From Ramazzottius varieornatus (lineage: Eukaryota > Animalia > Tardigrada): a DNA stretch of 64,000 nucleotides. The position numbers were made by a program, and so were the translations under genes. Below are positions 1 through 64,000 of this stretch, piece after piece. The notes below the pieces were generated by a model. That model was not told the DNA's origin and ran no database searches. It saw nothing but the letters and a program-made list of their open reading frames with translations. The DNA is taken from assembly GCA_001949185.1 (NCBI GenBank), contig BDGG01000005.1, positions 3,181,916 through 3,245,915 of the forward strand. The letters are read 5' to 3'. The stretch's first letter is position 1, and each line of letters begins with the position of its first letter.

Positions 1-2770
1 TGCGATATGCGTACGGTATGTAGAGCGGTGTAATGAACCCTAACCTCAAACTTTCCGCTTGTTGTACTCATCTGCTTCATCACAATGTTGAGGTACTTTT
101 GACCGCCCGGACTGATGTACACTTTGCCCATGGGCAGGGAGAAAGTCCGATTCAAGAATTTCTCCGCTAGTTTTTTACCGTCTTGCAACTGTGGTGTGGA
201 TGCAAAGCAGCTGATGGGGTCGATTGTCTCGTTCAGAACCTAACCGAATAAAAGCGATTTCGAATGATCCTGATGTGAACTTGGAACCGATGAGCGAACC
301 TCGGCGAGTAAAGTCACCCCCGTGTATGCCGTTAAGGTTGGGGCAGCCAGCTGAAACACGGACAGTAACCAAGAGCATTCCAAAATGCGAGTTAGCGGAT
401 CAATTGTAGTACGTGATTTTACCCCGGACATGGTTTCCAAACTGGATATCTCGTTAGCCTCGCTTTGACTGATCCGAGTCCGGATATTTCGAACGGTTTC
501 AGCAGGGAGGTGCTCGGCTTCTCCTTCGTTGTCGTAGGTGAGGTAGAGAACTGAGCGGGAAGATGTGCTCGATACCTGAAAGGAGGCAGTGTGAAGTGAA
601 TTCGTGTGAGTCAAGGAAACTGCATTTCGGTACAAACTGAAATAGGACGAAGCTTTCCACGTACCTCAGAACTGTTTTCGAGCCATGTAAGGTCGGGGTA
701 GCTGGGAAGCATTAAATAAGGCTGACTAAAGAGGTACACCTATCAGAGAAGAGGGAGCCGTAGATACACTACATATGTGGAAGCTAACAATGGAACCATA
801 GCAGAAATGTTTGTTCGGGTACACGCGCCTGCCACAACTGTGGGCATGGACAACTCTGTGGGCAGCGGAGCGAAAGCGGCGCTGGTTTAAGTGCTTTGAT
901 TGATTGGTCAACTTCAGCTGGCCCTTGCCGCCTCCGCTCTTTTGCCTACAGTTTTTTCAATGCTCACAGTTGGGGCATGCGCGTGTCCGAATAATCGTAC
1001 CGTAGAATCGGACTTACGTATTCGCTGGAGGTCATGTTTTTTGCTTGAGCATGAATCTGAAAATAACAGTGCGGACACGTATACGTTCACGTTCTTCGTA
1101 GTACAGTATGTCTTTCTCCTTACCAGGATCTTCCGGGCTATTTCGCTTCGACATGCCAGAAACACAACTGCAAGAAAACAACAGCGTGCTTAGATTGTGA
1201 CAAATTCGCCTTCCAGAGCAGTATCACATACTTCGAGCAGACTTTTGTACAATGTTGAGAATGCTGTCGTAGTCTATCACGTGTTTTCCCGCGCTGTCGA
1301 AAGCTACCGATCGCTGCTGAAATGCCGGTGTTACTAAAACGCGTTTCAGGCTTTCACAGACGGCTCGAAAATATCCAAGGTCCCGTCTGTCGTCGCATAC
1401 AACGAATATCGTAGTCCAGTTACTGTAGACAAGGAAGTCCTTGACGAAAGCCACGAAAAGATTGTGGTGCGCTGGAGCGACTGACAATGCGGTCGGATTT
1501 TTCCTGTTATCTTTGTCGTCCGGCACGCTTCCCAGTCTAGGAAGCCTCAGGTGTTAGTTATCATGATGGTAAAAGTGTTGCAGCACAGATGCTCGTTGGT
1601 ACTTACGTTGATATCACTGGAATATTCCATTCTGATGTTAATTTTGCCACCATCAGAAATTCCGCAGAGCAAACTGAATAACATACGGGCTTAAGCTACA
1701 CGAGTGGTACCCGACAGAGAAGCGGAAACACCTAGTAGGGCTGTATTATAAAACGAGAAAAGGGATTTCGAAAAAGATCAGCCAACTGGGAGGATCGAAC
1801 TCCCGACATCTTGCTTACTAGGCAAGCGCATCTACCGCTGAGCTAAGTCGGCAATTATACTGGAGGAGTTCTGTTTCTCTGTGAGGTTGCGACGTGTGAT
1901 CGAGGCATGGACGGAGGTGACTGTGTTCGCGCGAACCTTTTCGTGTACAGTATTTATCAGCGGTTGGAAATGATAAGTCGTAGTATCAAGCAGGTACGGT
2001 GCTCTCGCGCTGCGACGTTCGGAAGCTCAGACACTCACTTAAAAATACTTCGAGTTCAACAACAGGGCGACCGGCGAGAATTTCATTTCCGAGTGCCGGT
2101 TCAGTCTCTCCAGACCTCTTGCGTTGTTGTTCAAGTTCGTAACGCAGACAGCACAGTAGCTTACTTCATTCTAAACGGATGGCACGAGCCTTCATATTTG
2201 ATGAGGACCAGCTTCGCTCTCGCTGTGCCGTTTATACCCTGGTCTCGAGTTATTCATTCCTTGGCAAAATCCTTGCCTGGATCCATAAGTGCTTTTCATG
2301 AAGAACGAAACGTGACTGACATTTCGTATCATAAGGTATGGATGTGTATTACAAAGGCTGGAGACGTCAAGTGTGCGTAATAATCACTCAATTCTGAACA
2401 GGAACAAGAATAGGTACTTACATGGAGAAATGATGACCATGGTCCCCTCAGCACCCTGGTTCTCGTAGTAATTCTGAGCAGCAATGTTGACTGTGTCGTC
2501 CGCCATCTGTTCACAATAGATGATTTTCTTGTTGGTATATCCTTGATGTTTGAGATGGAACTTTCCGCCATACATGGCGTGGGCATCTTGGATCGCAACA
2601 GGGATACTGGCGAACACATCGACATACTGGTAGGCCGCGATCGTTACTATCGTTATCTGGGGTACGGAGCAGTTGTGGATTCCATCGGACATCTCCATTG
2701 CCGTTTGTCCTCTGGATCTCTGACACAGGAAAAACAGAGAAAAGAGCAGCACCGCGGTTATCCGAGTCAT
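1..2770 (-). CDS. Natriuretic peptide receptor/receptor guanylyl cyclase-like ectodomain protein, copy 1 (multi-exon; 3' end beyond window start)
   Basis: ATG 2770 with signal peptide MTRITAVLLFSLFFLC; exon 1 (2770-2422, donor GTAAGT) has [10 protein letters not shown]...CEQMAD...IISPC; later exons give EWNIPVIST, WTTIFVVCDDR, DYDSILNIVQKSAR, VVFLACRS, VLYLTYDN and MKQMSTTSGKFE, aligning exon by exon with copies 2 and 3; pattern fits the periplasmic-binding-protein-type (ANF_receptor) ectodomain. Confidence 0.75.
822..985. mobile_element. 164-bp MITE, family A (diverged copy), in an intron of receptor copy 1
   Basis: TA|CACGCGCCTG...GCATGCGCGTG ends; same length and internal motif (CGGAGCGAAAGCG...TTGATTGA...CAGCTGGCCC) as 16506-16669. 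Confidence 0.65.
1780..1852 (-). tRNA. tRNA-Thr(AGT), intronic; D-stem has a 1-nt irregularity
   Basis: Minus strand GCCGACTTAGCTCAGCGGTAGATGCGCTTGCCTAGTAAGCAAGATGTCGGGAGTTCGATCCTCCCAGTTGGC: 7-bp acceptor stem, CTTGC/GCAAG anticodon stem with AGT, GGGAG-TTCGATC-CTCCC T arm, then a TTTTT Pol III terminator at 1775-1771. Confidence 0.85.
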
Positions 2771-4750
2771 TTTAGTGTGGGAGTAATAGTAAATAAAAAT
2801 AGCGGGGCACAACATCGGTGGTAACTCATTAAGGATCCTTTCCCACTCGACACATGATTACGAAATCCAAGAGATCGATGTAACCATGTAATGTTTCGTC
2901 ACGTAAGTGAAGTAAGCAAAGATAGTTCACGCATCTTTCTCGTGACGTCGTATTAGATGGATGTGAAGCGTCCCAGATCTCTCTAATCGTAAAAAAAAGT
3001 AACTTGAACCCTCGAAGAGCATGCCTCGAATGATATTGGTAGAAAATGATCTTTGTATACTAGCAGCTGTCAATCAGAGCAGATCAAGCGGCAAATGCAA
3101 TTGAATATGAAATGCAAGGTTCACCCGCGATTGATCCAACACCACATGCACAACTTTCATCCAACTCGTTAATTAATATTTGTTCCACTAAATGAATTTG
3201 TTCTGCTAACATTTCCTAGTCAAACCCAACTCAGACTTGCTCGGGTGGTTGTGGTGGCTGAAAACGCACTTCAGTTCACCCTTTTGAAACATACTTTGGT
3301 GGCGTTCAGCTCCCTGTATGATGAGGACCTTCGTCCCGTGTACGTTCTCTCGACCGAAGACTTGCTCTGGAAGAACTGCCAACAGTTTTATGGGCGGAGA
3401 CAGTGGAGACAGCAGTATTCGGAGCGAAGATATGAGCCGCAGCTTGTTTCCGGCTGCTTAGCTTGCTTAAGAGGGTGAAACGTTTCGTGCATCACGAGCT
3501 GTCACCAGTGCGCGCTACACCTGACTTCCGTTCGTGGTGCATGTCGCGAAGTGTATCCACTGTTTAATGGAAAGTTTACAGCTTACGACTCGCGCGCCAT
3601 GCACCACGAGCATTCATCTCAGTGCTTTGTCAACTTGGTCTCTGCAAATGGCTCCGCCCACAGTATTCAGGCTGGTCTACTGCCGTTTCGTTCCTGCGGC
3701 TGACGAGTTCGGCCGTCCCGTTAATTAATAACCGACTATCCCTGATGTACCGCTCAGTGGAGCTTTGAGCACCGCATTTGAGAGCTGCTCCATCTTCCCA
3801 ACAACTTCCTTGCTGCTGTCCAGAGACCTGTCTACTAGTCCAGTATCACCTCTGCATGTACCAGCTGCGGACCGAAAGTGGGAAATGCGGACTTCACGTG
3901 GAAACGTTACGATCACGCAACGAGTGGATGTTGTTACTTACTAAATCGGCTTCTGCATTCTGCAAAGATCGTGGGAGAAACGGCTGAAATTTTGTACTGT
4001 ATTACCTCAAAATCCACATACGTCACTCGCCACGTTCTAACAAAGATGCGGATGGTAAGCATGCGATAGGTTGCTTGGCCCAAACAGCCATGACGTTAGT
4101 GTAGCCAATTAAGAAAAGTAAATCAACCATTTACAGCTGTGCGGCGAGTTTGGTTCGGGGAATCAGCTGTTCAGTCAAAGGCTTCTCTCTGTAAATGGAT
4201 TATAGCACTTCCGGCGGAAGTTCTCGTGGTTAACCCTAGTTCTCAATACACCGCAGCCTGTCAGTTGTGCAAGGCCTAGTTAGGTGACCGGGAAAAGCTT
4301 GAACACATTGACGCCCTTTTATTTTCCGCATGATGAAGCACCGCCAAGTAGAGAAGAAAACGTCTTGATGCCGTAATACAGAGATGCCGGCTTTGAGTTG
4401 TTCAGTTTAGACATGCAGCAACCGTAGAGCGCCTTCTCTGCTGGTAGATTAGTTTGATAGTGATGTCGGCGACAATTTTTCTGTTTTACAGTACTTAGGT
4501 GAAGCCAACAAATGATACAAACGCTAGATCCCATTGGCCATCTACCGTCCCTAATAAGTTCAGCAGTCGGCTCTTGTTATATTGTGACGTCTGCAGCAGC
4601 AGCACCACCACTAGACAATACAGACTGATTAATGAGTGCAAATAATCATCGAGACAGAGCATGTTGTTTATAACCAAGCTAAGGCCATGTACCGATGAAC
4701 GCATACACTATCATGGTTTGGATCGGAGAAAACAAACGTTAGACAAGACA

Positions 4751-7700
4751 TCAAAAGGTACGACCAAAGCGCATATGCAATGTATTGACCGAGGGTATCA
4801 ATTTAGAAGTTACCAGTGAACGTCCTTTTTTCGACTCGTAAAGCACGTCTGGCTGTACTGCCCACCACATATGTCCAAGTGAGTACACTCTGCGATGGAT
4901 CCACCATCCCAACCAAACAGCTGTTCCAATAACAGGGACGAGAGCAAGACAAACGACCGACCCCAGAACGGAAGCAGGCAATGCTTGAGAGCCTACGGAA
5001 AGGAATTTCCGTTGTGCTGTTCAAATGGCTGTTGTGCCGTACGTGTACACATCCAACGGCTATGCAGAACCCACCTGCGATGCACTTTCCACCGTCGAAC
5101 CCACAGATCGGCTCATTTACAGGCATACTTCCACTGTTCCATGAGAAGTTTCTTCCGAAGGGAAAGCTCACGGTATTCTTTCGATAATTGTACCGAAGAA
5201 TGTCCTGAAAGAAGCAAATTGCCGGAATTGCTGCAGGGGAAAATGAAAGACCGACTGATTTTAAGGCGGTCGAGCAGACCTCCAGGTCTCCGGTTTGCCA
5301 GTTAACTTGTTGAACAAGCATGTCGACGTGTCTTTGACCCCCAGGAGATACGTAAATGCTGCCTGTAGGAAGTGTGAATGTACGACTGAGAAACTTCTCA
5401 ACTATCCCAACACCATTCCGTAATGCCAGAAGGGAGGAAGTATAATTTGTTGAATCCACAGTCTCGTTGATGACCTTCAAACAACACAGGCAAACCGAAT
5501 GCATCCTTGACACAGGGGAAACTTGCCATGTCAATGGCTTACAGTAACCTGAATTCACAGCCCTAGGGGAAAAACCGAGTCCAACCTTTCCAAGTAGGGT
5601 CACGACAGTATATGCTGCCACCGTTGTTGCTGCTATCTACGGAAATGAAAATTACACCCATTTAACCGGTTTTCATGTTTTTTCACATGGCGACAGATAT
5701 ATGCTGACTTTATCCGAAGTGGACAAATTGGCATATCCGGCATTGGCAATTTTTTGACGCAGGTTCTTCACGGTCACAAGTGGTAACCGGTCGACGTCTT
5801 CGTTGTCGTAGGTTACGCACAAAATTAGACGCAATGTTGCGGGTGTAATCTGACAAGAATACTCAGCACCAGTAATATAAAGTCCGCCAACACATTCCTA
5901 CCTCCGAAATGTGACACCTCAGAGAATTCTTCGCGACTCAGCCAGACTCCCGACTGACAATCTGAACACACTACTCGATAGTTCATGCGAAATTGATACT
6001 ACCATGACCACTAGCCTGGTGTTGTGACTGGAATAGAAATAAACGATGGAAAAGTTGTCACACCTGGGAGGTAGGACTGTATAAATTAACAACAGACTTC
6101 ACCAATACGGCCCGGACTGGAACGGATGAGTGGCCAGTTGTTGTTGTTGTTTACTTGTTTTGAGTCTCAATCTATCCAGACGACTGTCTGACAGCGATTG
6201 CGACTATGCTACCTGGTAAACTCTCGGCAGACCATCAATACAAAGCCTGAGGAGAAGAAAGTTTCCACGTACCTCGCTGTCCTGGATTATCCACGACAAT
6301 TCAGGGTAGCTGGGTAACAACGTGAAAGGCGTACTAACTAGGTAGACCTGTGAAAAACCATATTCATCCACTGGCTCAGGTGAGCGGGGGGGGGGGTTAC
6401 ATCTACATTCACATAAGCGTGCTCTGTACCCACATATTCGCTGTTCGTCATATTCTTCCTCTGAGCATGGATCTGTTAATAAGCACAACAACATATTGTC
6501 GGTCCTCTTTTCTTGTGGTATAGCAGCTTTGCAGCCCACTGTATCCTTAGAATTGGGAAGTACCATGAACTGTCTTGCCACATCGCTTCGGCACATCAGG
6601 AACACCACTGGAAAAAAACAACCAAGAAACAGATTTGTATCTACCAACGTTCGAAAGCTGGCCCAGTATATTTCGACCTGGTGACTCAAGACCCTTCAGG
6701 ATCAGTACCTCGAGCTGACTTTTGCACAAATTCAAGATAGACATCGTAGCTGACTGCTTCGGCGCCACTATCAAAGTTGATAGCCGGTATTTGGAACGTC
6801 GGCGCTACCAGTAGACGTTTGAAATTTTCACAGTTCGCCCTGAAGAATCCCACATTTCGCTTGTCATCACACAGCAGAAAAAGTGTGGTCCACTTCTGAT
6901 ACAAGAGGAACTGCTTTAAGAAGTTGCCGAAAACAGTATTGTGGGCTGGGGCAATCGTTAGTGCTGTCAGATACTTTCGGTCGTCCGTAGCAAAACTACC
7001 TATGCTGTAAGGGAGAGTAGTTTGGGTACCGTATCATTCTGGCAATACTTTCGGAACAGTTTGGAAACTTACGTGGAGATAACTGGTACGTTCCATTCTG
7101 CGGTCAGTCGAGCCATCATTGTAAAATCCGCCGTACAATCTGAAACGGGTGATATGAGTCTGTTCCGGATATACCGACACGGTCACGGGTCATCGTACGA
7201 CTATGGTTTTCGTTTGCTTGCCTGTATGCCCTGTACCCATCGTCCGATATTGATAGTTTGAACACCATCATGGGAAGCACACTTTTTAGTTTCCGGTCAC
7301 GTGACCATCAAGTCACTGGTACAATCAGTCAGTTGGTGAGCAATTAGTTCCGGACGAGGAGATACAGGTTCCTTGCTGTCGATCTCTCGTCGCGTGACAG
7401 GTTTATGGGGAAGTCCGAACAGCTAAAATTTACTGTCCGAAGCATTACTGTACCGACCACCACAAACGAAATCTCTTTGAGAGATTTTGCGCAAAGTTTT
7501 TCCTTATGGCTTCTATACGACCTATTTTGCCTCTTTTTTCCGGACGAAATGCTTCCACTTACGGTATCTGAGTTTGCGCAAACGAAAACCATGGTCGTAC
7601 GATGACTCGTAACCGTGAACGTATGCTACAGGTTACTGGAAGCTGTGTTCACTCACATGGTGACAAAAATATAGGACCACCCGATGGTTCCGTGCGGCGT

Positions 7701-8017
7701 ATATCATAGTAGTATGCAGCAGAAAGGTTTATCGTATCGTCCGCGAGCTCTTCGCAAAAGAACCTGGTCTGGTTGGAGTATGAAACGGACTTCATTGAGA
7801 ATCTTCCGGTGTAAAGGGAGTTGACGTCCTCCACCGCCGCTGCTATGCTGGGAATGACTTCCGAATACTGGTACGCAGCTGTCGTGACGAGGGTCAGGGT
7901 AGGAACTGGGCTTACCGTTGTCGAAGCCTCCATTACAGATGCACTAGAAACCTCGAGAAGTTTACGGGAAGAAAGGCCGAACAACACAACGACTGCAAAC
8001 ATATCGTAGAGTCGCAT
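4751..8017 (-). CDS. Natriuretic peptide receptor-like single-pass protein lacking kinase/cyclase domains, copy 2
   Basis: Signal peptide MRLYDMFAVVVLFGL; exons with [50 protein letters not shown]; juxtamembrane WNSGSMPVNEPICGFDGGKC; TM VLGSVVCLALVPVIGTAVWLGWWI; short tail HMWWAV...FGRTF, stop at 4751. Confidence 0.8.
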
Positions 8018-8665
8018 GTTTCTAAGTATCAACGATGTTTCTGCTTCGAAAAAGCAACTAGAGTACAGGGCGCAAAAAATACTCTATAGGTTTTTCTGAT
8101 CCGTCTTCGCAACATCGCACATTACAAGCAAACATGACCAATATGTTATTCAGCTGTACAGTATCATCCTTCTAGTGACCAGAACTGATACCGATGATAC
8201 GCCACGTAAAGGCAGAGACACAGGCTCAATACATTTGAACTGATCTAAAGCATCAATCCCAAGAAAAAGAATCGTGGGTTCAGCGTACACTCCTGCGCGA
8301 GAGCGTCTGTGTACGTAAGCGCATGTACGATGAGTCCACCAAATTGCTCATTTTTGCGCATCACATGTGCAACCAATCAAATCAATCAAACTGACAGTTG
8401 ATTGACTGATTGAGTAATTTGCGTCTTTTTGAGGATTCATTCCATCATTACACTGATTTCATCGTTGATCTTCGTCGTAATGACTACTTGATTGACCTTC
8501 ATTACAATGTTAATGGGGTCCAACCGGATTGACGATCGGGATGGCCGACTCGGTCCGGCCCGGACCTACCAAACGGTTCGACCCAACCAAAGACCGGGCA
8601 AAATCGGTGTCCGACCGACAGGCTGTCACGTCAGATGGGGGTCCGACATGAGAGTCTGACTCTCA

Positions 8666-10954
8666 CGAGGGGATTACGCCTGTCCCCACCTCTTTTTGGT
8701 CAAACTGTCCTGGCGGAACGAGAGAGGAGAGTCTCTTCTAGGATCTGAGCCAGTGAGCTAAATCTCGCGTCGATCCTGGAACAAACTACAGGGACTCGGA
8801 AGTGACGTCAGAAATTTATGCAATAACGTAGAAACGTGATGTCTTGTAGGTCCACGTTAGACCTAACAAACAAACCCTGAAACCCATCAGTAAACAAACG
8901 TGTTACGGCAAATAGATAGTACAGAAATGATGAGCGCCATAAAAGTGATGGAAGCAAAGACGGGCCTTGCACCACCCGCAAACCAGACGAACAATGTCTC
9001 TGCAGTTCTCGTGAAGACAACTGCCTTTCAGTTTATCAAACATAAACTTGGCTGGATTAACATACATGAAACGTTCGTCGGTATATCCCGACTTATGCCA
9101 AACTTCAGCTATCAAATTTTCGAACCTGGGCGACTGAAACTGTTGATACAGCAAAGAGTGCAATCTCAAAATCGCATCGCGATGATGCACTTGAACGGGT
9201 AAATCGTGCAAAAAGACAAAGTCGAATATCTTCTTGAAGCAGCCTTTGTACATCCTAAAGCATAACACATCTAGCGGTTGAATTTGACCGGTAACTTTCG
9301 GAGGGATGGTCAGCATTTCGTACTCCAGCTCTTCCGGTTTCAGTTCAATCACAGAATCTTGATCGGTGAAGGTCTTCCACGAGTCGGCCAAGAGAATGCA
9401 CCGCTCTTCCATATGAGGGGAAAGAACTTTTCTGAACACTCTAAGTAGAGCTTCTTGGTCATCTTCCCGGATGTCGAAGCAGTGACATACAGATTGTCAG
9501 CCTTGAACATCGTTCTCGACACGATTGGACCAAACACTCCTTTCTCTTCCTTCAGCGTTAGGAAAAGAACAGGAAGAAACTTACGCCTGCCCGGGAAGAC
9601 CGCCATCATCACAGTGTAGCTATGTGTCATGGAATTCTCCGACTGGGTGATCGCTTCCACGTGTTTTACTCCAGCAGTTTCCAAAGTTTGTCCTGGTCTC
9701 ATCTCATATTCAAAGCCTGACTGATCCGCATTCCATAGACAGTCTAACCCGTACTCTGCGATCCTTCATCTGACAAGCGCAACGCAGGCTTCAGCACTTT
9801 CCTTGACGTGAGGCGCTTCTTGTATGGATTTCTTGGTTATTTTCCGGTCAACGATCCCATAATATCTAGAAAATATTAATTTCGTTTTTGAAGGAAATCG
9901 AAGCACAGAATACTGTTGGTACCGTTTGAGATTTCCGATCTAGTCTGGGGAAGCAGTGAAACCGGCCAAGTTCACCGTTTCGTTCGCAGTGAGAGCCCAT
10001 CGACGTAAGTCCACTTGCTTTTTCCTTTTAGCGAGGAAGAACTGCTTACCGACATCCAAACGTAGAGCCTTCAACTTGTCCAGCCTGAAACCGCCTTCCA
10101 CTACCTGCTTTTCCCAGTCGTACAGCTGCCGTATGCTGGTTACTTTACCAAAACTTCTCTGAACAGTGGCCAACGTGAGACGCTTCTTCTTCACGGCGTT
10201 TCTCCAGTATGTAACCGCACGTTTCTTGTACTCCACGTTGACTAACTGATCCACTGGAAGCTTGGGGTTAGGAAGTCGTGGGATGTATAGCTCATGGGAA
10301 GGTTCAGTTCCGCTGGAAACAGGCTCAAGCAGTCTATCAGGTTCCGTAACGTCGAAGTCAGCTTCACTCCGGCCATTCAGCAGGTTGCACTGGACAACAG
10401 ATGCTTCGTAATCTTCAAATGACTNNNNNNNNNNNNNNNNNNNNNNNNNNNNNNNNNNNNNNNNNNNNNNNNNNAGATTACGAATCAATTAGTATCTTTT
10501 TTGTTTTTGAGCTCCAGTGCACAGCAAGATTACCTTCAACTATGTCCTTGAACTGCCTGTCAGCTTCGCTTGGAAAGTCGTCGATACGGTAGTGCAGTTT
10601 GTAGTCCCATTCCAGCAGCTTGATAACATTCAGCAAGTTGATGGATTCCATTTCAGAGAAGCGCAGGAATGAATGAGCAAACGAGAGAAGGTTGAAAAAC
10701 AACAGAAAACTTGATGAGCAGGAAGCACAGGCTCAATCAACAACCGAATCAACCATCGAACAATCGAGTCTTGATTGTTCATTACTCTGCTTATATACCG
10801 CCCTACTTTTGACGTCACTCCCGAGTCCCTGTAGTTTGTTCCAGGATCGACGCGGGATTTAGCTCACTGGCTCAGATCCTAGAAGAGACTCTCCTCTCTC
10901 GTTCCGCCAGGACAGTTTGACCAAAAAGAGGTGGGGACAGGCATAATCTCCTCG
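8666..10954 (-). mobile_element. Tc4/Tc5-family (DD37D) DNA transposon with 145-bp TIRs and 3-bp TCA target-site duplication
   Basis: 8666-8810 is a near-perfect inverted copy of 10810-10954 (CGAGG...CCTCG); flanks C-TCA| and |TCA-G reconstruct a CTCAG (CTNAG) target; transposase inside. Confidence 0.92.
8903..10760 (-). pseudogene. Disabled Tc5-like transposase
   Basis: HTH-Tc5-like LRRWAL...FTAS; catalytic NADQSG / LLADSW / QPLD with 37 residues between D2 and D3; C-terminal Cys/His region CGWC...LCFHHF...HHFC; premature TAG at 9940, TGA near 9767 and a frameshift near 9420-9440. The 5' boundary is approximate. Confidence 0.85.
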
Positions 10955-12458
10955 TCAGTCCCGTCATGTAAAAAACACTTTCAGTGATGTCTAATGTTCA
11001 CCTTCGTAGCTGTTAACGTATCCCGTTTATCCGAGACTTCTGGCCACCTTCCCCAGAATCACAACACTTTCCGCTACTTTCGCCCGAATCCATCTCGTTC
11101 AGCTGGATGGTGGCTTTGTTCTGATGTCAATTTTTCATCTGGAAACAAGAACATTCGTTCCTGAAGGAATAGAGATTTTCATTTCCACTGCAATATGCGC
11201 CGTTGGAATTTCTCGTAAAGAGCTTGTATCCACCGCAGGTTTACACAGCTAAAGAAGCATCCTGGGCGTTTTGGTTGCGTTTAGAACCTGGACTGATTTG
11301 AAGGGAAGGCTTCCTTCGTTCTCTGCTTTCAGTTTGAACAGACAAACAGATGCTTGAATCTTCAAAACGAAATAACAACGTAATTCTAACCATCATCTTC
11401 GCCGAAGTTGACAACAAAATCTTGCTGGGTATCGCTAGTTGGAGTGAGCACTTAGCCGAAAGTCCAAAAAGTTATTCGAGCTTTGCTTACCGTCAGCTGC
11501 GGTTTGCAGAGTCCCGAAGACGCAGCATGCCGAAACAAACTTTGGCAGTATCTGGCACGGAAAAACCTGCGTTTCCGTCGACTGGCTGTTCCTGACGTGT
11601 TTTCTCCAAGCCTCACAACGTTTACATGGGGTCAGGTATAGACGAGAGTAGGGATCAGGATAGGGTTGAGAGACGGACGTAGAGGAAAATGGTCGGTGGC
11701 TAGAACTAACGGGGGTAGCCTGGTAGCACGGAAATTTAATCGTCTGAAAATTTTCAAGTCTAGAATTTTGCGCGTGCCTCAGCCACCTACGTACAGGCGC
11801 GCTGCCTGCGCTCGACCACGTATGCGCCGGTTGAGAAAAGTCCACTCTGGCTACCGTGCGCGGTCCCAACCAAAGTACGAGAGAGACTTCCGTCGATACT
11901 CAGGTCGGGACTTTTTCTCCTTAGGATTGATAGAAACATAATCCACACTTAGCCGTTCTGCCGCTGTTGCACGTTGGGAGATTAGCACAAATTGGGCGAA
12001 AATCGATGCCACGATTTTCCATTAATTGTCAGTCTTCGATCTATATCTGTTCCACGGAACTGCATTGAGCATATACAGTAAGTCATCTGGGTAGGCGATT
12101 TGGAAAGAATATGTCGCATGAATTGCACAATACTTTCGGAAACTCCCGTGCCTCACATTTCCCGGTGATATTCCATGGTAGATAATCCCTGTTCTTTCAC
12201 TGTGTTCATCGTGAAAGCGTCATGGGAATTACTCTGCAGGCAAGCGAACAGCGCGTTGGCGGTGCCGAAGGTTACGCGAGCAGAATTAAGACTGTGAACC
12301 ACCGTGAAGAATCTTATCTCGGATATTATTTTGCATACAGCTTCAGTACCTGCCCCGATGTTGAGCAACGTTGCACCTCATAACAGAGATCCACCTCATA
12401 ATTGTGCATCAGGTGACCGCTCAATAGCGATATGACGTTCTCGATGAAGCAAAACATC

Positions 12459-15419
12459 TTACAAAATCGAAGTTGTGCGTCTGTTCTCCGATTCAACAAG
12501 CATTCGTGAATGCAGCCACCACCACCACGGATCTCCACTTGCGCGAGCCCTCCGGTTCAGCCACCAGATAAACCACGTGGATCCTCCGGTGGTCAAAAAA
12601 AGTCCCAAACAGGTAGCGGGCGCCACAACTGAAACCGATAGAACTTGGTGACCTACGGTGAACACGAAGTTACTGCAATGAAAGTCAACGTAGAAACGTA
12701 CAATATACAAGTACATACCTGCGATACAATTTTCGCCCTCGTAACCGCAAGGAGGCTCGCTCAGAGGCACGTGCCCGTTGCTCCAGGAAAAATTTCGTCC
12801 AAATGGAAAACTCGCATTGTTAGTCCGGTGTGTATATCGAAGCACATTCTACAACAGGTACTTTGAGCTACCGTTCCGTTGGGACTGTTTAATCAGTAAA
12901 GCGTCAGTTGATCGACGATCCGCTAATGCCATCTTGTGTCCCAACTGACCGGTCGTTGAAAATACCACCTAGATTTTTCCAGTCATGGATTACAGTTTAG
13001 ATTTCGAAACCCACCTCGAATTTACCGGTTGTTGAGTCGAGCTGCTTGACAAGCATGTCAAGATGTTTCTGTCCCCCAGGAGAAATATAGACGGCGCCCG
13101 TGGGAAGGTCGAATGTGCGATTGAGAATCCTTTGAACCATGCCGGCGCCGTCGCGCAGCAAGGTGTACGAGGAAGAAGAGTTTTCCGGGTTTATAGTTTC
13201 GTTTATCACCTACGCGTATGGGAGTTGCTAGGTCGATCGCTCAGATTGAAAACAAGGGGTCACCCCGGTTCACCTTTCCTAGTAAGTTTATTGCTGTGTA
13301 AGCGGATACAGTCGATGCGGCCAACTGAAAAAGGTAACCACACTTGATTCATTTCATTGAAACGTCAGGCAGATGTGAAATGTCTTACTTTGTCGGAGGC
13401 GGAGAAGTTGGGGTACCCGGATTTCCCGATTTTCTCACGCATTTTCCGTAAAGTTTGACGCGGTAACTTGTCGCCGTCATTCCCATTGTCAAAGGTGATG
13501 TACAAGATCAGTCGGGCAGTTTTGGTAGTCACCTAGGTTAAGACAGCGCAGCGATAGGCTACTTGATCATTTGATCGGTAGCGCGACTGAGCATACATTA
13601 GCTATCAGTTCTCACCTCGCTGTCGCCGGTTATCCATTTCATCTGAGGATAGCTGGGAAGCATAATGAACGGCATGGCCACGAGATAGACCTGCGGAAAA
13701 CACCCAGACAGAAATGTCAGTCTTCGACGGGATTTAACCGCCTCGTCATCTGATAGAAGAATATTGAAGTACTCACGTAGTCGCTGTTAGTCATGCTTTT
13801 CTTTTGAGCATGGATCTGTCAGACAAAAACTCAATGAAGTTTATTTTAAAGACTTTGTAATTGTCACTAAGGTCTTAATTGTCTGTCGAAAAGCGCCTGG
13901 TCCTGTGTTGCAAGAATTTGAGTACCATGAACTGCCTCGACAGCGCGCTTCCGCACAACAGGAAGACGACTGAAAAGAGGACCAGAGGCAATAAGCGTTG
14001 ATGCCGTGACCTCAGCTTCTCTCCCACAATTAGCAAGATCGTTGGAATCTTTTGAATACCTCGAGCCGACTTTTGAACGAAGTCGAGATAGCCGTCATAA
14101 TTTACTGGTCCCACTCCACTATCAAAGTTGATGGCAAGCACGCGAAAAACTGGTGGAGCTAGCTGACGTTTGAAATTGTCGCAATTTGCTCTGAAGAATC
14201 CCGCATCTCGCTTGTCGTCGCAAAGCAGGAAGATTGTTGTCCATTCATAATAGAGCAAAAACCGTTTCATAAAACTGGAGAGCACGGTGTTGTGGACTGG
14301 AGCCACCAGTAACGCGGACGGGTACCTTCTCTCGTCGGTCGGAAACCCACCTAGACTAGACCAGAATGTAAGAGCAAGCTTATACTCTTTGCACTACAGA
14401 AGAGTGAACACACCATCGAGTGCTTACGTTGAAACCGCTGGAACATTCCATTCTGTGGACAGACGCGCCATCATCAAAAAATCCACCGCGCAAACTGTAA
14501 ATCGCACGATGAGCCAAACAGTCTAAGAACCATGGGGTGGAACCTGTCCGAAGTGGTCGTATTTCCAAATTTTCGAACGTTCGTTTGATTAAATCGGTCT
14601 GGAGTTTTTCGTTTTGGTTCGACAAAACACTAGTCCCATTGTCTAGGAAAGTTTGGACAAGCAAAAGTCTGACATCCGCCGCTATCGCGTTACTTCGCTA
14701 GGATTTTCTCCTTAGCCAGTGAGATGTCCAGTTCGTCTCCAAATAATTTGATAATTTTTGCAGAACTCATTTCGGTCGGTGCGGTATGTCTTCCGCACCG
14801 AGCAGTCAGTGTAGTCAGTTTTCAGAAATTTCGAAAAATACTGTAGGTGATCTGTTGAACCTGGCCGCGCCTCTCAGATCTGGCCAGTTAAAACAGGGGG
14901 ACAAGTTTAGACCCCATAGTACCATAATGTAAACGGAACACCTGGTGCCCAGAGTATTAATGACCACTGCAGAACGCCGGTACTGTGGTATGGGATTCTT
15001 ATGAGGGCGCTAGTGTACTCACAAGGTGCAACAAAGATAGGTAAACCCTTTGAGAGCGCTGAGCGTTCAATAGCGTAGTAGTAACTGGCGGCAAGATTTA
15101 TCGTTTCGTCTGCCAACTGCTCGCAAGAGACTACGCTTTTGTTGGTGAACGAAACAGTCTTCATCGAAAATCTGCCGGCGTAAAGTGAGTTCACGTCATC
15201 GACAGCCGTCTCGATGCCGGGAATTACTTCCGAATACTGGTACGCCGCTATCGTAACAATGGTCAAGATAGGAGCTGTACTGTTCGAGTGGGGGTGGACA
15301 TTAGTCAAGGTCGCCGGAACATTCCTCAGATGTTGTTGAGTGGTGCAAACAATCAGGCCATAAGAAAATGTCAAGAGAAGCATTCGCGTCATTATGTTGC
15401 GGATGAGGGTACGAGTCAT
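12459..15419 (-). CDS. Natriuretic peptide receptor-like single-pass protein lacking kinase/cyclase domains, copy 3
   Basis: Signal peptide ([13 protein letters not shown]); [63 protein letters not shown]; [26 protein letters not shown]; tail DPWWWW...TTSIL, stop at 12459; closest to copy 2. Confidence 0.8.
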
Positions 15420-15994
15420 CTAAAAATTCCGCAGAGTGGAAACGTCCCAAATATTGTCGAGACTGTGGCTCCCAGGGGCATATCTTCACCCCCTGCAGTT
15501 TTCCCAACACTGCCACCGCTGTTACAGATGGATAAGACCATTGATTAAAGCGAAGCCTCCTGTATATTGTCTCGTATATGGCTTCTATAAGACGGACTAG
15601 GCTGCCAGTCGGGTAGGATAAGATCCGAGTAATTTTGAGCTGCGGAACTGGTCCAGACATGCTTATCTCAAAGAATAGCCCCGGGAATGAGAGCCGGATG
15701 AACGGACGACTCTTACCTGAAGCAATCCCATCCGGTTGACATCTTGACGGATCAGGTGCTCCTCCGGTCCGATAATCGAAAATTTGAGCCGGATCCATCC
15801 GTGGCTGGATTGGGTTACAACAACTCTAGGCTAGTCAATTATTGCCGACGATGTTTTGGCATGGTGGTCTAACCTGACGTTAGGAGTTCGCGTGTCGATA
15901 GCAAGCCATTACTTACAGAATGCCCATTGGCTTATGCTCCAATTCCCCTTCCAAAGTGTTTACGAATGAGTGATATCAGCAAAAACAATTTGTA

Positions 15995-16148
15995 CTGTAG
16001 TGCTGCCAAATTATCGCGCACTCAACCCCGTGATGAGTCATCGTTGCCCAGTACGATCAGATGAATTATTGTAGCCTCAATGACTCTCACCCTGGGCATC
16101 ATTTACTGTTCACGTGGTTGAGTGCGCGATAATTTGATAGCACTACAG
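15995..16148. mobile_element. 154-bp Tc1/mariner-type MITE
   Basis: TA|CTGTAGTGCTGCCAAATTATCGCGCACTCAACC...GGTTGAGTGCGCGATAATTTGATAGCACTACAG|TA; ~39-bp TIR, TA on both sides. Confidence 0.85.
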
Positions 16149-16505
16149 TAATAGCTTGTTGTGCGGAGGATGCCGGGTTTACCTACCCTGGGGGCCAACA
16201 GTGGAGTGCCCACTGTGATATTCGGCCGTCGGAGTACCACACTGGTATAAAAGTTTAAGCATTATTTGTGGTAGTGGATTGACTAATTGAAGTTAGCTGA
16301 TCCAGGCTTTGTTTCGTCTCATTTCGGTTTCATAGTTGTGCTCACAAATTTTTCATTTAGAGAAACAAACGCAGAAGATTTAGACGAACAGTTGCAGAGA
16401 TCTGGTTGTGGCCCGTTTGCTGTCCTTTGTGACCACTGGCCACTTCACTGCCGCCCGCTCGTAGGCATTGCTTCGTCTAGATTGTCGTCCACAATAACTT
16501 CAGTA

Positions 16506-16669
16506 CACGCGCCTGGCCTAAATGTGGGGATGGACAAAAATGTGGGGAACGGAGCGAAAGCGACTATGCTTTGATTGATTTAACTGACTGGTCAACCACA
16601 GCTGGCCCGTGTCGCTTTCGCTCCGTTCCCCACATTTTTGTCCATCCCCACATTTAAGCCAGGCACGTG
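16506..16669. mobile_element. 164-bp MITE, family A
   Basis: TA|CACGCGCCTGGCCTAAATGTGGGGATGGACAAAAATGTGGGGAACGGAGCGAAAGCGAC mirrored at the right end ...GCCAGGCACGTG|TA; ~59-bp TIR. Confidence 0.88.
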
Positions 16670-19296
16670 TACGCCACAGACCGAATTCAACACGAGCGTC
16701 CAGGCAAGTTGCGGGTCGCGCGGAATTCACAGAACGTAATGCGCACATACATGACAGATTGAACCGGACTTTAGCTTTGTGCCATACGAAGGTCCCACCA
16801 TTTCTTACGGTTCCAGAGTCTGGGTTCTCTTACGAACTTTTGTGAAACCTAACATGGGGAAAGTCCGTAAGCGCTCGAAAAATGCTGAATATATCAGACA
16901 ATTCGTTCATGGACTACAGTCAGGTGCCGTGCTCCTGTAAATCCACAGCCGAAGGGAAATTTCACTTTTAAACCTGGCAATCCGGGACAAAATCGACGAG
17001 AAGTTGGGTCTCCCGTTTTTTCTCAAGCACGCTGTTGGATTCAGAACTGAAGGAATGAGCAGCGCTAGATGATTCCTAATTTTAGGCTCGACTTTTGACG
17101 ACTTTTGGCTATGCCTTAAATAAAAAATCAAGAAGAGTCTGTTGGTGGTTTAGAATTCCATAAGCGAAGCGGGGAAAAGAAATGCAAAATTACTGTGGCA
17201 GAAACCGACAAGCCATAGGACGACCTTAAAATTTCGAGCTGAAGCGAACCTATCAGATCTGGTGTACAATCATAGAAGTTTTCCAGCAATATTCTATATT
17301 CGAAATCTGAAAACTATGAGTTCAAAACTCGTTTGCTTCGATTGATCAGTTCAGGAAAAACACTCACTATCAGAAACTCATCTGAGATAGGATGTTCGAG
17401 TAATTCAGCACTGTAGAAATCGACTTGCGACATACTGTACATTTGGAAGTTTCTCATTGAGTTAGTGCGATTGTAGTTTGGTTATAATTTTATGGCTGGA
17501 CGGCGTACGGGGCATTTTCTGTGGTCAATACGCACATGCGCGCGTATCTCAACATCTTCCGAAAACAACAGGAAGCGCTTCGTGGATGTTCAGGCTATGG
17601 ATTCAGTGTGATTAGTATTATCCCGGAGGTTCTAATCGTCACTCGTGATGACCTTAACCGCGACGAGCATCTGTCTTCTAAGTCACTTTGCATTTAGTAG
17701 TAACCTACTAGGTTGTTATGTAGATTACGAAAAACTTGTGTTCAAGAAGGCGATTACTAACCTCCCATCGGTGGGTAGATCATGACAACCCGAAAAGCGA
17801 TCACAAAGACCGAAAAGTTATGAATGAGTCCTTTTTACTCGATTTCGATCAGCCTAGTCGCTTACTACGTTGACTTTGTGAATGCATCAAGCAAATAACT
17901 AGCGTCATATTAGTCCCCGTTATGAACTGCACGCCAAACCTACTAGCCAACATAGGCTATGTTCCCCACCCAACTTCAGATCCCTCGTCCAGTTCCTAGC
18001 TTCGACATCGGAAATGTTTTAAGAAAATTTATTCTTATGACTGCTTGCTTCTAAAACCTTTTCTATTGAGGAAATGCTCACCAGCATCGACAGGAAGCAA
18101 GAAGTTCGCGAGCGACACGTTTTTGCCCGAAATCTGTGTGGTTTCCTGCATGGCGGGATCCTCATCCTCCACGCTGCCTGCGCAGTTTGCAAGCCAATTC
18201 CTCATAAACGCCGATCAGTCCCTACTCTGCACGACATTCGTAATGTCGCAACGAAAGCTGGAGGTTACTCGAAAACCACCAAATGTGACGTCGCAGGAAC
18301 GCAAGAAGCATCGCGGAAGTGCGATACGACAAAGTCAGCAAGTTCGAAATCAGCAGGTAGACGACTACGCTAATAGAGAAGTTGCACTTTGCGCAGATGG
18401 TTTGAACAAACGAGAACTAATCAATTTTGAAAATCGAAGTTTATGAAAGCATTCGCTAGAAGCTTTGAGAAGTTGTACAACGCGGGCGAGTTCGAGAAAA
18501 ACGATGGGACAAATGACTGCTACTGGTCATGGTGGTTTGTTCGGCAGTAATTAGCCCTCCAAGTTAAAAAGGACCGGCTCAAATGCAAATCTGATTGACT
18601 CATTGTCCGGAGTGGAGGCCCTGTGTTGCCCGGGCACCGATTACGCTTCCCCGTGCTTGGGGCCAGCCAGGGCATTACTGACGGCAATTCGCTCATGTTT
18701 GAAATCTACGGGTGATTTTCTTCGTGATTCACGAACGAAGCCCCCCTTCGCTCCGAGAATCGCGAGGCGAATTACAAATCTTGAAATTTTAAACTTTTCT
18801 TATTGCAATCGTTTTGTCCAAACCATCTGTGCAAAGTGCAACTTCTCTAATAACGGAGACTTTATGAATATTCAAAAATCAAGTCGGTTACTTGCAGTTG
18901 ATCGTAATACCGTCTACCACACCAACTAGCTTTGTCGAGCGTGCATAAATTCCACATAGTTATTAATAGTCATAACGACCTAGAAGACTAAATGTACGGT
19001 GTCTAATAGTGTTGTCGTTTTCATAGGGATCAGCAACCACTGACGAAAAGATGAACAGCTGAGACTGCTCTCCATCGTCAATTTTTTACAGAGTCATTAC
19101 CTTAATCTAAAAGTGTACAGGCCAGAAGCGTAATGCAATTGCAACTCGTTCAGGTATTTTCAGTTTGTTGAGACGAGTACGTGAAGCCTGCAAGGCGCTG
19201 ATGTGCCTGAAAGCTGTCAGCTACGTGGTCCTCATATGCTTCGATTCTTTTATGAGATTGAGCCCCGTTCTTGGTCAGCATTGTCCCAGAAAGACG

Positions 19297-20464
19297 TTAC
19301 GCACTGGCGGAAATTTTACTGGTATCGCTGGAGTTTGAGCGGGTCGAAGTCAGACTCGAGCGCTTTCCCGGGCACTCCAGAAACCGGCGGAATTTTTGAG
19401 TAACCAAGCAGTACATGAAAAAGTTCAACGAATAGTTGGAGAGTGACAAGGTGTTGATCAGTGGAATGAACGAGCAGCAGTAATCTTTTCCAGTCGCCAG
19501 AAAAACTGCTTCGCAGACCGCGGTCGGCGTCTGAGTCACCAGATAGAGCGCGCCACTGATTAGGAGAACGCTGTGGGGGACCGAACTTGTTGACGCTTCG
19601 CTTACATGGCGGACCAACAGCCTTCGGCTGGCTTGAGCGCGGCTCATCTGATAAGCAAGCATGCAGTTCAGCACGGCGATAAGTACCCCCTTCACCAACA
19701 TCATTGCGATCTGCAAGAAGTATAATCCTTCCACGTGGTGAAGAGGCATGAGCTAAAACGCCTTACCTCTCCAGTAGTCTGGGCATCGTGCCACCGCTGA
19801 ATCAAGGGTTCTACGACGTGGCTGGTGTTGGTCATCACGGGGAACCCATGACGTTTTGCCAGGTAGACGGCCTGTCGAACTAAGTCACCTGACTGGAAGA
19901 TGGCAGACAGCAAACCCAAAATGGCCACTGTTATGAGTGCTCGGCGAAACGCGTCCTTTGTAATCACAATGAATAGTCCAGCCGGCGCCGTACTACGGTA
20001 AACCGTGACAAAGCGCTCGATGATGTAAGCCATCAGTACCCAGTCCGACAGCTGGATGCAGGTGTGACGCCACCACAAAACTATACCACGGGACTCAACG
20101 TACTGGTTCCACACCCAGCTTTCCATCCGATCTTCTGATAGATCGAGGATTTCAACGAGGAACGTTCCCATGTAAAACCACCTGCAACAGATTTCTTCAG
20201 TCAGGGATCTCTTCAGTGAAAAGCCAAAGAAGCTTACAGGACGCAGAGGTCGCAGATTGCCACTGCGACGAGGTAGACCGTCGAGCTGCATTTTTCTCGG
20301 TATCTATAGAGAGCATACAGGCATAAAATGTTCCCCACAGTGCATAGCACGAGCAGAACGGGATAACCAATCCACTGTACTGAACTGACAATTGGTAGAT
20401 CGAAACAGACTTCGTGATTAGAATCCGCCGTCTCCTTTGCAATCGTTCCGGTGCTGTTTTCCAT
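19297..20464 (-). CDS. Divergent class A (rhodopsin-like) GPCR, FMRFamide-receptor/srw-like; exons 20464-20238, 20181-19767, 19710-19297
   Basis: GT-AG joins keep the frame; TM1 GN (VGNIL), TM2 LVAVAICD, TM3 IIERF, TM6 LVTQTP, TM7 NYSLNFFMY, helix 8 QKFRRFL. Confidence 0.85.
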
Positions 20465-21145
20465 AGTCACGCTCTAATAGCAAAAAGTTCACTCGAGTAT
20501 GAATTCGGAACTCCAGCTCAGAAGAAAACTACGTGAATTTAGAATGTCAAAGGATGCACAAAAATTACTAGACGAGTAATGTTTGCCCGTATTTTGTTCG
20601 AAATGAAGAACATCAAGTAAACAGTGCTTTGTTTTGGGAAGATCATCATCTTAGTAAGAGGAAATGGAGTCTGATTTCGAAACGATTGCAGAACGGTGTA
20701 ATGAGTGTGCCGAAGGTTGCCGATATTCATCTGCTCACTCGCAACTAATGTGGATGGTTTCAGCCGCATAAAAACGACATCGGTAGGCGAAGCGAATCTG
20801 TGTCAGCCAGCTGTTTCTGAATTGTGCATGGAGAATGTCATACTCATCGCCAAAAGCGTTCCCTATCACCTGAACCCCGTGATCAATTTTCAACTGTAAG
20901 CCGTGCGTGCAACGGATCGGCTTCCTGCGAGAAGCTATCGTTATCAAGACATTTTTCGTCCACCTGGCGACGTACGCAGTATATGCTCCAGGCCTCGAGC
21001 AGGCGATCGAGAAATTTAATCCACAGATTAAGCTGCCACCGTGCTTCACTGAACGAACGCGGAAGTGACTTTGCCGGAATGGAGGCACTCGTAATTCGGA
21101 TGCGACGCGAATCCGAATGCCCACAAATGATCACCCAAAGGAAAC

Positions 21146-21478
21146 TCAGAAGAACTTGAGATGGCGGGAAGGCGAGGGAGGCCGGATGTATCCGCGGTGA
21201 GCAGAGAATTTCCAGCGGACAGCTTGTTGAATGTGGGTCCCGTTGGTGTTGTGGTCGGCGGCTGCTGTGGCTCCTCCAATACGGAAGCTGTGGGAGGAGT
21301 ACCGGTGGAAGTGTGGTTCATGTTTGAGGAGGGTCTTGACGGCTTGGTTGAAGAGCGAACGGGTAAGGAGGATACCGTCGTTGAATTGAAACACGGGGAG
21401 CTCAGGTGAATTTAGGTGACGGGAGTTCATAAAGGCACAGACAGGGCACACCGGATGGTGAGTTGGAGGAAGAGTCAC
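21146..21478 (-). pseudogene. C-terminal fragment of a DIRS/Ngaro-type tyrosine recombinase
   Basis: CPV...PVFQF.DG..LTR...YSSHSFRIGGATAAA...IQQAVRWKFSAHRGYIR: H-x-x-R, RW and catalytic Y motifs; no N-terminal part or RT nearby. Confidence 0.8.
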
Positions 21479-23999
21479 TGACTGGTCGGAACCGGCGTAA
21501 CAATGTGAAACAGCCGTAGCTTACGCGAGCAGGAAGGAAGGTGTGGTGTGATGGGAAAGGCAGTGGAAACCACACGTTAACCAAGATTAAATTCGATTCA
21601 ATTCTAATTAGGCTGCCACCATGGGACGGAAGACCGATTGTAGCTAAAATGAGCTGCAACATCAGTCGTAAGCGCAGCAGCTGATCACAACTTTAAATAA
21701 TTGGGCAGGAATATGCTACCCAAGGCTAGCTACCGTAATTCCGATTACGCTAATTTCCGAAACCGAGGGGAGCTCCGGAAAGGAAAATGTAGCTACACGT
21801 CCCAAAAGGCGCCGAGCAAGCCATTACCACAGTCGGAAAGTGTCGGCAGAGACAGAAGTGTCTGAGTGGGCGAGGTTGGCAGGGGGACCCCGGATGGACG
21901 TTTTGTAGCTAGTAAATCACCAGGCAAGTTTGATTGCTGCTCTTGAAGCAAGACCTGCATCTGGGGTTCCTCTTCCAATCTCACTAGGCTTTTCTCGAAC
22001 AACATAGGATGAGGAGTTTTATCCATTTTATCCGCCTGTAGAGGTCTTTGTTGAGGAGGGCGTTGCTGCTGACATGCCAGGCGAAAGCTCGGATGCGGCT
22101 TCTCTACGGTTGGAAACAACAGGAAGATGAAGACCTTAATTGTAGCTACGGGTCTGTACAACCAGAGTGAAACAATATCACTTCTAGTGTGTTCTCCGCA
22201 GTGCAGGCGTTGTTGGAAAACCGTTGACACAGCGTAGACAATCAGCCGTAAATATAGCTAAGGGCCGACTTTAGTTGTTGATCGTACTTTAGCTTTTGAT
22301 TGACCGGGCCGACTTTGACCACGTGCTTCTTGCGTACAGTGTCCGCTTTCAGTGACACGTGGTCAAAGTCTGTCCCGTCAATCAAGGATCCGATCAACCG
22401 CAACCTGGTATCAACGGTTTCCCAGAGCCGCCCGTACTAGTGATATTGTTTCACTCTGGTACAACATCAACAGAACGGTGTCGATTGCGACTTCTTCACA
22501 TACGCGTTCGTCTACGAGCTACAGGGCGCTCGCACCAACTTGCTACCACCTGTTACTACCACGAGGAAAAAATCAGATTGCTTCTTTTCCGCTTTTTCTT
22601 GCACACTATCCATACAACTCTTCAAGCAGCTTCGGTTGAACTACGCGCCGTTTTATAATATTGAAAATCAGCTTGAAAAAGTTGACTAGCGTGAGTTCCG
22701 GTGGGGAAGACCTATCGTAACGACTAAATCTGTTGTCCACAGGACCCCATGGTAGATTTTCGATGCGACATCTGCTGTCAACAGGCCAACAGCTGTAACA
22801 ACTTCCCGGCGAAATTCCGGGCCATTTTGCCGGGGGATCAAATTTTCGAAACACTTTTTGCTCCGCGCAGCCGATGTTGAGGAGACCGATGGTTGAACTT
22901 CGCAGCGCAACACCCTAAAAATCACTCCGCACAAGCCGATGAACGCAATAGCCAGAGTACGCATCTAGTTTCAATCTATTTTAATGTAGCCAGTTCTTGC
23001 TTGATGGAAATACGTCCTACTCAGGATCTCGAGACGAGCAGAAACTCTGGAAGTGGTGAGATACCATACGGTACATCGCTTGTGTCGTTGTGTTCTAACC
23101 GCTCGTTCGATCCGGATTCGCGAGAAGTCTACATCAGCCCTACCAGTTTCTCTTGAAGAAAAGTGGGTATCTGCATACGAGAATGCATACAAAGTATTTT
23201 CTCTCCGGATGTACCTTTTACGACATCAGATTGCTTGAAATATTGAACTGTATCCCAGGTTTCTTTTGTCGCACTTTGTCGTGGTAATGAGACGAAAATC
23301 AGTGGCTGAAGAATTAATGGTTACCACTTGAAAAGTACAGGGTTGTAAAGTGCCAGTCTTGACAGCAGCAACGCGTACAAGCTGGAGACCTCACCAGCGA
23401 GCTCTTTGGCCGCACGGTGCCTTTGCAGTCTTGATGTTTGGTTAGTTGACTAGGAAGTGGTACACCACTGGACAGCCGAACGCGAGACTTCCGCTAGCAC
23501 CTTTTCTATCACCCCCTGAATTACCTGCCGGCTCGCACTCCGGTGCTTAACGCCTCTGTTGCTCTGGAGCCGCTCATGTCAGGGCGTCACCCGACCCAAA
23601 TCCGCTTGTGTGACAAACAGCTGAGGAACGGCAATGCTGAGCCTGACGTCACGACTCAGACCGGCTGTTAGCCGTGTACGAACGCTGTTACCACTGAGCC
23701 GCGACGTGAGCGAAGTCCGATTCTCCCGAGTAAACCATCCTCCAGTCGATCGTCACATGACAGCACTACGTACGGGCGCCAGCTGTTTGTCACATCGACT
23801 ATTGCGCAGTGGCATGGCTGCGTGGAACTGGCCACAGCGAGGTTTCCAGAACTTCTCACAGTCATCAGCAGAGCTGGCGCATCTGATCATCTTCGCTGGT
23901 AGGTCACTCACCCGAACAACGAGCTTTTCTCTCGTCATCGAACAAAATTTATATGATAAGGAGGCTATACTGTATGTCAAACCAAGATGTTGCTCCATT

Positions 24000-24093
24000 C
24001 AGCAATGAATTGACTAGAAACAGCCTTGAAGGTCACATGGTTGCCAGCAATGAATTGACTAGAAACAGCCTTGAAGGTCACATGGTTGCCAGC
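24000..24093. repeat. Exact tandem duplication of a 45-bp unit
   Basis: CAGCAATGAATTGACTAGAAACAGCCTTGAAGGTCACATGGTTGC occurs twice, followed by CAGC. Confidence 0.95.
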
Positions 24094-24406
24094 TTACGAG
24101 ATTCGGTCTTGCTTTCACGCAGCTACATACATCAAGTCTTGTCTATTATGTTTCATTTAATGGCAAAGCGTGGGTATGCAGGTACCTGAGAGTTCCTGTC
24201 TCAGTGCACTGGGGATGAGTGCACTGGATACGACAGCGGTTCAACGCGCCAGCCAATGGCAACGCGTTTGGCTCCGAGTACGCCCCCAAAAAAAGCCATC
24301 ATGTGGGTGGTCAAACTCAACATTGCCCGAGTCTCCCTTTGAAAACGTCTCGCTTCACTCGGCTGGATCAAATTAATTTCACATTGCTATACACTGAGTC
24401 CCATAT

Positions 24407-24686
24407 TTATCTGTCCACCCCCATCTTCGTTTCAAAACTTCATACTTATTTCGCACTAACCCGATTTCGATATTTTGAACGTCTTTATAGAGATCAGTGG
24501 GTGATCTTTACGACCACGTGACTTCCGTATAAGTCAATCAGAAAATCAACTGGCAGTATCATCCCTGCGAACACCTAAAACTGCCTTGTTTTCGGCTCCG
24601 AGTTGCGGGTGCTAGCCAGCAGATAGCACATCATGCTTGTTGGACAATTTTTGAATTTTTGAACAAAAATGCGGGTGGACAGATAA
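24407..24686. mobile_element. Degenerate MITE-like inverted repeat
   Basis: TTATCTGTCCACCCCCATCTTCGTTTCAAAA versus TTTTGAACAAAAATGCGGGTGGACAGATAA. Confidence 0.5.
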
Positions 24687-25869
24687 TTACGACCGATGCA
24701 CGTGCTGGTTTGAGCAAGATACATGCTTTCAGTGCTTCCACCTTGTTCCTTATAACTTTCTAACTTGTGGTTAAAACTTGATCCTGATTTCAGACTGACG
24801 TTTCTCAGGGTCTATCTGAAGTACGAAGAGCAAGTCCTAACTTTTCTAACTCGCCGAACTAGCGAGTACCATACTAACTGACAATGTTCTCAGCTCCCAT
24901 CAGGTCCTGAATTCCTAATTTAATTCACGAGCATCCCCCCACACCTTTCTCTATTCTAATCCAGACAAAGCGGAATTCGGCGGAGAGATCATGACGGGAG
25001 AAATTCCCGAAGGGAAGGCATTTGTAACTGGAGTCCGATATTAGGGAGCATACTTTCTGCAGAGAGCAGAGTAAGCTAAGCCAGTAAACCACATATAGGC
25101 CAGACCAAGTAAAAATCGCAGGGATTAAATGGCGTGGCCCAGTTTGCCATAACACTTCTCACATGATTTCAATTCAAAATCGGAACGGCTAAGACTTTAC
25201 TAACTCTCGAGTGAAAACTCATTGCCTTGAATGCTCTCAGAAAATTTGCCTGAATCTCTCGCTGGCGGTGATCCTTCCTTTTACTGTTCTCCAACATTCC
25301 AAACCGCACTTTACTCTCTTTTCGATATTTGCGAGCCGTTCTGCAGCCCCGCCAACGAGCTCTTCCACTAAACTTCTCGAATTTTCCTCAAGTTGTTGCT
25401 CATCTACCGTCGAACTACCGACTGCGGGATACGGTAACACATCGATTGAAATTATTTGCTTATATCTTGGCTCACGGTGGTCAAATCGGATGTTTCCAGG
25501 TATCAAACTGTAATCCAGACGTAGTTCTACTGCTGTGAGCAGAACTGTACACAGGAAGCGCGAAAGAACGGAGTTATGCCAATTTGAATTACATCTGTCT
25601 TGACTTCCGGTGGCGGATGACGTCACCGGGTGAGGGTGAGAAAACGACGGTTTTTTGGGTATGTATGCCACGTTACAGCTAAAGTTTCACTCCTATTTCT
25701 TGTTCTCTGAATCAGGATTTACTGCTCAACTTTTAACATGAACGGAACACGTAGCACCGAACACGGAGACAACTGGGTAACTGAGGGGCCCACGAGCGAG
25801 GCTTAGGGACAATGTTCACCTGACCTTATTCGCGTCGTACCACCAAACAATTACTCTACGACGCGAAAC

Positions 25870-26730
25870 TCACCCAGCCATTAGCTGGATCCAACTTCTC
25901 TGCTGTTGGATGTTAGGCTTCACATAGACAGCATATGCATCACTCTTCCATCTTCCCAAAACCCTGATTTGATCAATAGGAACACCACACTGCGATGCAG
26001 TTGTAGCCGCCCCCATTCGCAAACTATGCGAAGAATGACTCTTTCCTAACGACCTCTTTAAAAATTCGCTCAGTCGCTGTCTAGTTAGGCACATTCCGTC
26101 AGCAAAAGTGAAGACTGGTCGGGTCGGACTGGTATTACACAAAGCAGCATACTTGAGATATGCCCGAACCGTGCAACACGACCGCGTAGATTCCGGAATG
26201 ACAGCTGTATACGGCAGACTCTGTGAAGACTTCGAGGAGCGCAGAATGATGCTGAGCAAACCATCTTGACACTTGATATCACCAAACGTCAAAAATCGCT
26301 GTCCTTCTTCTTTATACCGAACCGTAAATTCAGATATTCGCATAAAACCAAAGAATGCAACAGCGCAAGCGCACCATAGCATTCGCTTATCGTGGTAAGA
26401 TAGAGCCGACTTCTAGAGGAATGTCTTTAGTTTCTTTAATTTTGTTATGGTTACGGGCAATCTCTCCGACTTCTTCGCTACCGCACATCTTTTCCAACCG
26501 GTCAGCATCATGTTCAATTGTTGATCAAATTCAACAGAGTCTTCGTACCCGTTCACTGTATTCATCGAAATACACACGTTTGCTGCAACCAAACTCAACC
26601 CGTCCTGATAAAGACTCGGGGCAAACCTCCGTATAGATTCTGCCGTAGATGGTAAGAATCGCTGACCAAATTTCAGGCAGAAAGACATGAACCGTCTAAC
26701 CCCGACTGCATATACTCTCAGACTGCCAGC
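25870..26730 (-). pseudogene. DIRS/Ngaro-type tyrosine recombinase, frameshifted and 5'-truncated
   Basis: N-terminal SLRVYAVGVRRFMSFC...; catalytic AFFGFMRISEF, LRSSKS, SHSLRMGAAT, LGRWKSDAYAVY; split across two ORFs. Confidence 0.85.
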
Positions 26731-27944
26731 GAAGATCAAAAGTGGAAAGAAGCCGCTGTTGTCGGACATGGAAGAAGAAATATACAGAAGATTCGACGAT
26801 GCACGGAAAAAAGGAAAGAGAGTTCAGGAGTGTGACATCCAACGAATCGCTCTACAGGTATCCAAAGAAAGGGGAATCAAAGACTTTAAAGCCACGAGGA
26901 GCTGGCTTTACAGGTACCAGGAACGACACAGCATAGTGCAGCGGTCTCCTACGCACGCAGGAAAGAAATTCAGCATGACCGAGGAAGACATTGTAAGCTT
27001 ATGTTTTGATACCAAGTGGTGAATATACCGTGACGTCAAGTATGAATAACAGCAGGCTGTTAACTGTCCTCATTTCTTTTCATCTTTAGCGTGACGTTAT
27101 GCGTCTACGAAATGCCTATTGTTATTTTTAGGAAAAAGAGGCTCAGTTTCCGGATATGGTCGAAGAAATCGTAACCCTGAACAATACCCCGCCCAGCAGA
27201 ATGATTAACTTCGACGAAACCTCTGGGAAGCTGCAGAATTCTCACAAGAAGACTCTGTCGCCGAAGGGAGTAAAAGATGTGACGGTGATCGATCCGAATG
27301 CACCGCAAGAAAATTTCACAGTGGGCCTGGCCATTTCCGCAGACGGATATAAATTTTCCGGCCGTGGTGATTTTCAAGGATAATAAGAAGACCGGCAAGC
27401 TATCCGAGAGCATTCTGGAAAAGCTGGATATTCCCGAAAATGTGGTGGTTTTCAGTACAAGTACGGCGTTTTCGTTTTTTCTGTCAAACAGCATTTCCGG
27501 TCGAAAACCAGTTCGACTACAATATTATGTTATTATGTAATCGCAGCTTCCGGTTGGTGGCTGTCGAGCTTGGATATCCAGTGGATTGAGTTTACGTTTG
27601 ACGAGAAGGAAAAAGGTAGTTACCTTTTTCGAGACCACGCACCCGCGCACCTGAGTCACGAGAGTCAAGCTTTGCTGGAGAAGAAGGGAACGGAGCAAAC
27701 TTTTATTCCTAAAGGGCTGACGGGCAAGTACCAGCCTCTTGATGTTGGAGTTAACTATCCGTTTAAGTGTTACCTAAATAAATCCTACCACGAGTGGAGG
27801 GACAAGTGCACGGAAATCACCAAGAAAGGGTACTTGAAGAAGCCATCACGCCAAGAGTTTCTCTACTTCGTATCTGAAGCATGGTCTAAAATCAAAACGT
27901 CCACTGTTGAAAAACCCTTTGGTCGCCGCCAGTATCTTGCCTGA
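26730..27944 (+). pseudogene. pogo-superfamily (DD35D) transposase, intron-containing, frameshifted and 5'-truncated
   Basis: HTH-CENPB FKATRSWLYRYQERH; NFDET, FTVGLAISADG, FRDHAPAH and QPLDVGVN with 35 residues between D2 and D3; frameshift near 27355; no TIRs found. Confidence 0.85.
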
Positions 27945-28229
27945 GCCACTCTACATGTCAGCTGACGAGAATTTTGAGGATCTCGACTGCATCTTTGAAT
28001 GTAGTTTCCCTTCTGTAGAAGACAACCAACCTGCCGCGCTGAATATTTCCAGCGGTAGCTGAGTGTATGGTGGATTGTTGATTCGATAGAATACGAAAAA
28101 CTGATGCCCGGCGGATGAAGTTTACGTATACGATCACGTGATTCGCCAAGTTCATGAAGCATTACAGTACACCTAAAATAAAGCACGACCGTTACGCTGC
28201 GAACGCAGCGATGGATGCCAGAAAACTCT

Positions 28230-28800
28230 GATGTAAGGCATGACCCACGTATTCATTGTTAGTCATGTTGAGCATGTATGCTGTTGTGTGCAAAAAAACG
28301 AAAGTTTACTATAAATTAGTTGAACAAAGTAGGCAGATGGAAAACTTACCATAATATCTCGCATAGAGTCTTCCCTGGTGGCAATGATAATGACTGACGT
28401 ATATGGAATGAGAAACGTATTACCCTTTGACCCATCATTGCGCAAGCACAATTTGGGATGTTACAGATATGAATGGCCTTACTTCTGCTGGACTTTCTTG
28501 CTCGCTTCAGCATACCCTTATACAGCTGAGTAGGGGCATTGTTTGAATCGAACAACTCGTAAAACAGACGGTACTTTGGCTTTGAGGTACCCTCGAAGAG
28601 TGGGACACACTAGGCCATTTAGAAATGTGCCTACACTCAACCACTTAGTTAGTCGATCACAAAAGAACGTGACTGTTGTCCACGCATAACGTTCCAAGAA
28701 CGGAACTAAAGCGATGGGCTGCCATGCCGCTGGACCAGTGGAGATGACCATTGTTGGATACCTCTTCGGGTCGCCGATACGTGGCGCTGCTCCCAGCCTA
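28230..28800 (-). pseudogene. Internal fragment of an NPR-like receptor gene, paralog of 38344-41160
   Basis: STGPAAWQPIALVPFLERYAWTTVTFFCDRLTK...LVCPTLRGYL and IIIATREDSMRDIM closely match the 40-kb gene; frameshift near 28560; neither terminus found. Confidence 0.75.
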
Positions 28801-31800
28801 CAAGACAGAAAACTGCATATTCCGAAACAACGGGTATGGCGAACGAGTGCGTACTACTGATCGTTTGTCCAGAATCAGCAGAAACAGCTGGAATACCAAC
28901 CTCAAAACCATCGAGTGCGTGGGAAAGTTTTGGGGAACGCTCGAATCCGGTATGCCTTTATATGCAGTAATGACCTGGAAAGCAGCAACTACAGTCGTGA
29001 CGACGGATGAGAAAAGCGGGACCAAAATTTTCAGACTCAGACGACAACGTATACGACTCCAGTCAGGGTATCCGTACCAGGATGAACACTGTCAGAGGTG
29101 TCCGTAAATAAAATTTCCTCCGCCCACAACCCATGGAAGATTACAGCGAGGAGGTNNNNNNNNNNNNNNNNNNNNNNNNNNNNNNNNNNNNNNNNNNNNN
29201 NNNNNTGGCACCTTTCAAACGCATCACTAATGCACTTACGACGCTTCTAGTTTCCAGCACAGTGCCGACAGAGGTCAACGTGAGTGCATTTGTGATGGGT
29301 TTGACTGCCTCGGGCATGAAGGTGTCAGAGTAGACCTCCTCGCTGTAAATCTTCCATGGGTTGTGGGCGGAGGAAATTTGCCCGGACATGAGATTATTTT
29401 CAGACACCTCTGAATGCTGTAAAACTTCATGAGTTTCCCCAAGTGACGTCACAGTAGACGTAGCGTTCAAGGGTACGATGACGCATACAGCATACGCTTA
29501 CTGTGACGTCACTTCGCGAAGTTCATGAAGCATTACATCATGTCTATGGTGTGTTGGCCATCTGGCTGTCATAGGTTGCAACCGGCATTCATCGACCAGC
29601 CGAACACACCGTTTGTAATAGGTGCCTCCGATGATTTGCTCGAAAAAATGTCCGGGTATCATTCCTAACACCCAAGTACTGACGCGGCCGTGAACCCTGA
29701 GTGCCATTTGATTAATTGAATTAAACTCGAGTTACTGTACCAGACCCTGACTGTACCGTACACGCATGATGGTTAATTATAGGACAGGCCTTCTCGCTAC
29801 CGCGGTACATACGGAAGCACGTACGTACGCAGCTGATTCACGATGGCTAAACCGATTCACGAATGGCTAATCCTGCATACACTATCTTTGGGGTAAACTG
29901 TTGGTCTGTACAAACTTCGAATAAAGTTTGATTCATCAAGTACAATGCGTAACGGTTATGGGTTCTCCCTTCGTACAAATGATATTAAAGCTGCATGGGC
30001 GCTCCGTTAAGTCAACTCGTTATCGCGTCTAGGTCCTCATCTCTAAAGAAGCGTCGCTCTCAAAGGTCATTGAAACCTCAATAAACCGAGATGTACAGAA
30101 TGGTGTTTGGTTGGGCATACAGCTCAGATCCCTGATTGATTTTGAAAGAGAAGAACAAATTCATATTCACTTGCAGTTTCGGATACAACAGAGCAGAGTT
30201 TTCCCTAGCTTTGTCACCACAACAGATATGTTTAGCGGGGGGTTCCAATAATCTGCGTCAGGCCGCCCCGAAATCTTGATGATCGTTCTGGTTGCTCGCT
30301 TGAAAATCTACACAGCCTATCGATCAATTTAATCCAAAGAAAACTTTGCAGCAAAGTGTGGTATAACCAGTTGTCTGAACGACGGATATTTCTTGTGACT
30401 AAAATTTCGTACCGCGATGGTTCTGCTGGTCGACCCGAAGAACCATGCTCCCGAGTTATTTTGCTTCTGTCCTAACCGACCTCTTTATCAGGTGCGGAAG
30501 TATGACTTGTTACTTCCCCGACGAAGGTTTTCAAAAAATTTTCCTGACTGCCAACCTCGGTATTTTCGATCGGGTTATCCACCCATCCTATCATGGTACT
30601 TCACTCATTTTTTCGGCAGCGAATGCATGCCTTTACTGTAGGATCATAGGGGAAGAGAAAAGATAAACTCCCCGCAGCTATTTTTCGCAGCCTCTCTGGA
30701 GGAAATTGTTTTATCACGTTGGGGGTGCTCTGATTTTTCGACGTGGTGATTATGCTTTAGTACCAGGTCTTCTCTTCCTGATGTGTGAAGGAGAGTTTTC
30801 AGTTCCGCCTCCTGCAGTTTTGCGGAAGTGTTTTGTTCAATGTGTACTATAAAGCCAACATGCAACATTGGTGCTTTGAGTCGACTGAACAATTTCGTTT
30901 AGTGAACGGCAACTTTCCTCATTATTCTTTTTCGTACCGTAGAGGTCTAGTCACTGGCTACCGTTATGCCGAGCAGAAAGATTTCACAGCAGTCTAGACT
31001 TTAGAATTGTAACCAGACAGTAGCAACAATTTTCCTTTGGTGTTGCTCACGATTCGAAATTTCCACACTGCTCCCGCTCTTTTGAAACATTCCGATTTTT
31101 GCTTCAGACCGTTCTACAGAGCCCACTTATCATGGCTGGCAACAATGTGATCTGAGATCGGTTCGCTCTCTTTCAGAACCGGGAGGGTAAATAAAGGCAA
31201 AACCTTGCGTTATCTGTAAGGTGCGCGAGGTAAACGAGGTATCCGATTCTCTAATTTTATTGCCTTCCCCTTTTATCCAAATGTCCAGCGAGGATTTACT
31301 GAGACACTTTGAAGTCTCGTAAGGGTTTTACAACAATCCGGGAAGAATCGGCTTCAACAAATTCCCCGAGCACCTTGTTGTTCACTTTCAGTTTCGGTCT
31401 TCCGTAGGAGTGAATTCCGAGCAGAAAATCTCCAAAGCGGAGGGTATGCTGCTTACCTGCTTTGTTCCAAAACATGGAGCATATCTTCTTGCCCGTGTAA
31501 GATGAGTTGACGCCTCGAAAAAATTCATAGTGTTCAATGACCCAAAATTTTGGTTCTCCGCGATTTAGACAAAACTATTCCTGCCTTTCTGCTGAGCTGA
31601 GGAACTCAGAACAGTAGAATGCCAAACGGTAGCCAGGAGTTGGCAAAGTGAGAGAAAAAAGACTTCAGGACAGAAGAACAAGGGGGAGAGTAACCATGAT
31701 TTTCCGAAGTTGACGTGTTCCCTGTGGTAACAGGTCATACTTCCGCACCTCTACTATAACCCGAAAGAAACTTTCGACGAGGTCGTGGACCGTCCGAGAA

Positions 31801-34544
31801 GGAATTTTTGAACAAAAATCGCAGCAACATACCCCCGCCACGCTCGGATGGGACCAGTTTATGTTTCTTCGAAAAAATATCAAACGTGCTTTGCCGGTCG
31901 AGGTATTTACATACCTGTGCTTTTAAGTAAACTATTCGAAACTCGCTTATAACATTGGCAACGAAGTTTAGTATTGATATATCGTTCAAGATCAGGCGAC
32001 GGTCATTTAAAACTAGAGCTAAATTAGCATTAAAATTTTCTGGATAATATTAGTTCTGACTGTCTTTAAGAGCCAGTTCATCATGATCTGCTGGGCAGGC
32101 AGAAGACATCAAAATGCCATAAAGGTCGGCTGAAACACCGATAACTGATCAAGCACAATTAGGGTACAAGTCGACGGAATTTCTGTTGACGCTCCTAGCA
32201 AGCTTAGCAAGTTGCATTTTCAGTAGGCAACATTAGCGAGTAATGAACCGCGTGAACATAATCTCTCGCCAAGCAAAACTCGGCCCGCGGCCTTCGCTCT
32301 CCTCATGTTATAACTGCTAGCACCCACATAGCCTGCTTGCCACATCCATATGTGCCATATGATTGTCGTAATGATTCAATTCCTCGTGCTTGCCGTCCAC
32401 GTCATAATTCCCTTCACAGTGATCTCGGATATTAATATCTGTCCTCAATTGTATGTTCAGTTTCCAGAAGCTTATCATCTGTCACAACTTTTTAGAGCAC
32501 CAAGTTTTTGGAAGTTTTAAATCATCAAGGTGTGTCTTGTGTGTCGGAATTCATTGAAGTGCAGAAAGTTCACCGATGGTGCTTTATAGCTTTGACATCC
32601 GATGTGTCTTCATGCTCGAAACCCTTATGATAATTTACATAAATGATTTCCCACAAACTGAACGATCAAAGGTTAGCTCGGAAAACCCACAGGAAACCCT
32701 GACGTTAAAAAGTTTCTGTTCAGTGCTCACATGCACGGCTTGCGTTTTGACTTCCTTCTGCTTCGGCCAATCTTCGTTAATTAAGCACGAGACAGAGCTG
32801 ATGGCCCTGTATGAGCGCTTTTCGAGAAGGTTAACCCTGCGTGAAAGAGGGAAGAAGGGTGGGGCGGGGGTCCTGGTTTCTCATCGTTCGTGACTAGAAT
32901 GTAGTGTGGTCCCGTTTTCTATGGAAGAGCTGTAGATTGCAGCTATGAACATGCTTGATTGAGGAGCTTTTACAAAAGATTATCCGGTCAAGACGCGTCC
33001 ACGGTATTAGCGCAAAAGAGCGACTCTCGAGTGACCTACGTGAAGGTGATGTATCAATCACGACACTCCACAGAAACTTGCAGCCCTCAAAGTTACAGAG
33101 CGAGCCGCTGGCGAGGATTTTTCTTGTACTGCAGTATATGAGCTCCATGATACGGCGAACAGATGAAACTCGCCCGTAACCCACGGTCCCACAATACGGA
33201 TTCACACCAAAACAACTTCATTACTAGCGACACTAAATAAATTACGCTAGGCTTGACAAGACGGCTGCAGAAGACGTGGTGTTCTCATGTCGTGTGAAGT
33301 GAATGTTTCACCGTTTCAGCACTACTACCGTTCACTGCACAAGAAGTGGAAAGTATCCGGGTTAAGGATGCAGGTGCGGCTCATGCACCTCTTACCAATG
33401 ACATCATGTCACAACTGTCCATCGGTCTATAGGGTATACAATGTCCCCATAGCTAATCACGTCCGGAGCGCATTTATTTCTAATACTCCGAAAATACACA
33501 CTCGAGCTGCTGGGAGAAACCTGCTCAGCTTGTATATACGGTTGACATAGCCTTATCCGATAAGGCAAGCGGACTTGGGTTCGGCGCGACAATCAGTTCG
33601 TTGATGGCGGTCGGAAAGAACGGGGTGTCCAGCCGGATGTAGCTTACTCGAGAGAAATCCACTGTTTGTAGTCGATTTTTTTTGCGAGTACCTAATCCTA
33701 CAAGGTAATCCGAAGCTCCCACCACTTCAAGGAGGGAGTCGAAAATCGAAAAACAAACTGATGGATTCGCATACCTGAACCACTTTTGCCAATGGGTTCA
33801 GAGAGATCCAAGAAAACTCAAGACTACTGGGCAAGTAGACTGTCTGTGAACAAAATTCCTGTTTTTGGAATTTTAAGCTTAGCTCTTTTGTAAACATGAA
33901 TAAATAATTGTAAGCATGAATAATAGCGTTCATACAGGGCAACGGATCGAACTTTTTCGAAGCTCTGTTTATATTTTGCAGGAGGAACTATAGCGGAAAT
34001 TTGACAAATGGCAGAGCTAAGTTTTCATTCAGAAAATCGTCTAGTGTCAGTCAGAGAACAAGGCCAAGTTGAAGGTGAGGAGATAAATTGGGATGGCTGA
34101 AGTATATCGTCTCTTGTTCCAGATAGAGTGTCGTCGCAGAAACATGCCACGTCGTTACCTTGGAATGCCAGCTGCCTTTGTGTCGTTCTCGAAAACCTCA
34201 TCGTAGCCATAAGAGTAATATGACGCGTTGAGTACACCTAGACAAATGTTACTCAGTGTCAGCCCGAACAGAACGAAACATGGTGTAAAACAAAGCAAGA
34301 CCTTCAATTTGTCCATGTCAAATCGTTGCAGAGCTGCTGTAGGTGATTGCACCAGCTGCAGCAAACATCTTGTGGATGGGTCGCCGAACCCTCCACGCGA
34401 AATGAGTTCATAGATTTAGTTAAAACTATACAACTTTGCTAACATCTAAGATATCGATGAAAAAGAAGGTAAGGTTTCAAAAAGGGGGAGGAGTCGCGGT
34501 CGAATAACATAATGGAATAAGTGTAGCTTGAAGTTCGGCAGATG

Positions 34545-35411
34545 CAGTTGCCCAAAAATTCATTCGCCACCTCCCTGTTCTGCTAAAACCTTTGTAGCTC
34601 CTCGTCCAGAAGACCGATTCCTTTACATCCTTCGATACCTTCGATATCTAGTGACGTCATGTTGGTCAGCAACAATCAAGAAATCAACTCAACGAAAAAT
34701 TTCGAGAAGAGGCCAAAATGTTCTCTCTTTTCAGACGCGATTGCCGATTTCAGGAACGGTTAATCGCCGATCAAAAACAGCTGAAAGATGTGGTAAACAT
34801 TCTAGCATCTGGTGACGTCGTCGGATCTTTCGGGAAACATCTGTGCATTTCTCCATGAAGTGCTAAGTAAAGGGTGTTTTCGACCGAATTTCCGGAATGT
34901 TGACGCGATATTCGACTGCTACCTGTTGTTTCTGCGCCAGATCTGTCCTCAAGACATGCTGATAGTTTGGCAAGTACTATTCAACAACCGAGAATCGGTT
35001 CTGACAATTCTATTGGAGAGAAGGGAGGTCCAAGCCAGCATCATCTAGTATTCGAGACGAAAGACGCCCTTTACTTAGCACTTCATGGAGAAATGCACAA
35101 GTGTTTCCCGAAAGATCCGATAACGTCACCAGATACTAGAATGTTTGCCACATATTTTAGCTGTTTTCGATCGGCGATTAACCGTTTCTAAAATCGGCAA
35201 TCGGGTCTGAAATGGGAGTTAGTTTTGGCCTCTTCTCATAATTTTTCGTTGAATTGATTTGTTTACTGTTGCTGACCAACATGACGTCACTTTAGAAACC
35301 AAGGACCTAGATATTGAAGGTATCTTGATGTAAGGGAATCGGTCTTCTGGACGAGGAGCTGCGAAGGTTTTAGCAGAACAGGGAGGTGGTGAATAAATTT
35401 TGGAGCAACTG
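34545..35411. mobile_element. ~870-bp non-autonomous foldback DNA transposon (CAGTTGC ends, pogo/Tc1-like)
   Basis: 34545-~34890 is an inverted, moderately diverged copy of ~35050-35411; flanks TG|...|TA (probable decayed TA TSD); non-coding centre. Confidence 0.85.
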
Positions 35412-35516
35412 TATATTACACAATATTCCTGGAAACGAAAACATACATCTGCGTAAGATAGTACCGACAGCGCAAACGACAAGTTTCATCTACAAGTTTT
35501 CTTGAGCCCGCTGTTT

Positions 35517-36971
35517 TCAGAAAGTCTGTTTTCTGTGTTCATTTGAATCATTCTGATAGCTCACGCGCCATATCTTGTTCGCTCCGTCATCGCTGATCAG
35601 CAGCGATCCGTCTGCTGCCGTCAGAACCCCCATCGGTCTTCCCCAGACCCTAATGGTATCGTTCGTCGTTTCAGTAAGCCATCCCGTCACAAAGTCCTCA
35701 AATTCGTTCTTGACGACTTTTCCGTTCTGGAACCTGACCCTCACCACATTGTATCCGATCGGACCAAACTTCGAGCCATGCAACGCCACGAAAGCATCTC
35801 CCTGGTAATCCGCAGGGAACATTTTTCCCGTGTAGAACTCGATACCCAGTGGCGCCGCGTGCGGATCTAAAAGAACATCCGGCACAAGGGTTCGTTGAAC
35901 GAGGTCCGGTCGATCTTGTGGCAACCCTGGATCTGGGTTCTTTCCAATGTACGAGTACGGATACCCGTAGAACTCACCCTGCTTGACGGATGTGACGTAG
36001 TCAGGAATGAACTTGTCGGCCAGTTCGTCGCGTTCGTTCACCGTAGTCCACAGTTCGCCGTCTGCTGGGTTGAACGCCATGGTGATGGGGTTTCGAAGGC
36101 CTGCAGCGTATATCGTTCGGTTGCTTCCGTCGGCATTGAAAACACAGATGGCGGCCCGTTGGGGCTCACTCTGGACTTTCTCATCTTCTTTCGATCCGAT
36201 AGCGACGTAGAAGCGCTTTCCGTCGGGCGAAAACTTGATATCGCGAGTGAAATGGGGTCCATCTGAACAACATCAATATCGTTAGAACTTCAGTTTCTAA
36301 GTCACTTTCGTGTCATCCAGATCTTCAGTTTCTGAGTGGACTGAAGATCCGATATGATGTGAACATGCTGGAGCTCAACTATCGAGCCAAAGTGACAGAA
36401 CGGTACGAGAATGTGTTCAAACTTGAGCGTGTTGATACCCACCATCTTTTGTTAGTTCGGCGATCGTTTCAGGTGCGCCACTTGCTTGGGTCTGTCCGTT
36501 CGTGTACGCAAAACGCACGACAGTTTGTACAGTGGCAACGTACAAGTAGCCGCTGTTAAACGCCAGACCGAAGGGAATCTTCAACCCAGTCGCGAACGTA
36601 AATCGAGCGTCAGCAACACCGTTACGATCAGCGTCGCGCAATGCGTAAACGATCCCCGCTCGACTGTCAGTGATGAATACATCTCCATTTGGTGCGAGAG
36701 TCATCTGGCGAGGTTGAACAAATGTATTGGGAGGATCTCCACTGGCGAAGACATTTACCTGAAATCCTTTAGGTACGGTCAGATTGGCATTGTCTGGTTG
36801 ATGTATGATGGTTATCTTATGCTCGACGAAAGCAGAGGTGATGGTCAGGTTGTTCGGATCTATGGTGTAGACTTTCGGGTGTTCCACGTTGACGATTGTT
36901 GGTAGTGGGTGGTGGAGCCATGATATATCAACAAAGCTGTGAGGTAGCAACATCAGCATGAGGGATGCCAT
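35517..36971 (-). CDS. Bacterial-type PQQ-dependent sugar/L-sorbosone dehydrogenase-like beta-propeller, 424 aa; exons 36971-36443 and 36262-35517
   Basis: VPKGFQVNVFASG, PRQMTLAPNGDVFITDS, GLKIPFGLAF, HFTRDIKFSPDG, GLRNP..MAFNP, WTTVNERD, FYGYPY, HAAPLGIEFY, FVALHGS, WGRPMGV, DGSLLISDDGA.KIWRVSY; a 180-bp GTGGGT...TTCAG phase-1 intron joins the two ORFs in frame (529+746=1275 nt). Confidence 0.88.
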
Positions 36972-38343
36972 TCAGAATACTGGATGGGACGGTGTACGGG
37001 AAACGTGTGGTGATCAAGCCACAGTGTCGCGGATATTACATTCCGCGGTACAGATAAAGACATGTACATGTACCCATTACCAGCCTAACAAAAGTGCGAA
37101 CGTTCCATGTGACATCGCCACGGAAGTTGGAGTACCTTGCAGTAGTTTCAGGTTCGAGTGAATTCATTACAAAATGCCGAGAGCCACGTAACTTGACAGA
37201 TTGTCGATCACCCTCAGGCGTGCGAAACGCAGGTGTGAATGTCTTGGCTCGTATAACTGAATGATAATATGGACAAAATATATTCGTAGCGAACCGGAAT
37301 GTCTTCACTCTGAGTTTGGCGATACCCGTCAGGAGACAGTTTGCTCAATTGGTAGCCTCTTAAGAGCGCCACAATCACCGCTTCTTTACCATGGTTGTAT
37401 GATCATTACAAATTGATTTCATTCTTTGGATCGTTTCTACAACCTTGCGGATAAATCAGTAGACTTGCTTCCGGATTTGATCACCAGGTGACTTCATCAT
37501 TCAAGAACGGTTCCTGGAAGTTTCACAGGGATTGCGTGTATCTCAAGAAAAACACACACAGTAATGTCCAAGCTACCCGGAAACTATCGGTCTGCGGTTT
37601 ATGCCACCACATTATCGCAGTCTACATTAGTTTCGTTAGTTCTAAACGTAAGTCTTTGAAAAGTTTTGCAGATGATATGTCACTCATAAATTTGGTGGCC
37701 TTGGGGGGGAAAAAAATTTCTTCTCAAATGTCAGACCGTGTTCAGGCTTGCGATAGTTCAGTTCAGACTGCAGCAGTCATTTTGGCGCAGCGTACACGCA
37801 AACGACAGCCCAGACAGCGTTCTATCAGATAAGCGTAAAAGAAATGAGATTAAACGAGATGGAGTTTCGCTACCGGAAGCCGACCACAGCTGATGGGTGT
37901 TTTCCGGGTAGTTTGTATCTCCATATGCATTTTCTGGTATGTTAGCAACCTCTACAAAACTTTTAGGGATCGTATTCGGATGCAGGAACCACCTAATAAT
38001 TAAATCCGGAGCAGGAGATCAAGCAAGGAAGTTAATGCTAATTTTACTATAGGATTTCAAAAACGACCCAAAGAATTAGCATCAACCTTCAAAATGTTAG
38101 CCTTCAAGCAGTTTTGTTCGTAACTATCTCATCGATAAATGCACCTGAGTTAAGAATTTGACCGACGGGCCGCATTGAAGTTTCTACATGCACATTAATA
38201 CTCACTGCACTACCCAATAACTGGCAATAAATCATGAGGCACATGAAAGAGCATTGGAACACCAGCCACGTCAACCGAAGTCGTAACGCGTAGGTATTCG
38301 CAAATTATGCCGGCTATGCCCAGAGCTTGGGCTAGTCTACATT

Positions 38344-41160
38344 TCAATCGATGTTTGGTGCTGGGTTTGCCCTCCGTTTGATCGACGGATGACGGGAAAA
38401 CTGATTATAGTCGAAAGTTGTCGGTTCGAGGCTCCACCAGAGGTCATACTCGTGGCGCCGCCTTTCTCGGTGTAACCTGCAGTTACGCCTCGTAGAGTAA
38501 ACTCGACGTTACAGCAGCAGAACATTATCGACTTACACAAAACCGGCAACGGCTGCCAGGCACAAAATAACAGGGATGACACCGGCGACACTTTTCTTCA
38601 CAGCGTCACGATCTAGAAAATGCGGCGTTGGAAATGCAATCTACGGTCCTCGACCGGTAAGTAGTGTCTACCCACCAAAGCGATCGATACACAGCGTTCC
38701 GTCAAAGCCGCATACTGGGATGTCTGACGGTGGGTCGGTCCGTCCATTCCATAAATATGGGTTGTCGTCCCATTTGGTTTTTTGAGTGATGTTCCTCGTG
38801 GATCCATTGAACACCCACACCACCTGTTGGTTCACACAGTAAAATTCTGAGTTTAACGCGACTCATCTTCTGAATCGCATGAAACGTCGGCAAGTGACGC
38901 AAAACAACACGGTAATGTTGACAGCTGGTCCGTAATTACCCGATGACAGTCAAGTGTACCCGCACTCAGAATTACGGATAGCGCGATATGAACACGTCGC
39001 CACTTGTATGTTAGCGGCCTTTATCTCAGTCCGCTGGCGATAGGCCCCTGTTACTGGCATACCATTTTTACCAGCGTGCGCATGAAACCCAATAACACGC
39101 TTTCTATGAAAGTGTGGTACTCGACGACCAACCTCGAAATCATTGGATGTCGAGTTATATCGCGATAACGAGATATCACGAATTCGAAAACCGTTGCTTC
39201 CGGTCCGCACATCCCTTGAAGGTAACTTCCACAGGCGGTCGAAAGAGGCGGCGCGTATGACTGGCGGACTAGGAACTCTTCCGCCAATCCTGGCAGAGGT
39301 TTCGTTTATTAGACCGCTGAATACGTAGACTGCTTCGTAAGCCGCCATTGCCGCGTCATTTCTCTAGGGAAGAAAGGGGACTGTCAGCATGGTGCGATCG
39401 GGCCTATGCATGGTTCCGTAAGTTTGACAGGACAGCGTTAACCTGTTCGTTTCGCCCGTGGTTGTAGGTGTAGTTGTACCTGGTCCGAGCGGTGTCAGCG
39501 ATCTTCCTTAACAATTCTTCCATCGCAGACCAAGGCTTGTCCAAAAAATTGACCACAATGAGGGAGCGGTACGCCTCTCTGACGATCTGAAATATTCCGA
39601 GAGCTTACAGTCAGTTGACTGCGTGTTGTGGGCTGTGTGCTCCCCCATTTCAGTATAGTTAACTTATACGCAGGACGTAAATAGCGGTGTAATACATTCT
39701 TACCTTGTCGGAATCGGCGTCGCCCGTGGGGTCCAAAAGATCGAGGAGATAAGGCATACTGGTTGGTTCAAGGTAAATGTAGACCTCAGAGCACATGAAA
39801 TAGGTTTAGGAAAATCAGGAGATGTATGGACAGGAGTGGCGATTGTGGACATTACAGTGGGGTGGAACAGTAACTACCAAAATATCACTTACGTATTCGT
39901 CACTGGTCATATTTAGTTTATAAGCGGCGATCTTAAAAAGAGAACAACATATGTGTATAAATCATCAAACGACAGAAATAGTCGGTTAAACACCCGACAC
40001 GCTAGATTGTTTCGAATCGCCGGTTACATACCATAATATCACGCATGGCGTCTCCCCTGGTCGCAACAACGATGACTAGAACGCAGAAGATTGTTACCTG
40101 AAGCTGTTTCTCCTTTGCTGGATGCGTTGCTTACTTCTGCTGGATCTCTGTGCTCTTTCCAGAATCCCAGCATATGACTGATTAGTTGCGTTGCTCGAGT
40201 CGAAGAACTCGTATAGCAGGTGGTACTTTGGCGGGCCAAGGTATCCTTTCAGTGTGGGACACACTAAGCTGCTCAGATAGGAGCCTATGCTGGGTACCTT
40301 CGTCAAACGATCACAGAGGAAAGTCAGTGTTGTCCAAGAGAACTTTTCAAGGAATGGGACAAGGGCTATAGGCTGCCACGCAGCCGAGCCGGTAGAAGAA
40401 ACCAAAGTGGGAAACCTTCTGGTATTCCCAAGAGCTGCCGCCCCCAGCCTGCAAGTACGTGTACACTTGTCAAAGGGTCATGCAACAGAGAAAGACCAAA
40501 CACCGGTATAAACACTGTAGTATGACATGTGTTTCGTAAAAAAACCTGGGTGATGCAGTGATACTTACGTCGTCACGAGGGTAGTTTTCGTTTCTGAAAA
40601 TCAAAGTAAAGCTTGATAATGTTCAAACAGAAAGATGGAATTTCAGTGTAAGATTTCAGAAATTCACCTCTTGCGAGATCACCTAGCGGAAGAACCGACG
40701 CAGTACAACCTGCAGTGACAGAATGTCTATTTACGCATCCGAAACCCCTTTTCCTCCAAAAGGCCTTTAAACTGAACTATGACGGATAAACGTTCCGCCG
40801 CATTGCTAATGTCGGTGGCAATTTACCTGGAGTAAGAAGCACGGTCATCGTCTCATTGGTCTGTCTTACGAGCGGAAGTATCTTCCCCAATAAAACTACC
40901 ATCCTATAGCTGCTTTCCTCGCAGTCGATCACCTTGGGCTCGTAAATGTACCGGATAGTTGCATTAGCATACAACCGCGGGTATAATTCGGCTACTTCCG
41001 CGAACCCGGTATCGAAGAATGGCGCACAAGCGTAATATCCATTGTTGATATTTTCACCAACGATTACTACCAGAATATTCAGTTTGAAGCCATCGCTACG
41101 ATTCCAAAGTTCGAGCAGCACCAAAATAAGTACGATCAATGTACATGCATAGACCTCCAT
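38344..41160 (-). CDS. Natriuretic peptide receptor-like single-pass protein lacking kinase/cyclase domains, copy 4 (second subfamily)
   Basis: Signal peptide MEVYACTLIVLILVLL; LLTPGC...LGDLAR, WTTLTFLCD, NMTSDEYVYIY, AAYEAVYVF, WNGRTDPPSDIPVCGFDGTLC; TM VAGVIPVILCLAAVAGFVL; tail HRERRRHEYDLWWSL...NID, stop TGA at 38346-38344. Confidence 0.8.
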
Positions 41161-42844
41161 TATATGTCACCCCCGAAACTAAGGCGAACAGAAGGCCGTT
41201 TTGCTTCGCCGGCACACAGAATTCAGTGGTACCTTTACCCGGAAGTTTAGTTCTACCCGGTTCTGAATGCAGACTAACAGATACGCCCTCGAAAAAAAAA
41301 CGAAGCAAAGGCGTTACGCTAGTTTATCGACGGATTATACAAAAGTTCTGTCGGAAATGGCTGTCTACCGACGGAGTACGCTAAATGCACAAAGCTACCC
41401 TCACTACAGGACACCTTTAGATAAGAGCTGTAATGTAGGCTTGACGATCAAATTTCAACCGATCTCGCTAAGTGTGGTGTACTTTCATACCTTTTTTGGT
41501 TTCCGTGCCGTATTACAGTCCCTTTCAACTCAACGAACTTTCCTTAACCTATAATTATATCTCACGTTATCTATTGGTTCAACGGCGAGGTACTACGAAG
41601 CATTATCAAGGTGTGCGGACGGTTACAAAAATGTTCATTTCGATAGAAGCACTCCGAAAGTACTTCATAACGGAAGACGATGCTACACTAACTCCTAAAT
41701 ATTGATAGTTCATTGGATAGGGAGCTATTCTGCCCCTCGGGCCCGTAATGCATTCAGCTATCACCACACGCTCTAACATGTTGTCCGAAATGCCACATAC
41801 CAATTCCGACACTGAGTCTTCAACCACGATCGGGATGACTCTTGACTGATCCCGAGAGCCTGCTTAGCGTGGCACCATAAGGCAGAAGAGGAAGTTTTGC
41901 TGGGATTCGGTGATGTCATGTCACATGACGCCTTGACGTACTGACAAGACAGCCATGCTGTCTTTCCGGTCGTCGGTTGGTCAAACAACACCTCCACGCC
42001 AGCCCACTGTGGACCCCGCCCTCAAGAGCATGAATAGAGTTTTCTACGATCGATTTTTTTGTCAGTTCCCATCAGTTGTCAGCCTTGATCATGGCCTGAT
42101 GTAGCTTCTCACTCTCCATCCGTTCTATCGATTTTTCTTGTGTATACCCATAGATGGATTGGGTGGAGGAGAAATCTGGATGCTGCGTGAGATGAATGCG
42201 GAATCTTGCTTGAAGTTTCCGTCAAGGTAAGGCCGGCGCAGCAGCCTTGATTTGCTGATTCGTTGGGCTCGAAGGTGAAAATCGTCCCAGTTTATCAAAT
42301 AATCCCTTTTGATCAGCTACTATTCTCTCCCGTGGTCCTAACTGGTTCGTTTTTTTCCAGACTTGCGTCGAACGATATCGACCTGGAAATTGGAAGGAAA
42401 ACGGTTTGCAAGTCAACCTTTGGAATTTAAATGCACGTCTTTGCTGCGGTTTCAAATGTGCATCATCCCCTCCGCGCTAATCCATTCTCTCGACGTCAAC
42501 ATGCTTCCTTCCCGTCATTTTATCGACGTCGAAATCATCAAATAGCCATCTTCACTCACGTTCCTTTTTTCCACAACCTGTTTTGACTACAGAAAAAAAC
42601 AAGTGCAAGGTAGGCAAGCACAACAAAAAACAATTGCAGGTAATGTTTTGGATCAATATCCGTGGCCTCATGTGTATGCATAATGCTGCATTATCATGCG
42701 CGGTTTTACTACGAATCATCCATGACGTCATCATATTATGTCTGTCAGGTCTTCCTTACATGTCGGAACCTTCGCTGATATTGTCATTCTTCTTCCCCCA
42801 TAGGCGTATTTAGAGGTTTCTCGAGTGCGCGAAGGTCCGATTAG

Positions 42845-45800
42845 ATGCCCGAATCACCCGACACCCCAACCAATGGATCCATCGTCGGAGCTTCCGTCAC
42901 GTCCGTCCAGAAAGAGTACCAGCAAAAGTTCCTTCAACCTGGCAAAGATATTCTAGCCGCTGGCGATGCTGATCGTCAACAGCTGGAACGTCTATTGCAA
43001 CAACATGATCCTAATGTCGCCAAGAAGTTTATCCGGCGCTCTGACTGGGCGCCTAACCACGCATTCCGCGGACAACTGTGGATCAAGCTGTGCAAGCGGT
43101 TGGTGAGCGAGAACGACTGGAACCAATCCATCTCCTTGTACAGAAATACCCTACCGGACATCTACAAGACTTCCGACGGCCAAAGTGCGTGAAACCACTT
43201 CCGTCACTAGCGACAGCCAAACTTTATAGTTGAATTCTCTGTTTTAGCGGAATCCAGCCGAAGCATTCCGACTCCGATGTTCGTCGACGAAACTATGGCC
43301 AAAAGTTACTACCTGAACGAAAATGGGCGCTTTCGCTGTCGGAAAATTCTCACGATGATCGAAGTGAGGACTTTACGTTGAAGAATTCTCTCTTTGCTTA
43401 CAAGAATGATGATATCATAAATATGGAACGTTGCCTCCAATTGACTTTACAAGATCCTTTTCCCAAGCGGCGTACGCTTCCATCTAACAGCACCGACGAC
43501 GTGCGCCAGTTGGGGAAACGATCTATCTCGACAAGATCGCTTACGTAGTGGCGCACGGCTCCAGCCAATAACACTATGGCCGTGCACCACTTGGGAATGC
43601 TCTCTCATCGAGTTTTTCGGCCGACTCCCAGAAAAAGAATTTTCCTGAGATTTTTGAATTCTTATATTGTGTGAATTTTCGATTACTTTATAGACGAGTC
43701 AGCCGCAGATCACCTACGCACCCCTAATTTTCCCTGTCGCCGCTCTCTTCCTCCATTTTATTCCTGACGATGCGGAAGTTTTCGCCTGTCTGGATGCCCT
43801 GCTGCGGCCTAGAAAAGTACCGAAGAAATTCATGACCGATACGGTCCACGCTTGGAAGTCGTCTTCTCATGCGATGGCCGAACTCGTCCGACGAAGACTC
43901 GTAAGAGTAGATATTCTGTTTTTCATTCGAGTTCGAGTTTCATGTCTGCTTTCTGTTGCAGAAAGCGGTGTATAATTCATTGCTGCATTCCCTGGAAGGC
44001 CAAAAGCGCGAGGAGCTTTTCGATAGTTGGCTGAAATGGATTTTCATTGATCTCCCTTTTGAAATTGTGGTAAGGAAGGCATGTGATCATTTGATAATTT
44101 ATGGTCATCAAAATAACACGCCAAGTAATTAATGAGTGTTTTTTTACGGCAGATTCGCGTGATGGACTGCTACCTTTACGAAGGCATCAAAGTTTTATTC
44201 CGCACAGGCCTGGCTCTTCTCAAGATGTTCTACAAGTCCGTTGGTAAGCTCCTCGTTTCACTCTCCTACCCGTCTAGAATTTCACGGTCTCTGGCATATG
44301 TTTGTCACATGATCACGTTGCTCAGTGAAACCTCGAGTCAACACAAACAATGATAACCTGCTTATCTTATCGTCGCGCGCGAAAGAGTAAATAAGCTTTA
44401 TTGTCACTCTGGAAAAAGTATGATGGCGCTTCGCCAAAGTCCGTCAGACACCAGCGAAAAAGAAACTGACAAAAATAATGGAAGCAAAATTACTCGGAAA
44501 AGATTGGGGTAGTGGTGACCGGAAACGACAATATTGATAAACACGAACCAGTTGAAGCTCGGCAAACAAATTTGATCTGACCGTTTTCCTAGGGGGCGCG
44601 TCTTTTCAGTGATAGTGGCTGCCGGTGTGCGCCACTTGTGGAAACGTTCTCGTCGAATTTGATAGTATACCTTTGCCGAAGTTCCGCTTGATATTATTCT
44701 GATTTGTTGTTCTGTTATTTTGAATTCTAGGATCTCCCTATTCGATGCCGAATCTCGCACAAACCCTTCCCCGCTACTGTCAAGATTTTCACAACCACAG
44801 TTCGGCTTCCGAGCTGCTGAAAGTGGGCTTCGGCTTCACGCGCTTGTCACAAGAACAGCTGGTTCGCATGATCCAGGGGTACGAGCAAGATTTGCGCAAG
44901 TCCTCTGACAACCTGCTGACACTACCCGCTGACCGCTCTCGCGAGAAATACGACGAAGCGCGCCGAAGCATCAGCGTGCCGCTTACCACCATTCCAGCGG
45001 AGATTGTGGGCACGAGCCGCATTCTTAGCGAAGATCAGGTACGCCAGTTCATCTGTTGTCTTCTTCGAGAAAAGTGCCGGTAGGAAACCCAAAGGAGATA
45101 TCGGGAAAAAACAGCTTGAGGTTTGGTGAACGAACTCGGCCAGTTCTTTTCTTCGAGTGGCGCGCTTTGTCAGACAGAACAGCTTAATGCATGCGCCACT
45201 CGGCAGTGCCATCTGTTCGAACTTGTTTGGAGGTGAACGTTGTTAATGATGTTGGCTAGAAACATGTACCACTTTGGACAATGATCTGGCAGGGGGTAAG
45301 GAATAGCCAGAAAAGTCCCAATAAAGGTGACAGAAATTTGCAGTACAATTTTGAATTTGTGCTTTCTGAAACGAGGAAAAATAATACGCAGAGTCGCTTA
45401 CAACCAACGAGGACCAGGCCTCACAGCAAGTACTTCCTCGTAGCTCAAGTAGCTGGTCAGGGTCGTGTCACGCGTCGGTCAAGACCACACGTGCTCGCGC
45501 TCTTGATTTCTCAAATCCATTGTTCAATGTATACTCAACGGATTGTTGTTTTCTCGTCTAGTTTTACACTCTATGGCAATGGCTGCCGCTGCGTCATCGG
45601 ATTGCCGAGCCCAAGCTGATCTTCACGTCTGAAGAACACGGCACCAGTCTGCTGACGTTCTTTCAGCAAACGTCGTCGTATGAGCCCACACTACTCTTAA
45701 TCAAGACCCATAAAGATGAAGTCTTCGGAGCGTTCTGTTCTCACAGCTGGGAAAACAGATTCAACGGGGTAATTTTCTTCGTGAAATGGGACCCAGAAAA

Positions 45801-46286
45801 AGCTCAACAGAATCATTTGCTCAAGTAGCGCACCATTCCAGCTAGTAGCACGGAAAAGTGCTTCACTTGGGAAAACAATCTTGTCGGATTGTTTGCGGAC
45901 CTCCCAAATAATTTCTTTTTCTGAATTCTTGTTTGCCCAGAAAGTATTTGTTTCTGAACAAGATTTTTGAATTTTAGGGAAAGAATCTGAGTTACTTTGG
46001 GACAGGGGAAACTTTCCTGTTCACCCTCCATCCAAGGAAAGAAACCTACAGATGGATCGGCCTGGGTAAGACCGAAGCGCCGACTGCCGGTTCGTCGTTA
46101 TTCCAGACAGCGGACAGTTCGACGCTGATAGTAGGCGGTGGAGGCGGGTTCGCCATTCGCTTCGACTCGTCGCTGTCGTCCGGTCGGTCTGAGCCCTGTA
46201 CAACATTCGCCAACCCGAGTCTGGTCGGCAGTGCTGGTGGGGACTTTGACTGTACAGTGGTGGAGTCGTTTGGCTTCGTCGGATAG
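42845..46286 (+). CDS. TBC1D24: TBC1D24/skywalker (TBC Rab-GAP-like plus TLDc domains), ~8 exons
   Basis: KKFIRRSDW....FRGQLW, PQITYAPLIFPVAALFLHF, RVMDCYLYEGIKVLFRTGLA; TLDc LWQWLPLRHRI.EPKLIFTSEEHGTSLLTFF, EPTLLLIKT..EVFGAFCS..W, SYFGTGETFLF, LIVGGGGGFAI, GRSEPCTTFANPSL, VESFGF, stop 46286. Confidence 0.93.
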
Positions 46287-48807
46287 GATCAAATTGTGAT
46301 CCAGAGTGGATTTTAATACTAGTCTGTGTGAACTGTACAATGTTGTGATGGACGTTTTGTTCGGATTTTGGCTCCTTTTTGCTCGTTTTCTCTCTGTGTT
46401 TTAGCCAAAGCTTTATCTGCAGTATCTGTGGGAAACCTAGTCGGCAGTTGTTCCTGGATTTTTTTTACGCATTTTTGCTGGGATCTTTAGTTCGCGACTT
46501 TTTCGTGATATGTTTGTTTTGATCTGTGTATGGATACTTTTTTTGTGATTTTTTTGCAGCTGTGCGAGCAGCTCCTTCGGTTCCGTTATTGCTTATAATA
46601 TTGTCTCGTCATTATAACCATTCACCGGTTTTACTTGTCTTAGTTGAGTATGTGCTGCTTTTGCACAATTAGAGCAGCTTCTTTCATCGGAACACTTTTG
46701 CTGTCTTTGTGATCTGTAAACACGAGACAAACCAAAGTCCACCTTCTTCGATCGGGCTGGTAAGGTAGAAACAGTTGTGGTCGCTTATAAAATGAATTCT
46801 TGCAAATCAGCCGTTGGCAAACTGGTGGCGCGCAATGCGCCACAACTGTTTCTTTCTTACCAGCCTGATCGAATCATGTTATAACCGGGAGGTGCGCCAC
46901 TCTAAGGAGCAAGGCTTGTTGCAGCCCACTGGCGCATCTCATACTGCAAAATAACCAACCAATGCGCCACTCAAGCAGATTACATTACGGTGACGCACTT
47001 CAACTGATGTATGGCTCCCCAATTCGCCATCTGACGAGTAACCACTAGAGACTCATTTTCCCTCGATTTATTTTGTCTAAAAAATCAGTAAGTGACAGTG
47101 GATAATAAATAGAATGATTTTGATACCACGTGAGTCTCTGTACGCAAAGCGTGGACAAGGAAGAAGAGCGCAATACAACTAGAAAAGTTTCTCGAAGACC
47201 ACAGTATTGCGAAAGGAAGGTCTGAAAACTACGCCCCAAATTTTTTCCAACCTGAAATTTAATACGTATCACGACTTCACTATCGTACCAGTAAAAACCT
47301 TTGCGCAGAAGTCAAAATCAAGAGGACGTAGTTGCGTCGAACGATCCGGTGGGAGTAGTGGTGGCGTCAGAAGAAGATTCAAGCTTGAGCTTCTTGATGC
47401 GGTGGACGGCACAGCTGCTGGCGTCATCGTCCTCGTGATCTGTCTTGGAGGGAGACAGCTCTGTCTTTTGGGAAGGCAGTCTGTCGCCGGTCGAACCAGC
47501 TTCTTTTTTTAACCGGTCAATCCGCGTCTTGCACTCTCGAAAGAAATACTCCGCGTTCTCTTCCGAACACTACAAACAAAATCCAGTTGCCCCGTCAAAT
47601 CTTCCATTTGCAAGAAAAATCGTAGAAAATGGGAAAAATCAATTTATTTCTTGCTTTCTGCGGTGTGAAAAATCAAAGAAAAGTTGAGATAATCACTTGA
47701 CGAAGGCCAACTTACGGATATGAGGTATATCTTTAGGGTATTGTCGTCTGTTGAGTCGAACGCACAAAATGAGACGTTCTTTTCCGACTGCTTCTTTATG
47801 CTCATTTCCGCCCAGAATTTCGTGTTGGTGATGATACGCAGCGTTCCGGCCATTCTTATCACTGCAAATTCACCCCATCTAAAACCTCAGCCGCACCCAT
47901 TACGTCTTGGATGTGCTGCTGAACACTTACCAAGGCGGGAGTAGGTGCGATCATCAGCATCGTTCAACCGAGCTTGAGCTCTTCCTCGCTCCTTCCAGAC
48001 GTGAAGATCCTTGTCAAAAACGTGCAGCTTGACGTTCATCTGTACGAAACCTCAGGTAAGTTTTTTTTCACTCGCGTTAATTTTTACTTAAGAGTGAGCT
48101 CGGCAAACGAACTCAACCAAGTTCGTTTGCTAAGCGGCGCTTTCCAAGTGGCGCATGTTCTTGGTCAGTAAGACCGGAAACGTGCGCCACCTGGAGAAAA
48201 CAAATCTTATCGAGTTTCTGTGCCGAGCTCTCATGTGCTTACATCAAAGATGTTCTTTTCTTGTTCTTCTCCAGTCGTGACGTTAAACTCTTCGAGCTGT
48301 GGTTTGGCTTGTTTGGCATCATACTCTCTCTTGGCCGACTCTTCCAGTGTTTCTTTCTCTTCTATCGCTCCGAAGACTTCGTTTCCATCCCCATCATCTG
48401 TCTTCTCTCCTTCACCATTCTGTAAACTCTTCGCTGTCGACTCAGTCTTACTCGAAAAGTCGAGTAAAGCTTGAGATGACGAAGGTTTCGTAGAAAATCC
48501 TGCCGGAACTATGGGAGCTTGTTTCAGGGCTTGAGCAAAAAGGAAACCGGACGGCGCGGACGAATTACCAGCTGCGAGACTCCCAAACCCGGCAGACGGT
48601 ATAGAAGCAGTGATGCCGAAACCACCGAATCCCGGACCAATAGGATTCGAGGCGTTCTGTAATAAGATAAGAATTCCAAAAAATATATCGTCCGAATAAA
48701 ACAATTATGGGAACTAGGTCAGCATATTCGACCATTATTAGACCACTGCTCAAAGTGGCGCACCTCTCTGAGCAATAAGACTGAAAACGTGCGCCACTTG
48801 GAAAACC
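43461..48807. repeat. Dispersed intronic/intergenic inverted motif pair (TTCCA)AGTGGCGCA-N26/27-TGCGCCACT(TGG)
   Basis: Units at ~43465-43515, 43547-43594, 44591-44643, 45156-45200, 45823-45873, 46929-46971, 48141-48200 and 48753-48805. Confidence 0.85.
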
Positions 48808-50929
48808 ATCCGCACGAATTTGTCAGCCGACCTCAAACTCAAAAGCTATTTTCAAGTTTCTTACGGCAACTCTTGAGCTAAGGTTTTGTCCGAAGACGAA
48901 GGAGGAAGGTTCGGAAGCGTCACTGCTCTTCCCCGGATCATCTTTGACTTCAGCTACGGAAGTTTCAGGGGTGTCACTGACGATATTCTGCTCGTCCGAT
49001 TCATCGGTCTTCTTCTCTTCGACTGACTTCCGGTCGATGAACTGCCAAGTGTCTATCTCTGGACTTGACTCTTCCTCTTGCCTCTTCGCAGGTTGCATTG
49101 CCAATACTTCGATAGCTTTCTTTTCCGACGTCAGGAAAGGACTTCCCTCGCAGCAGGTATTCAAGCAGGACCAATCCGGACCACGATCGCTCGTTTCCAT
49201 CACCAACTTCTTCCAGTGTTCGTGCGTCTCGTAGAGGACCTTCAGCGCCACATCTCTTCCTTTCGCCTGACCGTCAAAAGCTATTGTGTTTGGTGGCTTT
49301 CCGTCCGGAATCTTGTAGTACCGAAACCAGTCCACGGATTCTTGGATTAAACCTGGCATCTCCTTCTCTACATCGTCGATATCTGCAAGGAGAAGCCCAT
49401 TCAGTTGATTGGGTAACTTGATTAAATCAAAATCACAGAATTTCCCCCGTCCGTAAATAACCCCCGTGTGCACAAGAATTAAACGTCCTGACACCGCTGC
49501 GCTAGTAATAAATATGGTGAGCCGCGCGACGAAAAAGTCCACAGTACTTTTACAGCGGGTACATGCGCGGTGAAATACTTTCTCTGCGCGTCCACTCGCG
49601 GGTATACGGGCGCAGAAACTAGTTTTTCCGCGCATCCATGCGCGGCTTAACTGTTTCTCCGCGCGTGGACGCGGAACAAACTAACTTTATCCGCGGGTAC
49701 ATGCGCGGNNNNNNNNNNNNNNNNNNNNNNNNNNNNNNNNNNNNNNNNNNNNNNNNNNGCGGGTGGAACGCGGATAAAGTATTTCCCCGCGCATGGAGTT
49801 TCTTCGCACATCCACGCGCGGGTAAAACCTATTTATCCGCGCAGCTAAAGTCGAGTATTTCCGCGCGTACGCCTGCGGATAAAGACATTTCACCGCGCGT
49901 GCATGCGCGGATAAAGTCAGTTAATCCGCGCATCCATGCGCGGAAAAACTAGTTCCTCCGCCCGTACACTCGTGGTGAAACTCTCGTCATAGCCCACGGG
50001 TGGATGCGCGGAAAAAGTATTTCACCGCGCATGCACCCGCGGTAAAAGTACTGTGGACTTTTGAATCGCCCGGCTCACCATAAATAAGACTGCAGTGAAT
50101 TTATACCTGCCAACACGGGGTAATAATGTCCTAAGATTTCGAAAAACATTCATACCGTTCAGCGTTGCAGCCAAAGGATCATGAACGTCTATCACGATGA
50201 CTTTCCAGTCCGTTTCACCTTCGTCGCACAACGCAATGACACCTAGAGGTTTCACTTGCAAGACATCGCCTCTCTCGGCTATCCGATGACCAATTTCACA
50301 GACATCCAAGGGATCGCGGTCGCCTTTACAGCCCGTTTCCGGAGAGACATGCTCGGGATCTTCCCACGTCTGGGGAAAAGCGCCGTAGTTCCAGATGTAG
50401 CCCTTGTGCGGGAAAACGTTATGGACAAAGCGTGGCTTGTTCTTCTTGCTGTCTTGCTTGATGGGATTCAGAGGTTCATCGCGGCTAATTTCCATCTTGG
50501 CGTTGGTCCATCGAGGAATTTCAACAACCATGTTGAATATGCCAGTGTTGGCGTTGGCCTCCACCGCTTTACCGTCCTTGTCCACGAAGAGAGGGATGTC
50601 ATGGAAGGGAGAAATGGGCATCTGGTCTTGCATAAGGAACAACCGATAGTCTTCATGGTATAGTCCACCAAACTCTGCCTTCTGATATTGTGCCATGGCC
50701 AAGCTGGATAAATCACGCACGCTTCTGTTGATTGTTGACGGCACAACTGATCTTAGATGTGCGATTCCACTCAGAAGTTGATCAGAACGTGCTCGCGCCC
50801 GCCTTACAGGCTCTGGATCGGAATGCCTTTTCGCTTCCACGAGTAAAGCTGAATTGAAAGATACCCCCAATAACCAGTAGTTAAAATACACCAGTCCCTA
50901 CGTTTGGGAACGGCAAGAAGGAAGATCAT
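47318..50929 (-). CDS. PPA/RANBP3: Fusion gene: family I inorganic pyrophosphatase followed by RanBP3-like FG region and Ran-binding domain; exons 50929-50902, 50848-50156, 49382-48865, 48656-48243, 48039-47931, 47861-47716, 47569-47318
   Basis: PPase: [66 protein letters not shown]. Same exon continues without a stop to [13 protein letters not shown]. Later exons: FG repeats, [20 protein letters not shown]...[30 protein letters not shown]. All splice phases are compatible. Confidence 0.85.
49514..50082. mobile_element. Foldback/MITE-like insertion with internal CCGCGC...GCGCGG repeats in the PPase intron (contains an assembly gap)
   Basis: ATGGTGAGCCG...AAAAGTCCACAGTACTTTTAC mirrored by GTAAAAGTACTGTGGACTTTT...CGGCTCACCAT; many ~35-40-bp palindromic sub-units. 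Confidence 0.75.
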
Positions 50930-51064
50930 GGATGGAGACAATCCGAGTTGTGAAATTAAAGTGTCTTGCTACCACACGGCCTGCCACAAAGCGTGACCTG
51001 CAGTGGCAAGCCGAACGTGCAACAAAGACCGTCAACGGCTTTTCTTGCTGCCTGACCGCTCCAT

Positions 51065-51240
51065 TAGACCTGGCAAAAGTGTGATAAGTGTGGTGTGGTG
51101 TTTTTCGGTTTGGTGTGATGTAGTGTCCTAGGACACCGAATCCGAAAATTCGGTGTGAAACAGACACCACTTTTTTCGATTTGGTGTTTTCCGCATACCG
51201 AAACCAAAAAGTGTGGTTTTTTTTCGTGTGGCCAAATCTA
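51065..51240. mobile_element. 176-bp hAT-type MITE with 8-bp TSD CGCTCCAT, ~135 bp upstream of the first PPase ATG
   Basis: TAGACCTGGC...GGCCAAATCTA ends; CGCTCCAT at 51057-51064 and 51241-51248; internal GGTGT/ACACC repeats. Confidence 0.85.
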
Positions 51241-51415
51241 CGCTCCATGACGAGTTCTCAACTATTATTTTATTAAGAGCTGCTACACAGGAGTTTGGCA
51301 GAATGGAAACGAAGACAGAAACTTCCCGGATAACTGATCTCGGAGATCTGGTGCCGGGATTTTTCGGTTGGTGATAGTATTTCTTGTTGAGAAAGCTCAT
51401 TAGTTGCAACGTGCA

Positions 51416-52457
51416 TTATTCAGGAGCCTTCGTAGTCCCCTTCGTGATGGGTTCGGAACCGGTGTTGTTACTCCTCGACGGAACATCGGCCATGCGTCGG
51501 TTGCTGGGAAAGAATGAGGCTGGTGGAAAACCTATTGAGTTTGCGGCAGGTCCCGTGGCACTTCCTAGCCCGTACCCACCGTTAGTGTAACTGAGGCCGT
51601 TGCTGGTAGGTGACGATGGATTGACCGTGTCGATGACGGTAGTTTCCGGTGTGTGGCAGATGTTTCCGCATCCGTTGTTGCAACAGATCTGTCCCGCACC
51701 ACAGTCCTGACTCCGTTGACATTTATCTGGACAAACTATGGTGGAAGCGAGACCTCCACGTACCCGGTCGTTGGCGGTGCCGACTGGAACTTTGTAAACC
51801 AGCTCATCAAAACAACGACCAACTACCAACGAAAGCAGAAGTAAACGTTCGGAACTTGAAGATATCGGTCTTGAGAGCCTAACTTGGTACTTGTCAATAC
51901 CTTTGGTTCCGGTTGGTTGCACCAGTGGACTGTTGAAATTCATTCGACGGCATCTGTAGCTACCACCTTGTTGATCAAACGACGTAAAGCTCAGTGGTTC
52001 GCAGTATCTTCCGGGTCCGCAGTTTATAGCCTGAAAAGTGAACGAGTTGGAACATGTACATGAGAGAGAAATTTGAATCATAATACGATCAGTTCATCAT
52101 AGACGGTACCATGCATGGGTCGCGGATTCCAGTGGTGTATGGATTTGAGGGGCTCATTGGGTAAGGTGAATATGGTGAGCCGCTTGATGGATAGATCGGG
52201 TTGACGCTGCCGTAAACGGATGGATAAGTGCTGTAGGGATTTCCGATTAGTCCAGAACCTGTGGGGTAACCAACGGCAGAACCCGTAATTAAGTTCGACG
52301 AAAATGGGTGTGGCTGATAGGCGCTCGTGGGGTGTCCATGTCCGCAGCAGCTGCTACCGTATGGCAAACCATCTGCACTGTAGAACGACTGACCGGAAAC
52401 GGCACAGATGAGCCCTGATAGCAGGCCCATAATCGAAAAACACAAGGTAGCTCCCAT
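51416..52457 (-). CDS. Secreted protein: Y/P/S/G-rich region, small Cys module and one WAP four-disulfide-core domain; exons 52457-52110, 52030-51901, 51822-51416
   Basis: Signal peptide MGATLCFSIMGLLSGLICAVSG; DPCMAINCGPGRYC; spliced KVGRC-x26-CPDKCQRSQDCGAGQICCNNGCGNIC with all 8 WAP cysteines. Confidence 0.8.
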
Positions 52458-53417
52458 TTTGTCCCAAGATTGTAGAATTAACCAGATTTGACTTCAGTAT
52501 CTGTCTGCAGTAGTGTGAGACCATACATCATGTCCTTTATACGGACATTGCTTTGTATTGCTTTGTATGAGCGTATTTTACGATATCGTGTTTTGTGAAA
52601 GATCCGGCCACCTTTGCATGACTCACGGACAGTAAATTTCCAAGGTGGGATTCCAGAATGTGACTGCCGACCTGATGATCTATACGACCTCGTATTTTTG
52701 CAATACCTGATTTTTTACGACAGAAATCAGGTTCTCGTTTTCATAACGCTGAACGTTTTGAAGAAGTGGAAGTAAAGGTGCTCATATGAATCGAAATAAA
52801 GTAGGGAGTGCTGTAGTTTTTGACGTCTTGGTGTGTCTAAACTACAGTGGTGTAGAAATCACTGCGATCACCGTACTAAAGTTGAGTAATCTTTTAGACA
52901 CACGGAAGACTTGACCAACCGGTAGCGACTGACGTGCAGTTTACGATGTGTCTATAGTGCGCGTCATCGCCGAGCCAGAACAAGGCAATCGTGTTTCAGA
53001 TTAACGAGTTTACAAGCTCGGAGTTCTGTCTTGAGAGCGTCAGGTAATGACATCAGGTTTCAGGTAAATTTTAAACACAGTAAATTTCCTCAGCGTTCTC
53101 AAGAAACGCGTTCCAGTGAAAACCCAAAACAGTCATTCCACGTATTCCGGGTACGATCATTTACTTTATGCAGGCTTGAGACAGATCAATAGGGGTCTTC
53201 AGTCTTGCTTGCAGAACTGTGTTGATTGCGTTGATGTAGAAAGCAACTTTCCGAATTTCGCTAACGGGGAAAGCAGCCCTCGAGCTGCTTTTCTCGAAAT
53301 TTCGATTTCTATTTGTATTTACCGAACGTTCCCTGCTTTTCTGCTTGAGCTTTTCTCTCCTCCTGCGTACATATCCTACAGGTTACGAATTCTGACTTCC
53401 GTTTCACAGCTCTGACT

Positions 53418-53870
53418 ATGGGAAGACGCAAAGAAGTAGCTACCGACGTTGAGACGAGTCAGACACCAGCGAAAAAGTCTCGCAAGCCACGAGCAGTCAG
53501 AGAGCATGTCTCAGACAACTCCCAACCGAGCAACTATGGAGTGTGGATGCCTGGCGAGGAAGAGCAGCTGGTTCAGTGGATCGAAGATCCCACCAACTAT
53601 CTACTGTACAAGGGAGCAGGAAAGAAGAACACCGCAACGGGAAAGATGGCGACGACCGGAACGACAAAGGCTGCAGTGCAGCGCAAGATATCCGTTCACT
53701 TGGGCCAGCTTGGCGTTCACCGAGATAGTACGACAATCAAGAACAGCTCCTTCACCTGGAAAAAGGATACAAGGCGGCAATGGTCTTTCTAAAATCTACT
53801 GGGTCTGGCTGCGGCAATCCTGATCCTGACATACCTATTGAGGAGAAAATGGAGGACGCTAAAAAGCAAG
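53418..53870 (+). pseudogene. Myb/SANT-like DNA-binding protein relic of PIF/Harbinger type
   Basis: W..GEEEQLVQWIEDPTNY..YKG...TKAAVQRKI..HL..LGVHRD..TIKN, then a frameshift into LLHLEKGYKAAMVFLKSTGSG; no partner nuclease ORF recognised. Confidence 0.55.
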
Positions 53871-54603
53871 GTAAATTTTCACCTCGATCAACTGGCGCAG
53901 TTTGTAACGTCAGATCAGGCTTGTGACATCAGCACAGGCGTTCCAACCAACCACCCATTCTTCCAGATCCTCAATGAAACGCTTTCCTTCGGAAATGCCC
54001 GGCATAATGAGTTGCAGCGCAGTACAAAGTGAGGGAACAGTGTGAATATGATAAGCGGGAATTAAAAGCATACTTTTCGTCAAATTTATTCAAGAACAGA
54101 AGGTCCGTAATTCGATAAGTTCGAACTTCCCTCACTCACGCTTGATTCGTGTTGATCAAGCTAAGTTAATTTAGTAAGACGTTTGCGGTTTCAACGAGTT
54201 TCGCAAGCAAGACTGAAGACCTCTAATGTGTGGCAAGTGTTCCGGCTTTCGTCGCATGCTCTGATGTGGTGCGCCTTGGTTCATCCGCAGCAATCAAAGC
54301 GGTAATGAAAGACCAGAAGTGTGCGAAAATCTGGTGACCGTAGCGCATTTCTATTGCATAATCGTTATCACGATGTACTGTACAACGCAGACCTCTTCCT
54401 CCTCCGACGATTCACCTAATGTTTATCATGTAATCATTTCCGGTCATGGCAAAACAAACCGGACACTAGTACTTTGATGCAGTGGCTCAGGCGACCATCA
54501 GGGATACCGAAGAAATCATCGAAGGCGGAAACATTTTGAAAAAACATCCTCGGACCGCGGTTCTCCACTTACCATTGTCAATACAGTAGCCGTACCCGAA
54601 GTA

Positions 54604-54809
54604 CTCTAAACTACCGATCTAGTGGGACAGGTTTGGGTCCGGGTGCGTGGAAAAACACTCCCCAGATCATGGGTGGAATATCTGGTAAACGTGTGTACCG
54701 ATCAGCTGAACGATATGACATCACACATAACAGCAGGTTCCGCTAGTTCCAGCCTGTCTTTTTACACGGACCCGGACCAATCTTGTCCCACTCGATCGGT
54801 AGTTTAAAG
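54604..54809. mobile_element. 206-bp MITE with TA TSD
   Basis: TA|CTCTAAACTACCGATCTAGTGGGACAGG...CTTGTCCCACTCGATCGGTAGTTTAAAG|TA. Confidence 0.8.
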
Positions 54810-55720
54810 TACAGCAACCAGACCGACCGCTGACGAGTATTTGGGCTGACCACGATGCATGAAAACTTCAGCCGAATTCGCCGAGCACCCGTACAGTTCC
54901 AACGTTAACAAACCAAGCGACAGTTTCAGAACACATCTGTTTCCACTTTGCGTCGAAGTCACCTTTCCTGCGCAAACGCGGATATGTGGCATAGGCGAAA
55001 ATAATATACAAGCGGCTGGCCTAATTATTGGCCTGGACAAAATTTCTGGCCACTGCTTCCGAATCAGCGGCTCCGCCAGCTGTATTCGCTTGCGGCTGAA
55101 ACGAAACTGGTTTCACCACAGATTACCGCTTTACCGAAACGAACAACCATACGTTTGCCGAGATCTTCTCAATCATCGGTAGACCTGATTTTCTTCTATA
55201 TGATTGGTTAATTAGCTAGGCAAATGCAGCTCTGATGGTAAATCAACGTCAAAACTTGACGTTTCTCGCCGGAAAGGCCTTTACTTAGGCCTTATGAGCC
55301 AACCGCACGAACTGCCTTTTTCAGGCTATCCTCCATATACTTTCGCTGTCTTTTGCCCTTAAGACCTTCCGGCATATTAGAGGCTAACCTTCCTCAAGAT
55401 GGGAAAAGAAGTACGAAATAAGAAACAAAATCTGGAATGACGCTGTATTCCGCACATTGAACTGCGAAAGTTTACTTGCTGACGTCACAGGGCTAGTTTC
55501 TGCTACGACATAACAATCTCTGCGTCAAACTGCAGCCAGCCCGTCCGACCAGAAATTACGTACAGGCCAATAATTAGGCCAGCCGCGTGTACTGTATACT
55601 TGTGGTAATCTCCAGAAGTCACTCAAACGACGATAACATCCGAGGAAACGGTGGCAAAGCACCCAAAGCGGCAAAGCTATGCTGTCATCCGATTTCATCA
55701 GACACATAATCAATCATAAG

Positions 55721-56240
55721 AGTGCCTATATCGACATCGCTGCGATACGATATCGAAAAAATACCGTATCGAAATATCGGCATGCCATATATATCGAAAA
55801 GGGCAATACGATATCAGCCCATATCGTATCGGCAGATATCGAATATATTAATATTTCAATCTATCGATATTTCCAGTTGGCGAATTTTGGCCGAGAAAGT
55901 GTGCAAAGTTTACAGGTCTTGAGCACCAAACCGGCAAACTTCAGGCTTTTTCAAGTGTTTTGAGTCATTGTCAACCTAAGGTACAGCCGATCTAAACGGC
56001 GCTTCATTGCTGAAGGTCCTAAACTGCTCGGCGCACTGACATATTACTGTTCTCGCGCTAGGCGGGAACTTTTATCGATATCTCGATATATCGTTGCAAT
56101 AAAATTGGATTTTTCGCAAGATACGCTATCCAAAACATACCGTATTGAAATGCCGAGATATTGAAAAGCGCGATACGATATCCGTCAATATTTTATCGTA
56201 GAATAACGCATCGTATTTTATCGTATTGTTGCCAGCACTG
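55721..56240. repeat. Probable non-autonomous hAT-like element with dense CGATA/TATCG subterminal repeats
   Basis: Clusters of GATATCG/CGATAC at 55729-55870 and 56073-56225; AGTGC...GCACT ends; no TSD seen. Confidence 0.5.
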
Positions 56241-56325
56241 AAATGGACGGTTGAGCTGGAAGCCGCGACATTGTAGCGGAGTCGATATATTCTACAGTTA
56301 CAGTCCTTCCTGCGAGACTTGACAA

Positions 56326-56538
56326 TAGAGCCCTGCAACATGCAGCACGTCCTGCACTGCACTGCATTTTACTGCAATGCAGTGCAGTTGCAGTCGCCGA
56401 AGTGGTGAGAAAATGCAGCGCATTGCAGTTGCAGTTTGGAAAACAGGAGAAAATTGCAGATGCAGTGAAGTTGCAGTTTCTGGAAACCGGATGCAGTGCA
56501 GAAACAGCACTGATTTCAGCTACTGCTGCAGGGCTCTA
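56326..56538. mobile_element. 213-bp hAT-type MITE with 8-bp TSD CTTGACAA
   Basis: TIR TAGAGCCCTGCA/TGCAGGGCTCTA; CTTGACAA at 56318-56325 and 56539-56546; interior is TGCAG/CTGCA repeats. Confidence 0.9.
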
Positions 56539-59500
56539 CTTGACAATTGCTTCTTCTGCTACTGAACAGCGATTTCGCACCAGCTGGCTCGCCATGCTGT
56601 ACACTGCGCAACATGATCAGTCGATCGATGCCATGTTGGAGCATGACTCGATCAGTAAATCAAGCGTGTTCCCAATCAGCGGATCGGTCTCACACAGACG
56701 ACATGGCAAACAACTCCGTGAACATGTGAACCGTTCGTACCATCCAACATTCATTTTTCACTACGAACTTCTGAACTGAGTACAGCCTTAATTGGACAAC
56801 CTTAATTGTTAGCACCCCTATTCCATTTCCTCGGGAGCCGCGCCAAAATCTTCGCGAGAGCATGCATACGATTTTTCACTTCGATGAACTCACTTCTTTT
56901 TCGACCTTAGTTCTGAAGAGTGGCGGTCGGTTTTCTGGAGTTTTACTGAAGGATTATTTGCAGTAGGACCTAACTCTATAGATCACCATGTGGGTTATCA
57001 GCGTATCGACTGCTTGGGGCGGGTAAATGCTGTTTTGCGTGGGCTTTACGATTACCGGTTTGTCAAAGTCCGAGCAACTGTCGAAGGTTGCCGTTTTTTA
57101 AGAAAGTCTTCCGGAAGTCTCGGAACGACTCAGGATACAGCAACCTGACAAGTCATGGGGCGAGTACCGTAACGTTTCCTACCTGGTGGATCCGGCTGGA
57201 CCCACCCCGTTCTATGGAAGCATATACTGAAGCATGATGTCTCTGCAGTAGAGCCACTCGCCCATAAATGCTCAACTGAAAGTGAGTTATTTCCGCGAGA
57301 AGTATCGTCCAAGCTGACAGTTCCTGATCATCTTCCTCAGCGAAAAAAGCCCATGCATATGATGGGCAAACATGTACAACGAACGGGTATGGAGGTCCGA
57401 TGTGCTCTCCGACACATGACGCCCGTAACGGCAAAAAGTACGAAATCCGTGAAACGGAGCTTACCTTCTCAATTTGAATGCTCCCACTGCCATTTTCCCC
57501 CACGGGAGAAATGGATTCTGGAAGGTATGAGACGACAAGGTAGCACAACCTTCAGTTAGGAAATCTTGACCAAAACCAAAAGCTTTTGTTGACGTATACA
57601 TCTGACAGTAGAAACGTTCAGATCATTTACATCGCCTTTGCTGCCGGTGACTCGATTTTGCAAACGGCGCGAAGACCAAGTCTATACACAAGGACTTAAC
57701 TTAGCGGCCCATACACATTAGCTTGTGGCTGTGCGTGCAGCTGGGCTTTCTGTAGCTCTTCAGTGAAGTCCTAGGCTCCAGATGTTGCTCATTAGAAGCT
57801 TTCCAGTATTCTAAATTGTTCCTTAAAAATTGTCAGGACTCTGCTTCGAACTTCTGCCCCTAAAGGTATACGCTTGAGAGCAGAGTACTGTAGCAGAACG
57901 CTCTCTGACAAGGTTTCTGCTCTCCTCACTGAGACCAACAGTCTTCGAAGGCTCATTATACGCCTCCACTGTGAAGTTCCTTAAGCGTGAAGTCAGATGG
58001 GCTTTAACGATGGTTCTTTTATTAGTCCTCAAGTGTTAGTGGGAAAAAACTTATGTGACGCTTTGTGTTGGCTAGGGCACAACAACAGCTGCTATTCTCG
58101 CTACAGTCTGTATATAGTAATTAGTACCCAGTCTTTCACCGGTAAGTGCACCATCGAGTTCACTAGTATAGACTAGCTGTGACGTTTCCATCCACCCACT
58201 CACTCATGTTCCATTCTTCCTGTCTTTCTTTTTATGCACTTCATCGATCGGGAGGGAGCAGCGACGGAGAGAACCAACAAATTCTAAAAAGCCAAAAAGC
58301 CATACTGTCTTACCGCATTAGCATTCTGTCATTGCAAATATTCAGTCTCAACGTAAGGATAAAACGCAAGGATCTTATCTCAACGTCAGTGCAGAGATGG
58401 ACGACATCGTATGTTATTGTTCGCCATGTCTCTGGACGAACAAAATCCGTATGTTCCCTGTGGCAAGAGAGCTATTAGGGACTGTGTTCAGTGGTTGAGC
58501 GCTGAAGCGGCGGAATGTTCGCTGTCTGTCGAGTCCCCGCGGACCAGGCCTTTGTCGCAGTCCAGGCTGCCGGACAGACTGCCACTTGACAATGTCCCCT
58601 GCAATCACATAGAAGCTCTTTTAATCATATCTGATCCTGCCGCAGAAAAGTGAATATCCCTTCGAGCGAAACGATGAGTTCGATCGATATTGCGCCAGAT
58701 GTTGCAGCTCGTCATTCACAAGAGAAGAACATTATTAAAGTGTAACTGTGGCGTTGTGAAAGCTTTGTAAGGTTGTTGACATGTTTGCCTCAATATGAAG
58801 AAAGCTTTTATTGTAAAAAACGAGGTCGGGAGGAAACGTCAGCGGTTAGTAGAAATATCTACCAGATTTTCGGCTTTTCGTTCGGGTGATTAAATTAGTA
58901 CGAATAGAAAAATATCCAGTGCATCAACGGTACTGCGGTCTAAAATTAGATACGTCGGAAGACTGTAGCAAATGCAGATTAGCGGGTTTCGCTGTAAGGG
59001 GATATGCAGTGACGTCAACATGAGAAATTTATACGTAGGATGTGACGCAAGCACATTGCGCTGCAGATGCTCCGCTAACATAGCCGCCATGCTACGCACC
59101 TGTTCGCCTTTATCCCGAAAGATAAACTTTTTCCTCTTAGCTTTCTGCTGGTTGATAATCATTTGGAGGACTTCATCGGAATCGGCATTGTCCTTCTTGT
59201 CCAGCCGTATCTCAGCTACCGGTTCAGTCACCTGGATTTTCGGGATAGCTGCATCTTCTGTGCCTTCCGTAACGGAAGTCGTGCTGGCATTCAACATGGC
59301 TGGAGTCAGCACAGCAAGTGGAAGAAAGTGAAGTGGAAGGTCGATTCAATCAGAGAGTTTCGCAGCAGGGAAAAAGAAATGTCAATACGCAGACTGATCT
59401 AATTTAGATCTTCAGGGCCGTGAAGAATATTTGGCATTGAGAGTCACACTTTCGGTGGTAAAGTACTTCTTCTGTACGGTAGAGGACACGAAACTATCTC

Positions 59501-61240
59501 GATGCAATCAGTCGCGTTATGACTGGAAAATAATCTGCCCTAAGAATACTCAGCCTAGCGACGCCTGTTTGTCATATCTCTACTCGAACGAGATCCACGC
59601 GGGAAGATACAACGGCTGAAAGAAAAGAGAGAGTCGCTTCGGTTATGAATGATGAGAAACTGTAGCAAGTCATTAGGGGATGTATCCGCTGTGTGGTAAA
59701 GATGAAAGGGGGAGAGCTCGAACCGGAACCACGGCCAGATTTACGGTTTTCTGGCCTTCGCCTAATCTGCCTCCCCGTACACGCCGTAATCGCATCTGGA
59801 AGGCAGCGTGCTGAATGGATACAATGACTATCGACTGCGCTAAGTAGCGCGCATCTGTTGTGGAGGCATGGCTAAGCCACTAACCACTAATCTCAGCTGC
59901 CTCCACGCTTTTCTTCTCGCAGAGTCGCTGGGTTCTCCGTTAGCAGTACTACCAGAGAATGCACTCGCACTTGAACTAATGAGGTAGGACGGAACACAAG
60001 GAGGGATTGTTCACTGATTTGACGTAGTTGTGTGTTCCTTCTGGCATAACCCACTGGGCTTAATGTTGGACAGGTAATGTAGATAGTTTCCGGTGTAGAC
60101 GAATTTCTGAAATTTAGCGAGGCGCACTCTATTCTTTTACACCTTGCTTTATGACGGGGCGATATGTTCTACACGATCTGTGGCAGCGTTGAAATTTTGA
60201 CAGACTCGAAGTCAGGACTGGATCTCGAGCTTACTTACGGTCTGGAAGAGCCCTTAACGGGTACTTGTAGAGCCATCCTACAGTTTTGCTTCTGTTCCTG
60301 TTTGTTCATGCAAATGCTTTCTTCGATGCTTAATTCACACTTGGACTAATGAAATTAGGTACAAGTATCAACGGCAAGCCGGAAGCCATCTTACGCGCTG
60401 TATATCTACTGTAACGGTTCAATAGAAAAGGATTCAGATGCCTATAACAATAATTTGTGCGCTGCTTACTGTATATACCTATGAGAATGACGACAACCAG
60501 TTATTCGACCGTCGAAATCTTAAGAGGGTGTAATATGACGTTGTTGGTATTGATCCCCACGAACCACGACCAGATGTAGATGCTGATTGTTAAGCTAGCT
60601 GTAGCCAATGGGCTAGTGTGGTCAATTTCTGGCATTACTCGCGCCAAGCCTCGTGACGTTGTTTAGCAAATCGCTGAGAGGTCAGACTCGAAACTGTCCT
60701 GCTCAGCCTTCTGCTGGACGGTTTCATATTTGAACACTTTAGCCATACAGAACGAATACACCCTTCGAGTCCCCGGTTTGATAGATCAGCAGGGGATTAA
60801 ATCGTCAGGAGGCCCACCACTTATGAAACCATTAAGCTTGTCAACCCAGATCAAATTAAAGTTCACGCTAAAGCACTCACCGCCATAATATGGGTTTTAG
60901 TGATCAGAACGAATCCGCCCCCAGAGACTGTCACATCGGAGTCCAGCAGGTTTATGTGCGTCAGGACATGGCGGCTGTATTTCAATGGTGTTCGAGGTGA
61001 CTTTAGACTAACTAACGGGCGTTTTCAGTTTCGTTACCTGCAATCCAAAGAAAAAGCTTCGTTTTCTCCGGCGGCTACTATCCAGCAACCACAAATCGGT
61101 ACTTGGGGTACTCGTACCATTACCTGTTCGATGCAAATCACTGGAAGTTACTGTAAACCCATTCCAGTGGACAGAACCACAGCACTGCATGCGTAAGTGT
61201 ATGCATAGCTGTGCTTCTCACTGATCACTCTTTTTTCGTA

Positions 61241-61331
61241 CACGCGCCTGGCCTAAATATNNNNNNNNNNNNNNNNNNNNNNNNNNNNNNNNNNNNNNNN
61301 NNNNNNNNNNCATATTTAGGCCAGGCATGTG
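61241..61331. mobile_element. MITE family A copy spanning an assembly gap
   Basis: TA|CACGCGCCTGGCCTAAATAT-NNN-CATATTTAGGCCAGGCATGTG|TA; same TIR as 16506-16669. Confidence 0.8.
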
Positions 61332-61697
61332 TACTCCGCCGCGGTTTCGTTGTCTTAATTCTCTCCGCATTTTGCTTAACAATATTCTGATCAAGGAAAC
61401 GAAGCAAACCAAGGTTCTGGTATCTAATGGAACAAATGCCAATTTGTCGAGTAGACAAAAATGGACGCACTCGACAGAAGTAGTCTAGGATTCGATTAAG
61501 ATTTTCACTTGCGTATTGTTAGGTTCAAAAGTGACTTTAACACATCAATCTGGAATGCAGCGTCAAGGAGTGCGGGCGGCATATAACCAGTTCGTAAACA
61601 ACCATTCGCTTGCATCGTCCGAACAAACCTTTGACTTGAATTAGGTTAGCAGGTTAAACTAAACCGTTGTGAAGAACGCAACTCGGACTCCAAAGTT

Positions 61698-62040
61698 TTA
61701 TACCAAGGTACGTTCGACATTTTTTCTTCTAATACACCTACAACGGTTCAAATCGTACGTCCTCCAACAGCATAAATGCATGGTTTTTTTTGCAATCCAG
61801 CGGTAGAAAGCGGATACTTCTTTGAGCATAATAAAAATCATGTTGACCGCGCACGAAAGGCTATTCGACACAGACGCCGCCTTAGATGAGTATGAGCGTT
61901 GTGACTTATCGAAAAAGCCGGGCGCGGTGGGCCCGTTGCAGAGATTCGCTGAGCAGTGGCAGGCGTCTCCATCTTGGGTAGATATGCATCCGTCAAAACT
62001 GGCTATTGGAAATTTCGTTGCGCATCCTCTGATCTGTGAA
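61698..62040 (-). CDS. Possible Ly6/three-finger (quiver-like) C-terminal exon or pseudogene
   Basis: IRGC...GC...ACHCSANLCN followed by a Ser-rich stretch and a hydrophobic segment; upstream exons not resolved. Confidence 0.4.
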
Positions 62041-63282
62041 CATCGACCCGGAGCTTGAACCTGCATTTGCCGCTGGTTTTTGCTAACTGGCGCTTTTGGT
62101 CATGGCGAGCTTTCGCTCTTTTTTGACGTGAGGATCTGGGGAACATTCAGATACGCGTACATTCAGAGTTGGCACGCTTGGCACTCAAACCGGAGGTTGG
62201 AACAGTGGCTGAAAGATGAGCAGGACCCCAGCTTTACCTGAAGCAAACTTGGCGATGCAGCCAACTAATTAATGGCGTTAGTTATCGTACAAAGCCGGTC
62301 AACGCAGGTCAGCATTGTACGCAGTGCCTTGCCCTAACACACTCGCGCACTAACGTTATAGCCATGTGATTCATGATGCGCTACTAACCGTGCATTCAGT
62401 CGTGACGGGAGTACTCAGTGCGGGACTTTCCGGAAACAAGCATACGACACATGGGCTGTGGGCAAGGTTCCTCGGAAGTCTGGGGTCATGGCGTAGAGGC
62501 ATAATCGAGGAAGTTCAGGCAGGGAGCAGGGTAGCCCAAGGGTGGGGGTCGGGGCTTGCCATGTGGAGGCCGAGAATTTTCAAGAAAAACCCGAAACCCT
62601 CCCTTGCCCTTCTCAAATTTCATCAGCTGTGCCTCTACGCCATGACCCCAGACTTCTGAGGAACCTTGCCCACAGCCCACATACACATATTCCAAGTTGA
62701 TTTTAGCGCAAAAAATCCCTCCAAATTTGCCAATCTCGATACACATTTTGCCCAACCGATAATCACATCTTATATTGAACAGAAAATATTACCTCTACAT
62801 ATTCGCAGAGTGAATTGTAGTACGTTTCGTTTTTGTCTTCAAGCTTCTGACAGCACAGTTTGCTCGAACGAATGCTTAAATGCCGGTTGATGTTCGTATG
62901 AAACGTGCGTGGCATTTGAGTCTTGAGAATTTAGATACTTGGACTTATTTTATCACTGGAGAAATCAGCTTTAAAAATGTGGCAGGTGACAAGAAATACA
63001 AGACATCAAAAGACACTGCAGACTACTGCCAATCCTTTTTCCATCCGCCTGCGCTGCTACTGTTACTGCTACTGTGCATCGATGTTATTGGCCGCAGGTA
63101 CTGTGCGATCCGCAGCCTTAACCCGCTAGTGGCCAGGCATAAACGCAGACGCATTTTTAGATCATCTTTGCTCTTTTGCTCGATCAAAAAATTCAGCGAG
63201 TATAAAAACATCTCTTTGAGAGTGAGAAAAACTGGGTGAGAGTGGAAAACGTCCGTCGAGTTTCTCTCGACGCTGGTCGAGC

Positions 63283-64000
63283 TAATGATGAGCATTACAC
63301 TTTACATTACATTACATTTTACATTACATTTACACTTTTACATTACATTACAATCTTCGGAAAGTTGTAGTGTAAAATACAACTGTAAAAGTGTAATTAC
63401 ACTTGGAATTACACGCGAGTATAAAACCGAAATATCCGTTCAAATCGCCATTAACTGATTAAAAGCCGTGTTAATTGAACACGGGTTGAGGGAAACCATT
63501 GATTGAGTGATTGTCGATCTGAGAGAAGCTTTACATCAGTGGACATGATGACACAGTCTGGTTTACACTGCCGCAGTACGAAATATACGCAGCTGCTTTC
63601 GGCCTTATCATTCTTACTCCGTTCAATCTAATCTGACACTAGCGTACTTTGAGCTTGACTACGAACCTCTGTTTGCATACACGATGTCTGAAAGCGAGGA
63701 GAGCGACGAGGAGACCGATGAACAGCAAGACACAAAACGTAAGTGGACTTCTATGTGGTCGACATAGGGATTCTATTCACTGTGTTCGAATGATTGATTG
63801 CTGATTGATCGATAGGTGGCACAAAGGTTAGTCGTCTTGACCTGTGGACCGAGTTCGAAAGAAGTGCTGAATACTGGCCGAAGTCCAAGCACCGCAAAGC
63901 AACCTGTAAGCACTGTGTAGAGGCTGGTGTGAAAGTGGTCAAGCCGATTCGAGGTGACAGGCCGAGATTGCTGCAACATCTCAAAACCTGCGCGAATGTC
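63283..64000 (+). mobile_element. 5' end of a hAT DNA transposon with BED zinc-finger ORF (runs off window)
   Basis: TAATGATGAGC end followed by ATTAC/TTTAC subterminal repeats; ATG 63684, intron 63739-63815; translation LDLWTEF...KATCKHC...RLLQHLKTC matches the BED finger pattern. Confidence 0.75.

What the first reader, a model, noticed from the sequence alone, without database searches (positions are those of the whole stretch)
47318..50929. Inorganic pyrophosphatase fused in frame to a RanBP3-like nuclear export cofactor
Seen: exon 49382-48865 carries the end of a family I PPase ([11 protein letters not shown]...EIDTWQFI, where PPases normally end) and continues with no stop or intron through an acidic linker into [13 protein letters not shown]. 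Phase-compatible exons then give FG repeats, a complete Ran-binding domain and a basic HRIKKLKL patch. Known: FVFGQN plus LEESA...TGEE-RanBD is the RanBP3 signature (CRM1/RanGTP cofactor); PPase and RanBP3 are normally separate genes; Drosophila NURF-38 is a chromatin-associated PPase. Inference: a chimera that could tether PPi hydrolysis to the nucleus or the Ran/CRM1 export machinery. I am not aware of this architecture being described.
Basis: partly seen in the sequence, partly recalled or inferred. Interest (0 to 1): 0.85.

Follow-up and report, generated by a model that had tools for sequence, protein, structure and literature searches.

The report
Pyrophosphatase fused to RanBP3 gene

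Summary
A six-exon gene on the minus strand (50696..47318, 1980 nt, 659 codons, all introns GT..AG) encodes a full family I pyrophosphatase (PPase) in exon 1 and the first 116 codons of exon 2. It continues in the same exon, with no stop, through a 45-residue acidic linker into [14 protein letters not shown] repeats, a RanBP3-type Ran-binding domain and a basic tail follow.

The N gap lies inside intron 1, at the inner edge of a foldback repeat. That intron is ancestral (same site and phase in two other PPase genes), and yeast PPase numbering runs 169 / D170 / 171 across it, so the gap does not affect the frame.

The genome is R. varieornatus. It has two further stand-alone PPases and no second RanBP3. 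The PPase part keeps all 13 catalytic residues and evolves under constraint (dN/dS 0.15-0.25).

Paramacrobiotus metropolitanus has an unfused 375-aa RanBP3 with its own start, so the fusion is derived and lineage-restricted. No protein with both a PPase and a RanBD domain appeared among the best hits of two large searches.

Verdict: the fused ORF in the DNA is real; a fused protein is likely (about 0.6); the proposed function is speculative.

The parts
50156..50696 (-). Exon 1: start codon at 50696 and PPase residues 1-180 (active-site motifs [46 protein letters not shown]); ends in phase 1
49383..50155 (-). Intron 1 (773 nt as assembled, GT..AG). This is an ancestral PPase intron position (LN|D, split G|AT)
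49504..50091 (.). Foldback repeat element filling intron 1: nested inverted arms built of ~31-nt CCGCGCATG..GCGCGG units
49709..49758 (.). Assembly gap (N), at the inner edge of the foldback element and entirely intronic
49033..49382 (-). Exon 2, PPase part: C-terminal third of the PPase ([12 protein letters not shown] ... EIDTWQFID), aligned to the natural C-termini of solved PPases
48865..49032 (-). Exon 2, RanBP3 part: acidic linker ([15 protein letters not shown]...SSDASEPSS) plus the [12 protein letters not shown] motif, in the same exon and frame. The last 33 residues align to P. metropolitanus RanBP3-like residues 69-98
48243..48656 (-). Exon 3: FG-rich segment (GFGGFG, GFGSL, GFLFAQ) and the LEESAKREY...[13 protein letters not shown] bridge to the RanBD
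47931..48039 (-). Exon 4: first strands of the RanBD ([27 protein letters not shown]...)
47716..47861 (-). Exon 5: core of the RanBD; among solved structures it hits only RanBP3
47318..47569 (-). Exon 6: last RanBD helix, Ser/Thr-acidic tail, basic HRIKKLKL patch and TGA stop at 47320-47318. An ATTAAA lies 55 nt downstream (47263)
49096..49098 (-). In-frame ATG (Met95 of exon 2, MQPAKRQ). This is a derived residue (K or R in other tardigrade PPases) and a candidate internal start for a RanBP3-only isoform
   Evidence: inference

Best explanation
This is a lineage-specific gene fusion. An intron-poor duplicate of the tardigrade family I PPase came to lie directly upstream of RanBP3 on the same strand. 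The PPase stop codon, the spacer and the RanBP3 start region were then lost. The locus now encodes one 659-residue protein: an active, presumably dimeric PPase, a ~45-residue acidic linker, the FVFGQN/FG segment, a RanBP3-type RanBD and a C-terminal basic patch. Shown here: the continuous ORF, the completeness and constraint of both halves, the single-copy status of RanBP3, and the unfused state in Paramacrobiotus. Inferred: the fused mRNA and protein is the main product; the RanBP3 half still acts as the nuclear RanGTP/CRM1 cofactor; and it carries a PPi-hydrolysing, dimerising module with it into the nucleus.
For: (1) One open exon joins the natural PPase C-terminus to [12 protein letters not shown]. 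There is no stop, no in-frame ATG in the linker, and no AATAAA or ATTAAA anywhere between the PPase end and the last intron. (2) All splice sites are canonical and phase-compatible, giving a 1980-nt CDS. (3) The P. metropolitanus RanBP3-like protein aligns colinearly to the exon-2 tail and to exons 3, 4+5 and 6. It reads straight across the exon 2/3 junction (..FGQNLNSRV-TNAASGP.. against ..[10 protein letters not shown]|NASNP..). So FVFGQN belongs to the RanBP3 coding sequence, and its own ATG, 85 codons upstream in P. metropolitanus, has no counterpart here. (4) RanBP3 is single-copy: exons 3 and 5 and P0280 match only this locus; the other RanBD genes are RanBP1/2-like, Nup50-like (RvY_05694) and PP4R3-like. 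(5) The PPase half is intact. All 13 yeast-PPase active-site residues are present (direct reading). Against the stand-alone paralogue, dN/dS is 0.25 in exon 1 and 0.15 in exon 2, with dS about 1.8 in exon 2, which means long independent evolution under constraint. (6) The gap is intronic, at an intron position shared with two other PPase genes.
Against: No annotated R. varieornatus protein for this locus, fused or not, appeared in the protein databases within the length ranges searched, so the depositors' gene model is unknown. The fusion is not conserved in P. metropolitanus, so there is no cross-species proof that it is maintained. Exon 1 is 94% identical at nucleotide level to the paralogue, so gene conversion could help keep that part intact. 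A derived in-frame Met (Met95 of exon 2) could serve a RanBP3-only isoform.
Confidence: 0.6

Rival explanations
1. The locus holds two overlapping expression units. An upstream promoter gives a PPase message that ends early, for example by retaining intron 2, which adds [13 protein letters not shown] and a stop. An internal promoter, in the intron-1 foldback element or in exon 2, gives a RanBP3-only message translated from Met95 (MQPAKRQ...) or Met61. The full fusion would then be minor or absent.
For: Met95 is derived: the residue is K in the stand-alone paralogue and in P. metropolitanus, and R in RvY_18979. It sits 66 codons before FVFGQN, close to the 85 codons in P. metropolitanus, and has a G at -3. 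Reading into intron 2 reaches a stop after 13 codons. The ancestral state is two separate genes.
Against: No poly(A) signal lies between the PPase end and intron 5. Any transcript from the PPase start that is spliced normally must read into RanBP3. No promoter or transcription-start evidence is available. A RanBP3 started at Met95 would still carry 21 PPase-derived residues.
Confidence: 0.25
2. It is an assembly or sequencing artefact: a collapsed deletion or a base error in exon 2 hides the PPase stop codon and the boundary between two adjacent genes.
For: The locus holds an assembly gap and a foldback repeat 330 nt upstream of the junction region. Raw reads could not be examined.
Against: The gap is in intron 1, not near the junction. 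The junction exon is 518 nt of unique sequence without homopolymer runs. A single error would have to restore both the frame and stop-free reading over 57 codons. No remnant of a RanBP3 start or of the N-terminal basic region was found elsewhere in the window or genome.
Confidence: 0.05
3. The PPase half is a dead leader: a decaying duplicate that now only supplies the promoter, 5' sequence and start codon for RanBP3, with no catalytic role.
For: Two other PPase genes exist, so this copy is dispensable as an enzyme. Exon 1 may be kept intact by gene conversion from the paralogue.
Against: All catalytic residues are kept. The exon-2 PPase part shows dN/dS 0.15 at dS about 1.8 with no sign of recent conversion. 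There are no frameshifts or stops in 296 codons.
Confidence: 0.1

Closest known systems
RanBP3 (human RANBP3; yeast Yrb2; 'ran-binding protein 3-like' of Paramacrobiotus metropolitanus, P0280)
   Same: It has the FVFGQN/FxFG motif, FG-rich spacer, ESA...TGEE bridge and a RanBP3-subtype RanBD. Exon 5 hits only 2y8f, 2y8g and 2crf. It is colinear with P0280, single-copy in the genome, and has a C-terminal basic patch as P0280 does.
   Different: The N-terminus is replaced. P0280 has 85 residues with a basic RRRERDR...RERRRDD cluster; here there is a whole 296-residue PPase plus an acidic linker, and no start codon of RanBP3's own.
Eukaryotic family I soluble inorganic pyrophosphatase (yeast IPP1, human PPA1/PPA2, S. 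japonicum 4qlz)
   Same: It is full length and aligns end to end. PF00719 scores above the cut-off. All active-site residues are present, including the C-terminal W-x-F-I motif.
   Different: There is no stop after the C-terminal motif; 363 further residues follow. D-R-D-P-L-D replaces the usual D-[SGDN]-D-P, a change shared with the stand-alone paralogue.
Stand-alone paralogue in the same genome (G000:C5:3158196-3159276, L004/L015) and RvY_18979 (C22)
   Same: The paralogue has the same single intron at the same phase, 89% amino-acid identity in exon 1 and 64% in exon 2. It forms a clade with the fused copy inside the tardigrade PPases.
   Different: The paralogue ends TWHFIDREAAENSVARK-stop, has an upstream leader, and is followed by a DPM1-like gene rather than RanBP3.
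Drosophila NURF-38 (a PPase that is a subunit of the NURF chromatin remodeller; from my own knowledge, Gdula et al. 1998)
   Same: It is a precedent for a family I PPase working inside the nucleus attached to other machinery.
   Different: NURF-38 is a separate polypeptide that joins a complex non-covalently. Here the link is covalent, and the partner is a transport cofactor.
Other PPase fusions seen here
   Same: PPase joined to another module in one predicted protein: PPase+Arf GTPase (P0057), PPase+thiamin pyrophosphokinase (P0097), and tandem PPases (P0001, P0160, P0162, P0166).
   Different: None carries a RanBD. Their reality is also unverified, as they are database predictions.

Membership tests
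Family I inorganic pyrophosphatase (PF00719) | Profile match over the curated cut-off covering the whole domain | tested here: met
   Exon 1: 120 bits, profile positions 1-99. Exon 2: 24.2 bits (cut-off 23.5), positions 104-153. Genome scan: 121.7 and 25.8 bits.
Family I inorganic pyrophosphatase (PF00719) | The 13 active-site residues of yeast PPase (E48 K56 E58 R78 Y93 D115 D117 D120 D147 D152 K154 Y192 K193) | tested here: met
   Alignment to yeast and S. japonicum chains, read directly: [46 protein letters not shown].
Family I inorganic pyrophosphatase (PF00719) | Mg2+-dependent PPi hydrolysis | not testable with these tools
   Needs an enzyme assay.
RanBP3 / Yrb2 family | C-terminal RanBD of the RanBP3 subtype | tested here: met
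Exon 5 hits only RanBP3 RanBD structures (6.7e-10). Exon 4 hits RanBP3 at 1e-3 and PF00638 at 19 bits, below the cut-off because the domain is split over 3 exons.
RanBP3 / Yrb2 family | FxFG/FVFGQN motifs and the ESA..TGEE bridge N-terminal to the RanBD | tested here: met
   Read directly and aligned to P0280.
RanBP3 / Yrb2 family | Orthology: a named RanBP3 finds this locus as its only match in the genome | tested here: met
   P0280 matches only C5:3229616-3230565, which is this locus, plus a weak RanBP1/2-like hit at E 0.01.
RanBP3 / Yrb2 family | N-terminal basic NLS region | tested here: not met
   The linker after TWQFI is acidic, with no basic cluster. P0280 has one. Only the C-terminal HRIKKLKL patch remains.
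RanBP3 / Yrb2 family | Binding to CRM1 and RanGTP | not testable with these tools
   Needs binding assays. No complex prediction was run, because the spliced model may not be joined.
Expressed gene fusion (single transcription unit) | Continuous ORF with no stop, start or poly(A) signal at the junction | tested here: met
Expressed gene fusion (single transcription unit) | Transcript or peptide spanning the junction | not testable with these tools
Expressed gene fusion (single transcription unit) | Fusion conserved in related species | tested here: not met
   The P. metropolitanus RanBP3-like protein is unfused at 375 aa. No C5-type or fused PPase from other species appeared among the best 120 hits. 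Hypsibius and other Ramazzottius species could not be examined.

The most novel reading that the evidence does not exclude
The only RanBP3 of R. varieornatus is made solely as a covalent fusion to an active, dimeric PPase. The CRM1/RanGTP export cofactor of this extremotolerant animal would then be obligatorily dimeric and would carry PPi hydrolysis into the nucleus. This domain architecture is not seen in any other organism searched, and it arose after the split from Macrobiotoidea.
Probability: 0.45. Interest if true: 0.55.

Novelty: new variant of a known kind. Interest (0 to 1): 0.4.

Why it matters
If the fused protein is the real product, it is a natural experiment in which a nuclear-transport cofactor lost its own N-terminus, including its NLS region, and gained a dimeric housekeeping enzyme. 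That would bear on how RanBP3 is imported and how many copies of it act on CRM1. It would also bear on whether nuclear PPi removal, a by-product of DNA and RNA synthesis and repair, is worth tethering to nuclear machinery, as with the Drosophila NURF-38 precedent. It is also a clean, datable case of fusion by loss of a stop codon and spacer next to an intron-poor duplicate. The limits are real: it is lineage-restricted, both parts are well-known families, two ordinary PPases remain in the genome, and expression is unproven.

Tried and rejected
Reads:
- I re-sent an N-free stretch once, as a correction of a possible slip.

Protein searches:
- The search of protein representatives with exon 2: the best 150 hits were all PPases. 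The long ones checked were tandem PPases, low-complexity tails, PPase+Arf or PPase+TPK. None had a RanBD.
- The search for homologous proteins with exon 2 (candidates 95-301 aa): nothing close.
- With a PPase profile led by a 439-aa protein (A1, 241-768 aa): no PF00638 co-occurrence in the best 120, and no protein from this locus or from the paralogue.
- With a Nup50-like plus RanBP3-exon profile (A2, 173-551 aa): found the unfused P. metropolitanus RanBP3, but no R. varieornatus model.

These searches show only the best hits within length limits, so they do not prove the architecture is absent elsewhere.

Other searches that gave nothing:
- The metagenome scan found only distant PPases.
- ESM Atlas had nothing useful.
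- Paper searches and supplement searches of four tardigrade papers mention neither gene.

Left out on purpose: under the operators' rule, the spliced 659-aa model was never joined for a search, a fold or a complex prediction; all searches were exon by exon, by reference.

Considered and rejected:
- The 'EKKA..MQPA' similarity between the P. metropolitanus RanBP3 N-terminus and exon 2 is not homology. That stretch aligns gap-free to the PPase tails of other tardigrades.
- A hidden exon in the N gap is unlikely, because the flanks are mirror-image repeat arms.
Full report
**What is there**

Reading the minus strand of 47000-51500 gives a six-exon gene:
- exon 1: 50696-50156
- exon 2: 49382-48865
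- exon 3: 48656-48243
- exon 4: 48039-47931
- exon 5: 47861-47716
- exon 6: 47569-47318

A script confirmed that every intron is GT..AG, that the phases fit, and that the coding length is 1980 nt, which is 659 codons plus TGA.

Pfam places PF00719 on exon 1 (8e-35, profile positions 1-99) and exon 2 (3e-5, positions 104-153). Solved PPases align to exon 1 up to yeast residue 169. They align to exon 2 from residue 171 to within three residues of their own C-termini. The missing residue 170 is the Asp of the split codon G|AT.

All 13 catalytic residues of yeast PPase are present (direct reading).

After ...EIDTWQFID, where PPases end, the same exon runs on for 56 codons. These are an acidic linker and [12 protein letters not shown], up to a GTAAG donor. 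The other two frames of this tail contain stops. The chance of 57 open codons at this composition is about 0.05, before requiring the right frame.

**The gap**

The N run 49709-49758 lies inside intron 1 (50155-49383). It sits at the inner edge of a foldback element made of nested inverted arms and ~31-nt units.

The intron position and phase (LN|D, G|AT) are identical in the stand-alone paralogue and in the multi-exon C22 PPase gene. The PPase alignment is unbroken across it. The gap therefore does not affect the frame or the continuity of the coding sequence. Its true length is unknown.

**The RanBP3 half**

Exon 5 hits only human RanBP3 RanBD structures (6.7e-10). Exon 4 hits RanBP3 and RanBP2 RanBDs (about 1e-3).

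A profile search recovered 'ran-binding protein 3-like' of Paramacrobiotus metropolitanus (P0280, 375 aa). It aligns colinearly to the exon-2 tail (FIFGQNLNSRV against [11 protein letters not shown]) and to exons 3, 4+5 and 6. It reads straight through the exon 2/3 junction.

So the FVFGQN motif that shares an exon with the PPase C-terminus is genuine RanBP3 coding sequence. P0280 has its own start and an 85-residue N-terminus with a basic cluster. Neither has a counterpart here.

**Genome context**

The assembly has 55.8 Mb in 200 contigs. It carries RvY_18979 at 99% identity on C22, so it is Ramazzottius varieornatus.

It has three PPase genes:
- RvY_18979, with at least 10 exons.
- A stand-alone copy 73 kb away on the same contig. 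It ends TWHFIDREAAENSVARK-stop and is followed by a DPM1-like gene.
- The fused copy.

The two C5 copies share the single retained intron and form a clade inside the tardigrade PPases. They are 94% identical at nucleotide level over 496 nt of exon 1, but only 81% over the first 257 nt of exon 2, after which similarity ends.

dN/dS is 0.25 in exon 1 and 0.15 in exon 2, with dS about 1.8 in exon 2. The PPase half has therefore evolved under constraint.

RanBP3 is single-copy. The other RanBD loci are RanBP1/2-like, Nup50-like and PP4R3-like.

**Most likely origin and function**

The simplest history has three steps:
1. An intron-poor PPase duplicate sat upstream of RanBP3 on the same strand.
2. 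Its stop codon, the spacer and the RanBP3 start region were lost.
3. One ORF resulted.

There is no in-frame ATG in the linker. No AATAAA or ATTAAA lies between the PPase end and intron 5. Any normally spliced transcript that starts at the PPase promoter must therefore encode the fusion.

I infer a dimeric protein (family I eukaryotic PPases are dimers, from established knowledge) that is imported through the C-terminal basic patch. It would act as the RanGTP/CRM1 cofactor while carrying an active PPase. None of this function is shown.

**Rivals**

- Two overlapping expression units, with a RanBP3-only isoform starting at the derived Met95 of exon 2 (0.25).
- A dead PPase leader (0.1).
- An assembly error (0.05).

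The confidence values for the best explanation and the three rivals sum to 1.0. Separating them needs RNA or raw reads.

**What could not be done**

- No annotated protein from this locus appeared in the databases within the length ranges reachable.
- A close relative exists in ENA data: P0279 is 77% identical to exon 6. Its junction exon could not be fetched.

**Novelty**

No protein combining PF00719 with PF00638 appeared among the best hits of two large searches, and no paper mentions it. These searches are not exhaustive.

Both halves are well-known families, and the fusion is absent from P. metropolitanus. I rate it a new variant of a known kind, of moderate interest, pending transcript proof.

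Noticed in passing
window 49504-50091: Intron 1 is filled by a foldback element with nested inverted arms (99 nt at 85%, 55 nt at 87%, 55 nt at 71%). It is built of ~31-nt units around CCGCGCATG..ATGCGCGG. The assembly gap sits at its inner edge, which probably explains why the assembly broke there.
   Followed up: partly
window 48797-48754 and 48190-48148: Introns 2 and 3 each carry a GTGGCGCACG ... GCGCCAC inverted pair about 23 nt apart. This is the same hairpin motif that earlier notes s1-809015 and s1-809016 report in neighbouring introns.
   Followed up: no
G000:C5:3158196-3159276 (L004/L015), window 50696-48865, G000:C22:216337-218535 (L016): The two C5 PPase copies keep only one intron, at the same site and phase as one intron of the >=10-exon C22 gene. 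This fits intron loss through a partly processed retrocopy. Exon 1 of the pair is 94% identical at nucleotide level against 81% in exon 2, which suggests a gene-conversion tract.
   Followed up: partly
window 50929-50848: A possible upstream mini-exon (ATG at 50929, donor at 50901, 52-nt intron, acceptor before 50848) is phase-compatible. It would add an Arg/Ser-rich leader of about 64 residues ahead of the Met at 50696. It is unverified, and a targeting leader would sit oddly on a RanBP3 fusion.
   Followed up: no
window 49096-49098: Met95 of exon 2 is a derived residue: K in the stand-alone paralogue and in P. metropolitanus, R in RvY_18979. It is a single-base change that creates an in-frame ATG 66 codons before FVFGQN.
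   Followed up: partly
window 51416-52457 (minus strand): The upstream neighbour looks like a secreted Cys-rich protein with a WAP-like CPDKCQRSQDCGAGQICCNNGCGNICH motif. The downstream neighbour, on the plus strand around 42845-45100, converges on the 3' end of the fused gene.
   Followed up: no
P0057, P0097, P0001, P0160, P0162, P0166: Other predicted PPase fusions exist in public data: PPase+Arf GTPase, PPase+thiamin pyrophosphokinase, and several tandem double PPases, including one in Hydra vulgaris.
   Followed up: partly
P0279, P0278 (ENA): ENA assemblies hold short contigs from a close relative of R. varieornatus. P0279 is 77% identical to exon 6 of this gene, and P0278 is 70% identical to the Nup50-like RvY_05694. 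Its junction exon would date the fusion.
   Followed up: no
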